Shown piece by piece: positions 1 through 64,000 of a stretch of DNA of 64,000 nucleotides. Origin of the DNA: Pachysolen tannophilus NRRL Y-2460. Its lineage: Eukaryota. Location: contig KV454011.1 of the NCBI GenBank assembly GCA_001661245.1, positions 1,390,724 through 1,454,723 on the forward strand, read 5' to 3'. The notes beneath the pieces were generated by a model, which was not told where the DNA came from, ran no database searches, and was given only the letters and a program-made list of their open reading frames with translations. Numbering within the stretch: the first letter of the stretch is position 1; every line of letters starts with the position of its first letter. The position numbers and the translations under genes were made by a program.

Positions 1-207
1 TTTTGATGATACTGATAAAATCCCATCACAAAATACCTCTATGCCTATGGAAATAAAAAGTTTACACCTAGGGAACCTTTTTTCCTAAAAATAAATAAAT
101 AGATAGAAAATGAAAATAAAAAAAAAAGAATCATTTATTCCTCAAAAGAGTTTTAACAGGTCAATATTTAAAACTTTCATCAAAGTTTTTAAAAAGCGCA
201 GAAACCA

Positions 208-239
208 GTCGCAGCCATATCTTTGATCATGGCGCGCCA
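208..239 (-). promoter_or_regulatory. HAC1 3'-UTR bipartite element (3'BE, Ire1-targeting stem-loop)
   Basis: The minus strand reads UGGCGCG (239-233) and GCGAC (212-208), juxtaposed by a GCCAU/AUGGC stem. These are the two conserved 3'BE motifs of yeast HAC1 mRNAs. Confidence 0.8.
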
Positions 240-320
240 CGATGCTTCGCGTCAATTGAGTCTGCTGAACCACTTTTTTTCATATCGGAGGAAAAAAATA
301 AACCAGTGCAGGTTTGTTTT

Positions 321-351
<31 letters not shown>

Positions 352-429
352 CTTATCTTTTATATTTATTATTATCTTAGTTGTTAAATTGTAGTAATTT
401 TTCCAATTTTTTCCCCTAAATTTATCAAT

Positions 430-1761
430 TTATTCATCGACAAGTATGAAATCATCCAATTCAAATGGGGCGGTAGAGTTAAATGGTGCTGCGGACACAT
501 TTATATATTAGGTTTTCTTTTTGTTTTTTTTTTTAGACTTCTGGGTGATGACATGTTACAAACATGGCAAATAGAACCCATACGCCTCTTTTATATATGT
601 TCCAACTGGAAATGCACACATACAAGAGACATATGAACCTACTGCCATGTTTCAACCTGCCATTACCTTCATCATAAAAATGTTCTTTATGAACATCATC
701 ACTGCTGGATGATGCATCATTTTAAATCCACTACCGCTAGCCATTGAGGAATCATTCATATTTTTACCAGTACTATTATTGTTTCTGCCTTTATCAGCAT
801 CACCAAAAAATTCATCTATTGTCTTTTCTGTAGGTTCCATTTTTAAATCCGGTTCTCCAACTTCATTATTATTTCCCAGTTGTACAAGATTTAACAATAA
901 ATTTCCATTGTTATCCATAGGAGATAATAATGTAGTTAAATCTTCATTTGAGAATTCGTGTTTAATTTGCAAATTTGTTGAAAATAATCCATTATTATCG
1001 TTATCTTCATTTAAATTCAAATCATCTGCAAACAATGGATTAGCCAAATAATCATCAACCATTTTTGGATTCAACTCCAAGGTTAAATTTGAAGGTGAAG
1101 TAGAACCCAAGTTAGACAGAGGTGGCGATAAATAAAGATTACTTTGCCTCAGTTCAACTTTTGGCACTTGCAAAGAAACCTGCTCCTTGTTTTTCTTGTT
1201 CTTGATATTTATCTTTTCATTTTCTTCTTCTTCTTCTTCGTCTGACATCATCATCATCTGCCCATCACCATCAGCGTCAGCATCTCCATCTCCGTCAACG
1301 TCAACGTCAACGTCAACATCAACATTGTTATCTTCCAGCCCCAAATTTTTATTACGTTTGTTGGTATTTTCATTGAAACCGCTCATAGATTTCTTTTTCC
1401 CTTGCATTAATTCCAAAGTATCAAATCTTGTATCTGGAATTTTCGGAAGCAAGCTAATTTCATTTTGTAATTCCAGCTTCAAGCTAGCATCAGTAACGTA
1501 ATCAATCAATTTAGCTTCAATAGACATCAATTTCGAATCTCTTTCTTTGAAAACTTTTAAACTTTTTTGCAATTCCAAAACATGATTTTCTAAAAACTCT
1601 ACATGTCTTCTTTTCTTTTCACGAGACGCATGTGCTGCCCTTCTATTTCTTAAAATTCTTTCAATTCTCCTTTGTTCTTTTTCTTCTTGAGTCTTTGCTC
1701 TCTTACGAGGCAGCAAATTTGTGATCACCACATTCTTCTCTGTACCCTGATCCAACGACAT
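430..1761 (-). CDS. HAC1: bZIP transcription factor Hac1. Spliced form joins 1761-705 and 491-430 (372 aa); unspliced form is 1761-652 (369 aa)
   Basis: LPRKRAKTQEEKEQRRIERILRNRRAAHASREKKR bZIP and HHPAVM at the 5' Ire1 site. Splicing gives the C-terminus PAAPFNSTAPFELDDFILVDE*, similar to the FELNDF tail of induced Hac1. Confidence 0.96.
492..704 (-). other. Non-canonical Ire1-excised intron of HAC1 (213 nt)
   Basis: 5' hairpin CAUCAUC[CAG^CAGU]GAUGAUG and 3' hairpin AAAUGUGU[CCG^CAGC]ACCAUUU. Both 7-nt loops match the CNG^CNG Ire1 consensus, and splicing gives a sensible reading frame. Confidence 0.92.
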
Positions 1762-3312
1762 GATGAATTTTTCTAAACCAGCAATAAAAAAAATAAAAAA
1801 TAAAAAATACCAATTTTAATTAATTAGTATTATTATTATTTCTATTTCTATGCTTGTTTATTTTTGTAGTGGCGATTTTCCCATCTATTTATATTAGCGC
1901 TATTGAACGAGCAGAATTTCAAAACGAAATTTCTAAAATTAATTTTTGCGCCTCAAAACCTTGATACCCTGTACACGACCTACGTTTTTCTTTTGTCTTT
2001 TTTGACTTTTTTGTTCTTTTTTTTTTTAATCCCCCCTTTTTTTTTAATTTTTTTTGATTTTTTTTAGCCCTGGCTTTTAAAGCTTGTTTTTTTAAGTTTA
2101 TTCTAGACTTTTGGAATTACGTCATGTGTCAGGACTAGATGTTATCTCTTTGGCTCTTTTGGGGTTATGCTTTGCGTCACCTGGCGTTTAAGGGCAATGC
2201 CAGCCAGTACCTGTGTTCTAATACTAATACTAGTACCAGTGACGGCACCGACGAACAAAATAACTGAAGGAGTATTATTAAATGGGAAAAGATGGTGATG
2301 GCGTATATGTATGTATATATGTAGAATCAAGTTTGAAGATCGCTAGGGTCTACATTATTGTGAATTAAAAAAAAAGAAAAGTAGTTTTAATTAATAAATC
2401 TTTACGCTGAATTTACATTAAATAGGCACAAAAATATGTTATGTGCATCAATTTCCAAATCAAGATTTAATTGATGATTTATGATTTGATATTGTCTTTT
2501 TCAAATTAACAAAATTATGGATAGCTTATTGTTGGATAACAATTAAAATAGTGTAATTACTATTGTCAAACTTATTTTTTAGTCTTTGTCTTGCACTACT
2601 AGTTTAAAAAGCCAAAACAAAAAAAGAAGAAAACTTATCATCTTTGGAAATAATAAGTGGTTATATAAAAAAAGGACATTGAAGATGAGATGAGTTTTTT
2701 TCCTTTGAAGGAAGGATAAATGATTTTTTTTAAATTCAAAAGTCTTAATCTCTTAAATTTACTTATCTATTGGTAGAAAGATATTTCATTTACAAGGTTT
2801 TTTTTTCTTTTTTTTTCTAAGCGGCTGATTTGATTTAATTTGATTCAATTTTTCTTTTTTGAAAAAAGAATCTAACTATCATGTTATATTGGCGCTTCAC
2901 TTCACTAAAAATTTCCTGGAAAAAAAAACAAACCTTGGGCATATTAAGTATAGATAATCTTTTTAATGAAAATCTAAAATGAAATTGAAGTATTTTGATT
3001 TTCAATTACTCAAATACCCGATCTTGAGTTTGACTATCATGCATATACAATTTGTGCATAATAAATACTCTTCTTATCTACTACTGTTTAGTACATAGGC
3101 GTCTTGTCTTGCCGCTAATATATACTACAATCTTTTATTTTTAATAAATTAAAAATGATAATAATAATGTAGATAGGTAGATAGATAGATAGATAAATAG
3201 ATATCTATATAAAGCTCAGATACTGACTGGGCTTACCAGCGATAATGGACTATCAATTAAATAATTAAATTTAATATAATAATTACTCCAAGTTAATTAG
3301 GTCAAAAAAAAA

Positions 3313-4725
3313 ATGACAGTTTGTTCAATTCAAGAAGAAGAACAAAATGATTCTTCTCTTTTCCAATCAAAGATTAGTAAGAAACTTCCTATGGTTGTTT
3401 CTGGTAAGGGAATCCGTATTGTAATTGAAGATCCTTACACCAAGGAAAGAAGAGCTGTTATTGATGGTACAACAGGTGCTGCAGTTGGTTCATTAGGTCA
3501 TGGTGATGAAGAAGTTATTTCACAAATTAAAGATATGGTTGGTGATTGTTTTTATTCATTCACCACAGGTATTAGTAATTATCATGCAGAAAATTTATCT
3601 AATTTTTTAATTAATCAATGTCCTAAAAATGCATTTAGTTCTGCTTTATTTGTTAATTCAGGTTCTGAAGCAAATGAACTGAATATGAAAATTGCTCATC
3701 AATATCATCATGAAAAGGGTGATTATAACAGAACAATTTTCATTTCACGTGAAAAATCTTATCATGGTTATACTTTAAATTGTATGAATATTTCAGGTAC
3801 AAGAGTTGATGAATGGAAAGAAATGATTTCTCCATCACCAAAAGTTAGTAATGTTTATCCATATAGAGAAATGAATATTGATGAAAATGAAAAACAATAT
3901 TGTCAAAGATTATTAACGGAATTGGATGAAAAATTTAAACAAATTGGTCCTGATAAAATAGTTGCATTTGTTACAGAACCTGTTTCTAGTTCTACTCTTG
4001 GTACTGTTCCACCTTTACCTGGTTATTTGGATGGTGTTAGAAAAATTTGTGATAAATATGGTGCTTTATTAATTATGGATGAAGTTATGTGTGGTTCTGG
4101 TAGATGTGGTACTTTTTGTACTTGGGCTCAATATATGGATTTAAATAATGGTCCTGATTTACAATCAAATGGTAAATCTTTAGGTAATGGATTTGTTACA
4201 ATTTCTGCATCTTTAATTAGTCCAAAAGTTAAAAATGCTTTTGTTAAAGGTTCAAATTTTTTAAAAGGTGGTCAAACCTATCATTCTCATGCTTTTAATT
4301 GTAGAGTTACATTAGCAGTACAAGAAAAAATTAAACGTGATGGTTTAATTGAAAATATTTATAAAACTGGTAATTATATGGGTCAACAATTAATTGATAG
4401 ATTTTTAAAATCAGAATTAAATTCAACTTCTAATAAAAATAAAATTGTTGGGAATATTAGAGGCCGTGGTGGATTTTGGTCAATAGAATTAGTTAAAGAT
4501 CGTTCAACTAAGGAAATGTTTACCAAGGAAGATAAAATTTATGAACTTGTTAATAATGTTTGTCTTAAAAATGGATTAGCATGTATGGTCATTGGTGGAC
4601 TTGAAGAAAAAGTCGGTGATCACATTATCTTAGCTCCAGCTTTTACCTTGACCAAATCGGAAGCTGATGAAATCGTAGATATCCTTGACAAATCAATTTC
4701 TGAAGTTGAAGCTAAAATCTTTTAA
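3313..4725 (+). CDS. PLP-dependent class III aminotransferase (omega-amino acid type; substrate unknown)
   Basis: Motifs SGSEANE, SYHG, MDEVMCGSGRCG, catalytic Lys in GKSLGNG, and GQTY; 470 aa. Confidence 0.9.
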   Translation: MTVCSIQEEEQNDSSLFQSKISKKLPMVVSGKGIRIVIEDPYTKERRAVIDGTTGAAVGSLGHGDEEVISQIKDMVGDCFYSFTTGISNYHAENLSNFLINQCPKNAFSSALFVNSGSEANELNMKIAHQYHHEKGDYNRTIFISREKSYHGYTLNCMNISGTRVDEWKEMISPSPKVSNVYPYREMNIDENEKQYCQRLLTELDEKFKQIGPDKIVAFVTEPVSSSTLGTVPPLPGYLDGVRKICDKYGALLIMDEVMCGSGRCGTFCTWAQYMDLNNGPDLQSNGKSLGNGFVTISASLISPKVKNAFVKGSNFLKGGQTYHSHAFNCRVTLAVQEKIKRDGLIENIYKTGNYMGQQLIDRFLKSELNSTSNKNKIVGNIRGRGGFWSIELVKDRSTKEMFTKEDKIYELVNNVCLKNGLACMVIGGLEEKVGDHIILAPAFTLTKSEADEIVDILDKSISEVEAKIF

Positions 4726-4942
4726 ACCCTTATTATATATATATATATATATATATATAAGCAATAAATAAATTTATTTTAAATAGTCGTTTTAAAGGTA
4801 TTAAATATTTTAAATATTTTTTTTTTAATTTAATTTAATTAATTTTTGATATATAAAACAAATTCAAAAATTATTTTTTATTTGTTAGTGTGGATATTTA
4901 ATCATTAATTTGTTTATTTGTTGATCAATTGATTAATTAATT

Positions 4943-5656
4943 ATGTTTAGGTCTCAGCGGTTGATTCGAAATATTCGGTTTTTTTCTTTAACTCCCAAGA
5001 AATTAGCATTTAATTTAGAATTAGAAAAAACAATTCGATCAAAAATTGATTCTTTACCAAAATTAGATAATATTTTCCAAAATCCTGATGGTTCACAAAG
5101 GAATCCATCTGATGAAGAATTGAAAACTGTAGCTCATTTGAATTCATTAGCTTTAGAACGTAAATTATCCTTGGGTGATTTATTCAATTTATCAAAGGAA
5201 AATGAATCATTATATATGGATAATGAACATGATTTAAAACATTTTCAAATTTCTTCTCAAAAAATTATTGATAAAATTCCATATGAAGATTCAAAAACTG
5301 GTGAAATTAAATGGAAAATCATTAGAGAAAATGAAAAAGAAGGTTGGGAAAATATTATGAATTTTGGATTTGTCCCTGCTGTTATTCTAGTTTTCACTAT
5401 TTTACTTTTCAAAAATCAAGATGAATCAATAGATCAGTGGGCTCATGATGAGTTACTTTTAAGAGTTAAGGAAAAAGCAGAACAAGAAAATGATGTTGAG
5501 TTATTAAATAGTTTGAAAGATTTAAAAGAACAAAAATTAACTCAAAAAGAATTGAATAAAAGAGATGCCATTGTAATTGAAAGAATCTTAAGAGGAGATT
5601 ATGACAAGTTAAATGAATTGAGATTAAAGAAAATCCCAGAACCATCATCAACTTGA
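4943..5656 (+). CDS. Mitochondrial complex I ESSS subunit (NDUFB11/NESM-like)
   Basis: Arg-rich presequence, EGWE followed by a single TM helix, then SIDQWAHDELLLR resembling the ESSS family C-terminus. Confidence 0.65.
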   Translation: MFRSQRLIRNIRFFSLTPKKLAFNLELEKTIRSKIDSLPKLDNIFQNPDGSQRNPSDEELKTVAHLNSLALERKLSLGDLFNLSKENESLYMDNEHDLKHFQISSQKIIDKIPYEDSKTGEIKWKIIRENEKEGWENIMNFGFVPAVILVFTILLFKNQDESIDQWAHDELLLRVKEKAEQENDVELLNSLKDLKEQKLTQKELNKRDAIVIERILRGDYDKLNELRLKKIPEPSST

Positions 5657-5669
5657 AAACCTGATTCAA

Positions 5670-5724
5670 TCTATTTATTTATTTATTATATTATATTATT
5701 TTACTATTTTATTTATTTATCTAT

Positions 5725-5771
<47 letters not shown>

Positions 5772-5775
5772 TTAA
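5670..5775. repeat. (TTTA)n-rich microsatellite
   Basis: Imperfect run of TTTA/TATT units after the ESSS stop codon. Confidence 0.8.
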
Positions 5776-6446
5776 TTATTACTACTATTTATAACTAATG
5801 AGTTCTCTTCTTACCCTAACCAAATGGGAAATCTTTACCAACAAATGACACAAATGACACAAGTGACTCACCATTTCTCTCTTCCAATTAAGGCAAATCT
5901 CTAGTAAATTTAATAAATTTTAAGTAAAAATTAAAACCTCTTTCTATTTGGGATAAATTCTTGTTACCTTTTTAGCCGGATATAATTGCACTTCGCTTCG
6001 CCCTTTGTTAGAATTCGAAATTTTTCTAAGAAAAAAAAAAAAAAATTAAAAAATTATCATTTATACGATAAATACTAAAAAAAAGAAAAAATTATAGGTG
6101 TTTTATAACAAAATAAATATATTTCTATAATTATTATTATTAATTATTATTATATATAGGATTGCCACCATTAATTAATTAATCCATCAATCAAGAATCA
6201 ATATTTTTATTTATTTTTCTTATTACACTATATATTAATATATTGTTATATTATATATAATTTATAAGAAGTGTTTTAATTTTATTTTAATATCTTTTTT
6301 TTTTTAAAAAAAAAAAGAAAAGAACTTTACTTTGCTTTGCTTTATAAGTTTGGGGAAGTTAGTTAATTAATTAGTTAGGTTAGGTTTATCATTTTAATTT
6401 CAACGTAATAAGAAAGCAATAATTTATATATACATATTTATTGAAG

Positions 6447-7073
6447 ATGTCAGTATTCCCGGGATCACAGTCGCAGCAGCAGCAGCAACTGCATATACCC
6501 TCGCTGGAGAAGTTATCAATATCTCCAACGACTTCTAAAGAGAATCGTCGTCGGAGGTCGTCCTCGATCATTTCTCATGTTGAACCAGAAACAATAGAAA
6601 TTAAAAATGATCAAGAAGTATTACCAAATTTGAATGCAAATTGGGTACATTTTAAAGGTGCTTGGTTAGTACATATTGTAATAATAGCTTTATTAAGAAT
6701 TTTTTATAATTTATTCCCAGTATTTACTAAAGAAATTAGTTGGACTTTAACAAATGTCACTTATGTTATTGGTTCTTATATTATGTTTCATCAGGTTAAA
6801 GGTACACCTTTTGAATTTAATTCAGGGGCTTACGATAATTTAACAATGTGGGAACAGATTGATAATGGTGATCAATATACTCCAGTAAAAAAATTTTTAA
6901 TGGGAGTTCCAATCCTGTTATTTTTAATCAGTACTCATTATAGTAATTACGATATACAATTGTTTATACTAAACTTTACACTTTGTTTGGTTGCTGTCAT
7001 CCCAAAATTACCAATTAGTCATAGGGTTAGAATTACTATACCTTTTATTAGTGAACCACAGATGATCAAATAA
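6447..7073 (+). CDS. ORM1: ORMDL/Orm sphingolipid homeostasis protein
   Basis: RRRRSSS phospho-motif, PNLNANWVHFKGAW, GTPFEFNSGAYDNLTMWEQIDNGDQYTP; ATG at 6447. Confidence 0.95.
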   Translation: MSVFPGSQSQQQQQLHIPSLEKLSISPTTSKENRRRRSSSIISHVEPETIEIKNDQEVLPNLNANWVHFKGAWLVHIVIIALLRIFYNLFPVFTKEISWTLTNVTYVIGSYIMFHQVKGTPFEFNSGAYDNLTMWEQIDNGDQYTPVKKFLMGVPILLFLISTHYSNYDIQLFILNFTLCLVAVIPKLPISHRVRITIPFISEPQMIK

Positions 7074-7523
7074 AATATTAAAAAAGCTGTTTAAACTCTT
7101 TGAATAAAAATTCAACCCTATAGTTCTGAATTCCTTTTTTATTTTTTTTATTTTTTTTCCTTGTCTTTTTCTTCTTTTTTTTTATTATCTCGTTATTTTG
7201 TGTTTAAAACAAAGGGTCTTTTTTTTTAATTATATATAATTTTTTTTAATGATTTTGAGTACATCTATATAATATATTAACGTTCCTTTAATTTTTTATT
7301 TTTTTTATTTTTAATTTTTATTTTCTTGTTAATTGCTGATCAATAATAAATAAAGACTTCTTTATTCAATAAAAGATTATTAAATTACGTAGTATCAATT
7401 ATTTCTCTTGTTTTATTTTAATTCTTTTGTTTTGTTTTTGTTTTGTTTTGTTTTCTGTGGTGAAAATGAGATACGCCAAAAAAAGAGAAAAAGAAAAAAA
7501 AAAAAAATAGAATTGTAAATAAA

Positions 7524-7563
<40 letters not shown>
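7524..7563. repeat. (AAT)n microsatellite
   Basis: About 13 tandem AAT units; the source of spurious poly-Y/I/L ORFs. Confidence 0.9.
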
Positions 7564-7564
<1 letters not shown>

Positions 7565-7670
7565 CATTGTATAGTAATCTGAAACAATCGCAAGTATACT
7601 TAATATACATCGAGGAAGAAGTGGATTAAGTTGCTGGATGATTATCAGCAATTGAAGCGCTGATCTAAGA

Positions 7671-8174
7671 ATGAAAAAAAATCAAACAATACCGACAAAT
7701 AAAGTATCTCCCGTGAGATATCAGGAACAGCAGTTGCAATATAAACAACAACAGCAAGATCCTTTAGTAATACTTCAAAAGACACCACAATATCCTCATC
7801 ATTCAAGACCTTCATCATCTACATCTTCGAATCAATTTTCAACGATTTCACGGAAAACAAGTGATTTGGATCATTTACAAAATTCAAAAATAAGGTCTGG
7901 TTCAATTTCTGGAATAATGAGTACAACAAATATTAAAAATGTATCATTAAGTCCTGCAAAAATATATGGATTAAGTGGTATTGGTAATAATATTGGGACA
8001 AATATTGGGACAAATATTGTAAATAATGATAATGATGAAGATTTAGAATTAGACGCAGATGAGAATATGATTAATGATCAAGTAGATGATACTTTAGGAC
8101 TGGATTTAAGCGATAATATAGATATATTGGATAGATCACCTATAAAGTTTAACAAATCCCCAATAAGATTTAAC

Positions 8175-8205
<31 letters not shown>

Positions 8206-9680
8206 GAGGAAGTAGTACCATGGGTAGTACCACAGGTAATTATAGCAGGAAATCGTCACCTAGAAGGAATCTTGGTGCTGTTAATCATGTTACTCGTGAG
8301 ACTACAAAAACAGTGTATGTACCATTGGCTAATGATGATGAAAGGAAAAAACCTTTAAGGAAAGGTACACCTTTAGCTTCTAAAATAATACCTCTTGATA
8401 AAGATGGAGAAGATTCTTCTAAGAATGATAGTGCAGGCGCGGATGTTAATGCGGATGCGGATATAGATACAGAGGATGTTCCTGATGTTCACGCGGTTGC
8501 TTCTTCAATTGTTACAGATAGATTATTGATGGTATCAAAGATACCAACATCTTCAAAGTTATTGGAACTGAATTCCCCCAAAAAAATTGAAATTACTACT
8601 CCAAAAAGAAATAATTCTTCAAATAAGCTTCATATTCATCGTCATAATGATAATATACCGACTATTTCTAAATCAGATTTAACAAAATTAATAACTTCCA
8701 CAGCTGTAAAGACAATTGTTCCTCATAATACTATTCAAAATAATTCAAATTTAAAATTAAAAGCACCTAAATTTCCAATTAATAATAATAATTTTAATAA
8801 TTATAAAAATAAAAGAAATCGTGATGAAGAAGATATTATTAATTTAAGTGATAGACATTTAGATAAAAAAAGGAAAACAGTTTTAGATGTTGAGAGTGAA
8901 TTTGATGATACTTTAGATGAGGAGGATAATGTTGATGATAAAGAAGAAAATCATCATAATTCATTAATACAAACTCCTATTCAAGAAAGAAAAACATCTA
9001 AAATTGAAAATGATGGGAATAATAGTAATAATAATAATAATATTGTAAATATTTCAAATATTAATAATAGGAAAAATGAAACTATTAATTCAAATAAATC
9101 TATTGATATTTCATCAACTTTATCAAAAGCTTCAGTATTTATAAATTTTAAAAGAAAAGAATTAGAAGGACAAAAAAATTCATATTCATCATCTGAAGAA
9201 TTAACTACAAATAGAAAAGATTTAACTTCAATTTCGCATGATGATGATGAGAATCAATTAAAAGAAATAACAGGAGATAAAGGATTATTATATGATTTAA
9301 AAACTACTGGTAAAATATTAAATTTTGAAGATATAGGATATTCTGATAATAATAATACTTTACAAGAAGAAAGTGATGAAGTTATTAATAATGAGAGTTG
9401 TAATGATAATAAAAATATTAGGGACAATTATAAGAAAGAAGTTAATGATAATAGAAATATTCAACTGGAATATTTTAAATTAGAAAAATGGACAATTCAA
9501 AAATGGAATAAATTAATTAAATTTATTAAAATTTTCCAATTAACTAAAAATGAAAAAATTTTAAATTCTAAATTTATTTATAAAGAATTTGGTTGTAATT
9601 ATGAAGAATTAAAATTAAGAATTTTAATATTAAATAAATTTAAACATACAAAGAAGATGATTAGTGGAGAAGTTTTATAA
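7671..9680 (+). CDS. Hypothetical low-complexity protein with multiple CDK consensus sites and a small helical C-terminal domain
   Basis: 669-aa open frame, Asn-rich, seven S/T-P-x-K/R sites; no family recognised. Confidence 0.75.
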
Positions 9681-9806
9681 ATATTTTAATAATGTTGTTG
9701 TATATAATTATTAAATTTATATATATTATTCATTTTTTTTTTTTTTTCTTTTTCTACTGAAGCTGAAGCTGAAAAGAAAAAATAATCAATTTTAAAATAA
9801 AATAAT

Positions 9807-10594
9807 TTAGGTTTTATAGGATTGTGGTTTTTTTTTTTTTTCTTTCAAAAAAACATATAAAAATTTGTTTCTCGTTTCTCTTTTTTTATATGTTGTTGTA
9901 GTTTCACCTAATAGTATATATATTGCTTTTTCCTTTTCTCTCTTTGCTCTAATACCAGCGTATTTTTTATCTGATCTAGCCAATCTTAAAGTTCTGTAAG
10001 CAGTTTGTTCTGGAACAACAACAGCACTTGTAGTAAATTCAGTTTTCTTTTGAACAATTGGGAAAGTTTCAGTAATAGAAACTTGTGCAGCATCTTTACC
10101 TTCACCAGCTTTTTTGAAAACAATCAATTTTGATTGATATTCTTGTAATCTTGAAACATTTGCTTTAAAAGTTTCCTCTGATCTATTCTGACGTCTATGG
10201 TCAACTGCAATACCAACAGTTCTTGCATATTTTGGAGTTAAACCAACAGCTTTTAATTCAGTTAAAGTAAAACCTTTACCTGCTCTAATTTTTCTATTAT
10301 ATTTGATAGTTGGAGCTCTAACAACTGGACGCAATAAATCCAAAGGTCTTGGAGCAATCTTGGCAGACTTGGTGGCTCTAGCTTGTCTTCTAGAAACCTT
10401 CTTACCGGCTTGGTCCAAATGAACTCTAACACGTTCTTGCCAGTGTTTTCTGAAATGATTTTTCAATAATGGTAAATTCTTTGCAATAGCTAAATAAGAA
10501 AAAATAAAAAATAAAAAATAAAGTAGTTAGTATTAAAAATCATCATAATCATAATCATACTCTTCGTCTCATCTCATTTCATTTACATACCCAT
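9807..10594 (-). CDS. RPL13: 60S ribosomal protein L13 (eL13). Exon1 10594-10591, intron 10590-10490, exon2 from 10489; 3' end disrupted by an inversion as assembled
   Basis: ATGG|GTATGT...TACTAAC...TAG|CT gives [22 protein letters not shown]. The canonical tail AEAEAEKKK* lies on the + strand at 9757-9785. Confidence 0.95.
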
Positions 10595-10846
10595 TGTTAA
10601 TTTTTTCTTTTATTGAATTTAATACTACAAAGACAAAAAAAAAATGAATAAATAAAGAATTTTTATAAAACCCTATAATAAAACTGAAAAATTTTTGATT
10701 TTTTCCTCTTTTTTTTCTCTCTCTCTCAAAAAAAAAAAAAATTACAAAAAATTAAAAAGTCGTTCACGCAAATTCAAAAAAATCCGTTTTCTTTTTTCCA
10801 AAATTTTTTTTTTTTATATTAAAAAAAGAAAAAAAAAACTTTTTCG

Positions 10847-10854
10847 CAGTCACA
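10847..10854 (+). promoter_or_regulatory. Homol-D-like element CAGTCACA in the RPL13/RPS16 divergent promoter
   Basis: Exact match to the fungal RP-gene Homol-D box. Confidence 0.55.
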
Positions 10855-10885
10855 AATTCAAACACAACAAAATTCCACTTTTTAG

Positions 10886-10901
10886 TTTCCTAATCGGGAA
10901 A
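10886..10901. promoter_or_regulatory. Mcm1-like site TTTCCTAATCGGGAAA in the RP promoter
   Basis: Fits the TTTCC-N6-GGAAA MADS-box consensus. Confidence 0.55.
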
Positions 10902-11161
10902 CTCCTTTGTCTTGTACCAAAACACAAAAAGTAGTGTGTTTTAATTCCAACTTTTTTTTTGTTTTTTTTTCGTTTTTTTTTACAAAAAAAAAACGAAAAT
11001 TTTTAAAAGGAAAAAAAAAAAACCAAGAAGAAGAACAAGAAGACAAAGAAAGAAAAATTATTATTATTATTAATATTAATATTAACCATTTATATATACA
11101 AAAAAATTAAAGAAATTTTTTTTATTTTTTTTAATAAATTCAGTTTTTGTTAATATAGAAT

Positions 11162-11593
11162 ATGTCAGCTGTTCCAAGTGTTCAAACTTTTGGTAAGAAG
11201 AAGACTGCTACTGCAGTTGCCCATGTTAAAGCAGGTAAAGGTTTAATTAAAGTTAACGGTTCTCCAATTACTTTAGTTCAACCAGAAATTTTGAGACATA
11301 AAGTTTATGAACCTTTATTATTAGTTGGTTTAGATAAATTTGCCAACATCGATATTAGAATCAAAGTTTCAGGTGGTGGTCATGTTTCTCAAGTTTATGC
11401 TATTAGACAAGCAATTGCTAAAGGTTTAATTGCTTATACACAAAAATATGTTGATGAATCAACTAAAAATGAGTTAAAGAAAATTTTCCAATCTTATGAT
11501 AGAACTTTATTAATTGCTGATTCTAGAAGAATGGAACCAAAGAAATTTGGTGGTCGTGGTGCTCGTGCTAGATTCCAAAAATCATACCGTTAA
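11162..11593 (+). CDS. RPS16: 40S ribosomal protein S16 (uS9), intronless
   Basis: [15 protein letters not shown]...[17 protein letters not shown]. Confidence 0.99.
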
Positions 11594-11931
11594 GGGGAAA
11601 AAAGAAAGAAAGGAAGAAGAAGGGAAAAAAAACAGATTTTGGAAATCATCATTACTTATATCATTATTATCAAAATATTATTTGAGTTGTATGTAGTAGT
11701 AATAATAATAGTAGGTAATTGTTACTTAGAAGAAGAAGAAGAAGAAGTGATCAATATATATTAAAATAAAAAAAAATTAAAGATTTAAAAATTAACCATT
11801 TACATTCGCGTAGAAATTATCTAATTTGGTGGTATATTATCTACTAGTATTTTTTTAACAGTAAAAAATATATATGGTGGAAAATGTATAAAAATAATTT
11901 TATTCAATTAAAATACAATATACATAAATCT

Positions 11932-12264
11932 CTAATCGAATAAACCGAATCCCATATCGTCATCTGATTCTTCTTTAGCAGCCTCTTCCTTTTCTTCTTC
12001 AGCTTCAGCAGCAGCCTCACCAGCAGCAGCACCACCAGTTGCACCTGAAGCAGCAACAGAAGCTGGACCACTTGAAAAATTAAAGAAAAAATCCTTCAAG
12101 TTCTTACCTTCTAAAGCTTTAGCATAGATATCAGCCCAAATCTTGTCTGCACCAACTTCAGCATTTGAAAGTAAAGTCATCAACTTATCCGAAGTGATTT
12201 CAATTTCGGAATCAGCTAAAATTAAAGCTGCGTATGATAATGATTGTTCTGTTGTAGCTGACAT
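11932..12264 (-). CDS. RPP1A: 60S acidic ribosomal stalk protein P1
   Basis: [16 protein letters not shown] and C-terminal [13 protein letters not shown]. Confidence 0.95.
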
Positions 12265-12552
12265 TTTTTTTTTTGTTTTTGGTCTTAGCTTAGTTTAATT
12301 AACTAGAGATAATCACGTTTAAGCAAGAGTAAAATATACTATTGCAGACTATTCTGAGGAACCAAAAAGAATAAAAGAAAAGAGAAAAAAAAAAAAAAAA
12401 AAAAAATTTAAAAAAAATTTAATAATAACGTTAAAAATATTACTATTACTATTGTTGATGGAAAAACTACTGGTGAAAAATTTAATGTCTATTTTTTTTT
12501 TTTTTCACCACCAAAAAACACAAAAAGTAGTGCGGAACATAAACAAAACATT

Positions 12553-12870
12553 NNNNNNNNNNNNNNNNNNNNNNNNNNNNNNNNNNNNNNNNNNNNNNNN
12601 NNNNNNNNNNNNNNNNNNNNNNNNNNNNNNNNNNNNNNNNNNNNNNNNNNNNNNNNNNNNNNNNNNNNNNNNNNNNNNNNNNNNNNNNNNNNNNNNNNNN
12701 NNNNNNNNNNNNNNNNNNNNNNNNNNNNNNNNNNNNNNNNNNNNNNNNNNNNNNNNNNNNNNNNNNNNNNNNNNNNNNNNNNNNNNNNNNNNNNNNNNNN
12801 NNNNNNNNNNNNNNNNNNNNNNNNNNNNNNNNNNNNNNNNNNNNNNNNNNNNNNNNNNNNNNNNNNNNNN
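12553..12870. other. Assembly gap (318 N)
   Basis: Run of n characters. Confidence 1.
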
Positions 12871-13687
12871 CTTTTTCCCTTTTTTTTTTTTTTTTTTTTT
12901 TCAGTTTAAAGAAATTAGGTCAAGCAGCCCTAATTCAAATTTATAATATTTATGGAAATTTTTCTTTTTTTTTAACTTTTTTGGATGGTTAGTAAATATT
13001 TACACGATAAAACAAATAGAGTGGGTTATTTTTTTTTTTTTTTTTTTTTTATTAGTTCTACGTTGTCTGCCAAAAATACCAAAAAAGTCAAATCGGGTGA
13101 GTAAAGAAACCAGAAAAAGGGCAAAAATTAGATTTTTTTATGACCTTTTTCTATGCGTGTGTTGTTGCCATGCAAAATAAATCATTGCATATTATTTTCC
13201 TCTTTAAGTAATATTCAGTTAAAAGAAGATGCATTTTTAAGAGTAAGGATTTACAAGGATGGAACACCGAGCAAGAGAATAAATAATATTACTACTACTC
13301 TACTAAAGTAACATAACTAGATATACTTACTTACTTACTACCAATTGAAGTAATAATAATTAACTGGATTAGCTAATAATATACTTAAAATCTCATTTTA
13401 TTATTTTATGAAACTGAACTCCAAAATGCTTACTCCACTTAACAATAAGAATTTGATGTGTTGTGATGTAACTGGACATAATATATTTTAAAAGTTGCTT
13501 ATTATCTTTAATAGTATTATTATTATCATTATATTTTTTTTTTTTTTGCAGATTATGAATATATAAACTAAGTAGAAATTTTTTCTTTCTTTATTTATTT
13601 ATTTATTTTCTTTTGATTTTTAGGTCTATGAACTCAATTGATTGGATTTAGAATTGGCATTTAAAAGGTTTCTTGGTTGTTCTCTTA

Positions 13688-15745
13688 ATGTCGTTTAATG
13701 ATAAAGATGAGGTAGCTAGTGCAGGAGCACTGGCGGAAGAGCCCGCCGAAGTCACTACGGGAGCCACTACGGGAGCCGCAGCAGAGGCGGAAGGAAGTAC
13801 AACAGGAACCACAACAGGAACCACAACAGGAGATGTAGCGGCTGGAGATGTATCTGGTACGGGTTTTTTCGAAAATAATTCCAAGTTATCATCAGAAGAT
13901 GCTTTTAATGATAATGAAAAATTGGCAAATGAAGATGAAGAATATGATGGTGAACAATCTCCTTATGAACAAATAGATCAAGATAATATTTTAGCACAAT
14001 ATTCTGAAGATCAAGCTATAAGTATGGGGAAAAATTATGCTAGAAAAAATGAATTGGATCAAAATTTATTTGGTAAAGCTGCAGCTGTTGCAAGAAATCC
14101 AGTTGGATTCAATAGAATGAATTTCTTATCTCAACAAGAAAAGGAAGCATTAAATTTTGAACAAGAACATCCAAATAGATTACCTTTCCAGATGTGGTAT
14201 TTGATTGTAGTATGTTCAATGGGAGCTGCAGTACAAGGTATGGATGAATCAGTTATTAATGGTGCAGATTTATTTTGGCCAACTGTCTTTGGTATTGGAT
14301 CAGATTCAGAAAGAGATACATGGTTAGAAGGTTTAGTAAATTCAGCACCTTATTTGGCATGTTCATGTATTAGTTGTTGGTTAACTGATCCTTTAAATAA
14401 ATTATTAGGTAGAAAATGGACAATTTTTATTAGTTGTGGTGTTTCTGCATTAGCTTGTTTTTGGCAAGGTTTTGTAAATACATGGTGGCATTTATTTATT
14501 GCTCGTTTTTTTTTAGGTTTTGGTATAGGTCCAAAAAGTGCAACAATTCCTGTATATGCTGCTGAATGTTCTCCTGCTAGAATAAGAGGAAGTTTAGTGA
14601 TGATGTGGCAAACTTGGACTGCTTTTGGTATAATGTTTGGTTATGTAATGACTTTAGCCTTTTATTATGTTCCATCAAGAGGAATTGGTGAAGGCTTAAA
14701 TTGGAGATTAATCTTGGCAAGTGCAATGTTACCAGCAGTAATTTGTTGTGCACAAATTTGGCAATGCCCAGAATCTCCAAGATGGTTAATGGGTAGAGAT
14801 AGACATCTGGATGCTTTTAATTCTTTAAAAGTCTTGAGAAATCATGAATTAATAGCAGCAAGAGATTGTTTTTATCAATACCTTTTATTCTTGGAAGAAG
14901 AATCTTATGGAATGTCTTATTTACAAAAATGTAAAGATTTATTTATTGTTAGAAGAAATAGAAATGCTACTTTTGCTTCATGGATCTTGATGTTTATGCA
15001 ACAATTTTGTGGAATAAACGTTATAGCATATTATTCTTCATCAATCTTTGTTAAATCTGGATTTTCTGTTATAAGTGCAATGATTGCATCTTGGGGTTAT
15101 GGTATGATTTCATTTGTATTTGTTATACCTGCCCTTTTAACAATTGATAGTTTTGGTCGTCGTAATCTATTATTATTTGCTTTCCCATTAATGTCTGGTT
15201 TCTTATTAATGACTGGTTTTGCATTTTGGATCCCAGATGATCATGAACATGCAAAAGTTGGTGTCATATGCTTAGGTATATATTTATTTGCTATCGTATA
15301 TGCTTCTTCAGAAGGCCCTGTCCCATTCACTTATTCAGCTGAATGTCATCAATTGGCTGTTCGTGATGTGGGAATGTCATTTGCTACAGCAACTTGTTGG
15401 TTTTTCAATTTTATCTTATCCTTAACTTGGCCAGCAATGTTAGAAGCATTCAGTGCTCAAGGTGCATTTGGTTGGTACGCTGCATGGAATCTGATTGGCT
15501 TCTTCTTGGTCTTGTGGTTTGTACCTGAAACAAAAAATCTTACCTTGGAAGAATTAGATGATGTCTTTTCTGTTAATACTTATTCCCATGCAATGTATCA
15601 AACTAGAAAACTTTTATACAATTTCAAAGTTCATATATTGAGAAAGACAAACGTAGAAACATTGCCGCCACTATATAAACAACACAGAATGGCTGTCACA
15701 AATGCCACTTGGGAAGATAAAGGAGATGTTGAATACATTGAATGA
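13688..15745 (+). CDS. MFS sugar porter, polyol/myo-inositol/arabinose-transporter-like
   Basis: MGAAVQGMDESVING, LGRK, PESPRWL, QQFCGINVIAYY, FGRR, PETK motifs and about 12 TM segments; ATG at 13688; N-terminal 12-bp tandem repeats (TTGA/TTGT). Confidence 0.92.
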   Translation: MSFNDKDEVASAGALAEEPAEVTTGATTGAAAEAEGSTTGTTTGTTTGDVAAGDVSGTGFFENNSKLSSEDAFNDNEKLANEDEEYDGEQSPYEQIDQDNILAQYSEDQAISMGKNYARKNELDQNLFGKAAAVARNPVGFNRMNFLSQQEKEALNFEQEHPNRLPFQMWYLIVVCSMGAAVQGMDESVINGADLFWPTVFGIGSDSERDTWLEGLVNSAPYLACSCISCWLTDPLNKLLGRKWTIFISCGVSALACFWQGFVNTWWHLFIARFFLGFGIGPKSATIPVYAAECSPARIRGSLVMMWQTWTAFGIMFGYVMTLAFYYVPSRGIGEGLNWRLILASAMLPAVICCAQIWQCPESPRWLMGRDRHLDAFNSLKVLRNHELIAARDCFYQYLLFLEEESYGMSYLQKCKDLFIVRRNRNATFASWILMFMQQFCGINVIAYYSSSIFVKSGFSVISAMIASWGYGMISFVFVIPALLTIDSFGRRNLLLFAFPLMSGFLLMTGFAFWIPDDHEHAKVGVICLGIYLFAIVYASSEGPVPFTYSAECHQLAVRDVGMSFATATCWFFNFILSLTWPAMLEAFSAQGAFGWYAAWNLIGFFLVLWFVPETKNLTLEELDDVFSVNTYSHAMYQTRKLLYNFKVHILRKTNVETLPPLYKQHRMAVTNATWEDKGDVEYIE

Positions 15746-15899
15746 ATTATATATATATACACTAATTTTAACTATATATAGATGATATCTTTTAAAATAA
15801 CAATTAATATTAAATTAAGTATATATATATATATATAAATATTGGAAAATTCAAAACTTACTCCATGTTTAGATACTATTCTTGATTTATTTTAAGTTT

Positions 15900-17252
15900 T
15901 CAATGTAAACCGCTTAACCTTGAGTTGTTTAAATGAACATTAATATCCAACGTATCTGTATCTTCTTCAATGTTTCTCATTCTTGAATTTTGACTCCGAA
16001 CTTCTTTACCAATGGTATTTGCCATCTGTTTTAAAGATGAAGCATGTTGACTGATAGTATGTAAATTATTTCCAATTTCTAATTCCATTTCGTCGTCTTC
16101 TTCATCATTTTCAAACTGATACCTTTTAGCATCTGCCAAGATTTTTTGATTATTATACTTGTTATATAATGCTGTATTATCTGAATTTGTTGTCCTTAAT
16201 CCATCAATAACTCTTCTTTCTGAAGAAAACATAGTGGCTCTTTGCTTATCCTGTAATAATTTTTCATTTAAACGTTGTGTTTTAATTTTTTCCTCTTTAT
16301 CTCTTAATCTCCTTTTCGATGTAAAAGGATTTGGAGCATGTACAGCAAATAATGATCTATTTAACCTTGCTAGTTCCTTAACCTTATCATCGGCAATCTT
16401 ATTTTGAGTCTCTGCAAGCGCCAAGTTTCTTTCAATGTTATATAATCTTTCACTTTGTGAACCCAACATTCCAAGTGTATTTTGGCCCGATACAGTTGCT
16501 TCTTGTGCCATACGCATAGTATTCCTTGTTGACGCAACAGATTGTTGTTTTGTAAACCTAATATCACGCTTTATCTCATCCACAGCCTCATCTTCTTCTC
16601 GCTGCTGCCTTATTGCTTCTTGTTCTTGAGGGCTTAACGTATTAAACTGTTGATGATAATCACCATACGGGACTTCATTTAAATCTTCTTCTTCATCTTC
16701 TACACCTTGTCTTCTTTCATCCTGTAACATACCAACCTGTGATTCGCTATAGCCATATGTAGAATTATTGTAAGCATTATCCTGTTGCTCTTGTAATAGT
16801 TGCTGTTGCTGTTGTTGTTGCAAATACCCTCCTCTGTTCCGATCAGTTTGACTAGTCTGATTTGTATCAAACCTACTCAAAGTATTATTTCCAGCAGTGT
16901 ATGGACTTTCTTGATATCCACCACCTCGTGAACTAAGAATATCACTATCACTTTTAAAATGGTTTGCAGAGTACACGTCGTTCTGTCCATCTCTATTATT
17001 TAAATCATTATAAGAACGATTATACCCATTATTTGCATAAAGATTACCATCATTCAACCCATCAGCAGTCCTCGGTAAGAACTGAGGTCTGTTTTCATTC
17101 TTTTTCATAGCATAATCCCTAAACGCATTAAACTTATCAGTTCTTCTTCTTTGTGGCTTCACCGCAAGACCCAGATCCATCAACTCTTCCCTATTCTGCA
17201 ACAGAGTTGGCTCCTCTTCTGGCTTTATCTTAAATAACTTTTTAATCCCCAT
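15900..17252 (-). CDS. SEC9: Plasma-membrane t-SNARE Sec9 (SNAP-25-like)
   Basis: MGIKKLFKIK start and two SNARE motifs (IRFTKQQSVASTRNT...GSQSERL; EDDEMELEI...QNSRM). Confidence 0.93.
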   Translation of the reverse strand: MGIKKLFKIKPEEEPTLLQNREELMDLGLAVKPQRRRTDKFNAFRDYAMKKNENRPQFLPRTADGLNDGNLYANNGYNRSYNDLNNRDGQNDVYSANHFKSDSDILSSRGGGYQESPYTAGNNTLSRFDTNQTSQTDRNRGGYLQQQQQQQLLQEQQDNAYNNSTYGYSESQVGMLQDERRQGVEDEEEDLNEVPYGDYHQQFNTLSPQEQEAIRQQREEDEAVDEIKRDIRFTKQQSVASTRNTMRMAQEATVSGQNTLGMLGSQSERLYNIERNLALAETQNKIADDKVKELARLNRSLFAVHAPNPFTSKRRLRDKEEKIKTQRLNEKLLQDKQRATMFSSERRVIDGLRTTNSDNTALYNKYNNQKILADAKRYQFENDEEDDEMELEIGNNLHTISQHASSLKQMANTIGKEVRSQNSRMRNIEEDTDTLDINVHLNNSRLSGLH

Positions 17253-17594
17253 TTTCAAATACAAATCCTATCCCTATATCTCTCTATCACTTTTCTATTC
17301 CAAGAGATCAAAGGAAAATAAATAATTAAATAAATAATTAAATTAAATGAATGAATAAATCAAACTTTGGGTTTAAAAAAAAAAAAAAGAAAAAAAGAAA
17401 TTCTGTTTAAAAATAAAAACTTCACGTATTCCTAGATGAGACGTTAAACGCGAAAAAATACAACAGTGCCACGAAGAGACTAGGTGACTAGGAGACTAAA
17501 TGACTAAGATAAGATGATATGGAAATAGTTGAAGGTCTAGATTCTATAGGTTTGTAGTTATATTATACTCTATATACTTGTTGTTGTTGTTGTA

Positions 17595-20500
17595 TCATTG
17601 GTTTTTGTCATCAAATTGTTGTTTATATAGTTTTGAGCATCCATAATGTACAACTGTACCATCTGGGAACCAACTTAATACGCTATAACCAAGTTTTTTT
17701 TTACACATTGAACATTTTGAAGTTTCAGTAATGATTATGCTTTCATTTTTAGTTAGACTACGAGTGAGTTTTAGCTTTGTATTTGAAAGTTTTAATGAGT
17801 TTCCGTTAATTATTGATCTGTTCAATTCTTTTGTGAGTTGATTTAAATTTAGTTTTAAAAAATTGGAAATTTGTGAAATAGGAATTTTTCTCTTTGCATT
17901 TGATAATTTTGTTAAAAGTTCTAAAAAATCTAGACATAACCCACTTGGAGATGATAATATCTCTAAAGCTTTGTTGAAATATAAATCTTCTTTTGCATTA
18001 TCTACTGATGGTAGAGGATCAAGATATTTTGACAAGAGTAAACTTAACAACTTATTACCCAATTTTTCATTTTGTTCAGGTTTTTCATAAAATTTCAAAC
18101 AATAATTTAAAGCCATATCGTATTCACCACATTCATAAATTAAAATATTGAAAACTTCATCATGACGGCTTAATTTGCTCAATACAGAAGTTTTCATGAT
18201 TAAATAATTTTGTTTACCATCAATCAATTTTAAGATTTTGGTAAAATCATAATAATTTGAAATTTGTAAAAACTTTTCCAACTTGTCCCAGATTTCTTTA
18301 TCATTCTTATTAAGCTCCAAATGTTTCAAATATAATTCTGCTAACTTTGTATGGAATTTTGTTGTTTGATCATTTAATTCATCAATTATATGTTCTAAAT
18401 AAGTTTCAATCAAATCAAGTTTATTCAATTCATTGGAAATATTCTTTAAATTTTCTAAAAATTCCAAAACTCTGAACTTATCTAAGGATTCAGACTCTAT
18501 AGAATCATTTATAAAAATCTCTTTGCCATAGTTGTAGTCAACTTCAATCGGCCACTGGATATATTCAAAGATTAATCCAATATCATTATTATTCAATTTT
18601 TGTAAATATTGTACTGTAGCAATGGGTCCTTCAAAAACATTACCATTATTTTGTTCAGAACTCAAACGTTTTAATAATTTCAAAGATTTTTCATGTAAAT
18701 TCTTGCCGTGATAAAAATCAATTAATTCCTTGTACATTTGATTTCTAGTTAAATTTTTTTCCACTGTAGAGATATCACAATAATTATTAACCCTTAATAA
18801 AGGCCCAATTAATCCAGGACTAGAGATCAAATAACACCGGAAAAGAACAGTATCAACTTGTTCAGCTAGTTTCAATAAAGTCTTATCTATGTTTTGGTTC
18901 TGGTCTTGGTCCTGTTCTGATTCATGCTGATGCTCATGTTGATGTTTTAACGGTATATAAAGCCTCTTGGAAATTGTAATACCTTTCCATTCAAATTTTG
19001 AAGAATCTGGACTTAATAATTTACTCAATTTCCTTCTAGCATCAGCTAGGTATGGAATTAAACTTCTAACAGACTCAATCAATTTTTGTCTTTCCACAAT
19101 TTTTTTACCATTATTTTCTGATACTGTAGATGTTTCCGCCGTTGTCGGTGAATATCTCCCAGAAATAGGAGATGGTAAAGTCATATCACCAAATGCGTCA
19201 TTCTCATTAAAGATATTAATATCTTCTAAATTTATTAGCAATGCATCATTGTTATTGTTATTATTACTATCATCGTTATCATTATCGTCATTATTACTTG
19301 AAATACCTTTCACTATTGGCGGGAATAAAGATATCACAATATCAGGCGGTGCCATAAATGAAATAAATAAATACATTGCCTGCTCATATTTTTTATTATG
19401 AAATAAAATCTCAGCATATCTTATTTGATATTCTCTCAATTTTAAAAACTTTTCATCTTTTTCCGTCAAATCTTCATCAAATTCTCTTTTAAATAACTTT
19501 GAAGGTAATTTTTCAACTAATGATATAGCTTCATCAATCTTGTTAATTTTTTCAAATTGATCTAATTGAGAATCATATGTCACCTGAGAAAATGAATGTA
19601 TCTTGCCATCATCTGTTATTATAATTAAATAGTTGCCCTCTATCAAGACAAAGTCTTTAATATTTGATCGTATTGCAATACTTTGAATTAAATTCCCATT
19701 TTCAAGATTTCTAATTTCCAAAATTTCATTGCCATAGCTTAAAACTAAATATGGAAACCAGTATTTTATAATATCAGGTTTTTTCAACCAAAGTAAAGGG
19801 TTTTTCCTATTAAAATTCTTCATAGAAATCAGTTTTTTCCTCCCATGATTATAATTTATATATTCACCATTATCATTAATTTTCAAACCAACTGATTCTT
19901 TTGAAATTATATTTATATGAGGCAAAGTTTTCAACAATGAAATTTTCACTGAATTACTTTTATTGAAATAACTGAATGAAGTAGAATTCACTACGGAAGT
20001 TGTGAAAAAGGGCAATTTCTTAATGAATCTTTCATCTTCTTCATAAAGGTTTAACAAATAAAAATTGTTGTCAATTGTAACAATTAATAAAAGTTCTGTA
20101 GATAAAAATGATAAGTTTTTAACCTTATCATTTAAATTATATTCAATTTTAGAATTGAATTCATTTTTCACAAAAGAATAAACCATCAATTTTCTTTTAA
20201 AAGCAATGCATAAATATGATCTATAATCGTTAATCTTAACTTCTTCTTTAGTAGTATGATTATTCAAATTGAATTCACTATTCACTGCAGCCAATGAAAC
20301 GGTATCGCTATAATCTTCATCGCTATTTTCGTATATATAGGACTCATCAAGATTAGTATCCAATCCATTTTCAATGATATTAGAATAAGACTTGACAAGA
20401 TTAGCATGTTTAAATTTCACCAACTTCTCTTCCAAGGTGAAATCATCCAATTTGAAAATACTGACCAAGCCATTGGACAATATAACTAAGAAATTCATAT

Positions 20501-20825
20501 CTGGAAGTATTTCCAACTGATCAATTGGTTTATCAACAATTTTATTTACTTCTTTTTTAAACTTGTAAAAATTTGAACCTTGGCTAAAATCATAATCTTC
20601 AAATATATCAGTACCTGCCACATTTCTATCAACCTTCTTACTGCTATGGTCATTGGGTGTTTTGGAAACTTGATTTAAACCGTAATCATCCTTAATATCG
20701 TACACCATCAAAGAACCATCATTCAAACCAAAGAACAATTGAGTACCATAAACAGCTGATGCAGTTATCGACCTTTTGTTATTCAAAACTAATAGCGCTA
20801 TGGGCAGAACTATTTGGATCGACAT
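17595..20825 (-). CDS. VAM6: HOPS subunit Vam6/Vps39
   Basis: N-terminal CNH-like region, VDTVLFRCY...GPLLRVNNYCD, ELIDFYHGKNLHEKSL, C-terminal CxxC...VHYGC. Confidence 0.9.
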   Translation of the reverse strand: MSIQIVLPIALLVLNNKRSITASAVYGTQLFFGLNDGSLMVYDIKDDYGLNQVSKTPNDHSSKKVDRNVAGTDIFEDYDFSQGSNFYKFKKEVNKIVDKPIDQLEILPDMNFLVILSNGLVSIFKLDDFTLEEKLVKFKHANLVKSYSNIIENGLDTNLDESYIYENSDEDYSDTVSLAAVNSEFNLNNHTTKEEVKINDYRSYLCIAFKRKLMVYSFVKNEFNSKIEYNLNDKVKNLSFLSTELLLIVTIDNNFYLLNLYEEDERFIKKLPFFTTSVVNSTSFSYFNKSNSVKISLLKTLPHINIISKESVGLKINDNGEYINYNHGRKKLISMKNFNRKNPLLWLKKPDIIKYWFPYLVLSYGNEILEIRNLENGNLIQSIAIRSNIKDFVLIEGNYLIIITDDGKIHSFSQVTYDSQLDQFEKINKIDEAISLVEKLPSKLFKREFDEDLTEKDEKFLKLREYQIRYAEILFHNKKYEQAMYLFISFMAPPDIVISLFPPIVKGISSNNDDNDNDDSNNNNNNDALLINLEDINIFNENDAFGDMTLPSPISGRYSPTTAETSTVSENNGKKIVERQKLIESVRSLIPYLADARRKLSKLLSPDSSKFEWKGITISKRLYIPLKHQHEHQHESEQDQDQNQNIDKTLLKLAEQVDTVLFRCYLISSPGLIGPLLRVNNYCDISTVEKNLTRNQMYKELIDFYHGKNLHEKSLKLLKRLSSEQNNGNVFEGPIATVQYLQKLNNNDIGLIFEYIQWPIEVDYNYGKEIFINDSIESESLDKFRVLEFLENLKNISNELNKLDLIETYLEHIIDELNDQTTKFHTKLAELYLKHLELNKNDKEIWDKLEKFLQISNYYDFTKILKLIDGKQNYLIMKTSVLSKLSRHDEVFNILIYECGEYDMALNYCLKFYEKPEQNEKLGNKLLSLLLSKYLDPLPSVDNAKEDLYFNKALEILSSPSGLCLDFLELLTKLSNAKRKIPISQISNFLKLNLNQLTKELNRSIINGNSLKLSNTKLKLTRSLTKNESIIITETSKCSMCKKKLGYSVLSWFPDGTVVHYGCSKLYKQQFDDKNQ

Positions 20826-20998
20826 TATCCCCCTTGGATATTATGATTTGTTCTATTTCTTTCTTCTTTGTATTTAATTTATAAAATTACTACTACAAAA
20901 AATAAATATAAAAATTAAAAATTAAAACAAAACATGAGTATAAACATGGTTGACTAATTAAATTGAAATAAATTTGAGGTAATAACTAACGTTTGAAA

Positions 20999-21409
20999 AT
21001 GTCTAATAATACAAATAATAATAACAGTCACGGTGATAAGCAGCAGTATTTAAGTCTTGCTAACAGTTATTCCAATTACCTATATAAAAATTTGAATAAA
21101 TTGATTAACGAAACAGATATTGATAACGAATTATTGAGCAAGATTAATCAAATTCATAAAGATGATGACAAGATAATGAAGCAGCATAATAACTTAAAAA
21201 TTCTAAATGATAAGTTGGAGAAAGCAATGGAAAAGCTAGATGCAAATTTGAACAATGCTAAGAACTATTTAATCAGAAATAAGCTCATTTCAATTGAAAA
21301 TGGAGGTAACGTTGTTAATGATAATTTACAATTAAAATCAGAGTTGATAGATCAGAACATAAGAATTTTGGAAAATTGCGTTAAATTAATCAAGAAGGAA
21401 AACAAATAG
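20999..21409 (+). CDS. Small coiled-coil protein, probable BLOC-1 subunit Bls1
   Basis: 136-aa coiled coil ending ELIDQNIRILENCVKLI, which resembles yeast Bls1 C-termini (recalled, not aligned). Confidence 0.5.
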   Translation: MSNNTNNNNSHGDKQQYLSLANSYSNYLYKNLNKLINETDIDNELLSKINQIHKDDDKIMKQHNNLKILNDKLEKAMEKLDANLNNAKNYLIRNKLISIENGGNVVNDNLQLKSELIDQNIRILENCVKLIKKENK

Positions 21410-21777
21410 ACTCTAGTGTGAATTTTTACGCTTGCAATCTATCATAATAAAAAAGTTTGCTACATTATCCTTTACAAAGAAAGGAGGGAAAGTTTTTTCA
21501 ATAAAAAGAATATGAAATTGAAGCATTGAGAACATTTAAATGTCATAAAGTATCTATAATTGTCTAATATTTTCAAGCAAAATATGCAAACCACAGAAGA
21601 GAAAGGAAATGTGGGAAAAACAAAACAAAAAACCGTATCATATCGTTAATCATAATTGAAATATTTAAAGCTTGTGATATCAAAAAAAAGAAAGAAAATA
21701 AAAAAGATATTGAACGCATAAAACTTATTTTTTTTTTCTCTATTCCCCTAATTGTTGTTTTGTGCTTTTTTTTTTTT

Positions 21778-24126
21778 TTATATCATCATAAAATCATTAT
21801 CGTCAGCAATTATATCATTACTGGAATTCTCCGCTTTGATAGTACTATTCAAAGAAGTAGTGACCCCGTCAACACTATCTGATTTGCTTGACATGAAAAA
21901 CGACATGTCTAACACATCATTATCATCAACGTTATTGTCATTAATAATATTATTGTTATTGATTAAATTCTTACCAAACTCATTTATCAAATTAGAAGTA
22001 AAACTAGGCTTGGTATTTTTTTTAAGTTCATCCAAAGTAGTGCTAACTTTAGAAGAAATCTCATTTTTATCATATAGAAAAGCCTGTAATCCATCATAAT
22101 CTTCTTCTTTTTTAACCGTTAATGGTTGATTGACTACATTGTTCTCAAGCAGAATACCTTGACCCATATCACAAGTCGAACTACTGGTCTTCTTGTCTCT
22201 GGATTGAGATGCTAAGAAATCTTTTGCTTGAAAAACTTCGTAACAAACACAAGGAGTACCATTTGAGCAAAATCCACAAGGCTCAAAGTTCCTGGAAGTG
22301 ACACCGGTACCAATATTTTTAAAAATTAAATTACTGTTAACCTTACTGTTCTTGTTAAAATTTGCATTTGACAAGATTGAAGAAGAATTAGTAAAATCTA
22401 CTTCCATTGAATTTAATATTGAAGACGAATTTGGATTCACTGGTACTGAGGCCGATCTTTCCAATTTGACCACTGGAGAAACATTCTTATTCAAAGTTGA
22501 AGTGGATTGGATTTCATTTAAATTGTTAATATTATTATTATTATTATTGTTATTGTTGTTGTTGTTGTTGTTGTTACCAGTTAGCGTCACTAGAGTAGAA
22601 ATGGATTCGTTGCTAACATTTCTCTTTCCTAAACTGGCATTGCCCAATAATAAATCAGTACGTGTTAAATTGTCAACATTTAAGAAGTTTGCTGGGTCTG
22701 CATTATTAATATTAGATAATAACCCAACATTTGAAGTATAGCTAAATTCAGAATTGAATTTTTTCAATCTTTTAGATTTCAAATTGTAACTAATTCTTAT
22801 AGGATCAATAGAAGTATTGAAATCACCAAATGATAATTTGCGTCTATTAAAAAATTCATTTGAATTATCATTATTTGAAACGTTATTGGCAGGTGAATTT
22901 TCCCTTGATGATGAAATACTATTTTCCTTACTGAATGCTCCATTATTATCTAATTTAACAATTTTCAATAAATCGATTTCTCTATTTAACTTGTTAATAA
23001 TTTTTCTTAAATTTTCATTTTCTTCTGTAGCATTTTGTAATTGTAACTTTAATTCAATATTATTATTAGTTTTCATGTTCAAGTTTGAATGGATTTGGGA
23101 ATTAATATTCAAAGTTGATCCCTCAGGTGCAGCCCCTTCCGATGAAGATGTAGCTATTGATACTGCTGCAGCATCTGACCCAGTAGTTGCCAGATTTGTT
23201 ACCAGTTTTGATGACGCAGTTGATGACTGCATGGTATTAGTAGAAGCTGACCTTTTCATTGTTGATTTTGTATTTTTCCTTGATTTTTGAGAATTTTTAG
23301 TTTTTTGTACTGAAGTCATTGGTGACTTTGCATGACCTGTTTGTTTTTCATTATTAGAACAGTTATTACTAGCTGGATGACCATCAGTTGGTTTCCTACC
23401 AGGTCTAGGTCTTGGAGGTAAAACCCATTGTTTAGAAATATTAACACTGCTTTTCTCCGTACTGCCATTACTGACACTATTACTCGTAGCAATTGGAGTT
23501 GAATTTTTAGGCAATAACTGGATATGTTTCTTTGGAGCGATGGTAACTGGTTGTGGTTTAGGTTGAATATTGATTGGTTGTCTTTTCAGTTGTATAGGTT
23601 GTAAATGTCTTTGTTGAGTAATTATTTTTTCATGACTTGCAGGAGAAATAGACAGATTTATACCAGATGATTGTTCAACTTTAATCTTTTGTTCCTGGTC
23701 AATATTCTTAATTTCACCATCTCTACTGAGAATATTAGTTTCGTTGCCAACACCTGCATTAGCAACAGCAATAATTTTGGTGTTTCCACTTACCTCAGCG
23801 GTAACCGCGTTCACCCCAGTAGTAGTATTAGCATTAGTATTAGTTTTAACATTCCCGCTGTTGCTGTTATTGTTGTCAATACTAGTGCCCTTGGAGTAAG
23901 TACTACCCGAACCTGAAACAGCACATACCGGGATCTTAGGCCCATTTTCTTCTGATTTCACAACTTGGCCACTTTCATAACTCGCATTACTAGAACCATT
24001 ACTTTCTTTTTTATCAATCTGAAAAGTTTCATTAGCGCTATTCCCATTACCCGATGGTTGATTCTTACCACTATCACCGGTACTACTATTTGTAGTAACT
24101 ACTTGATATTGCATATGAGAATTCAT
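21778..24126 (-). CDS. Hap4/HapX-family CCAAT-complex regulator
   Basis: Hap4L motif SKQWVLPPRPRPGRKP, a coiled coil, and the Cys cluster CGFCSNGTPCVC. Confidence 0.85.
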   Translation of the reverse strand: MNSHMQYQVVTTNSSTGDSGKNQPSGNGNSANETFQIDKKESNGSSNASYESGQVVKSEENGPKIPVCAVSGSGSTYSKGTSIDNNNSNSGNVKTNTNANTTTGVNAVTAEVSGNTKIIAVANAGVGNETNILSRDGEIKNIDQEQKIKVEQSSGINLSISPASHEKIITQQRHLQPIQLKRQPINIQPKPQPVTIAPKKHIQLLPKNSTPIATSNSVSNGSTEKSSVNISKQWVLPPRPRPGRKPTDGHPASNNCSNNEKQTGHAKSPMTSVQKTKNSQKSRKNTKSTMKRSASTNTMQSSTASSKLVTNLATTGSDAAAVSIATSSSEGAAPEGSTLNINSQIHSNLNMKTNNNIELKLQLQNATEENENLRKIINKLNREIDLLKIVKLDNNGAFSKENSISSSRENSPANNVSNNDNSNEFFNRRKLSFGDFNTSIDPIRISYNLKSKRLKKFNSEFSYTSNVGLLSNINNADPANFLNVDNLTRTDLLLGNASLGKRNVSNESISTLVTLTGNNNNNNNNNNNNNNNINNLNEIQSTSTLNKNVSPVVKLERSASVPVNPNSSSILNSMEVDFTNSSSILSNANFNKNSKVNSNLIFKNIGTGVTSRNFEPCGFCSNGTPCVCYEVFQAKDFLASQSRDKKTSSSTCDMGQGILLENNVVNQPLTVKKEEDYDGLQAFLYDKNEISSKVSTTLDELKKNTKPSFTSNLINEFGKNLINNNNIINDNNVDDNDVLDMSFFMSSKSDSVDGVTTSLNSTIKAENSSNDIIADDNDFMMI

Positions 24127-24464
24127 GGTGAACCATTAGAACGGTCAAAGATATACATATATACACAAATATGTACATAGATAAGCAAACTATAATACTC
24201 TCTTATGAAAAAGTATTAAAGTATTAGAGAATGGTTAACCAAACCTCTTTGTTTTAATTATATATTTCAAAGTTTTCTTTTTTTTTTTCCTTTTTTTTTT
24301 TTTTTTTTTTCTTTTTACTTTTTACCGATGCGTCTTAGGGGAATTCGGGAAAAAAAAATAATAAAAAATAAAAATAAATAAATACTGAAAACATAACAAA
24401 CAAGAACAAGAAAGAGAAAGAGAAAGAGAAAGAGAAAAGAAAAAATCAGCAGCGGCAAGTAGAC

Positions 24465-24807
24465 ATGTCTTCATCAATAAAGCAAAGACAGTTGAGACAT
24501 CTTAATTCACAGTTTCAGACATTGGAAAAAAATTTGAATGATTTCAACTCATTGATTAAAATTACAAAATTACAAGCTGATTCTATAAGGAAATTAGGAT
24601 TGATACATGGATCATTGTAAGTATTAGTTTTTTTAATTTGATTCCAACTTTGATTCTAACGTTTGTTTTATTTCATATAGGTTGATGAGTGCAAATCGAG
24701 TATTTGAGAACGAAGAAGAAATTAAAAATAATCATAACACGAGTAATTTAGATTCAGAAAATAACGATGAACATAGTAGCAGCATCATGATGCCAGACGA
24801 GGAATAA
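24465..24807 (+). CDS. HSK3: DASH complex subunit Hsk3 (exons 24465-24616 and 24681-24807; 92 aa; absent from the ORF track)
   Basis: KQRQLRHLNSQFQTLEKNL...IRKLGLIHGS|LLMSANRVFE; 64-nt intron GTAAGT...TTCTAAC...TAG. Confidence 0.85.
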
Positions 24808-25611
24808 TTAACAACATAAACACATAGAGTTAAAAGAGAGAAAGAGAGAGAGTTTGTGTGTGTGTTTATGTGAAACCGGAGGGTTCCTAAGTGAGCTTAT
24901 ACTGTGTTTATACTGATCCTATATTATTAACCGCGTGTTTTTCTTTTAAAGACGAAAAAGAAAGAAAAACAAAAAAAAAAAGAAACAAGAAAAAAAGAAC
25001 AGGGTCCAGTTCAGTTTGATTCAGTTCAATTATATCACGCTCTAGCTAACTGGAATGGGAATTTTACTTTGCATCATCAAATCAACATAAAACTGCTATC
25101 GCTTCAGTCGTTTTGGATGATGCTTATTTAAAACCAATAATTTGGGTCAGATAATGGACCAAAATGATAAACAAACAAACCAAATTGGGAATATTGAGTC
25201 CATTTTAGGAAATTGAATTTTTATTTAACTACTAAAAAAAGTACTTTTTTTTTCAAACAGAAAGAGAGAGATTAATTTAATAAAAAAATATCAACTTTCT
25301 TTTGGTTCATCTAAAATATAATTACTTCTTCACACTACAGGACCAGTAACAAAATAAAGTCACCACACTTCAAACTTATTTGCATGTTTATATATATATA
25401 TATTTATATTTAGTTAATTGTAATAATATGGTTGTGTAAGGAAAAACTTATAGTCGTGCAAATAGAGTCGAATTTTATGATTTAAACTGATTTTTTCTCT
25501 TGTACGAAAAAGAAAAAATTCTTTTTTTTTTTTCACCAAAAGTAAAAAATATAAAAAATAGTCTGTTAATTCAGAGTTAATTAAATTTAATATTTCATCA
25601 TTATATAGAGA

Positions 25612-26032
25612 ATGTTTGGTCCTTTTAGGCAGAGTGCTGTTGCCTTGGGTGGTTTATTATGGTATGTGTTTATTTTCTTTGAGTCATTTGACTCATTTGG
25701 GTCAACTTGTATGTTTTTTTTTTTTACTAACGATATCATTTTTAAATAGGAAGAGACCATGGAGAATGTCAAATAATCAAAAATATAGATTAAGGAAAAG
25801 AATGCAATTAGTGGATCAAAATATAGAAAATTTGTATAAAGGGTTACTGGAAAATAATCTTTCATGTAAAGCAGTTGATTTTTTAAAAAATGAGTTCCCA
25901 AAAGAAAGTGAAATGTTACCTAAAAATAAATATACTGTATTTAATAAGACTTCAAGAAACTATAGAAAAGGTGTTCATTTGGTTCCTAAATGGACAAAGA
26001 AATCTTTAAGAGAAAATCCAGAATTTTTTTAA
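25612..26032 (+). CDS. MRPL31: Mitochondrial ribosomal protein L31 (mL60); exons 25612-25661 and 25750-26032
   Basis: MFGPF...LGGLLW|KRPWRMSNNQKYRLRKRM...RKGVHLVPKWTK; intron GTATGT...TACTAAC...TAG. Confidence 0.93.
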
Positions 26033-26274
26033 GATTAAAAGAAAGAAAAAAATCAGTGATTAATAACAGGTGTGGGAGAAGGATGAAGAAAGGAAAAGGA
26101 AAAGTAAGTGGAAGGCAATTTATAGTATTATTATCAGAAATAATCATGTACATAGATTTAAATTAAATTGAATTAAATTGAATACATAAAGCAAAAAAGA
26201 AAACACCATTAAAAAATTTGAAAACCAAGGTTGATAATATACAATAAAAAAAATAAAAAAAAAAATTTTAAGAA

Positions 26275-26913
26275 TTAAACTCTTTCCCAAATATAATTTG
26301 AAATGAAATAAGTACTATATTTATCATCAATATTTAATACATTTGTAGCATCTTCTTCTTTATTATATATTATAACTTTATCATTTTCTAAATTTGAAAT
26401 TTCTAAATCTTGAGAATTTTCATCTATATCAATTATTTTTTTATCAAAATGCATAATAATACCCATTTTTTTAAATAATTTTAATTTTAATAAAATTGAA
26501 TTAAAATTTTCAATTGAATCATCTTCTAAAATTTTTAATTCTTTATTATCTAATTCAATTTTCCTTTTTTTCAAATTTTCTAAATTTAATCGTAATAAAT
26601 TTAAATTAATTTCAAAATTATTTAAATTTTTAGCAATTTTAAAATTTAAATTATTTAATTTAAAAATTTCTTGTTTTATTTGATTTTTATTTTCAGAATT
26701 TTTTAACATTTCAATTTCAATATTTAAATCATCATATTCTAATGATAAATTTTTTAATAAATTTTTTTGTTCATCTATATTATCTAATTTTTTATTTTTT
26801 AATAATAACAAATTTTCATTAATTCTATCCAACGTAGTCAAATCAGGCTCTATTTCAAAATTCTGAATAGTCGATCTTATAAGATCTAATGGATTATCAT
26901 TATTAATATTCAT
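26275..26913 (-). CDS. SPC24: Ndc80 complex subunit Spc24
   Basis: PLDLIRSTIQNF, a long coiled coil, LKLKLFKKMGI, C-terminal KYSTYFISNYIW. Confidence 0.8.
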   Translation of the reverse strand: MNINNDNPLDLIRSTIQNFEIEPDLTTLDRINENLLLLKNKKLDNIDEQKNLLKNLSLEYDDLNIEIEMLKNSENKNQIKQEIFKLNNLNFKIAKNLNNFEINLNLLRLNLENLKKRKIELDNKELKILEDDSIENFNSILLKLKLFKKMGIIMHFDKKIIDIDENSQDLEISNLENDKVIIYNKEEDATNVLNIDDKYSTYFISNYIWERV

Positions 26914-27228
26914 CTTTTTCCGCAATTTAAATTAATTTAAATTAATTTAAATATTATATTATAAAACACATAAAGATATATTTTTATTGTTTACAGTTTT
27001 TTGTTTTGTTTAGATTCTTTTATATAAATAAAAATTTACAAATAAATAAGGTCGTGCGAGCTATTAACAAAAAAATTGTTTTTTTAATTTTTTGATTTTT
27101 TGTTTGGTGGAAAAAAAAAAAGAAACTAAAAAAAATTCATTTCATTCTTAGAACAAACAAGGGAAAAAAGAAAGAAAGAAAAAAAAAAGATAGAAAAGTA
27201 TTACAATATTATTATTAGTGGATCCACG

Positions 27229-27534
27229 ATGGTTGAACAAATAGGTTCTGATGATCCGCCAGTATGGCTTTTGACACCGAAAGAAGAAAAAGAAGCATTT
27301 GAAAATTGGAGAGTAAACACTTGGAAAAATTGTGATGATGAAGTTAGAGAATTTGCAGAGTGTGGGAAATTAGCAGGATATGGAGTTTGGTTTAAATGTA
27401 GAGATTCAAGTAAAAAAATGAAAGATTGTATTAAAAAACATCAAACTTCAGAATATGTTGATATTGAACGAGATTTAATTATTCAGCGAAAAATTAAAAA
27501 AAGACAAGAACAACAAAAATTAAATAATCAATAA
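27229..27534 (+). CDS. CMC1: Twin CX9C COX assembly protein Cmc1
   Basis: PVWLLTPKEEKE followed by two CX9C motifs. Confidence 0.85.
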   Translation: MVEQIGSDDPPVWLLTPKEEKEAFENWRVNTWKNCDDEVREFAECGKLAGYGVWFKCRDSSKKMKDCIKKHQTSEYVDIERDLIIQRKIKKRQEQQKLNNQ

Positions 27535-27610
27535 ATCAATCAAATCATATTTTTCTAATTTCGTTTCATTTTCATTTTTACTTCTATTTCTATTTCTATT
27601 CTCTAGAAAT

Positions 27611-27641
<31 letters not shown>

Positions 27642-27845
27642 GGTTGCTGAAATTTAATGACAAGTTTATAGTGAGAATTAATTATCTCTAATTAAGAGCT
27701 AGATTTTTCTTTTCTTTTCTTGTCTATCAACAACTATTTAAATTCATATTTAGGGTGGTGATGAAGCCTCTAAACAATTAATGATGCGTGTATATATTTA
27801 CAAAACAAAAATTTAAAATAGAAACACTAATAATATAAGCAGCGC

Positions 27846-27880
27846 AAGCAGTATTAAGCAGTATTAGGCAGTATTAAGCA
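27846..27880. repeat. 10-bp tandem repeat (AAGCAGTATT) x3.5
   Basis: Directly visible; one A>G variant. Confidence 0.85.
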
Positions 27881-28448
27881 ACACGAGAAGCAAATGAATA
27901 ATACTACTACTACTAAATATAAAGTTTTTTAATCACATTAAAATTAATCTAATACCATTCTAGGTAGTAGTGGTAGTAGTAATATCTTTTTTTATAAAAC
28001 ATTGAATTCTTAGTGGCTGCTTTATAGTATACAATTTACTCTATCTATATAATTGTCAAATTGGTAATTGTAGTTAAGGGTATCATATAGCCGTACATAA
28101 ATAATAATAATAATATATATTTAAAAGACACAAGCTAAACTTTAAATCTTTTTTCATAGTAATAATACCAATTCACTGCGGTTCCAATTCACTCATCTAG
28201 TGGCAAAGTGCACCACTTTTATCAGCAAATACCAAAGTCTAGATTTTGTTGCTTGATAACTATTAAGAAAAAAAAAGAAATCAGACTACTCTGACCGTAT
28301 TTTATTATTATTTTCTTAGTACCTTGGTACTTTCTTTGAAAGACCTATAAAATTATCCAATCAATTCAAAAGCCATGGTAATAGCCAAATTAATAAATAT
28401 TAATAATATCTAATAATGCAGTAGTACTAAGTACAAAGTAGGACTAAG

Positions 28449-28480
28449 TAGTACAAAATAGTACAAAATAGTACAAAATA
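28449..28480. repeat. 10-bp tandem repeat (TAGTACAAAA) x3
   Basis: Directly visible. Confidence 0.85.
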
Positions 28481-28976
28481 ATATGAAAAAGATCTTTCTT
28501 TTTTTTATTTTTTTTTTTTGCTGATCTCATCTCTTTTCCTGAATACAGCAATTTTATGCACAGTGAAAGTTACATTAAATTCTAGAATACGTACAGCCTT
28601 ATGTTAAATTGTTTTTACGTTAACCTTTTCTTTCCCACCTTGTTGTAATCAAAAAAGGTACATTTCTTGTTTATTACTTGAGTGATAAATTAATAATGTT
28701 TTAAGAGTCATTTTTAAAAAATATCTCATTAAGGCTGTTGTTGTTATCAATCAATTTTCTTTTTTTATTTTTTATTTTTTTTTTTGTTCCATCTCTTTCT
28801 CTCCAAATAAAAATCTTGCAGCCATAATAATTCATATAAAAAGAACTAAATAATTCATTTTATTTCCTTTCATAAATTTTTTTATTTTTTATTTTTTATT
28901 TTTAACAATTATCAAACAAAGAAATTTTATATTAATTAAATTCATATTATATTAAAAACAAATCTATATATTCATC

Positions 28977-29318
28977 ATGTCTTCATTTATTGATCGTTGG
29001 ATTAGCAGAGTTGGGGAATCAACTAATTCTGGTAGTAATTCGAGACCAAGAAATACAGGAAATTTTGTATCCTATCAAACAGTTAGTGTAAAGCCAACAG
29101 GTGATACACCAGTTTACGTTAATAGAAAAGACAATGAGATTAAAACTTCTCCAAATAACACCAATTTCCCAGTTCACTATTTCAGACAAGATTCAATTTC
29201 TGTATCAGACCAAAATCAAAATAACAAGATTGAAGATATGGATGCTTTGATGAATAAAGGTATTGGTGATTCAAGAAAGGGTAGCGTTGCAAGCACAGCT
29301 AGTGAAGAAAGTATCTAA
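28977..29318 (+). CDS. Small hydrophilic hypothetical protein (113 aa)
   Basis: ATG-started ORF with coding-like composition, upstream TATAAAA, and a PKA-type RKGS motif. Confidence 0.7.
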   Translation: MSSFIDRWISRVGESTNSGSNSRPRNTGNFVSYQTVSVKPTGDTPVYVNRKDNEIKTSPNNTNFPVHYFRQDSISVSDQNQNNKIEDMDALMNKGIGDSRKGSVASTASEESI

Positions 29319-30146
29319 CTTTTTTCTTAAAACACAATAAAAACAAAAAAAAAGCAAAAAAAATAAAATGAATGATTAATATTTATATTTACAAATTTTT
29401 TTAACAGGCAATCAATGGAAAAGGAGAGGGGAAATTAATCTTAATTCTAATTCTAAATTTTGGGGTACATTAACACTAGGTTTCAATTTTACATTTTTGT
29501 TTTTTTTTTTTTATTTATTTTTATTTTATTTTATTATTAGTAAATAATATATGCAATATAACTATTATTAATTAGGAGTCTTAAGTTGTAAATTCAATAA
29601 AATATTTTATAATATGATGAGAAATAAGTTTGCTTATAGATAATAGGCAGTGAAAGATATTAGATATTAGGACCCCACTTGTTTATCAGTTGATAAAGAA
29701 TAATTATGCAAAAATATGCAAGTGCAGATTTAAGAGTATCGCCCTCATCGCATACTTGCATTTGATCTCTCTGCACACCAATAATACCGTTAATGTCAAT
29801 TAAATAATACCCACGGATAGAAATACAAATGGGTATACAAGATCTTGGGTATTCACTTAATTCAATAACTCTTAGATTATCTAAATATATTGTTATATCT
29901 TGAGTAAAAAAATTTTAAGAAAATCTTTTTCCTTTTGTATGTTTTGTAGTTTTAACAGATTGGTTTTGTTACCATGTAAAATCCTGCAACATAATAAATT
30001 TTCTTGGGCAAAAAAAAAAAAAAAAAAAAAAGAAAGTTATTAGTGTCTTAGAAACTGTTTATAAGTTTTAAATCCTGGGTGATTTGGAAAATGTAACTAT
30101 GAAAATATATATATATATATAATCTAGCACCTTTGAAATTGAAGTA

Positions 30147-31313
30147 ATGGTAATGGCAGGTGGTGTTCTGAAGGAAAAGAAAAAAATAGTACTGGTGGTT
30201 TTTTTGAGCTTTCAAAAACTGTTAAGTTTGATTTTAGCTTTTTTGTTATTATTCACGAATTTTTTAAAAGTTGAATCTGCTCCTATTAATGAGACCTTAC
30301 TTATACTTAATACTACAAACATTAGCATTCATTATGATCAAAAGCATCCAGTTTCTAATTCCGTTTATGAAGAGTTAGTGGATTTGGCTAAGATTTGTTC
30401 TATTAGTTATTGTACTTCTACAAATGAGTTATATCCAGGAGATTTCGTTGATGCATGTCCTTTAAAAGAATGTGTTAATGGGAATCATAAAAATAGTAAA
30501 ATTATTAAAGTTTTTCAACCACCAGAAGAACAAAAAGGTCCAAGTGGATTTATTGGTATTAATCATGAAAAGAAAAAAATCTATATTGTATTTAGAGGCT
30601 CTGAAACTAATTCAGATTGGTTATCGAATTTAGATATCAAGCCAACAAAATATATTCCTCATGTGATTCAAAATTATAAAGTTGATAAAAAAAATATTGA
30701 ATTTAATTGTGAAAATTGCTTAGTACACAGGGGTTTTTATAAAAGTTTAAGTTTTTTCTTTGAAGATAGTTATAGTGATGTGCAAAAAATATCCCAGCAA
30801 TATCCAAATTATCAACTTGTAATCACCGGTCATTCTTTAGGTGGGGCTCTAGCAACATTAATGGCTGTAGAATATAAACTACTAGGCTTTAATCCATTGG
30901 CTGTAACTTTTGGAAGTCCAAAAGTGGCTGTTAATAATGCCATGTCAAAAGCTATTGACAATTTTTTGAAAACTTTGTTTAATTATAACAACTTATCAAA
31001 CATTGGAAATCTAGAATCAGGACTTTATAGAGTCATACATAAAGGTGATTTTGTCCCATTATTACCACCATCTTACAAGCACGTAGGAACTTTATTAACT
31101 ATAGATAAATTTTTATTTCCACATGAACAAAAAGATCTCAAAGCTGTTCTTCCAACTGAAGAAAATGAAGAGTCACTACCACCAGAATTAACAACTGAAA
31201 ATATCAATTCAGACTCTTGGAAAGAAAGTTACTTAAAATATTACTTATTTAGAGACCACAGAAACTACTTCATAAGGATTAGCGGATGTGTCGACAGAAC
31301 TACCGATAAATAG
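30147..31313 (+). CDS. Secreted class 3 lipase
   Basis: Hydrophobic signal region, VFRGS, VHRGF, nucleophile elbow TGHSLGGA, TFGSPK, HKGDFVPLLPP, catalytic His near HRNYF. Confidence 0.92.
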   Translation: MVMAGGVLKEKKKIVLVVFLSFQKLLSLILAFLLLFTNFLKVESAPINETLLILNTTNISIHYDQKHPVSNSVYEELVDLAKICSISYCTSTNELYPGDFVDACPLKECVNGNHKNSKIIKVFQPPEEQKGPSGFIGINHEKKKIYIVFRGSETNSDWLSNLDIKPTKYIPHVIQNYKVDKKNIEFNCENCLVHRGFYKSLSFFFEDSYSDVQKISQQYPNYQLVITGHSLGGALATLMAVEYKLLGFNPLAVTFGSPKVAVNNAMSKAIDNFLKTLFNYNNLSNIGNLESGLYRVIHKGDFVPLLPPSYKHVGTLLTIDKFLFPHEQKDLKAVLPTEENEESLPPELTTENINSDSWKESYLKYYLFRDHRNYFIRISGCVDRTTDK

Positions 31314-31560
31314 TTAATTATCAATAGATAAAAAAATGGAAATTGTTTTTTTTTTTTTTTGTATTCTGCAAGTTTATGCACGCGAAACAGCTTAATGTGT
31401 AATCAAAATGATTTTCAGAAAAAAGGTGAAGTTGAAAATCTTTTTCCTAATTTTGACCTGAAAAGACCTCATCTCATCTCATAATTATGGTCTTATTAAA
31501 AGAAAAAGAAACAAAAATTGTTCAATTTTACTAGGAATAATTCATTATATTGAACTGATA

Positions 31561-32666
31561 ATGCATTTACAATCAAATTCGGATGAAGCGCCAACAAGTC
31601 CACAACAAGGACCGTTGATTTCAGGGTTTCTTTTATTCACTTCTGGGATTACGTCAATTTTAGGGTATCTTTCACAATATGATTCAGCTTTAACTGGAAC
31701 ATATGGAGATAAGACATTAAATTTCTTACACTTCTTGGTAATCAGGATCTATATTGTGGCTTCAAGGCCTTTTAAAGGTATTCGTACTTTCTATTATTCA
31801 GACGCCTGTATTTATCCAATTAAAGTAAGTAAAATTATCACTATAAATTAACCGCCGTTAACAATAAAAATAATAGCAAATAAAAGTATACTTACTAACA
31901 CAAAAATTAGGGAATTCAATTTTATTGTCAACATCCAGAGTTATGGAGTTCTTTACAGGTCATTCTCCCACGGTTAGCAATTTCTTTTCTTGCCTATTTT
32001 TTCAGTTTTATTATTTTTTTACCTTCACAAATTGCAGTTTCTTTTATATTTGGAGGTCCATTTGGGTTTTGTTTTGCCATAATTAGTTGCATACAACATG
32101 GTCATTATTATTCGACATTCATCTCTGAAAATGTGTTACTTTACGAGCCAAGAGATTTAATTTTTGATAATACAATGATTATTTCCGGAAATAATGAAAT
32201 TGTCTTAAATGGTAGATTAAGAAGAATTATAAAAGTTCCATTTATTACTCGCTTGAGAAGATTTATATGGGGAATTCCATCAAATTTAGTTTTCATGCCA
32301 GTGGAAAAATCAAAATTGATTATACCGACTATTTATAATAGTGTACCAATATTAGGACCAATTATTTTGAAATTAAATAATGCCTCTGCTAAAGGGATGT
32401 CTTATCAAAAGAGGTATTTCAATTTGAAAAATTTGAAGAAATCTCAAATTGGTTTGCTTGGTAAGAAGAAAACTGGAAATTATGCTTCATTTGCATTTAC
32501 AGCTGCTATTTTAGAATCAATTCCTATCTTGGGATTTTTATTTGAATTGACCAACTCTGTTGGCGCAGCTTTGTGGTGTTGTGAATTAGAAAATAAGATG
32601 AAAGAGCTCGATTTCGAAGCAGATAGAACTGATACAATCAGAGGATTGGTTACCGTCATGATGTAA
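31561..32666 (+). CDS. RRT8/LDS-family (EI24-domain) membrane protein; exons 31561-31824 and 31911-32666 (339 aa)
   Basis: Splicing GTAAGT...TACTAAC...TAG gives YPIK|GIQFYCQHPELW; C-terminal ESIPILGFLFELTNSVGAALW. Adjacent to GSH2, as RRT8 is in S. cerevisiae. Confidence 0.8.
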
Positions 32667-32764
32667 AAAATTACCACTTGATAGATCTATCCATCTTTAT
32701 ATATATATATAATATATATGTTTGAATTGGCTACATAGTAATCAAAACCTTTAAAATTTTTTGA

Positions 32765-34234
32765 TTAATGCAAATATACACTGTCAACACAACCAAAACC
32801 AGCTGCAACACCGCCTTCATTACTAGTACTAAATTTAGATCTCAATAGCCAACCAGCATAGTTGTTTTCGAAAACTTGACCTGTTTCTTCATTGAATATA
32901 ATAGTTCCAAATATACCCAATTCACTGATTATGTCTTCTTGGTAAACTTTACCTTCTCTGATAATTCTGTTGTTATGCTTTGGAGGAGAAATTAATTCCA
33001 TCAAGATATAACCACCCCATTCTTCTTTGGATAAATTTTCCAAAAAACCAGGAATACTTTCCCTGTAAATGTTATTACCTCCACCTTCTCTTTGAGGTTT
33101 TAAAACATAGTTCAAAGGATCTTCAAATGCCAACTTCTTACCAATCGATCCTTCTTTAGAATCATCCATTGGATATATCTTAACAAAAGTATCCATTATT
33201 TTAGAAACATCTTGTTCGTCTGATAAAAAATTTCGTACAATTTTTTCAACAGTTAAAAGTTGTTGAATTTTCTTAGCACCGCTTAACTGTGTTGATAAAG
33301 AGGGACATTTTATAGCTTTTGAAATTTCCAAGTCAAGTCTTGAATCCCAACACGCTTGTGTTGGATAATCATTTGGAGAATAACCAGATCTATAATATAC
33401 AACAGAAATTTCAGCATTCGTTTCCTTGATATAAAGTTTTTTCGTTTCTTTATCAGTAAAAGTTTTTAACCCAATTTCTTCTAAAGTCAATCTAATAGAT
33501 TTGATACCATGAGTTTTAAGCAATGCATACTCTAATAGCCTTTGATCAAAACAATTTCTTTCATTTGGTTGTACTACAAACAATATTACAGTATTGGTGT
33601 CCCCTTTAATTTGTCCATTATAATAGTAATCACCTTGAGAAAGAGCTTCAGCTAATTTTTGACAAGATTCAGAAATTGATAATTCCTCATCAGCCTGATA
33701 ATATTGCCCGCCATTGTTTTGATAATCTCCAGTCGCGTTCAAATATTTGTGTAATTCACCAACTTTGGAAGATAACCCTCCAAATGAGACACTAACCGTA
33801 TTAAACTCAATTTGTTTTAAATCACCAGTACCACCATTTTTACTATCAACCATATAGTCACTTCTAAATAATCCAAGAGATAATTTCTGTACTGTACCAA
33901 TATCTAAAGCTTTAAGATAAGTTTTCCATAATTTTCCAGTAAATTCAGGATCAAAATTTGCTAAATCACTTAAAATTGTGGAAAACCAATTTTTATCCTT
34001 CACCGCATTAACATATAAAACATTGAAAAGTTTTTGAACTTCAATCGCCTTATTAAATTCTTTCTTTGGGAAAGGTGTAGGAAATAAAGTAACCGGTGCA
34101 TGAATCACAGAATGTGATTTGAAATCTGGAGGGTACATGGTCAACCCATTACCCAAAGACCAATTAAGTAAATCTTCAATCAATTTTTCATTCAGAGCAT
34201 CAGATAAAACTGGGAAATCCTTGAATTTCGACAT
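32765..34234 (-). CDS. GSH2: Glutathione synthetase
   Basis: GLFRSDYM, KQIEFNT, VLKPQREGGGNN, EGGVAAGFG. Confidence 0.98.
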   Translation of the reverse strand: MSKFKDFPVLSDALNEKLIEDLLNWSLGNGLTMYPPDFKSHSVIHAPVTLFPTPFPKKEFNKAIEVQKLFNVLYVNAVKDKNWFSTILSDLANFDPEFTGKLWKTYLKALDIGTVQKLSLGLFRSDYMVDSKNGGTGDLKQIEFNTVSVSFGGLSSKVGELHKYLNATGDYQNNGGQYYQADEELSISESCQKLAEALSQGDYYYNGQIKGDTNTVILFVVQPNERNCFDQRLLEYALLKTHGIKSIRLTLEEIGLKTFTDKETKKLYIKETNAEISVVYYRSGYSPNDYPTQACWDSRLDLEISKAIKCPSLSTQLSGAKKIQQLLTVEKIVRNFLSDEQDVSKIMDTFVKIYPMDDSKEGSIGKKLAFEDPLNYVLKPQREGGGNNIYRESIPGFLENLSKEEWGGYILMELISPPKHNNRIIREGKVYQEDIISELGIFGTIIFNEETGQVFENNYAGWLLRSKFSTSNEGGVAAGFGCVDSVYLH

Positions 34235-35010
34235 CTTTCCTTACATCAAACAAACAATTCTAAATCAATTTGTATTTGTAATTTCAAAAATCTCTTTGTT
34301 TGGCCGTTTCCATATAAATTTAGGCCGTTTTGTCTCGTATCGTCTTTTCGTCTTTTCAATTTAAATTTTTGAAAAAAGCCCGCGAAATTGAGATTCAAAC
34401 AAAGGCTTCTCTCGTTGAATTCATTGAATACAACATGAATTATAGGATAGGGTCAAGGTTCTATCTGATCTGGTCTTACTCGTTTGTCTCAGTATGTGTG
34501 CGCTCATTATGGTTGTGGTTGTGGTTGTAATTGCTCATCTTGGTGGTCGCTGTATGCTTTGATAGTTGTTTGTTCGGTGGTTGTGAAGAAAGCGATGACA
34601 CAATTAGTTCTAAAGCTTGATCTGGGAACGCGGATTGTTTTATTTCCACCAGTGGAAATGTGGGCAATTCAATTTTTCTTTTCTTAACTGTGACAACGCC
34701 GAGTACCACTTTATGGTTATCAATCTGGTGGTTTACCGTTTCAATTCTTGTCGTTGTCGTTGTCGTCGTCTTTTGTTTGTTATTTAATGGTAATTTGAAG
34801 CGAGTCGTGGTCAAAAGATTAAATATCCCGATTCGGAGCTCGGGTGGAAAAAAAAAAATTTCTGTGTTCCAGAAGAAGAAGAAGAAGAAGAAGAAGATGA
34901 TAAAAAGAAGAAAGGTTTCTAACGGGTTCTTTGACATTCGAGAGGCGAGAGATTTTATTTCTTCAAATTTATAGTATTTGATCACTTTGCTTGCTTCTTA
35001 GAGAGGTGGA

Positions 35011-36600
35011 ATGAAGAGATTTGATAATAATATTGATAATTCAGAAGATAGTAGTATTAAGAAACAAAAGACAGATATGACAGGTTCTGGAAAAGAAAAT
35101 TTTTTCGCTTCTGTTGGTGATACGGTTGAAACAATTGATCACGAAAAAGTTCAGTCTGAGAAAAAGGATAACGATGTCAGTAATGACAATGGTAGCAGTG
35201 GACTTGTTCAAACAGGTGCTGCTGATGCCGAAGGGCACCCGGTCCAGGAAATTGCGTCCTTGTGCATGAATTGCCACGAAGATGGTGTCACCCGATTGTT
35301 ATTAACTTCTATTCCATATTTTAGGGAGATTGTGTTAATGTCATTTGAATGTCCTCATTGTGGGTTTAAAAACTCAGAAATTCAATCAGCATCAGAAATT
35401 CAAGAAAAAGGTTCAAAATACCTTTTAAAAATTGAAAATAAACAAGATTTTAACAGACAATTAGTTAAATCTGAATCTGCAACTTGCAAATTTACAGAAT
35501 TAGATATTGAAATACCACCAAAGAGAGGACAATTGACAACCGTTGAAGGTTTATTAAGTGAAATGGTTGAAGATTTAAGTTCAGATCAACCAGCTAGGAA
35601 AAACTTACAACCAGAAATATATGAAAAGATTGAAGATGTTATTGGTAAAATTAAAGCTACAATTGCTTGTGATACTACTAATGGTGGTGTGCTTCCATTA
35701 ACTTTAATAGTTGATGATCCGGCAGGAAATTCGTGGATTGAGTATGTTCCAGGTGAAGCAACCCATAAGTGGTCACATTCAGAATATACAAGAACTCTGG
35801 ATCAAGATGTTTTTTTGGGTTTAATTTCTGAAGAACAAGCTGCTGAACTGCGCCAAAGAGAATTGGCTATTAAAGCTGCACAGGAAAAAATTGCTGAAAA
35901 GAGCAAAAATCCTTCATCTTCAGGATTTATATCGGATCAAACGGATATCGAAAATTTTGAAAACGAAGTTCAAACTTTCCATGCAACATGCTCTTCATGT
36001 TATGCTCCATGTGAAACTCATATGAAGGTTGTTAATATTCCACATTTCAAAGATGTCATTATTATGTCGACTACATGTGATAAATGTGGATATAAGAGTA
36101 ATGAAGTTAGAACTGGTGGAGCAATTCCTCCAAAAGGACGTAAAGTGACGCTAAAAGTCGATGACCCAGAAGATTTAGCCAGAGATATTTTGAAATCTGA
36201 AACATGTGGTTTAGTAAGTCCTGAATTAAACTTGGACTTGACTCCAGGTACCTTGGGTGGAAGATTCACTACAATAGAAGGTTTATTGCGTCAAGTTTAT
36301 GATGAATTATATGGCAGAGTTTTCACCCAAACATCAGACTCTTTGGAATCGGAAACAAAACAAAGATGGGAATCTTTCTTTGCTAAATTACAAGATGCTA
36401 TTGATGGTAAGATTAAGTTTACTATAATCATGGAAGATCCTTTAGCTGCTTCATATATCCAAAACATTTATGCTCCGGATGATGACCCAAATATGACTAT
36501 TGAAGATTTTGAAAGAACACACGAGCAAAATGAGGATTTAGGATTATTAGATATGGTCACTGAAAACTATCAGCATGATCAATCCCCAAGTACAAGTTGA
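35011..36600 (+). CDS. ZPR1: Zinc-finger protein Zpr1 (eEF1A chaperone)
   Basis: Two C4 zinc fingers (SLCMNC...FECPHCG; CSSC...CDKCG), TTVEGLL/TTIEGLL, DDPAGNS. Confidence 0.98.
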   Translation: MKRFDNNIDNSEDSSIKKQKTDMTGSGKENFFASVGDTVETIDHEKVQSEKKDNDVSNDNGSSGLVQTGAADAEGHPVQEIASLCMNCHEDGVTRLLLTSIPYFREIVLMSFECPHCGFKNSEIQSASEIQEKGSKYLLKIENKQDFNRQLVKSESATCKFTELDIEIPPKRGQLTTVEGLLSEMVEDLSSDQPARKNLQPEIYEKIEDVIGKIKATIACDTTNGGVLPLTLIVDDPAGNSWIEYVPGEATHKWSHSEYTRTLDQDVFLGLISEEQAAELRQRELAIKAAQEKIAEKSKNPSSSGFISDQTDIENFENEVQTFHATCSSCYAPCETHMKVVNIPHFKDVIIMSTTCDKCGYKSNEVRTGGAIPPKGRKVTLKVDDPEDLARDILKSETCGLVSPELNLDLTPGTLGGRFTTIEGLLRQVYDELYGRVFTQTSDSLESETKQRWESFFAKLQDAIDGKIKFTIIMEDPLAASYIQNIYAPDDDPNMTIEDFERTHEQNEDLGLLDMVTENYQHDQSPSTS

Positions 36601-36928
36601 TATCTTTTCGGGGAAAACGGATTGTTAAATTTTTTTTTTCTTTTTTTCTTGTTTTGTTTTGTCTCTTCGGTGGTAAAGTTTACGGTTTTTGTTTTAGTGA
36701 TATATAGAAAAAACATCTCTATTCAAAAAGAATTAAAACTATATGCAAATAAAAAACTTGAAAACTGTAAAAGATGCAAAGAAATAAAAAAGTCAGCTAT
36801 AAACTTCATAACAATCCCCCAATATTTATAAAACCACAACAACAAAAAAAAAAAAAGCAGAACAAAATAAACTAAATAAACAAAAACAAAAAGAAAAAAA
36901 AAAAAAGTATATATAATAATAGTAAAAT

Positions 36929-39900
36929 TTAATGGCGTGGGCTATTTATGTCTATTGATAATAACGACATTGACTCATCCTCTGCTTCATTTTGTGCTGA
37001 GTTCGAAGTACTCAAGTTATCAATAGATGTATAGATATCATTCTGTTTGAAAGTAGGAACAATAATTCCAATCCCATCACTATCTTGTTGATGATTAGAA
37101 TTGAAACTATTTCCAAATCCAGTTAAAGTTCTTGACTTCAGGTGACGATCAGGTTGATTGAACTTATTCAGTCTGAAATACAAATCCTGTTGTGTGTCAA
37201 CACCGTTGCTAATGCCTTCTTCAACGCCTTCACCAGAAAATGGGTTATTGGAAAATGTTGTATACACAGAAGGACCAACAGTACTTGAAATAATATCTGC
37301 AAAAGGATTATCTCCATTGTTGTTATTGGAAAGCTTTTTGGCTAAAGACATAGAAGTATCTGAGCTCAGAGGAAGTTTGTCTTTTATATTGTCTTCACTA
37401 TTGATATAATCAGAAATAAAGACCATCGATGGCTTATGATATATTTCCTCTCCAAAATTAATTCCAAGACCATCGAAGTCAGAAGAGGCTGCATCGACTA
37501 GTTGCGTAAACTTACCTTTTTTGAATCTCCAACGACATATGACAGCTTTCAAAGTATCATAAACTTTCTGTTTTTTCAATTCTTTATCAACTTTATCCAT
37601 TTCAACATAACGCTTCATGAAATCATCCAAGGTTAAACATTTATTTTCTTCAAACTGAGAATATAACGCTATTTTGAGAATTGTTCTTGTGAAAGAAATA
37701 CCAGGCTCTTCATACAACATCATATCAGTTAATAGCTCTTGGTATAATCTTTCAAACTTCAACCTTCTAATTTTTACCAAGTTAGTATCTATGGACAGTA
37801 ATGAACTTTCCATAGCGGCAAAATCAATGAATATATCGTAAGAAATATCAGAGCCCGTATCTTTGAACCACTGATCTTTTAATTCTCGTATACTAAACCT
37901 TCCATCATTGTATATTTTATAGGACAATACACCATTGAGAGAACCTAAAAATTTAGGTAAATCCAGAGGATCAATGTAACCTGTTCCATCTGGATCAAAA
38001 GTTAACCAGCATTCTTTAAATTTCCTGATTTCATTTCTTGTGATTAATGAGTGAGGACCCGAAGCATGGTAAACATAACTGAAACTATCAACAGTTAAAG
38101 AAACGAACATATTCAAAAAAATGAACATTGATACAATATTCCATGAAATGAACAAAACGTAAGCATAAGCTTCATTACCACAGTCACTGTCATATATGGA
38201 ATCGGAAGAAACACAGAATGGCAGTTGAACAGCAAAATCTTTCATAATGTAATTCCAGCCTTCTCCAAAACTCATTTTGAATAATAAAATTAGGGCCTTT
38301 GTTACTGTCCTCAAATTAATGTTATTTGATGTATTCGCACCAATTCTAGTTAATCCAAAGATCTGGTTCATAGCAATAGCGAAGACCAAAAATAAGATTC
38401 CCCAAGTAAAAAGAAGAGAAAGCAATGATGGCAAACTGGCAGATGCAAACCTTAATAATTGGTTTAACCTGTCTATCTTTGGAATAATGAAAAATAAAAT
38501 ACCGACTAAGAACAACTTATTGAAGTTCGCATATACTGTTTGTCTTGAAACAAAGAAGGAAATAAAAGAAGTTGAAAATGCCCCAAATATAACGAAAAAC
38601 CTGAACCAGTTCCATTTGTTTTTAAAAAACAATACGAAACCTCTTGCATACATACTGACAAATAAAGAAAGCAAAAATGCTGAGGAAGTCATTAGGTATA
38701 TGATGTATCTAGTTTCATCTAATCCCGAAATTGTTGGATAAACTTCCAATAACAATGCTAATGTATGGATTATCAACAAAAGATTGGTACCAATTCTCCA
38801 ATATATGTTTCTTTCCACAACAAGTTTGTGACAAAATAATTTCAATTTCGAATAACCATCAATATTACCTCTTTTTGAAGCCTTTATTTGTTTTAGTATT
38901 TTTTCGACCTCGTACCACGCACTCTGTTCTGATGTTAAATAAGCTCTACCAGTTGTTCTTGAGTAATTATTAATGATGACTGAGACAAATAAAGTCAAAA
39001 TAAAGACAATACTAAGGAAATTGAAAAGTACAATATATATAGCGTTGACTGGCGTTGCAAAAGTACTTGGAACAGTCCCGACTCCCGTGCTATTCATTAA
39101 ATTTTCTAGTAAATCAACCCAACCCTCCAAGGAAACAATTTCGAATAAAGTTAAAAACGATGGGAAAAAGCTGTTAAACGCTAATTGTGGGTTCACGTAA
39201 ACATTTGGGCTTACAATATCCCATTTGAATATCTCATTTGTATACTCACTGTGACATTCCGACTTGACCGAAGTACCATCTAAGCAATAACCTAGTCTTC
39301 CATTGAAAATATTGAGACCCCAAATGGCAAAAGGAAGCAATAAAGATAACGATATGGTTGAAGCACCCAATATCTTCCAAAAACCAGATATAATTGTATT
39401 TTGGAAAGTAGATTTTGCCCTAGAGCTTAAGCTTAATAATCTCAAAGCTCTTAAAGCTTTAAAACCATTAACAATTCTGGAGACATTTGTTGCATTCTTC
39501 AAAGATGCAATAACATCAATCCAAAGTGAAATCAAAACTATAGCATCAATAATATTCCAAGCTGATATTAAGTAAGCATTTGGAGTAAAAATTAAACCGT
39601 CCGCTACAACTTTTATCACAAATTCAAAGGAAAACAACAAAGTAAAACCAAGATCAAAATATATAGTCCAGTTCCAACTCTCATCAAATAAATCATGTTC
39701 TTTACGATATAATGGTGTAGTGTAACAGGCCATAATAACCATCAGAACAGTGACAAGAAACATAATGATGCTAAACAAATCACTGACTGCCTTATTGGGC
39801 TCAACCCCATCAATCCTATCACCATAGGATGAAGGTACTAGTTTTTGGCACAGTTTTCTCACTCGATGATTTGGAGGGAATAAATAAAAAACGGTATTGA

Positions 39901-42900
39901 AAGAAGGATTTTTCTGCAAATATTTCGTTTGCTCTTCGACAATTTCGTGATTTCTGTCAATAATACCTCTTACAGCTGTACCTAAATCTTCTTCAGCTTC
40001 TTGAATATCCTTGAACCGGTAATGACCAGCTTTAGAAGCGTTAGAAGAAAAAAAGGGATTCGACCTAAATATATCATAAAATACTTTGATTTTTGAAGCT
40101 GCACCACTATAATACGGCACTTTTGAAATCCATTTATTTGCAGCAATAATCTTAGGCTTTTTCAATCCTGAAGAACTCTTTTCTTTTTCATTTCCAATTT
40201 TGTTGAAGCCTTTCACTTTTCCATTCAACAATAAATACAAAATTTCCTCTTTCGTATTCTCAGCATTAGTGACATTATTATTTTTTCTCAACGTGATCCT
40301 CTCTTTAAAATCAGAAAATACACTTCTTTCAGGGTCCTTGGTCAATTCACTTTTCAAATTCTTTAAATACTGTTGAATTTGTTCATTTCTCTTATCTGTT
40401 TCCGAAATTTCTAAATTTTCAGCAATGACAGCAATGAAAATGTTTAAAATAATAAAATTCGAAAAAATGAACCACATGATTATATATGCCGCGCCAAAAA
40501 ACTTCAGCGATTTATTTTTGGCATATTGCTGGACAATATATAAAATAGATGACCAATTTTCAGTTGAAGTAACAGTATATAGCGAAATGAATACATTTGG
40601 TAATGTGTACATTCCCAACGGATTATCAGACATTTCAGATTCTGGCACTATCCCTTCAAAAAATCTTGACATGATAACACTAACTAAAAAAAGGAATATG
40701 AAGTAAAATAAGGACAAATCAAAAACTGTTCTGAAATTACCCAAAACTTTAATCCAAGTATTCTTAGTATAAGTGAAAAATAAAACGACACGGTAAAATC
40801 TTGAAATCTGGAAAGCAGTTAACCAGAAATAAGCATGACCCAACCTGCTATGTACAATAGGTATCACTATAATGCTCGTAATAACAGCCAAAAATAAGTC
40901 AAAAATATTTTTTCTGGAATAGAAAAAATTTCGCCAATGTGGAAGAAAACAGCAAAATCTTAATACTATTTCAAATAGTAAAATCAAGGTTACCGCACTT
41001 TCAAACTTGTACAAAGTCTTTATTTCGGTGCTACTTGAATTCTCATTCCTAGTACATTGCACAATTAAATCCACAACTATAATTAGTAGAAAAACCCATT
41101 CGAATTTATAGTACCATTTTAAAAATGGTAATTTCTTTTTCAAGTCATTATATAAGAATTCTTTTTTCCAATTTTTAATGCTGAACACTTTTTTTTTTTG
41201 TGACAATTTTTGTTGTTCAGAAATTTCATCTCTTGTTATCTTAAATGCAGTAACAATAACTGCAACTAATAAATTCACTAACCAAACTGTTAAGAAAAAA
41301 ACTCCAAATATGAAAAACAAGGAAGAAGCTAAAGTATCACTATCCATAGTATAATACATTATATCTGTAAAAGTATTGGCACTCATAACAACAAATACTA
41401 ATTCAAATGAATTTGCAATATTATCGAAACTCATAGTATTACCATATGGATTGGTATTAGAGACACATTTGGAATACACAGGGCATCTGTAGCCCTTGAT
41501 TTCTCCAGATGATGTACCATCTGCAAAAATGTAAGCCTTAGCTTCTGATGTAGTTGCATCAATGTAACTACCGCAAAATTGAAAATCATTAACATAATAA
41601 TCTGATGGATCATCTGGGTCATACCATACACACTGTCTTCTTAGTGAAGATTTAAATGACTGAACCCCAATAATTGCAAAAAAAATCCAAAAACTTATTA
41701 TGAAAAACGAAATATCCACCAATTCAGGTGCAGCTTTTTTCAAAGCTCTTAAGATTGTTAATGTACCATGTGTCAAATTAGTTAACCTCAAAATTCTTAA
41801 ACACATTAAAGATCTGAATAATGTGATATGATGTTTCAAATCATATTGTTTGAACGAAAGAAAGAACGAAAGCCAAAATGATAAAGTTGAAACAAAATCA
41901 ACTCTGTTCCAACTACTTCTCAAAAATGCTCTACTGACTGGAACTCCAGTTGCAGCCTCTTCTTTCAAATTATGTAAAGTCACTGAATGTACAGGCTTTT
42001 TAGGTCTTTCTTGAAAAATCTTCATATCATCGTTTAATAGGTTGAAACCTTTCTTAATATCTTTTGATAAATTTTTATCACCATCTACCATTGTTCTATT
42101 ACGTAATCTTTTGAAAGTCCATTTGAAATATTTTTCCCAAACTACATTTGGCTTATATTCCAAATTTAATTCTTCATACATTTGGGAATCATCAACTAGA
42201 CCAAAAGTTATTATTTTCATCATGACTTCAATTGTATAAAATACATTAACAAATACTAAAACCCAATCTACCCAGGTATACTTTCCATTATAGACGTAAC
42301 CTCTAGAATATGGATTCCATTGTTGATAAACTAGTACTACAGTTTGTAATAATGTGAATTGCAAAACTACTGGATCAAACCAATTTTTCAAAATTATTGA
42401 TGCACATCTTAATCTTAATCTATTTCTTGGACCAAAATATTTCAATGAGTTACCAAATAAACGAATACCTTCCAATCCTGAATATCTTCTATTTGTATTA
42501 TTTATATTTGTATTGATTTCATTAGGTTCGTTTATTGTATGACGATTTGCAGAATTAAAGGAAAATGTATCTTCTTCACTGGCTGGAGATTCTTGGCGAG
42601 AAGATGTAAAAGTCATAACAGATTCTTCTTCTAAAGGTTCATCAGTAGAGTTATAATCAAAACTTGTTGAATTTTTTTGATTTGAATTGATACCCAATAA
42701 TTGTTCATCATTATCATCTTTACCATTGAACCTCGCTGTAAATTTTTTCAAAGCAATTGAAATCTTTCTTCTTGGAGTAGTTGAAGGTAATTTCCCGTCA
42801 TCTTCATGTTCTCTTATCTTCAAGCCATGCTCTAGATCGCCTGGAAATCGAACATGATTCTCATTATCAGAATAGCCTCTAGAAAGAATAGAAGACTTTG

Positions 42901-42940
42901 CCGACACATTATTATTATTATTATTATTATTATTGTTAAT

Positions 42941-42975
<35 letters not shown>

Positions 42976-43957
42976 TGTGGTTATTTGCGGATGAAGTCGT
43001 GACCATCAAGTATTCAGGGTATGATGGCACCTTCAAATTAACCGGCGAGCGTAAATCATCTAATTTTATTCCTTCTTGTTCTGGTTCATCAATATTACTT
43101 CGTGTTTCATTTCCACTTTTCGTAGATGATATTATATCTTCTGAACCACTTCCTGTCAGAGCGCTTCGAGGAGAACTTACCGGTAACCACATACCTTCAT
43201 TCTCATTACCTCCACTTCCTAAAGCAGCGGTTAACCCTTTATCCAAAACGTCTATATCTGCATCTTCCAATAAATTTGAAGAATGGAAAGATTCAACACT
43301 CCTGTTACCAACGCTGCTATCATCATCCAGCTCATTTACGGATAATGAACCTTTTGAGTTTTTAGAACGTCTTTTCGATGGAACAGATGAACCAGACCAA
43401 CTCAAATTATCTGAAGTATTATTATTATTGTTATTATTATTACGACTACCACTGTTGCCTCCTCCTGATTTGTGAATTTTACTGAAAAACGATGAAGTTG
43501 GAGATTTTGCAGTCAAATAACTAGTATTCTCAGCAGCTGCATTTGGACTTAAAAGAAAAGGTGAATTCAACAGGCTATTGTTTTTGGCATTTGTTGTGAA
43601 ACTATTGGGTGTAGCAGCCAAGTTTGATGTGTCTATCTTCAATCCTGGTGCTTTTTTAAATTTTTTTTGACGTTCTTTTCTTTCTGATTCAGAATCCATC
43701 GTCAGCGCTGTTGGTGGTGGGGATGTTTGAACCGTTCTTTCTGAAATCGCGGACCCTGCCGATGACCCTGCCGAAGGCCCCGCCGTGGTGGTCCCTTCTG
43801 CTGCCGACGAAGATGAAGTGGGAAGGTGAACCGTTGTTGATTCATGCTCTTGTACTGAAAATGTCGGAAGATTCAGTATCTCCTTATCAAATGAACTTCT
43901 TTCACCAGTCCCGTTTCCCTTCCCCTTCCCCTTCTCATCACTACTATCACTACTCAT
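36929..43957 (-). CDS. CCH1: High-affinity calcium channel Cch1 (four-domain)
   Basis: Four 6-TM repeats with pore loops MSANTF, TSTENW, VSLEGW, SFGEGW (N-E-E-E) and an EF-hand-like FDPDGTGYI. Confidence 0.97.
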
Positions 43958-45117
43958 AATTCAGAACAATATGACTAGACGCTCATGTATGAAAATGCAA
44001 AAAACCCCCCAAAGATAAAAAAAAAAAAAAAAAAAAAAGACAAAAAAAATGAGAGATCTAATAAAAGAATGAAATGTAGTAAATAAATTTAATTTCTCTT
44101 GTTCTTTTTGGTAATCTCTAATTGCACACCAAAAAATAAAAAAAAAAAAAAAAAAGCAGTAGAATATAGTTCAAGTTAATATATATCAAAGAATTTGATC
44201 TTTGATAAAGCAATTCAGTCTAGCCAAATATCTCTTGTATTGTACAATACAAAGCAACTATTCAAAAAAAAAAAAAAAAAAAAAAAAACTACTTTGTTCT
44301 ATATTTATATATTAATATTAATTTATTTATATATATATATTTTTGTATATATATATTTTTATATATTTCATAAAATTTACGTGCATCGTTGTTTAACTCT
44401 TAATGTCGTTGCCCCAAAATAGACATTTGATATTCAATCACACGACTTCAAATTGAAAAAAAGAAATCTCAGAACCGCAGTTAGGTTTTATAAAAGCGCG
44501 CTAAATACGTACGCAATATATACAGTTTAAACCGCAATTAAAAAATTTAATCCAAAAAGAGTAAATAATAAGAAAAGTACCGCTTTAGTCAAACAATACG
44601 GAATAAAATAGCAAAACGAGCAGTTTCTTGCAGAAAGGCCACCGGCTTCGCTCCGGAATTTTCTCCAAATTTCTCCTTTTCTACCTGCACGATAATGGAA
44701 ATGTGAAAAAAAAAATTTTTCACGTATGTAATGTAATCCAATTGAAAGAGTCAATCAGTCACATATTGAATATTTCATACATATAAATTTGTACATTAAT
44801 ATATATATATGTAAAAATATATGTATACAAATACAAATATATATATATATATAGACTTATATACGTATGTGTGATCAGTATATTTATATATTATTTTTTT
44901 TTACTAGAGTGAAAAATTCATATTAGTCATTTTAAATTAATTATTTTATAATTATATATATATATATATATCATTTATTTTGGTATATTTTTTATAAAAT
45001 TTTTTTTCTCAGTTCACATTCACATTTACTCACTATCACTAGTTGTCAGTGAAAAATATTTTTTTTTTTTTCTAATTATCTCTTTGGTTTAGAATAAAAT
45101 AGTGTTGAAGATTCATA

Positions 45118-45146
45118 ATGGCTACAAGTAAGTGTTTAAAAAGAAA

Positions 45147-45177
<31 letters not shown>

Positions 45178-46540
45178 CTTTCCAGTTATGTGATGTGTTT
45201 ACTAACTTTAGGTGTTGATTATCTTAGACGGTTATAAAAAAGTCTCAGAGGAGCCACAGAGACAAATTCATCAGGTAAACCCATATGGTCCAAATCCTGC
45301 TGATTTTTTATCAAATGTTGGAAATTTTCAGTTGATTGAATCGACTTTAAGAGAAGGTGAACAATTTGCCAATTCTTTTTTTTCTACAGAGAAAAAAATT
45401 GAAATAGCTAAAGCTTTAGATGATTTTGGGGTTGATTATATTGAGTTAACTTCTCCAGTTGCTTCTGAACAATCTAGAAGTGATTGTGAGGCTATTTGTA
45501 AATTGGGACTAAAAGCCAAAATCTTGACACATATTAGATGTCATATGGATGATGCTAGAGTTGCTGTTGAAACAGGTGTTGATGGTGTTGATGTTGTTAT
45601 TGGTACTTCTCAATTTTTAAGACAATATTCTCATGGTAAAGATATGAACTATATTGCTCAATCTGCTGTAGAAGTTATTGAATTTGTTAAATCCAAAGGA
45701 ATTGAAATTAGATTTTCTTCTGAAGATTCTTTTAGATCTGATATTGTTGATTTATTGAATATTTATAAGACAGTGGACAAAATCGGAGTTAACAGGGTTG
45801 GTATTGCAGATACAGTTGGTTGTGCTAATCCAAGACAAGTTTATGAGTTGGTCAAAACTTTAAAATCTGTTGTTCATTGTGATATTGAATGTCATTTCCA
45901 TAACGATACAGGTTGTGCTATTGCCAATGCTTATACTGCTTTAGAAGCTGGTGCAAGACTTATTGATGTTTCTGTATTAGGAATTGGTGAAAGAAATGGT
46001 ATCACTCCATTAGGAGGACTTATGGCTAGAATGATTGCCGCTGATAGAGATTATGTCTTGTCAAAATATAAATTACATAAGTTAAGAGATTTGGAAAATT
46101 TGGTTGCTGAAGCAGTTCAAGTGAATATTCCATTTAACAATCCAATTACTGGTTTCTGTGCTTTTACTCATAAAGCAGGTATTCATGCAAAAGCTATATT
46201 AGCTAATCCATCAACTTATGAAATTTTAAAACCATCAGATTTTGGTCTTACAAGATATATTCATTTTGCAAACAGATTAACTGGATGGAACGCTATCAAA
46301 TCAAGAGTTGATCAATTGAATTTGAATTTAACAGATGAACAATGTAAAGAAGTTACCACCAAAATTAAAAAAATGGGAGATATTAGACCTTTGAATATTG
46401 ATGATGTTGATTCCATCATCAAAGATTATCATACTGATATCTCAACACCTAAATTGAGAGCTAACAATACTACTACAGAAGTAGAAGTTGATGAATTAAA
46501 TGAAGTTTCTGAAGCTAAAAGACAAAAAACAGAGGCTTGA
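45118..46540 (+). CDS. LYS21: Homocitrate synthase; exon1 45118-45127, intron 45128-45227
   Basis: [42 protein letters not shown]...TACTAAC...TAG|AC GGT is in frame. Confidence 0.96.
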
Positions 46541-47089
46541 AATATTGATATTTATATATATATATATATATATATATAAACATAATTTTTGTTTTATTAT
46601 TTTTACTATTATTATTTAACAACAATTGAATCGACATTTACTCTTTTTATTTGATTTTTCTTTCATTTGATTTTGACTTTGACTTTGATTTTCAACTGTG
46701 CTTACCACTATTAAAAACAAGTTAATTGTATGGTTTTCATATTTTGGGTTTCATTTTTTTTCTAAAAAAAAAAAAATAAGAGAATACAACTTTTAAAATT
46801 GATATTGTTATTATCAATAACTTTTATCTAGATCTGAAATAATCAAGTAGATGGACGGCCTTTGTATTGCTCCATTTCGTTCTTTCTTTGCCTCAAAAAC
46901 AAACAAACAAAATGGTGATGTGTGTTTTCATAGGCGGCAATAGGTACAATTTCCTTATTAGGAATCGGAAAGATAAATAAATACATCTTTTATATAATTA
47001 TTTTTAATTCTAAAACCTATTTTCTCTTTTAGATCGATGGATCGGTAGATAAGATCAGAAAGCATGGCTAAGTTCATGTTATATTAGAT

Positions 47090-50000
47090 ATGTCATCAAC
47101 ATCATCTGTGAAACTATTTCAAAAAGTTTCGGCTATAACGAATAATCTACCAAATTTGGAACCGTTGGGAACATTATTTTTGAAGAACTTACCTAGACTT
47201 CCATCTAATGGTATTGAAGTTTCTTCAGATGATGATTGGCGTTGGTTTGATCCTCCAGCAAATGAAAATACCATTTTGAGATCAATTAATTGTGATAGTA
47301 AAAATGATCAATTCACGTTTGCAGATTTATTAATAGATTTAAAATATTTATCAGATAGGTGTTATATAAAGATAACATATAAGCATCTTGCCAACAATTT
47401 TGCAATTTTGAGAATATATACAGTGCCATTTGATGTTACTGGACACCATTATATAAGTGAATATAGAGATTTATACAGAAGAGGGAAATCGATATTATGG
47501 CATGCTGGAAGATTTAAAGCAGTTTTGAGTAATTTATTAATGATTTTAGATTATTCCAGAGAATCATGGATTGGTAAATTTGAAAAACCAAGAGAAAAAA
47601 CGAAAAATTTATTGATATTTGATTGCTTGAAACCATGGGAAGAGTTTCATTCTAATAAGATAGGTATGAAAAAATATTTCAATGAAGAATTTGGAAATCA
47701 ACAGGATATTTTCAATTATCACATCACAAGGTTAATTAATAGAAAACCTTATTCAAAATATGACAGTAACTTTAATGATATATCTAATTCTGATTGTAAT
47801 ACAGAAGATCTAGAAGCAAGGTTATTAAAATTGTACAACGATATAAAATCTCCAGATTTCAGCTATTTAGATTCTCATACGATAAAGAAAGATCAAAGAG
47901 AATTGATACTTGAAGTATTGAATAATGAAATTCCAGGTTTCAAATCAACTTTATACCCATATCAAAGACAGTCTGTAGCCAAGATGTTAGAAAGAGAGTT
48001 TTTCCCTAGGAGAATAACAAACTATATAGAAATTGAACTGTTTTTAGGAAATGGGAAAAAAATTTATCTTGATATAAAATCATTGAAATTTTTTCAACAT
48101 TCGGAAACCTTTGTTACACCTAGAGGTGGGATACTAGCAGAAAATATGGGATTGGGGAAAACCTGTATATGTTTGGCTTTAATCAGCGTTTCAAAATTAC
48201 AAGTTTCGCAAATTCCGGAAGAATTTAAAACAGATAACATTATAAGCGTTAAAAGACATGACCATCAACTTTTGAAATTAACAGACATTTGTATTAATAA
48301 GATCAATAGTGAGTCAATAATTTGGAAAATGTATATGAATAATTTACCAGCGTCATGCATAACTTTATTAGAATCGAACCCCGGTGTTTTCATTATTCCA
48401 GAACAAAAGAATCCATTTATAAGAAAAAGTAATAGACTTACATCTTCAAGCTCGATAAATTCGGTGAAACAAGATCTAGATAAAAAACTTTATCTCTGTA
48501 CGGCTACACTAATAGTAACACCGGATAATTTATACCATCAATGGTTACAAGAAATATCTAAACATATGAATAGCGGCTTTTTAAATATTTTCAAAGTTCC
48601 TTCTTACAACTCTCCAGTGCCGAAACCAGAAGAATTACTCAAGTACGATGTAGTATTGATGTCAAATTCGGCTTTTGGTAAGCAGTCTGAATTACGTGAT
48701 TCCAGTTTGAAAAAAATTTACTGGAAACGTTTCATTATTGATGAAGGTCATAGTATGAATAGCAAAAATTCGAGATCCGTTTATATGGCGAAGGAATTGT
48801 TTGTCGAAAGAAAATGGGCAATTAGTGGGACTCCAACTGCAGGATTGACAAGATTACATATGAACGAAGAATTAGAAAAAGAAGATAATAGTGATAATAG
48901 TTCAATAAATGGTGAAAATAAAGCTAAGAATAACGACTATATAGTTAAGAGAAAATTTGATGCGAGAGAAGATTTATCGAGGTTAGGATTATTAATCTCC
49001 AATTTTTTTAAAATAGATCCTTGGTCAAGTGATACTAAATTATGGACAAAAACGGTAGCAGCACCTTTTTTAAGTAGGATATTTGGATCAGATTTATTAT
49101 TAACGAAAATTTTATCTTCATTGTTAGTACGACATTCACTTTCAGATATTGAAAATGATGTTGAATTGCCAGCATTACACCACAAGGCGGTATTTTTGAA
49201 ACCATCTTTCCATGATAAGATATCAGTGAATTTATTCATGAGTGTTTTGGCTGCTAATGCAGTAACGTCGGAAAGAGTTGACCAGGATTATATGTTTCAC
49301 CCGTCGAATAGGTCTGAGTTGAGGCGATTGATCACCAATTTGCAAAGAGCTACTTTTTATTGGACAGGTTTTACCATTAATGATATTGAAGTATTGGTAC
49401 AGATTTGTCAACTGGCGAAAAAGAAGAAATATGCAAATGGTCGTAATTACTACAGTGATAGCGACTTAAAACTTTTGTCGAATTGCATTAAGCTGGCTAA
49501 AACCGCATTATCGAATTCAAGATGGAGAACAGTTTCTGCAATTCATGAGATGAACTATTTTATATCCCCTTTGCCAACTCCGTTCATCAGATCTCTATCA
49601 ATTGGCATTTTAGAAGAGAGTGAGAATATAAGTGTTTATGGCGCTCCACAATTATTAGCGGCACAAAAGTTTTTTTTCAAAAATAGATTTCTTAGAGATT
49701 TAAACAGATTGACTGAGAGATTGGAGGATTTTTCAAAACCTTTTTGGACCAATTACTGGAAGGATACAGAAAAGAAGAATATACAGCGTATTAAAAATCA
49801 TGATGGCCAGCCAATTGACGCAGAGACAGTTAAGGAGGCTATTCAAGAACCATCCAGATGGACCAAAAAAAAGAAACATAGGAGGGAGGAAGAACTGAAA
49901 ATAGATCAGGAAGAAGAGACGTTAGTACAGGAAATTGTTCCTTTAACTTCTCCGAGAAAGAGAAAGTCAACTACTTTGAAAAGTAACACAACGAAAAAAA

Positions 50001-51109
50001 TAAGTTTGAATAATTCTAACTCATCGATGCAATTATTATCAAGAAGAGATGATGGTTGCATAAACACGATTTCTGAAAGTATAGAAAACAATAGCTGCAA
50101 TTTTCTGTTGAGTTCCAATATAAGAAAAGCAAAGATTTTAGGAACTGCATCTTCTAAATTATCATATTTAGCTTCAAGATTACTTGAACACCAACATGAT
50201 AATATTAAATCAATAGTTTTTTTTGAATTTGAAGATTCAGCATATTATTTAACAGAATTGTTAGATATTATAGGTGTAAACTATATAATGTATGCTACTT
50301 TTATTAAGTCAAGACAAAGGTCAGAAAATTTGTCGAAATTTGATACTTATGACCAAGGAGGAGTAAGTTTAATAATGGATTTGAAATTAGCTTCTCATGG
50401 ACTAACAATAATTTCGGCAACAAGAGTATACTTTATTAATCCAGTATGGAAAAGGGCAATTGAAGCACAAGCGATAAAGAGAGCACATAGAATTGGCCAA
50501 ACCAATGAGGTTTATGTTGAAACGTTAATTCTTAATGGTACCATTGAAGAAGAAATGTATAGGAAAAGGTTGAATTCCAAAGAGACATACATTGATAATT
50601 TAGATATTGGAAGAGAAGCACAAGACTATAAAGGAAAAGAAAATCAAGTAGAAGCAAATACGTTAATTGATGATTCTGGTATGCAAGAATTTATCACAAG
50701 ACATATTTTCCTTAATCTTGACGAAGAAAATGAATTAGAATATAGTCCATTCAAATGCCCTTCAATTTGCAAAGAACCTAAGATTGGTAGCAATGATAAC
50801 ATTCAAGAAGATCCTGCAACATTATTAGAGCCTGTTGGTACAATCGACATGAAAACCAAAATGAGATTATGGGATGTTCCATTATTCAATGAAGGTAGTT
50901 TAGAGAAAATTAATGAAAATAGTTCAAAAATTAAAAATGGATTTGGAATTATTGATAGTGAAACTGCATATAGTGATCATATTATAATCCATAAAATCGA
51001 GGAGGGGAAAGAAGGTAAATTGGCTGAGATCAATAGGCAAGAAAGGATTCGTTATGCAAAAGAATTAAGAAATCAAAGACTTTCCAAGAAAAAAGTTAGG
51101 TTTATATAA
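47090..51109 (+). CDS. SNF2-family ATPase (Rad5/Rad16-like group, no RING seen)
   Basis: LYPYQ, GGILAENMGLGKT, FIIDEGH, WAISGTP, HGLTIISA, QAIKRAHRIGQ. Confidence 0.9.
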   Translation: MSSTSSVKLFQKVSAITNNLPNLEPLGTLFLKNLPRLPSNGIEVSSDDDWRWFDPPANENTILRSINCDSKNDQFTFADLLIDLKYLSDRCYIKITYKHLANNFAILRIYTVPFDVTGHHYISEYRDLYRRGKSILWHAGRFKAVLSNLLMILDYSRESWIGKFEKPREKTKNLLIFDCLKPWEEFHSNKIGMKKYFNEEFGNQQDIFNYHITRLINRKPYSKYDSNFNDISNSDCNTEDLEARLLKLYNDIKSPDFSYLDSHTIKKDQRELILEVLNNEIPGFKSTLYPYQRQSVAKMLEREFFPRRITNYIEIELFLGNGKKIYLDIKSLKFFQHSETFVTPRGGILAENMGLGKTCICLALISVSKLQVSQIPEEFKTDNIISVKRHDHQLLKLTDICINKINSESIIWKMYMNNLPASCITLLESNPGVFIIPEQKNPFIRKSNRLTSSSSINSVKQDLDKKLYLCTATLIVTPDNLYHQWLQEISKHMNSGFLNIFKVPSYNSPVPKPEELLKYDVVLMSNSAFGKQSELRDSSLKKIYWKRFIIDEGHSMNSKNSRSVYMAKELFVERKWAISGTPTAGLTRLHMNEELEKEDNSDNSSINGENKAKNNDYIVKRKFDAREDLSRLGLLISNFFKIDPWSSDTKLWTKTVAAPFLSRIFGSDLLLTKILSSLLVRHSLSDIENDVELPALHHKAVFLKPSFHDKISVNLFMSVLAANAVTSERVDQDYMFHPSNRSELRRLITNLQRATFYWTGFTINDIEVLVQICQLAKKKKYANGRNYYSDSDLKLLSNCIKLAKTALSNSRWRTVSAIHEMNYFISPLPTPFIRSLSIGILEESENISVYGAPQLLAAQKFFFKNRFLRDLNRLTERLEDFSKPFWTNYWKDTEKKNIQRIKNHDGQPIDAETVKEAIQEPSRWTKKKKHRREEELKIDQEEETLVQEIVPLTSPRKRKSTTLKSNTTKKISLNNSNSSMQLLSRRDDGCINTISESIENNSCNFLLSSNIRKAKILGTASSKLSYLASRLLEHQHDNIKSIVFFEFEDSAYYLTELLDIIGVNYIMYATFIKSRQRSENLSKFDTYDQGGVSLIMDLKLASHGLTIISATRVYFINPVWKRAIEAQAIKRAHRIGQTNEVYVETLILNGTIEEEMYRKRLNSKETYIDNLDIGREAQDYKGKENQVEANTLIDDSGMQEFITRHIFLNLDEENELEYSPFKCPSICKEPKIGSNDNIQEDPATLLEPVGTIDMKTKMRLWDVPLFNEGSLEKINENSSKIKNGFGIIDSETAYSDHIIIHKIEEGKEGKLAEINRQERIRYAKELRNQRLSKKKVRFI

Positions 51110-51181
51110 ACATGAAAAAAAAAAAAAAAATAATGTAAATGATTATTATTATTAAATTCTATAAATACATAAAATGATATA

Positions 51182-52237
51182 TTACAATTCTCTGACAATG
51201 CAAGTACCATCTGTTGATGTTGATAATACTACAGGTACAGTTGGGTGATAATCCACATCTATAACACTCCCATTATGCCCACTTAATTTGCTAATTAATT
51301 TTTTAGATTGTAATTCCCAAACTGTAAGTGTCTTATCTGCACCTCCAGCAATTAAATTTAAACCATTAGGAGAAATCTTACAACCTATTAATAAATTTTC
51401 ATTTCCTGATATGGAACCATCATATATGAAAGAAGGTTTAAATCTTTTCAAACCTTGAGGAACAAATTTTTTACAATCAAATGCTCTCAAAGTATTATCA
51501 TTTGATCTTGAAATCAATATTGAATCATCTTTTGAAACACATAGAGATGAGATATAATCTTTATGAGTTGTTTGTTCAACCCATAACTCTGATGGAAATT
51601 TTTTCAAATCAATGGCATATATAGTAGGATCAATACCCGAGCAATATACTGTATCTTTAGCATTGTTTGTTATACAAGTTAACAAAGGATATTCACTTTT
51701 AAATTCTCCCACATAATCTTTAGTTCTAAAATCCCATAATAATAAATACCCATCATCTCCAGAGCTTACACATACATTAACCCCATCAACAAAGGCAACT
51801 TGGTTCACACATAAATCATGCCCTGAACATTTTCTTACTCTTTTCCCAGTGATAGAATCCCAATAACCTAACGTAGTATCTGCACTTGAAGTTATTAAAT
51901 TACTATCATCTATAGACCATTTTAAACAAGTTATTGCACTTTTATGTCCTGAAATTGCAAGATAGTTAGGAGGTAATGATGAATTTCCTTCCATAGGTAA
52001 ATTCCACAAATTTATTGTCTTATCCAAACCACCCGTGGCAATATATCTTCCATCAGTACTACTGAATGAACCTGTTAATACCGATCCAGTATGACCTTCC
52101 AATACTATAGCATTATCCATCAATGTTCCACTACCACTACCACTACCACCATTAACATTAGCACCATATGGGCTTACTAGACTTTCATCAACACCATTTA
52201 AAACTTTTTGTCTCTTAACAATAGACGAAGCCGACAT
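51182..52237 (-). CDS. WD40 protein, U5 snRNP 40-kDa (SNRNP40/Spf38/Cwf17)-like
   Basis: Seven WD repeats: GHKSAITCLKWS, SSADTTLGYWD...GKRVRK, LSGHNGSVIDVDYHP; ATG at 52237. Confidence 0.8.
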   Translation of the reverse strand: MSASSIVKRQKVLNGVDESLVSPYGANVNGGSGSGSGTLMDNAIVLEGHTGSVLTGSFSSTDGRYIATGGLDKTINLWNLPMEGNSSLPPNYLAISGHKSAITCLKWSIDDSNLITSSADTTLGYWDSITGKRVRKCSGHDLCVNQVAFVDGVNVCVSSGDDGYLLLWDFRTKDYVGEFKSEYPLLTCITNNAKDTVYCSGIDPTIYAIDLKKFPSELWVEQTTHKDYISSLCVSKDDSILISRSNDNTLRAFDCKKFVPQGLKRFKPSFIYDGSISGNENLLIGCKISPNGLNLIAGGADKTLTVWELQSKKLISKLSGHNGSVIDVDYHPTVPVVLSTSTDGTCIVREL

Positions 52238-52548
52238 CCTACTCAACTTCAAACTTCTAATCACTTAAGTCAACGACAAATATTCCAATAGATCGATAAA
52301 TCGATAAATCGATAAATAGATAAATATACCTTAATATTTGAGAGTACTCTTAGAGAGCCATAGCCAATCACTTTGAAAAAAAAGTCGTTTATTTTCAGAC
52401 CAATTTTTATTTTGGCTTTATTAAAAAAGAATATTGGAAGCCATTCAGGATCATCTTATTTTTATACTAAAACCAAATAGTTTTTATTAATTTAAAAACA
52501 AATTATATTGAATTAAATTACAAGATAATCAAGTATCTATTATCGAAA

Positions 52549-52924
52549 ATGATTGCTCGTCGTGCTGTTGCCTCAATTTCAAAGTTAAACCCATCTTTTG
52601 CTGTTAGAGCTTATTCCAATGAAGGTTCTACTGGAGCTCCACGTCCAGATGGTAAATCTGATGCTTTTACTGTAAGTGGATTTAAATTTTATAAAAAAAA
52701 ATTTGAAATCAATTCAATTTATATATATATATATATATATGATTTTTTATTTCATCTTGGATTATTACTAACTTTTGTTTTTTAAGAAACGTGAAAAAAC
52801 CAACGAAGATTACTATGTTAAGAAACATGAGGCTGAAGTATTAGCTTCTTTAAAAGAACAATTAAAGAAACAAAAAGAGCATTTGAATGATTTGGAAAAG
52901 AAAATTGATGACCTCAACAAATAG
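52549..52924 (+). CDS. INH1: Mitochondrial F1Fo-ATPase inhibitor IF1; exons 52549-52671 and 52787-52924 (86 aa)
   Basis: YSNEGSTGAPR...DAFT|KREKTNEDYYVKKHE; intron GTAAGT...TACTAAC...AAG. Confidence 0.93.
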
Positions 52925-53538
52925 ATTGGAAGTTTTTTTTTTTTTTTTTCTTTTTTACTTTAATTTTATCTGTTAATATTTGGTAACATGTAATTGAGAA
53001 TCTCAGTTCCATTTTTAACTCAAAAGTTAAACTATTCATACGAACTCCATTATTCCTTAATCAATTGGTACTAATTGACCTTTTTTTTTTTTTTTTTATC
53101 TTTTCTTTTTTTTATTTCTTTATTAAAACACTTAATTTTTTTTTTAGTTTTTGTCCATTTGATCTCACTTGATTCATTGAATTATTTTTATAGTATAATA
53201 TTATTTGCAGTTTATATGATTAATTAAATTACAATTGTAGATAGAATTAGGACCAATTAAAATTTAACATTACATTACACTACATTAACTAATTGTATTA
53301 CTTTTTCGTTCAACTTACAATCAAATTAAGACTCACAATCTCAATGGCAATCATAATAATAATAATAATTATTATTATTATTTTGAACTTACCTACCAAT
53401 TAACCAATAAATAAATTGTCGGAAATGATATTAATTACTTATATATTAGATTCACCTCCACAATTCTAGCCTTTTTTCAAAATTTTTTCCCCAGATATTA
53501 AAAAAACTGAAAAGTTTGCTTTAACTTTTATAATACAA

Positions 53539-53610
53539 TCCGAAGTAGTGTAATGGCTATCACCTCGCGTTCTCATCGCGATAATCCGGGTTCAATTCCC
53601 GGCTTCGGAG
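53539..53610 (+). tRNA. tRNA-Glu(CUC)
   Basis: Acceptor stem TCCGAAG/CTTCGGA, anticodon arm TCGCG-TT CTC AT-CGCGA, T-arm GGTTCAATTCC, downstream T-run. Confidence 0.96.
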
Positions 53611-53842
53611 TGAAAATTTACTTTTTTTTTTTCTGAAGCAATGTAGGCGGGCGTTTGGCGGTGAGTAGGCTCTCGGTAAGTATGTGGGCGGCAAGTTGGC
53701 GGGCCAGTTAATAAGAAGCAGGTAAAAAATTCTATAGACATTTTATTACTATTATTATTAACAATTCGATCTTGATTATATATGGTTCATTTATGAATGA
53801 AGTTATAAAACTATGTACAATGTTAAATTAAGGTCTTGATTT

Positions 53843-55903
53843 TTAAGACTTTTTCTTTTTCTGTTTCTTTTCATTTTCATCTTTTAAAACTAGTATCTTG
53901 TAACTTCTTATACTCAGTTTTTTCTCCAATTCTATTTCTTTTAATTTCTTGAATTCTGGGTCCGACCTATCTTGAAAATTTTTATTATTTTCAAGAATAT
54001 AATTATCAATGTATTTCAAATTTTCATTAATTGAATTTTTAACCCTATTTATGGAGTTGAATTCTAAAGTAGTTTTCTGGAAACTAGTAACATCTCCTTT
54101 TTTCAATTGAGAAAGTTCCTGGTCTAAAATTGAATTAATTTTCTTGAGTAAAGAAAGTGCCTTGATTTCAATTGTCTTTATCTTCTTTATATCAATTGAG
54201 GAATGTTTAATCTCTTGATGGTTTGTTAATAATGGCATTAAATTCGTTAATTCATAATTTTCAAAATAATCTTTTCTTAAGATATCAACTAAATTCTCTT
54301 TAGTTAAATAATCTGCTAACCTTGAGCATAATTTAAAACTATCAATCAAATTATTTCTTGTAAAATTGGAGACTCTAAATTTATCAATTTCTCGTAGTAA
54401 TTTTAAAAATTGTAAAGCTTTATCTTGATTCATCTCATTCATATTTTGTAAAATTTGATCATCCAAGAAATTGAAAATTATGTAATTTGTAAAACCATTT
54501 GGTTTTAAATTCAAATCACTAAGTTGATTGTAAATAAAGGTTATTGGGTTAATTTCTACATCTTTATTGATAAGTTCTTTTTTAACTTTTGAGCTCTTGG
54601 TATAATTTTTCAAAAAATTATTAAACAATTCAATGTCAGCAGTATCTCTAATCTTGCTAACATAAGTTTGGTAAACATGAACGGCTTCTTTATATAATCC
54701 TAATTTGTTCAACCCTTGTAAATACAAATCTAGAGCTGCTTTATTCAATTCAAATCTAGTCTTAAAGGGGTTAATTTCTTCAATGCTCAATAACTCAATG
54801 GTTTTAGAATGAGAGTTGTATTTGAATTTATGCGATTCTGAATATCTGAAAACTTGACTTCTCTTATCTTCATCACAGATTTCAAACCAGTTATTTAAAA
54901 TTGTTAATGAATATGAAATGTATTTTAAATTTGATCTTGTCAAAAAAACTGAAGCATAACTTTGAATTAACTTTGAATCAATAGCTTTATATGTCAATTT
55001 TTCTGTTAAAGCTTTCCAAAATAAATTTGCTCGTTCAATACATAGATCATCATCTAACTCAGCTTGTGATAACCCTTTAAACAAAATGGTAAAAGTTTTA
55101 TTTTCCAGTTTCAATTTCCCCTCCGTCGGTAATTCTTGAAAGAATTTGAAAGCATGAGTCAAATCAGATGAATTTGTCAAAGCTGAAAGTAATGAATTAA
55201 CATGAATAATCGAAATAAGCTCAGGATTCTTTTCTTTTGTACCATTAAAGATATTCAAAATTTTGATCAATATTTTCTCGTTTAAAGGCTTTGAAATTTT
55301 GGATAATCCATCAAAAAGTATGGTGAAAGTATGTTCATTCGGAGGAACCCCCCATTTCTTCCTAAAATTAAATAATGAGATAGCACCATTCGCATCTTGT
55401 TGTTCAACTAACAAGTAGTTTAATATTCTATTCATTGCTACAATGCCATGCGTACCTGCTAGTCTTGATAAATATATGGCCTTATTTAAATCATTTCTAC
55501 TCAAAAATTTCAACACATCTTTTTCAACAATTTCAGAATCCTTAAGTTGCTCACCACTTGTACCTAATACCGAATAAATTAATCTTTTGTTCGAAGTCTT
55601 GAAAATTTCTTTTAATTGTTCATCTTCCAATTTCACCGTGGGTCCAATTTTTTCATCTATAGCAATATTTAATTTCTTCTTCAAAATCTCATTAGCTGTA
55701 GATTTAGTAAAAGGTTTTAGTTTCTTCTCCCTCAAGTATAATTCCTTACGCCTCTGTTTCAGCTTCAACTGTTTTGAGTTGAATATTACCTTTTCATTTG
55801 TAAATTGATCACTATTAAGATTTTGCCTCAAAAGACCCTTGACTCTACCACTCAATACCACACCAGTGCTAAAAGCCCTCTGACGAGCTATACATTTCAA
55901 CAT
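53843..55903 (-). CDS. Mitochondrial pentatricopeptide-repeat protein (possibly Mrx1-like)
   Basis: Presequence MLKCIARQRAFST and PPR-like repeats (FNFRKKWGVPPNEHTFTILFDG; IIHVNSLLSAL; NKTFTILFKGL). Confidence 0.75.
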   Translation of the reverse strand: MLKCIARQRAFSTGVVLSGRVKGLLRQNLNSDQFTNEKVIFNSKQLKLKQRRKELYLREKKLKPFTKSTANEILKKKLNIAIDEKIGPTVKLEDEQLKEIFKTSNKRLIYSVLGTSGEQLKDSEIVEKDVLKFLSRNDLNKAIYLSRLAGTHGIVAMNRILNYLLVEQQDANGAISLFNFRKKWGVPPNEHTFTILFDGLSKISKPLNEKILIKILNIFNGTKEKNPELISIIHVNSLLSALTNSSDLTHAFKFFQELPTEGKLKLENKTFTILFKGLSQAELDDDLCIERANLFWKALTEKLTYKAIDSKLIQSYASVFLTRSNLKYISYSLTILNNWFEICDEDKRSQVFRYSESHKFKYNSHSKTIELLSIEEINPFKTRFELNKAALDLYLQGLNKLGLYKEAVHVYQTYVSKIRDTADIELFNNFLKNYTKSSKVKKELINKDVEINPITFIYNQLSDLNLKPNGFTNYIIFNFLDDQILQNMNEMNQDKALQFLKLLREIDKFRVSNFTRNNLIDSFKLCSRLADYLTKENLVDILRKDYFENYELTNLMPLLTNHQEIKHSSIDIKKIKTIEIKALSLLKKINSILDQELSQLKKGDVTSFQKTTLEFNSINRVKNSINENLKYIDNYILENNKNFQDRSDPEFKKLKEIELEKKLSIRSYKILVLKDENEKKQKKKKS

Positions 55904-56124
55904 GAGTCAATAAGAATTAATCTATAACCTGATATTGTCTTGTAATCTTGAATATAATTTCAATTTCTTATCAATTTAAAGGTGAAAAATTTTTGTATAA
56001 TTTTTCTTAAAAGGGCCTCAAAAATTAGAGCGATGAGCAAAAATAAAAATTGATTCAAAATATAATAAATCAAATCGACTTGAGTTTTATTTTTATTAAT
56101 AACGATCCAGGTTCTGGTTTGTAG

Positions 56125-59100
56125 ATGGATGCAAGCACTTTATCTGGAAATAATGATTCATTCAAACTACAGATCTTAGGATACGACTCATACCAATTCT
56201 ATCCTTCGTTGTTGGATAGAACGAGTTCAAGCATCTCCACCTTGAAGAAGCATCACTATCAAACCAAATCATCTTTCAATCAAGTTCCAGTTATAAGAGT
56301 ATTTGGAAAGTTAACTACAGGTCACTCGATTCTTTTAAACGTTCATAATGTTCTTCCTTATTTCTTTATTGAGTATAAGGGAGAATTATCAGAATCTTGT
56401 ATCAAACAGACATTAACTGATTTAAAATTACAATTAGAGAAAGCTTTATATTTTTCTTTTAAGAAAGGAAGAAAGAAACCGGGAAAGAACAATAGACCTA
56501 TTGATGACGATCATGGAGATATAGAAGAGTTTGATGATCAAATTTTCAACGACTATACAAATGAAGAAGGTGATGACGTTTCAAGTTATAGAGACAGGTA
56601 CATTGCATCTTTACAGTTGATAAAATCGATACCTTTTTATGGGTATCATATTGGATATAGACCATTTATTAAGATAAATTTATTGAATCCATTGTACTTG
56701 AGAAGATTATCCAATTTGTTATCAGAGGGAAAAGTGAATGATAAAGTTATTCAACCATATGAGTCTCATGTTCCTTATTTATTACAATTTTTAACTGATT
56801 ATAATTTATTTGGTTGTGATTGGCTTTATTTAGATGAATGGTTATGGAGGAGCCCAATAATAAATAACAACAGTAATAATTTAGATATTGATGATGATCG
56901 ATTGATTATTGATCAAGAAGAAACTGAGTTGTTTAACAAACTTAAGCTCACAGACGATTTAAAAGCTTTCTTGAAAAATAATATTAAGAAAAACAAGTTT
57001 GATGATAATTTAAACATTTTATCAGAAGATCAATTTTCAAGAATTGGTAATACTTTTTTGGAAATTGACTGTTTGCCCCAGTGGATTTCAAATAGGAAAA
57101 AAATAACAACTAGGGATTTGCATCAAGACTTTATCGAGTTATTTAATAATTTAAATAATAGCAATAGCAAGTTTCGAATTGATAAAACTAAATATTTAAA
57201 TTCGACTAAAGATATTTTGAAAGATATTTTACATCAACGGAAATTGAAGAATCTAGATGATTCACAAGTTTATTTGAATAAGTTTTCTTTAACCCAAGAT
57301 TCTGAAGAAAGGATTTATGATGGACACACAAATTGGATAGAGCAAGATGAATTGGAGGATTTACTCAAACATTGCATAGATTTATCCAAAGAAGAATGGG
57401 AAAGATTAAATGCGCTGAAAAATGTTCAAAACGATGTCAAATTAGAAGGATTTCATAGGAATCCCAAAATCTTTGATAATATACCAACTGCATTTCAATG
57501 TATTGAAAACGAATTGTATGACAATATTATATGGGATGACTTCAAATTTATTAATCAAGTTAATAGCAACGACGATGACATACTCCATATAAACAGCTCG
57601 GTGATTTCTGATAATCATACTAATGGCGATAGCGATAAAAGTAATAGCGATAGTAGCCTGAAGTCACTGATGAAAGTTTCAATTCTTGATAATAACAACG
57701 ATTTTATTTCATCTGGTGAAGAAGAGGAAGAAACCGATGAAAATTTAGACTACGGAGATGATGATAATTGGATGGGGACGGTGCCACCTCATAAATCGCA
57801 AATATTCTTGGACGATGAAGAGGTAGACGAATATGATGATGATAAAGACGATAAAGATAATAAGGTTGATAAAGACGGAAATGGAAATAACACATCGACT
57901 CGATTGGGAGATTCTACTTTTGAGGAAATTGAAAAGAATTTTTTTGGTCAAAATGAGAAAAGTACGAAGATGCTGTCAAATATCTTGAAATCCAGCTCAA
58001 GAATCTCTCTATCTTCTGATCCTTTAGATCAAAGCATTCATAATGATTCAGAAATAGCTTTGCCCGAAAATAATATCTTTAAAAATTTCTCTTTACAGGA
58101 ATCAGATATAACTGGCAATAGTGATAGATTTACGGATAAAGCTGATGAAACATCGATTTTGGTTGAATCAGGTTTGAAGTTACCTAAGAACTCTGAAAGT
58201 GCCAAATGGTTTGAGTTTCAGACTGGTTATGAATTACCTTCCTTGACATGTGCCAATATTTCCATGGAAGAAAATTTCCTAAATTCATTGGAAAAAGACT
58301 TCAAAATACCCAAAATTGAATATGACGATCCATTTTATTCTGATAGAGGAGATTTACCTCCCAAACCGTTTATATTTGCAGGCAAAAAGTTTGTACTTCA
58401 AGCGAAACATGTTGATTATTTGCCAAAAGTTGAAGATGGTGGAATTCCAATTAGCTATTTAATCAAAGAATTTATGATCAATAAAACCAATAGAAAAGCT
58501 ACAAAAGTAAAAGCACTGAAAACAGCGACATTTTGTTATCTTCCTGAGATGCCTTCAATAGAGGAAGTTTCAAAATGGAGTAAGGTTAATAGTATTGAAA
58601 ATGATACCAAGCAAAGAAAATCAGTATTATATAAATCACAGGTTGAACAGCGTACACAATCATTAGAATATGGATTTAAGTATCCGTCAATTAAATTAAA
58701 ATATCAAAGGAAACCAAATAATTTGGGTAAATTAATTTGCTTTGCGGTAGAATTACATATAAATACAAGAGATGACTTGAAGCCAGATCCAAGCAAAGAT
58801 GAAATTACTGCTATTTTTTGGAAATTTGATAAAATACATTTCCCGTATGATTTGGATATAGCTGAAAACGGGATATTGATATTAAACACTGATTTGCGTA
58901 ATGAAGAACAAGAATTAAGTTTTAGTAAAAAATTGAATAATACTAGCAATACCCCAATAGCTATATTCAATGATGAGGTATCAATGGTAAAAGAATTAAT
59001 TTCATTGGTAAAGCTAATTGATCCTGATATATTGGCAGGATTTGAAATCCATTCATTATCTTGGGGATACATAATAGAACGATTTAGAAAAATATATTTG

Positions 59101-61338
59101 GTTGATATTTGTGCCATGCTATCAAGAGTCAACTATAAATATAACAATAAGGTAAATGATAGATGGGGATATAACCATGCTTCTGGTATAAAAATCTCAG
59201 GAAGACACATGCTAAATATTTGGAGAGGTTTGAGACATGAAATAAATTTATTGAAATATTCCATTGAAAACATCTGCTATCATACTTTGCATAGACGAAT
59301 ACCACATTATCCAGAAAAGCAACTAACTGAATGGTTCAGAAGTGGTATACCAAATCAAATCTCGATTGTTTTAAATTATTACACACAGCGACTTTCGTTG
59401 GATTTAGAGATTATTGAAAATCAAGAAATGATAACTAAAACAGTTGAGCAATCACGACTAATAGGAATTGATTTTTATTCAATACTATCGAGAGGCTCTC
59501 AATTCAAAGTTGAAAGTTTTTTGATAAGATTAACAAAGTCTGAAAATTTTATATTGATTTCCCCTAGTAAAAAACAAGTCTTTAAATCGGATGCCTTACA
59601 ATGCATTCCTTTGATTATGGAGCCAGAAAGTGCTTATTATAAAAGTCCATTAGTTGTATTAGATTTTCAGTCTTTATATCCAAGTATCATCATAGCTTAT
59701 AATTACTGTTATTCCACAGTTTTAGGTAGATTACGCGGCTTTGATGCAAGGAAACCACAAACTATTGGTGTAACCAAAAATAAATTACCCGCTGGATTAC
59801 TAGAGTTATTGAAGGATTATATCACAATTTCTCCAAATGGATTGATCTATGTCAATGAAACTGTTAGGAAATCTTCATTAGCAAAAATGTTGACTGAAAT
59901 CTTAGAGACCAGAATTTTGGTTAAAGATACGATGAAGATTGCCGATGACGACTATGAGTTGAAAAAGTTGTACAATAGCAGACAGTTAGCCTTGAAGTTA
60001 ATTGCCAATGTAACTTATGGCTATACCTCCGCAACATTTTCAGGCAGGATGCCTTGTGCTGATATTGCAGATAGTATAGTATCAACGGCCAGGGAAACGT
60101 TGAATAATTCCATCAAGGAAATTGCGGGAAACAAGGATTGGGGAGCACAAGTGGTTTACGGTGATACTGATTCTTTATTTATATATCTTCCAGGAAAAAC
60201 AAGACAAGATGCTTTTAGAATTGGTAATGAGATGGCAGACTTTATAACTTCAAAAAATCCTAAACCAATAAAATTGAAATTTGAAAAAGTATACCATCCC
60301 TGTTTATTGGTCAGTAAAAAAAGATATGTCGGCTACAGCTATGAAAATGAAAATCAATTAGTTCCAAAGTTTGATGCAAAAGGAATCGAAACTGTAAGAA
60401 GAGATGGTATACCAGCTCAACAGAAAATGGTGGAGAAATCATTGAGGTTATTATTTGAGACTAATGATTTATCATTAGTTAAAAAATATGTCCAAGATCA
60501 GTTTGTCAAAATCATGAACAATAAAATATCTATTCAGGATCTTTGTTTTGCAAAGGAAATCAAAGTTGGTACTTATAAAGATGAGAGATATATACCAGCT
60601 GGAGCAAACTTGTACCAAAAGTTAATGGAGGTGGATTCACGACTGGAACCACAATATGCAGAGAGATTGCCGTATGTAGTATTAAAATCATACAAAGGTA
60701 AAAACTTACGAGATAGATGTGTCACACCTTTGTATTTTATTGAGAATGAGATCAAGGAAAATTTACAGTTGGACCATGAATACTATATTACAAAGACGTT
60801 GATTCCACCTTTAGAAAGAATTTTCAATTTAATCGGTGCCGATGTCAAACAATGGTATAGAGAGTTACCAAAAATTATAAGATTTGATTTCAATAATAAT
60901 ATTCTAAATGGCAATAAGAGAAGGAGAGCGTCACAAATGAATAACAATAATGGGATACATTATTTTATCAAATCAATGAATTGTTTGTCTTGCTTTAAGA
61001 ATATTTCAAACAACAAAATGCTATGCGAGGAATGTATTAAAGATGAGCTCTCAACAATTTTGAAATTGAATAAAGAAGTTTCAAATACCGAGAGAACATT
61101 TGCAAATATTTTAATGATTTGTAGATCTTGTTCTTCAAGTTTTGGTGCGGATGGTGATACCAGTAATATCTATACGAACGGGAATCGTAAGAAAAGATTA
61201 ATTTCAGATGATTTAGAAAGTGGGTGTAAATGTAATAGTGATGACTGTCAATTGTACTATTCAAGAATTAAGTTAGAAAAACGATTAAACAAGGTTTACG
61301 GTATAAAAGATGTTATTATGGATGAATTGGATTGGTAA
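56125..61338 (+). CDS. REV3: DNA polymerase zeta catalytic subunit
   Basis: SRGSQFKVES, LDFQSLYPS, KLIANVTYGYT, YGDTDS, GIETVRRD and C-terminal Cys clusters. Confidence 0.98.
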   Translation: MDASTLSGNNDSFKLQILGYDSYQFYPSLLDRTSSSISTLKKHHYQTKSSFNQVPVIRVFGKLTTGHSILLNVHNVLPYFFIEYKGELSESCIKQTLTDLKLQLEKALYFSFKKGRKKPGKNNRPIDDDHGDIEEFDDQIFNDYTNEEGDDVSSYRDRYIASLQLIKSIPFYGYHIGYRPFIKINLLNPLYLRRLSNLLSEGKVNDKVIQPYESHVPYLLQFLTDYNLFGCDWLYLDEWLWRSPIINNNSNNLDIDDDRLIIDQEETELFNKLKLTDDLKAFLKNNIKKNKFDDNLNILSEDQFSRIGNTFLEIDCLPQWISNRKKITTRDLHQDFIELFNNLNNSNSKFRIDKTKYLNSTKDILKDILHQRKLKNLDDSQVYLNKFSLTQDSEERIYDGHTNWIEQDELEDLLKHCIDLSKEEWERLNALKNVQNDVKLEGFHRNPKIFDNIPTAFQCIENELYDNIIWDDFKFINQVNSNDDDILHINSSVISDNHTNGDSDKSNSDSSLKSLMKVSILDNNNDFISSGEEEEETDENLDYGDDDNWMGTVPPHKSQIFLDDEEVDEYDDDKDDKDNKVDKDGNGNNTSTRLGDSTFEEIEKNFFGQNEKSTKMLSNILKSSSRISLSSDPLDQSIHNDSEIALPENNIFKNFSLQESDITGNSDRFTDKADETSILVESGLKLPKNSESAKWFEFQTGYELPSLTCANISMEENFLNSLEKDFKIPKIEYDDPFYSDRGDLPPKPFIFAGKKFVLQAKHVDYLPKVEDGGIPISYLIKEFMINKTNRKATKVKALKTATFCYLPEMPSIEEVSKWSKVNSIENDTKQRKSVLYKSQVEQRTQSLEYGFKYPSIKLKYQRKPNNLGKLICFAVELHINTRDDLKPDPSKDEITAIFWKFDKIHFPYDLDIAENGILILNTDLRNEEQELSFSKKLNNTSNTPIAIFNDEVSMVKELISLVKLIDPDILAGFEIHSLSWGYIIERFRKIYLVDICAMLSRVNYKYNNKVNDRWGYNHASGIKISGRHMLNIWRGLRHEINLLKYSIENICYHTLHRRIPHYPEKQLTEWFRSGIPNQISIVLNYYTQRLSLDLEIIENQEMITKTVEQSRLIGIDFYSILSRGSQFKVESFLIRLTKSENFILISPSKKQVFKSDALQCIPLIMEPESAYYKSPLVVLDFQSLYPSIIIAYNYCYSTVLGRLRGFDARKPQTIGVTKNKLPAGLLELLKDYITISPNGLIYVNETVRKSSLAKMLTEILETRILVKDTMKIADDDYELKKLYNSRQLALKLIANVTYGYTSATFSGRMPCADIADSIVSTARETLNNSIKEIAGNKDWGAQVVYGDTDSLFIYLPGKTRQDAFRIGNEMADFITSKNPKPIKLKFEKVYHPCLLVSKKRYVGYSYENENQLVPKFDAKGIETVRRDGIPAQQKMVEKSLRLLFETNDLSLVKKYVQDQFVKIMNNKISIQDLCFAKEIKVGTYKDERYIPAGANLYQKLMEVDSRLEPQYAERLPYVVLKSYKGKNLRDRCVTPLYFIENEIKENLQLDHEYYITKTLIPPLERIFNLIGADVKQWYRELPKIIRFDFNNNILNGNKRRRASQMNNNNGIHYFIKSMNCLSCFKNISNNKMLCEECIKDELSTILKLNKEVSNTERTFANILMICRSCSSSFGADGDTSNIYTNGNRKKRLISDDLESGCKCNSDDCQLYYSRIKLEKRLNKVYGIKDVIMDELDW

Positions 61339-61483
61339 AAGTGTAAAAGTAGTTAAGTTGTATATTATTTATTTTACAGGTTTAATTTAATATTTATTAG
61401 GACATTTTTTTTTAATAATGGATGCTATTTTATTTACATATATATAAAATTTTTTTTTAAACCGCTAAATATTTCTTATTAAA

Positions 61484-63310
61484 TTATGATCCCAACCTAT
61501 CCGACATTTTTTCCAAAGATTGAACTTCCATTTTCAACTCCAAATCATTTAAATCCTCCACTTGTCTTTTCAATTTATTTAAAATCAAATTGCAATTTAC
61601 AAAATTTTTTCTATCATTATCAGTTATAAGATAATATCTGATAATTAAGACCAACCTTCTTGATTCCCAAATTTTGAATAATGCATTATTGTTATTCAAA
61701 ACTTTACTTTCCAATGAATTTATTATCTTGAAGCTTTTTTCATAATTTTTTTTATAAAATTCCAAATAAGATTTTCTAATCATAATAGAAACTTCTTCAA
61801 AAATATTATGCTTTAAACTACATAAATCTAAAGCGATATCAAGATATACTTCACTTAATGGTAGTTCTCCTAATCTTAACCAAAGGGAACTTTGTAATTG
61901 ACAATTTTTGATAAAAGTGGTTAAAAATTCATCACTTTCATTATTTGAAATAGACATGTTACCGTAGTTTAATGATAAATAATTTGAAAGAAGTAAATTT
62001 TCTAAAATTTTATTTAAATCATCACCATCAACAATTTGTTGAAACAGTTTAAATTGATAATAAATAGATTGTAATTGGTAGTTTTTATGTTCTTTTGTTT
62101 TAATTTTTAAAAAATTCAATATTTTGATATTATCAGAATAATCACCTTCAAAATCCATTGAATTACTACTGTTATCAGTGTTTGTACTATTCAGCAATGA
62201 TAAATGTGGTTTATCTTTTATGAAATTGAAAACCCAAGTTAATAAATAATTTAAACAATTTAAATCTTTATTTTCTCTTGCAACTAATATTGCTTCTTCA
62301 ATAGATCTAATTGCTTCTTCATCTGAACCAAATGAGGCATGTAGTGTTGCTAAACTTAGTAATGCATAATGGTATAATATTTTTTGTTTGTTGCTCATCA
62401 TATAATCAAAGTAACGGTGTAAATTTTCAAAAGATGCTTCATAATCACCATTTTTTAAGCATTCTAAATATTTGATATAATATATTGAAGGTAAAGTTCC
62501 ACTTTCCAATTGAGTCATTAAGCTTAAAATTTTAGTTAAATTTGGTGGTGTTGGAGTTCCATATGCTTCCAAAAGGTGAATTTGATAATCTAATAAATTT
62601 GATAAATCAATTTGAGATATTATTAATAAATCTGGTTTATATTGTTGATTTGGTAAAGTAGATAATATTAATTTTTCAATTTTATTGTCATATGATTGAG
62701 ATTCTAAAATTCTTTCTGTAAAATTTTTATTACAATTCAATCTATATTCTTTAAATGATTTCCATAAATACATTGTTTTATCAAATTCTAAATATTCAAA
62801 ACTTATTATAATATTGTTAACAAATTTTCCTAAAAAACTTGATTTTGTTAAAATCTTACTATTTTTATTTGATGATAAATATAATTTTTTCCTATTTCTT
62901 GAATTATCTTCAATTAATAATGATTTTGATTTAGTTATAAATTCATGTAAATCATCCAAATTTTCAATCGACCATAATGAATTTAATAAGACAGATTCAA
63001 TTAATTCAATATCTTTTAAAATCAAATCTTTTGATAACTTCAATTTATAAATTGAATGTTGTTTTATAGCATTTGAAAGATGTAATAATAAATCATCCAA
63101 AGTAGGTAAAATAATCACCCTATTACTATCCCCATTATCCTGTTGATCTTTACTAGAAACAAGATTAATGAATTCAACTATAGTTGCTAGTAAAGGTGGG
63201 TTTTGTCTTGAAGGTAACAAGACTGCACAGTACGCAGCTATTAACGAAAGTAATGATAACTTTGATGGCGATAAAGCTGGTGTTAATATAAGCTTAGTTT
63301 CCAGCGACAT
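61484..63310 (-). CDS. APC5: Anaphase-promoting complex subunit 5
   Basis: LSPSKLSLL, SFLGKF, ENLHRYFDY...YHYALLSLATLHASFG...EEAILVARENKD; ATG at 63310. Confidence 0.9.
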   Translation of the reverse strand: MSLETKLILTPALSPSKLSLLSLIAAYCAVLLPSRQNPPLLATIVEFINLVSSKDQQDNGDSNRVIILPTLDDLLLHLSNAIKQHSIYKLKLSKDLILKDIELIESVLLNSLWSIENLDDLHEFITKSKSLLIEDNSRNRKKLYLSSNKNSKILTKSSFLGKFVNNIIISFEYLEFDKTMYLWKSFKEYRLNCNKNFTERILESQSYDNKIEKLILSTLPNQQYKPDLLIISQIDLSNLLDYQIHLLEAYGTPTPPNLTKILSLMTQLESGTLPSIYYIKYLECLKNGDYEASFENLHRYFDYMMSNKQKILYHYALLSLATLHASFGSDEEAIRSIEEAILVARENKDLNCLNYLLTWVFNFIKDKPHLSLLNSTNTDNSSNSMDFEGDYSDNIKILNFLKIKTKEHKNYQLQSIYYQFKLFQQIVDGDDLNKILENLLLSNYLSLNYGNMSISNNESDEFLTTFIKNCQLQSSLWLRLGELPLSEVYLDIALDLCSLKHNIFEEVSIMIRKSYLEFYKKNYEKSFKIINSLESKVLNNNNALFKIWESRRLVLIIRYYLITDNDRKNFVNCNLILNKLKRQVEDLNDLELKMEVQSLEKMSDRLGS

Positions 63311-63799
63311 TTCCAAATCAACCTTAGATTTAAACTTAAACCATAGACCCAGACCCAGACCTAGATCCTTTATCTTTATCTTTATCTTTATATATCAACC
63401 TTTATAATCCTTTCCATCAGCGGTTAAATCTTTCTCTTTGTTTACAATTTGATTTTAAGTCGTCAAATTGTACATCATATCGATTGATATCTGAATACAC
63501 TACCAAAAACAACAGCTAAACAGAAAGTTACTTGAACAAGAGTTGAAATTTACAACAAGTATTCATGTCAACGGTAATGTTTTTTTATATATTGAAGATG
63601 ATCTTATTTCTACTGAAGGAAAACCACAAAAAGAAGAAGCTGGAGAGTTTATGTTATATGTGAGTGTTGTAAGATACAACACGAGTAGAGTGCTACATAT
63701 AAATAGTTTGAAAAAAAAAAAAAAGAAACATTTCCATATCATTATCTCTATTTGTAATGTCACATATGAAATCCTTTGATTGATTATCTTTAAAAGAAA

Positions 63800-64000
63800 T
63801 CATAATCCCAATTCTTTATTTTTATCAATTGCATCCATCTCTGATAAGATTTGACTTGCTGCTACAAGTTGAATGATATTAGTAAATTGTTTGAAAAACC
63901 ATAAGGGGAAACTTATTAGGGATAAAATTTGTGGGAAAGTTAATCCAAAAACTAAAGGTTTAAAATCAAAATGTGATAAATAAAGTGCAACAAAGAAAAT
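63800..64000 (-). CDS. PIS1: Phosphatidylinositol synthase, 3' part only (gene runs off the window)
   Basis: Manual translation gives IFFVALYLSHF...FPLWFFKQFTNIIQLVAASQILSEMD...*, similar to the Pis1 C-terminus. Confidence 0.75.
   Translation of the reverse strand: MFFVALYLSHFDFKPLVFGLTFPQILSLISFPLWFFKQFTNIIQLVAASQILSEMDAIDKNKELGL

What the first reader, a model, noticed from the sequence alone, without database searches (positions are those of the whole stretch)
544..667. HAC1 intron is a long RNA rod with an Rnt1-type AGUU tetraloop that buries the unspliced stop codon
Seen on the mRNA strand, nested helices: GGUAAUGGCAGGUUG/UAACAUGUCAUCACC (13 of 15 pair), AAACAUGGCA/UGCCAUGUUU (10 bp perfect), GUAGG/UCUAU, UUCAUAUGUCUCUU/AAGAGGCGUAUGGG (14 bp), GUAUGUG/CAUAUAU, a 5-nt bulge, then UUCC[AGUU]GGAA. 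That is about 53 bp, with many G-U pairs that work only on the mRNA strand, and it probably extends to about 530-680. The Hac1u stop codon (654-652) sits inside the stem. Established: yeast RNase III (Rnt1) recognises AGNN tetraloops and cuts some intronic stem-loops. Inference: this may be a different way of silencing unspliced HAC1, by Rnt1 cleavage or structure-imposed stalling, instead of the 5'UTR-intron pairing of S. cerevisiae, which I could not find here. The rod would also bring the two Ire1 hairpins together.
Basis: partly seen in the sequence, partly recalled or inferred. Interest (0 to 1): 0.8.

Follow-up and report, generated by a model that had tools for sequence, protein, structure and literature searches.

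The report
Stable RNA rod inside HAC1 intron
A yeast stress-response gene (HAC1) carries, inside the intron that is cut out during ER stress, an unusually stable 53-base-pair RNA hairpin whose tip resembles a known nuclease signal; the hairpin is real and looks selected, but its job is still open.

Summary
Window 667-544 (minus strand) folds into a 53-bp hairpin of -58.0 kcal/mol (z -8.5, 0 of 200 shuffles). It is the most stable of 6,344 124-nt windows in the 64 kb. It has 9 G.U pairs against 1 A.C opposition, and the antisense strand reaches only -35.3. The rod fills 124 of the 213 nt of an Ire1-type HAC1 intron (704-492) in a yeast that reads CUG as Ala. The Hac1u stop (654-652) lies in the stem, and the tip is UUCC[AGUU]GGAA.

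The Rnt1 reading stays unproven. For it: two other long HAC1 introns from metagenomes (L003, L004) also have a central rod tipped CC[UGGG]GG and CC[AGGU]GG, a motif seen in about 0.1% of background hairpin loops. Against it: only 4 bp precede a 3-nt bulge, Rnt1 is nuclear, S. cerevisiae HAC1 is not a listed substrate, and the stop lies in the rod only here.

A strong exon-exon zipper, not the rod, brings the two Ire1 hairpins together. No convincing 5'UTR-intron pairing exists. My best guess is an architectural or insulating module of long HAC1 introns (0.4). No RNA data or close relatives were available. The scan had noted HAC1 introns in two other genomes, but not this rod.

The parts
705..1761 (-). 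HAC1 exon 1 coding sequence (ATG at 1761). Left unspliced, the ORF runs on to the stop at 654-652, giving a 369-aa Hac1u.
   Evidence: ORF. bZIP_1 E 1.6e-5. Relatives named Hac1. P0001 is the same protein read with CTG as Ala.
1778..1811 (-). U-rich tract of the presumed 5'UTR (-50 to -17). It is a weak candidate partner for the intron's A-rich linker.
   Evidence: Gapless complementarity of 26 of 34 positions, dG -12.7, p about 0.08 against 200 shuffles. 0.0 expected bp in full-length ensembles. A two-strand cofold gains -7.6 kcal/mol. The transcription start is unknown.
731..760 (-). Exon-1 half of the exon-exon zipper (core GCGGUAG at 737-731).
   Evidence: Duplex with 479-440 of -25.4 kcal/mol. 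Core pairs have probability 1.00 in a 401-nt context.
693..715 (-). 5' Ire1 hairpin: 8-bp stem and 7-nt loop CAG|CAGU (707-701), with the cut between 705 and 704.
   Evidence: Site finder. The canonical fold is -8.0 kcal/mol. Stem probability 0.95.
492..704 (-). Ire1-type unconventional intron, 213 nt (predicted; no RNA evidence).
   Evidence: Both loops fit CNG|CNGN. Splicing joins ...HHPA to APFNSTAPFELDDFILVDE*, a tail like that of L004.
672..692 (-). Small 9-bp hairpin between the 5' site and the rod.
   Evidence: -5.0 kcal/mol, z -3.0.
652..654 (-). Hac1u stop codon UGA, base-paired inside the outer helix of the rod.
544..667 (-). The rod: a 53-bp hairpin of 124 nt, 58% of the intron.
600..614 (-). 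Apex: 3-nt bulge CAU (614-612), 4-bp stem UUCC/GGAA, and tetraloop AGUU (607-604).
   Evidence: Pair probabilities 0.90-0.98, with loop nucleotides unpaired at 0.99-1.0. AGNN tetraloops make up 27 of 3,474 background loops.
501..543 (-). A-rich single-stranded linker between the rod and the 3' site.
   Evidence: 9.2 of 43 nt paired in the ensemble. It holds the only difference from contigs X1 and X5, a 2-nt tract-length change at 523.
480..503 (-). 3' Ire1 hairpin: 8-bp stem with bulged U497 and 7-nt loop CCG|CAGC (494-488), with the cut between 492 and 491.
   Evidence: The canonical register is -1.6 kcal/mol, against -3.3 for a 5-nt-loop alternative. Canonical pairs have probability 0.56. 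The hairpin is weak.
430..491 (-). Exon 2 coding part (stop TAA at 432-430), including the exon-2 half of the zipper (CUACCGC at 476-470).

Best explanation
The segment is the structured core of the Ire1-spliced intron of HAC1 in a CUG-Ala-clade yeast. It is a free-standing 53-bp RNA hairpin kept by selection on the mRNA strand.

Most likely it is an architectural or insulating module of a long HAC1 intron. It locks 124 of the 213 intron bases into one inert rod. The long intron then cannot mispair with the weak 3' Ire1 hairpin, the exon-exon zipper or the coding region, and the loop the zipper must close shrinks from 213 to about 89 free bases.

Shown: the fold, its exceptional stability, its strand bias, its place in the intron, and the presence of like rods in two other long HAC1 introns.

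Inferred: that splicing happens at these sites, that the rod forms in vivo, and what it is for. That the stop codon lies in the stem is probably incidental.
For: Stability and strand bias:
- z -8.5, 0 of 200 shuffles.
- Rank 1 of 6,344 windows.
- Mean pair probability 0.95 in a 1,551-nt mRNA model.
- 9 G.U pairs against 1 A.C opposition. My binomial estimate is one-sided p 0.011.
- Sense -58.0 against antisense -35.3.

The same design recurs in the only two other long HAC1 introns I could obtain:
- L003 (297-nt intron): a 46-bp rod, -58.3 kcal/mol, z -10.8, antisense -38.4.
- L004 (626-nt intron): a 24-bp rod, z -5.3.
- The L003 and L004 rods align at 81% column identity although the introns differ two-fold in length. 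2 of the 20 predicted pairs change on both sides and stay paired.

In silico, removing the rod lowers the probability of the canonical 3' hairpin from 0.56 to 0.49 (3' arm forced unpaired) or to a mean of 0.41 (40 shuffles of the 3' arm, 82% of them below wild type).
Against: The in-silico benefit is small. The zipper stays at 0.98-0.99 and the 5' hairpin at 0.91-0.92 without the rod.

After the rod forms, 37 + 52 nt still separate the two cut sites.

Pure architecture does not explain why all three rods end in CC[A/U]GNNGG, nor why the rod needs 53 bp.

There is no RNA-level evidence of any kind. The two comparators are related to each other, so they count as one independent lineage. A covariance model of the CTG-clade rod does not find the window's rod: 27 hits at E up to 10, none at 544-667. 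The likeness is therefore one of design, not demonstrated homology.
Confidence: 0.4

Rival explanations
1. RNase III target. The CC[A/U]GNNGG-capped rod is recognised by the dsRBD of an Rnt1- or Dcr1-type RNase III, which cuts about 14 and 16 nt from the loop. That would set the level of unspliced HAC1 transcripts in the nucleus or help dispose of the intron.
For: AGUU fits the AGDU ideal G2-loop (PMC4334505, passages), and the loop is robust.

The pre-stated test, whether the loop is conserved, gives AGGU in L004 and UGGG in L003, all three closed by two C:G pairs.

Background rates:
- AGNN tetraloops: 27 of 3,474 loops in the window and 22 of 1,252 loops in L003/L004.
- CC[WGNN]GG tips: 5 of 4,256 loops in the window, the rod itself among them. 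In L001-L006, 5 of 3,192, and all five carry the UGGG or AGGU loops of the two rods.

Positions +16 and about -14 are base-paired. Bulged stems can be cut (YDR514C and CAF4 in PMC12363893, passages). Intronic Rnt1 hairpins that destroy unspliced RPS22B and RPL18A are known (PMC4937481, passages).
Against: Only 4 bp lie below the loop before a 3-nt bulge. The first 5 bp are reported as required, and pairing is preferred over the first 7 nt (PMC4334505).

Rnt1p prefers short stem-loops to long duplexes, and its motifs are 'randomly distributed', most of them inert.

Rnt1 is nuclear (PMC12363893). All nuclear HAC1 RNA is unspliced, so an intronic site cannot select HAC1u over HAC1i, and cleavage would destroy the latent pool.

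For S. cerevisiae HAC1, the rows shown place the predicted G2-loops on the antisense strand (12 of 20 supplementary files searched, 10 passages seen). HAC1 is not mentioned in the PARE study's main text.

The rod is far longer than the enzyme's ruler needs. No RNase III gene is among the window's 19 other ORFs of 200 aa or more, and the genome is not held. The comparison rests on n = 3 introns from two lineages, and the CC..GG class was defined after seeing the data.
Confidence: 0.2
2. Platform for a 5'UTR-intron translational block of the S. cerevisiae or K. lactis kind. The rod takes up the rest of the intron and presents the 43-nt A-rich linker just 3' of it. The linker pairs with the U-rich tract at -50 to -17 and blocks initiation on HAC1u.
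For: The best gapless match between the 200 nt upstream of the ATG and the intron is exactly this pair: 26 of 34 positions, dG -12.7. The linker is the intron's only long unpaired stretch.

A cofold of the 5'UTR piece and the intron alone pairs them, gaining -7.6 kcal/mol.

In L003 a strong UTR-intron match (dG -26.5, 0 of 200 shuffles) lies at and just 3' of the rod's 3' arm.

K. lactis is reported to pair -52..-28 with its intron (PMC6116095, passages).
Against: p is only about 0.08 against shuffles.

Expected UTR-linker pairs are 0.0 in all four full-length models tested, where the U-tract prefers other A-rich partners.

A/T tracts are everywhere in this 28.8% GC window.

The transcription start is unknown. 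L004 shows no significant match.
Confidence: 0.13
3. Elongation or termination roadblock. Ribosomes translating HAC1u must melt the lower 20-25 bp of a -58 kcal/mol hairpin to reach the stop. They stall or trigger no-go decay, which limits Hac1u.
For: The stop 654-652 is paired inside the rod, 14 bp from its base. No initiation block is evident.
Against: The stop is not in the rod in L003 (stop at intron positions 33-35, rod at 117-225) or in L004 (stop at about 99-101, rod at 263-319). The rod design therefore does not depend on it.

Ribosomes unwind stable hairpins, and the block in S. cerevisiae proved to act at initiation (PMC6627864, passages).

Ribosomes stalled there would also sit on the 5' Ire1 site.
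Confidence: 0.1
4. Neutral by-product. The intron grew by an inverted duplication, and the hairpin is a decaying DNA palindrome without function.
For: HAC1 introns expand and contract widely, from 19 to 848 nt (PMC6222058, passages).
Against: 9 G.U against 1 A.C, and a 23 kcal/mol gap between sense and antisense. The same bias appears in L003. The L003 and L004 rods are conserved in sequence. The arms are not repeated elsewhere in the window.
Confidence: 0.07

Closest known systems
S. cerevisiae HAC1 unconventional intron (252 nt) with its 5'UTR-intron translational block
   Same: A bZIP host gene. Two Ire1 hairpins with 7-nt CNG|CNGN loops. A medium-length intron near the 3' end. An intron-encoded Hac1u tail and stop. 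Splicing swaps in an acidic tail (reviews PMC13703316 and PMC6627864, passages).
   Different: No convincing 5'UTR-intron pairing here. 58% of this intron is a single rod. The Hac1u tail has 16 residues instead of 10. I could not fetch the S. cerevisiae sequence, so no direct fold comparison was made.
Long HAC1 introns of CTG-Ser1-clade yeasts (Iracane et al. 2018, PMC6222058), represented here by metagenome loci L003 (297 nt) and L004 (626 nt, the length reported for C. parapsilosis)
   Same: A central, sense-biased rod with a CC[WGNN]GG tip. The Ire1 loops and spliced tails are alike.
   Different: No detectable sequence or covariance-model homology to the window's rod. Their stops lie upstream of the rod. 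L003 has a strong UTR match. In the passages I read, that paper describes intron lengths and splice sites, not an internal rod.
Rnt1p G2-loop (AGNN) substrates, including the intronic hairpins of RPS22B and RPL18A
   Same: A terminal AGUU tetraloop that fits AGDU. A stem long enough for cuts at -14 and +16. A position inside an intron of an mRNA.
   Different: A 3-nt bulge after 4 bp. A 53-bp stem rather than a short stem-loop. The host intron is removed in the cytoplasm by Ire1, not by the spliceosome. No cleavage data.
XBP1/HAC1 exon-exon 'zipper' (Peschek et al. 2015; seen only as a citation in PMC6627864)
   Same: Here too, exon sequences flanking the two hairpins pair strongly (-25.4 kcal/mol, probability 1.00).
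   Different: This is a separate element from the rod. It, and not the rod, brings the cut sites together.

Membership tests
Ire1-spliced HAC1/XBP1 unconventional intron | Host gene is the Hac1/Xbp1 bZIP factor | tested here: met
   bZIP_1 E 1.6e-5, slightly under Pfam's cut-off (25.3 against 27.6 bits). 286 relatives at E up to 1e-3, several of them named Hac1.
Ire1-spliced HAC1/XBP1 unconventional intron | Two stem-loops with 7-nt loops CNG|CNGN at the exon-intron borders | tested here: met
   5' site: 8-bp stem, CAG|CAGU, -8.0 kcal/mol. 3' site: CCG|CAGC on an 8-bp stem with one bulged U, only -1.6 kcal/mol and probability 0.56.
Ire1-spliced HAC1/XBP1 unconventional intron | Splicing changes the reading frame or tail to a conserved activating C-terminus | tested here: met
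   The spliced tail APFNSTAPFELDDFILVDE resembles L004's ...NSAAPFQDLFDFE....
Ire1-spliced HAC1/XBP1 unconventional intron | Intron removed on ER stress in an Ire1-dependent way | not testable with these tools
   No RNA run was listed.
S. cerevisiae-type 5'UTR-intron translational attenuator | Extended 5'UTR-intron complementarity beyond chance | tested here: inconclusive
   Best match 26 of 34, A/U only, p about 0.08. 0.0 expected bp in 4 full-length ensembles. -7.6 kcal/mol in an isolated cofold.
Rnt1p G2-loop substrate | Terminal NGNN tetraloop (ideal AGDU) | tested here: met
   AGUU. The closing pairs have probability 0.90-0.98. The consensus is from PMC4334505.
Rnt1p G2-loop substrate | Continuous pairing directly under the loop (first 5 bp required, first 7 nt preferred) | tested here: not met
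   4 bp, then the 3-nt bulge CAU on the 5' arm. The 3' arm is paired throughout. The rule is from PMC4334505.
Rnt1p G2-loop substrate | Helix reaching the cut sites at -14 and +16 | tested here: met
   Positions +13 and -15 are the only unpaired ones in the first 20 nt besides the bulge.
Rnt1p G2-loop substrate | Loop conserved in related elements | tested here: inconclusive
   AGGU (L004) and UGGG (L003), with the same CC/GG closing pairs. Background is about 0.1%. These are only two comparators, and they are related to each other.
Rnt1p G2-loop substrate | Cleavage by the enzyme, and an RNase III gene present in the genome | not testable with these tools
   No genome is held. No RNA data. 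No RNase III domain in the window's 19 other ORFs of 200 aa or more.

The most novel reading that the evidence does not exclude
Long HAC1 introns of at least two budding-yeast clades (CUG-Ala and CUG-Ser1) share a module that has not been described: a roughly 25-55-bp rod capped by CC[A/U]GNNGG. The cap is a docking site for an RNase III-family dsRBD (Rnt1, or Dcr1 where that enzyme has taken over). That would give the UPR a second, nuclease-based control over how much unspliced HAC1 RNA, or excised intron, persists.
Probability: 0.2. Interest if true: 0.75.

Novelty: new variant of a known kind. Interest (0 to 1): 0.5.

Why it matters
Outside Saccharomyces and Kluyveromyces, it is not known why many yeasts keep HAC1 introns of hundreds of bases, or how, or whether, they keep unspliced HAC1 silent (reviews PMC13703316 and PMC6116095, passages).

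A selected rod that fills most of the intron recurs in unrelated long introns and carries a shared tetraloop tip. That gives a concrete, mutable element to test. If the tip is an RNase III signal, it would link two well-studied RNA pathways that have not been connected: searches for HAC1 with Rnt1, AGNN or RNase III found no such report. If the rod is only architecture, it still explains how very long Ire1 introns stay compatible with a weak 3' hairpin.

Tried and rejected
- Own genome: not held. I could not look for RNT1, DCR1, IRE1 or paralogues.
- Rfam: no family reached threshold in 1-2400 (8 chance-level hits at E 0.65-6.3). The whole window gave only a tRNA.
- Sequencing runs: no RNA holder listed. 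The contigs of X1 and X5 are identical in the rod. X6 covers only 608-895, with no differences. X7 touches only low-complexity tracts. This gave no variation for covariation analysis and no evidence on splicing.
- Relatives' DNA: the nearest proteins, P0002 and P0003 (39% and 37% identity), end in the same HHPA-V/A-M splice-site peptide.
- Metagenome scan: 6 of 593 pattern matches encode a Hac1 relative. Only 2 have long introns. L001 has about 19 nt, L005 33 nt and L006 26 nt, and L002 looks intronless.
- Covariance model of the L003/L004 rod: no hit on the window's rod.
- First RNAduplex scans of the UTR against the intron gave only irregular, uninterpretable duplexes. I replaced them with gapless scoring.
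- Earlier scan notes: nothing for this genome or this protein. Two HAC1 notes on other genomes did not bear on the rod.
- Hooks & Griffiths-Jones 2011 (PMC3225973) and Lebars et al. 2001 (PMC125334) are not held. The former may describe structure inside long introns, and I could not check it.
- Supplement search of PMC4334505 reached 12 of 20 files.
- Considered and dropped: snoRNA or miRNA-like precursor (no Rfam support), repeat or MITE, stop-codon readthrough stimulator (the UGA-A context and the downstream frame show nothing), and assembly artefact (two studies agree).
Full report
WHAT IS THERE

The minus strand of window 1761-652 encodes a 369-aa bZIP protein. Its relatives include proteins named Hac1 from Ogataea, Wickerhamomyces, Candida and others. 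The database copy of this protein (P0001) differs from my standard-code translation only by Ala for Leu at the six CTG codons. The organism therefore belongs to the yeasts that read CUG as alanine (NCBI table 26). The window is 28.8% G+C.

THE INTRON

- An 8-bp stem with loop CAG|CAGU sits at 715-693 (-8.0 kcal/mol).
- A second site, CCG|CAGC, sits at 503-480 on an 8-bp stem with one bulged U. It is weak: -1.6 kcal/mol, and probability 0.56 in a 401-nt context.
- Cutting after G705 and after G492 removes 213 nt (704-492). This replaces the Hac1u tail VMMFIKNIFMMKVMAG* with APFNSTAPFELDDFILVDE*. The new tail is like the spliced tail of the metagenome locus L004.
- Exon sequences outside the two hairpins pair strongly: -25.4 kcal/mol, with the GCGGUAG/CUACCGC core at probability 1.00.
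- Splicing itself is inferred. No RNA run holds this sequence.

THE OBSERVATION

- 53 bp, -58.0 kcal/mol, z -8.5, 0 of 200 shuffles as stable.
- It is the most stable of 6,344 124-nt windows on both strands of the 64 kb.
- It survives in a 1,551-nt model of the mRNA, with mean pair probability 0.95.
- Nine pairs are G.U, while only one opposition is A.C. The antisense strand reaches only -35.3 kcal/mol. For a decaying DNA palindrome the two kinds of transition mismatch should be equally common. My binomial estimate for 9 of 10 is p 0.011. This points to selection on the RNA.
- The arms are not repeated elsewhere in the window.
- Contigs from two studies agree on the sequence. The only difference is a 2-nt length change in the A-tract at 523.
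- The stop codon 654-652 is paired inside the outer helix.

ANATOMY OF THE INTRON, 5' TO 3'

1. Second half of the 5' hairpin.
2. A 9-bp hairpin (692-672).
3. The rod (667-544).
4. A 43-nt A-rich linker that stays unpaired (9.2 of 43 nt paired).
5. First half of the 3' hairpin.

COMPARISON WITH OTHER LONG HAC1 INTRONS

No close relative's DNA could be had (see Tried and rejected). One metagenome scan gave six Hac1 loci. Four have short introns or none. Two have long ones: L003 with 297 nt and L004 with 626 nt. Both have canonical Ire1 loops and sensible spliced tails.

Both carry a central rod:
- L003: 46 bp, -58.3 kcal/mol, z -10.8, antisense -38.4.
- L004: 24 bp, z -5.3 in an 86-nt context.

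The two rods align at 81% column identity, and 2 of the 20 predicted pairs change on both sides while staying paired. They are therefore one conserved element of that lineage. A covariance model built from them does not find the window's rod: 27 hits at E up to 10, none at 544-667. A central rod is thus a recurring design of long HAC1 introns, but homology with this one is not shown. In the passages I read, the papers on HAC1 intron diversity describe lengths, splice-site hairpins, the degron and UTR pairing, not an internal rod (PMC6222058, PMC6116095, PMC8002603, PMC13703316). Hooks & Griffiths-Jones 2011 could not be read.

THE TETRALOOP

- The tip is UUCC[AGUU]GGAA, with pair probabilities 0.90-0.98.
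- AGUU fits the AGDU ideal reported for Rnt1p G2-loops (PMC4334505).
- Among predicted hairpin loops of this window with at least 4 closing pairs, 27 of 3,474 are AGNN tetraloops.
The L004 rod ends in GCC[AGGU]GGU and the L003 rod in GGCC[UGGG]GGUC, both with probabilities of at least 0.94.
- In L003/L004 sequence, 22 of 1,252 loops are AGNN and 36 are WGNN.
- Tips of the form CC[WGNN]GG number 5 of 4,256 loops in the window, with the rod itself among them. In L001-L006 they number 5 of 3,192, and all five carry the two rods' own loops.

This agreement is unexpected and keeps the RNase III idea alive. It rests on three introns from two lineages, and the CC..GG class was defined after seeing the data.

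AGAINST THE RNT1 READING

- Only four pairs lie under the loop before a 3-nt bulge, while the first five are reported as required (PMC4334505). Bulged stems are sometimes cut, however (PMC12363893).
- Rnt1p prefers short stem-loops, and most G2-loop motifs in the genome are inert.
- The enzyme is nuclear. There every HAC1 transcript still has its intron, so cleavage could lower HAC1 output but could not silence the unspliced form selectively.
- For S. cerevisiae HAC1, the rows shown place the predicted G2-loops on the antisense strand (12 of 20 supplementary files searched, 10 passages seen). HAC1 is absent from the main text of the PARE study.
- Searches for HAC1 with Rnt1, AGNN or RNase III found no report of a link.

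- Stalling at the buried stop: in L003 and L004 the Hac1u stop lies well upstream of the rod. The rod design does not need it.
- Bringing the hairpins together: the exon-exon zipper does that. Without the rod (3' arm forced open, or shuffled 40 times) the zipper stays at 0.98-0.99 and the 5' hairpin at 0.91-0.92. Only the weak 3' hairpin drops, from 0.56 to 0.49 or 0.41, and 82% of shuffles fall below wild type.
- Absence of UTR pairing: essentially right. The best candidate pairs the U-tract at -50..-17 with the A-linker. It has 26 of 34 pairs and p about 0.08. It gains -7.6 kcal/mol in isolation but gets 0.0 expected pairs in four full-length models. L003, by contrast, has a strong match: -26.5 kcal/mol, 0 of 200 shuffles, abutting the 3' side of its rod.

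VERDICT

The hairpin is real, exceptional and probably selected. I rank its role as follows:

| Role | Confidence |
|---|---|
| Architectural or insulating module of a long Ire1 intron | 0.40 |
| RNase III recognition element | 0.20 |
| Platform for weak UTR pairing | 0.13 |
| Translational roadblock | 0.10 |
| Neutral palindrome | 0.07 |

It is a new variant of a known kind of element. The shared tetraloop tip is the part worth following up.

Noticed in passing
window 652-1761 (-), and ORFs throughout: The stored copy of the window's Hac1 (P0001) has Ala wherever my standard translation has Leu at CTG (6 of 6 sites). The genome was therefore annotated with NCBI table 26 (CUG = Ala).
   Followed up: partly
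L003:3278-3386 and L004:3700-3785: The central rods of two metagenome HAC1 introns (297 and 626 nt) share 81% column identity, including the arms GUAUAUUAAUYUGGA / AUUARUAURCGUGGAA and the tip GCC[WGGN]GGUC. This looks like a conserved intron-internal element of that yeast lineage, and I found no description of it in the passages read.
   Followed up: partly
L003, 5'UTR -121..-96 with intron positions 191-216: A strong 5'UTR-intron complementarity (-26.5 kcal/mol, 0 of 200 shuffles) overlaps the lower 3' arm of the L003 rod. The lower rod and the UTR pairing would therefore be mutually exclusive.
   Followed up: no
L002:60-1076: A Hac1 homologue whose single ORF runs straight through the usual junction (...NSA-APVTADFLDIF...). 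It looks intronless, that is, fixed in the spliced form.
   Followed up: no
window 655-703 (-): The intron-encoded Hac1u tail VMMFIKNIFMMKVMAG is strongly hydrophobic. The nearest relatives' tails (P0002, P0003) share only the first residues.
   Followed up: no
window 322-352: A run of about 29 A on the mRNA strand lies about 80 nt after the HAC1 stop codon. In full-length folds the 5'UTR U-tract prefers the A-rich 3' region that overlaps this run (about 350-372) over the intron linker.
   Followed up: partly
window 523: The only difference between the window and contigs of runs X1 and X5 is a 2-nt length change in the intron's A-tract. The rod is invariant.
   Followed up: yes
window 32403-32478 (+): Best hit of the covariance model built from the L003/L004 rods (23.5 bits, rough E 6e-4). 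It is an AU-rich hairpin near the glutathione synthase gene and is probably chance.
   Followed up: no
window 3313-63310: The neighbours are ordinary yeast housekeeping genes (aminotransferase, ORMDL, sugar transporter, Vps39, Hap4-like, Spc24, glutathione synthase, ZPR1, a four-repeat ion channel, homocitrate synthase, SNF2 helicase, WD40, PPR, a Rev3-like DNA polymerase, APC5), plus one tRNA at 53539-53610. No RNase III, Ire1 or tRNA ligase is present.
   Followed up: yes

What the first reader, a model, noticed from the sequence alone, without database searches (positions are those of the whole stretch)
9757..9925. 169-bp inversion flips the RPL13 C-terminus and 3' UTR onto the opposite strand
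Seen: RPL13 (minus strand) reads ...KREKEKA and then drifts into an aberrant 38-aa tail. The expected ending CT GAA GCT GAA GCT GAA AAG AAA AAA TAA (AEAEAEKKK*) is on the PLUS strand at 9757-9785. Reverse-complementing 9757-9925 restores an in-frame canonical eL13 end. The breakpoints share only 1 bp of microhomology and have no flanking inverted repeats. Inference: either an assembly or chimeric-read artefact (more likely) or a real micro-inversion altering a ribosomal protein.
Basis: seen in the sequence. Interest (0 to 1): 0.7.

Follow-up and report, generated by a model that had tools for sequence, protein, structure and literature searches.

The report
Misassembled flip in yeast RPL13 end
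The last nine codons and the 3' untranslated region of a yeast ribosomal protein gene really do lie backwards in this draft assembly, but contigs built from public read sets show the normal order, so it is most likely an assembly error and not biology.

Summary
The window matches the public draft assembly of Pachysolen tannophilus NRRL Y-2460. Its eL13/RPL13 gene, on the minus strand, loses homology after ...KREKEKA and runs into a 38-aa unrelated tail. The missing end, EAEAEKKK plus stop, lies on the plus strand at 9759-9785. Reverse-complementing 9757-9925 (equally 9758-9924) gives an in-frame eL13 of normal length.

The flip is probably not real. I laid Logan contigs of four public runs, from two samples and two studies. 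In three runs, one contig holds 9828-9925 in plus orientation, then 38 letters, then 9717 down to 9300 in minus orientation. That is the un-inverted order, in which 9925 abuts the reverse complement of 9756. In the run from the second sample, a contig also leaves the window exactly at 9925.

The junction next to the coding sequence could not be seen, and only contigs, not raw reads, were available. No inverted repeats flank the breakpoints, and the displaced coding remnant is undecayed. My estimate is about 0.85 for a local misassembly, which the deposited protein model inherited. Interest is low, apart from correcting a reference record.

The parts
10591..10594 (-). RPL13 (eL13) exon 1, ATGG (Met plus the first base of codon 2)
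   Evidence: ATGG followed by GTATGT, located at 10594 on the minus strand (sequence).
10490..10590 (-). RPL13 5' intron (101 nt): GTATGT donor, TACTAAC branch site at 10532-10526, acceptor tag at 10492-10490
   Evidence: Read; motif positions. The splice is inferred from consensus signals and from the homologues' N-termini MAI[SA]KNLP; no RNA data.
9926..10489 (-). RPL13 exon 2, the part collinear with homologues, ending ...KREKEKA
   Evidence: PDB eL13 chains align to query residues 1-188; 474 homologues with E <= 0.001, carrying Pfam PF01294.
9757..9925 (+). The 169-bp segment that lies in reverse orientation in the assembly (equivalently 9758-9924)
   Evidence: Reverse-complementing it restores the frame. 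Contigs of runs X1, X2 and X4 place 9828-9925 in opposite orientation to 9300-9717, 38 letters apart; the X5 contig leaves the window at 9925.
9757..9785 (+). Displaced true end of the RPL13 coding sequence: last two bases of an Ala codon, EAEAEKKK, and the TAA stop
   Evidence: Translation; homologue termini.
9786..9925 (+). Displaced RPL13 3' untranslated / terminator region, with a T14 run at 9828-9841
   Evidence: Position relative to the displaced stop codon. Function is inferred; no RNA run was available.
9807..9925 (-). Spurious 38-codon tail plus stop, created by reading the flipped 3' UTR in the gene's frame
   Evidence: No homology to any eL13 chain beyond residue 188.
9718..9756 (.). 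Left flank, including the T15 run at 9733-9747. In the read-derived contigs it directly follows 9925 as its reverse complement, and is one base shorter there
   Evidence: 38 letters lie between the two laid pieces where the window has 39. Runs located.

Best explanation
The window comes from the public draft scaffold assembly of the yeast Pachysolen tannophilus NRRL Y-2460. In that assembly a 169-bp piece was inserted backwards. The piece holds the last nine codons, the stop codon and the 3' UTR of the eL13 ribosomal protein gene, the only eL13 gene of this organism that the protein search returned. The organism's DNA, as represented in contigs built independently from public read sets, has the ordinary orientation, so the real gene encodes a normal 198-aa eL13 ending in the conserved acidic-then-lysine tail. 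The 38-aa tail and the deposited protein model that carries it are products of the misassembly.

Shown: the flip in the assembled sequence, and the canonical distal junction in read-derived contigs. Inferred: that the proximal junction is canonical too, and that no appreciable fraction of molecules carries the flipped form. Unknown: which step of assembly or gap closure produced the flip.
For: (1). In runs X1, X2 and X4 a single contig (records 1, 7, 13; 1680-1681 nt; depths 134, 56, 96) holds window 9828-9925 on the plus strand at record positions 5-102 (6-103). It holds window 9717 down to 9300 on the minus strand at record positions 141-558 (142-559). Both pieces have 0 differing letters, and 38 letters lie between them. 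The window order would put both pieces on one strand, 110 nt apart. The observed geometry is what results if 9757-9925 is reverse-complemented, so that 9925 is followed by the reverse complement of 9756..9718 (39 nt in the window).

(2), run X5 (another sample and study). A 139-nt contig holds 9828-9925 at positions 4-101 and then runs on for 38 letters without aligning to 9926 onward. A 1570-nt contig holds 9300-9717 and ends 30 letters later. This fits two adjacent k=31 unitigs of the same canonical path.

(3) No laid contig runs collinearly across 9925|9926 (tables 5 and 8).

(4) The displaced remnant is intact. Its nine codons plus stop equal the exact C-terminus of 33 of 119 homologues. 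The flip is therefore either not real or extremely recent.

(5) No inverted repeats exist that could mediate a biological flip.

(6) The sequence is a draft. A 318-N gap lies 2.6 kb away. Passages of PMC13232491 list the assembly as scaffold level, with contig N50 in the 10^4 bin. Its 2.51-Mb longest scaffold matches the 2,514,465-bp contig of protein P0001.
Against: The junction next to the coding sequence (9926 joined to 9757) was not observed. No contig was laid on 9956-10500, and 9718-9785 was masked as repeat, so contigs supporting the assembled junctions could have been hidden.

The 38 letters between the two pieces were not printed, so their identity with 9718-9756 rests on geometry and on a length that differs by one.

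The data are contigs, which drop rare variants, so a minority flipped form is not excluded.

X1, X2 and X4 are one sample, possibly the assembly's own source, which leaves effectively two independent samples.

The breakpoints do not coincide with the homopolymer runs or any repeat, so I cannot name a mechanism by which an assembler would produce this flip.

A crude look at 25 long ORFs found no second such flip in the window, so there is no sign of a systematic artefact.
Confidence: 0.85

Rival explanations
1. A real, very recent micro-inversion fixed in the particular isolate or subclone whose DNA gave the assembly. It would arise from two breaks rejoined with 1 bp of microhomology, or from a replication template switch. 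The result would be an eL13 with its last 8 residues replaced by 38 new ones and with a foreign 3' UTR.
For: The assembled sequence and the deposited protein model both carry it. The breakpoints lie in unique sequence with 1 bp of ambiguity, which is typical of end joining and is not an obvious assembler failure point. The proximal junction was not seen in the read contigs.
Against: Contigs from four runs of two samples show the canonical distal junction at full contig depth and with 0 differing letters in the flanks. Those samples are therefore the same or a near-identical strain without the flip. The gene is an essential-class ribosomal protein gene, and only one copy from this organism was found among 474 hits.
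Confidence: 0.07
2. Both orientations coexist in the culture, as a polymorphic or switching segment, and the assembler picked the minor one.
For: This species does have an invertible region elsewhere: its MAT locus, 8 kb flanked by 2-kb inverted repeats (passages of PMC6692504). Contigs drop rare variants, and the parts where a flipped-form contig would lie were masked or left out.
Against: No inverted repeats flank this segment, so no recombination substrate exists. The canonical contig passes through the junction unbroken in three runs, whereas two abundant forms would make the graph branch there (inference from how de Bruijn contigs are built). Inverting a ribosomal protein's stop codon has no evident regulatory logic.
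Confidence: 0.05
3. There is no rearrangement at all: the plus-strand EAEAEKKK* is a chance match and the long tail is the true lineage-specific C-terminus.
For: The genome is 29% G+C, and A-rich low-complexity strings such as GAA/AAA repeats are common.
Against: 'EAEAE' occurs once in all six frames of 64 kb, and it sits exactly where restoring the flip puts it in frame. The read contigs independently show the segment in the other orientation.
Confidence: 0.01

Closest known systems
Local misassembly (small inversion) in a draft short-read scaffold assembly
   Same: A short segment is reversed relative to the reads, in a draft with gaps nearby (318 N at 12553-12870). It lies in AT-rich sequence with long homopolymers (T15, T14) whose lengths vary between contigs (table 4). 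The gene model downstream is corrupted.
   Different: The breakpoints are not at repeats, homopolymers or contig ends, so the usual causes (a flipped unitig between repeats, a palindrome collapse) do not explain them. The cause remains unknown.
Real micro-inversions by end joining or replication template switching (known from comparative genomics; recalled, no paper read here)
   Same: The size class (about 170 bp), 1 bp of microhomology, and no flanking repeats.
   Different: Read-derived contigs from two samples lack it, and the displaced coding remnant shows no decay.
Flip/flop MAT inversion of Pachysolen tannophilus (passages of PMC6692504)
   Same: The same organism, with a DNA segment that can exist in two orientations.
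   Different: The MAT region is 8 kb and is flanked by 2-kb inverted repeats. This segment is 169 bp with no flanking inverted repeats, and it is not at a MAT locus: none of the 25 long ORFs scanned with Pfam matched a mating-type family.
Eukaryotic ribosomal protein eL13 (Pfam PF01294), budding-yeast type
   Same: 73-76% identity to yeast eL13 proteins over the collinear part. It has a 5' intron after ATGG, and once the segment is turned it ends in the conserved tail.
   Different: As assembled, nothing differs except the flipped end.

Membership tests
eL13 / Ribosomal_L13e (PF01294) | Full-length sequence homology to eL13 | tested here: met
   E 4.3e-85 to a PDB 60S L13 chain, query 1-188 against chain 3-193; 474 homologues with E <= 0.001, precomputed Pfam PF01294.
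eL13 / Ribosomal_L13e (PF01294) | Conserved yeast C-terminal tail (EAEA... followed by lysines), read collinearly on the gene's strand | tested here: not met
   As assembled the tail is absent from the minus strand and lies on the plus strand at 9759-9785. It is met only after the segment is turned. 110 of 119 homologues have EAEA in their last 14 residues.
Assembly micro-inversion artefact | Read-derived sequence contradicts the assembled order at the distal breakpoint (9925) | tested here: met
   records 1, 7 and 13 (X1, X2, X4) hold 9828-9925 (+) and 9717-9300 (-), 38 letters apart. X5 record 25 leaves the window at 9925.
Assembly micro-inversion artefact | Read-derived sequence contradicts the assembled order at the proximal breakpoint (9926 joined to 9757) | not testable with these tools
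   9718-9785 was masked as repeat and nothing was laid on 9956-10500.
Assembly micro-inversion artefact | No reads support the assembled junctions | tested here: inconclusive
   One search lists no contig collinear across 9925|9926, but contigs holding the conserved coding sequence may have been left out, and raw reads were not available.
Repeat-mediated invertible segment (flip/flop switch) | Inverted repeats flanking the invertible segment | tested here: not met
   the best reverse-complement match near the junctions is 13 nt of (TA)n type, reached by 7 of 300 shuffles, and it is not at the breakpoints; no bracketing pair among the 25 longest of 181.

The most novel reading that the evidence does not exclude
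The flip is real in at least part of the sequenced culture. It would be a repeat-independent 169-bp micro-inversion that swaps the conserved C-terminal tail and terminator of an essential ribosomal protein for a 38-residue neo-tail and is nevertheless tolerated. That would give a natural test of how dispensable the eL13 C-terminus and its native 3' UTR are.
Probability: 0.07. Interest if true: 0.45.

Novelty: not a real feature. Interest (0 to 1): 0.1.

Why it matters
It matters mainly as a correction to a public reference. The deposited eL13 protein of Pachysolen tannophilus NRRL Y-2460 (P0001, 214 aa) has a false C-terminus caused by this flip. It also has a false N-terminus, because the gene model starts inside the intron. 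Anyone using this record for ribosomal protein phylogenies, for proteomics of this CUG-Ala yeast, or for training gene finders inherits those errors.

It also shows that small, repeat-free inversions can sit unnoticed in draft assemblies. They can be spotted from a conserved gene end lying on the wrong strand. If, against the evidence, the flip were real, it would be a rare natural truncation and replacement of a ribosomal protein tail.

Tried and rejected
1. Whole-genome search for a second RPL13 copy or other flips: no genome is held for this window.

2. RNA evidence: no RNA holder was listed among the 7 runs. This says nothing about expression.

3. Coverage gaps: depth is 0 over 9751-9791 and 9956-10500, and nothing was laid on 9786-9815. 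I do not use these as evidence.

4. Share of sampled words: 0.94 for X1-X4 and 0.93 for X5. Loss of the two junctions alone would give about 0.95 (58 of 1171 words), but homopolymer length differences would give similar numbers, so this does not discriminate.

5. Logan-derived proteins: the protein search returned no read-derived Pachysolen eL13 in either form, only the deposited model. This is uninformative.

6. Metagenome scan with 36 bases of the segment (9890-9925): 0 matches.

7. Earlier findings of this scan: none for this genome.

8. Assembly method: the two genome papers (Riley et al. 2016, Liu et al. 2012) are not held, so I could not learn which assembler or gap-closing step was used. 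The supplements of PMC4937558, a proteomics study based on the other assembly, could not be read. They might contain an eL13 C-terminal peptide or model.

9. Search for a second flip: Pfam scan of 25 long ORFs. The only N-terminally truncated domain (homocitrate synthase, first ATG at 45545) has a frame open back to 45212 with no ATG. That looks like a short 5' exon plus an intron, not an inversion.

10. Inverted or direct repeats as a cause: a 7-nt direct repeat CTTTTTC lies at 9748-9754 and 9926-9932 (read), and a (TA)n match is described above. Neither is at the breakpoints or above chance.

Full report
WHAT IS THERE

The window is AT-rich (28.8% G+C). Its eL13 frame is 99% identical over 93% of its length to the deposited protein PACTADRAFT_14613 of Pachysolen tannophilus NRRL Y-2460. 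That protein lies on a 2,514,465-bp contig. Passages of PMC13232491 list assembly GCA_001661245.1 of that strain as 12.60 Mb, scaffold level, with a longest scaffold of 2.51 Mb and contig N50 in the 10^4 bin. The window itself holds a 318-N gap at 12553-12870. I infer that the window is a piece of that draft.

THE GENE

RPL13 (eL13) lies on the minus strand.
- Exon 1 is ATGG at 10594-10591.
- A 101-nt intron follows, with a GTATGT donor, TACTAAC at 10532-10526, and the acceptor at 10492-10490.
- Exon 2 starts at 10489. The splice is inferred from signals and from the homologues' N-termini.

The gene sits back to back with an S9/S16-family ribosomal protein gene (11162-11593, +). A 60S acidic ribosomal protein gene (11932-12264, -) follows that.

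THE OBSERVATION

- Solved eL13 chains align to the frame only up to ...KREKEKA. That is query residue 188, which is residue 193 of 202 in the best chain.
- After that come 38 unrelated residues and a stop at 9807-9809.
- On the plus strand, 9759-9785 reads EAEAEKKK*. G at 9926 with CT at 9757-9758 makes the preceding Ala codon.
- Reverse-complementing 9757-9925 shortens the exon-2 frame from 226 to 196 codons. This gives a 198-aa protein, within the 197-202 aa range of most homologues.
- 'EAEAE' occurs only once in all six frames of the 64 kb.
- Of the 119 listed homologues other than the organism's own model, 110 carry EAEA in their last 14 residues and 33 end in exactly the nine residues restored here.
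- The segment's bounds are ambiguous by one base pair, so it is 9757-9925 or 9758-9924.
- No inverted repeat brackets it.

IS THE FLIP IN THE DNA OR ONLY IN THE ASSEMBLY?

One search for public runs found five that hold 93-94% of the sampled words of 9300-10500. Four are from one sample and study, and one is from another sample and study. None is on record as RNA. I laid Logan contigs of X1, X2, X4 and X5 on 9300-10500.

In each of X1, X2 and X4 one contig of 1680-1681 nt contains two pieces:
- window 9828-9925 in plus orientation (record positions 5-102 or 6-103);
- 38 letters later, window 9717 running down to 9300 in minus orientation (record positions 141-558 or 142-559).

Neither piece has any differing letter. 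In the window these two pieces lie on the same strand, 110 nt apart. In the contigs they are on opposite strands, in the order expected if 9925 is followed by the reverse complement of 9756..9718. That is the un-inverted, canonical arrangement. The window has 39 bases there against 38 in the contigs. The stretch includes a T15 run, so a one-base length difference is unsurprising, but I could not see the letters because the tool masks 9718-9785 as repeat.

In X5, the independent sample, the path is split in two.
- A 139-nt contig holds 9828-9925 and then 38 further letters that do not align to 9926 onward.
- A 1570-nt contig holds 9300-9717 and ends 30 letters later.

This is what two neighbouring k=31 unitigs of the canonical path would look like. 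The tool reports that one loose end was dropped at the masked repeat in X5.

No listed contig crosses 9925|9926 collinearly with the window.

LIMITS

- The proximal junction (coding sequence joined to 9757) was not observed. Nothing was laid on 9956-10500, which the tool's description warns can happen for conserved genes. A contig supporting the assembled order could therefore have been hidden as well.
- These are contigs, not reads, so a minority form cannot be excluded.
- Three of the four runs are one sample, which may be the assembly's own source. If so, that strengthens the case that the error arose in assembly, but it reduces independence.
- I cannot say how the flip arose, because the breakpoints are in unique sequence and not at the T15 or T14 runs. 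The papers describing the assemblies are not held.

OTHER CONSIDERATIONS

- The displaced coding remnant is perfectly intact, so a real event would have to be very recent.
- There is no recombination substrate of the kind this species uses at its invertible MAT region, which has 2-kb inverted repeats (passages of PMC6692504).
- The deposited gene model looks like an ab initio fit to the faulty sequence. It starts at an ATG at 10572 inside the intron. It ends with a mini-exon CTT CAG TAG at 9762-9754 that straddles the left breakpoint.
- A crude screen of 25 long ORFs found no second case in the window.

VERDICT

The most likely explanation, at about 0.85, is a local misassembly in the draft reference, propagated into the deposited protein. 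A real inversion in the assembled isolate gets about 0.07, and coexisting orientations about 0.05. Interest is low (0.1). The practical value is a flagged error in a public record. Counting junction-spanning raw reads, or one PCR, would settle it.

Noticed in passing
window 9754-9866 and 10489-10594: The deposited protein model for this gene (P0001, 214 aa) is wrong at both ends. It starts MRRR from an ATG at 10572 inside the true 5' intron, not from ATGG at 10594. It ends ...FLY+LQ through a predicted intron (donor after 9855) into a mini-exon CTT CAG TAG at 9762-9754 that straddles the left breakpoint.
   Followed up: partly
window 9828-9841 and 9733-9747: The homopolymer lengths are uncertain. 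A small contig of run X1 carries four extra T at the T14 run (table 4). The read-derived contigs have 38 letters where the window has 39 across the stretch with the T15 run.
   Followed up: no
window 12553-12870: A 318-N scaffold gap lies 2.6 kb from the finding and is flanked by long A/T runs (A22 at 12385, T22 at 12880). The sequence is a draft.
   Followed up: no
window 45212-46540 (+): A homocitrate synthase gene whose first ATG (45545) cuts off Pfam HMGL-like profile positions 1-74. The frame is open back to 45212 without an ATG. The likely structure is a short upstream exon plus an intron, not a frameshift or an inversion.
   Followed up: partly
window 10591-12264: Three cytosolic ribosomal protein genes are clustered: eL13 (-), an S9/S16-family protein (+, divergent from eL13, with about 570 bp between the two start codons), and a 60S acidic P protein (-). 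From memory, the same three genes are neighbours in baker's yeast. This was not tested here.
   Followed up: no
window 36929-43957 (-) and 56125-61338 (+): Two very long intact ORFs. One is a 2342-aa four-repeat Ion_trans channel (voltage-gated calcium-channel type). The other is a 1737-aa family-B DNA polymerase with a weak (below-cutoff) REV3_N match (polymerase zeta type). Read with the CUG=Ala code, they hold 14 and 6 CUG codons.
   Followed up: no
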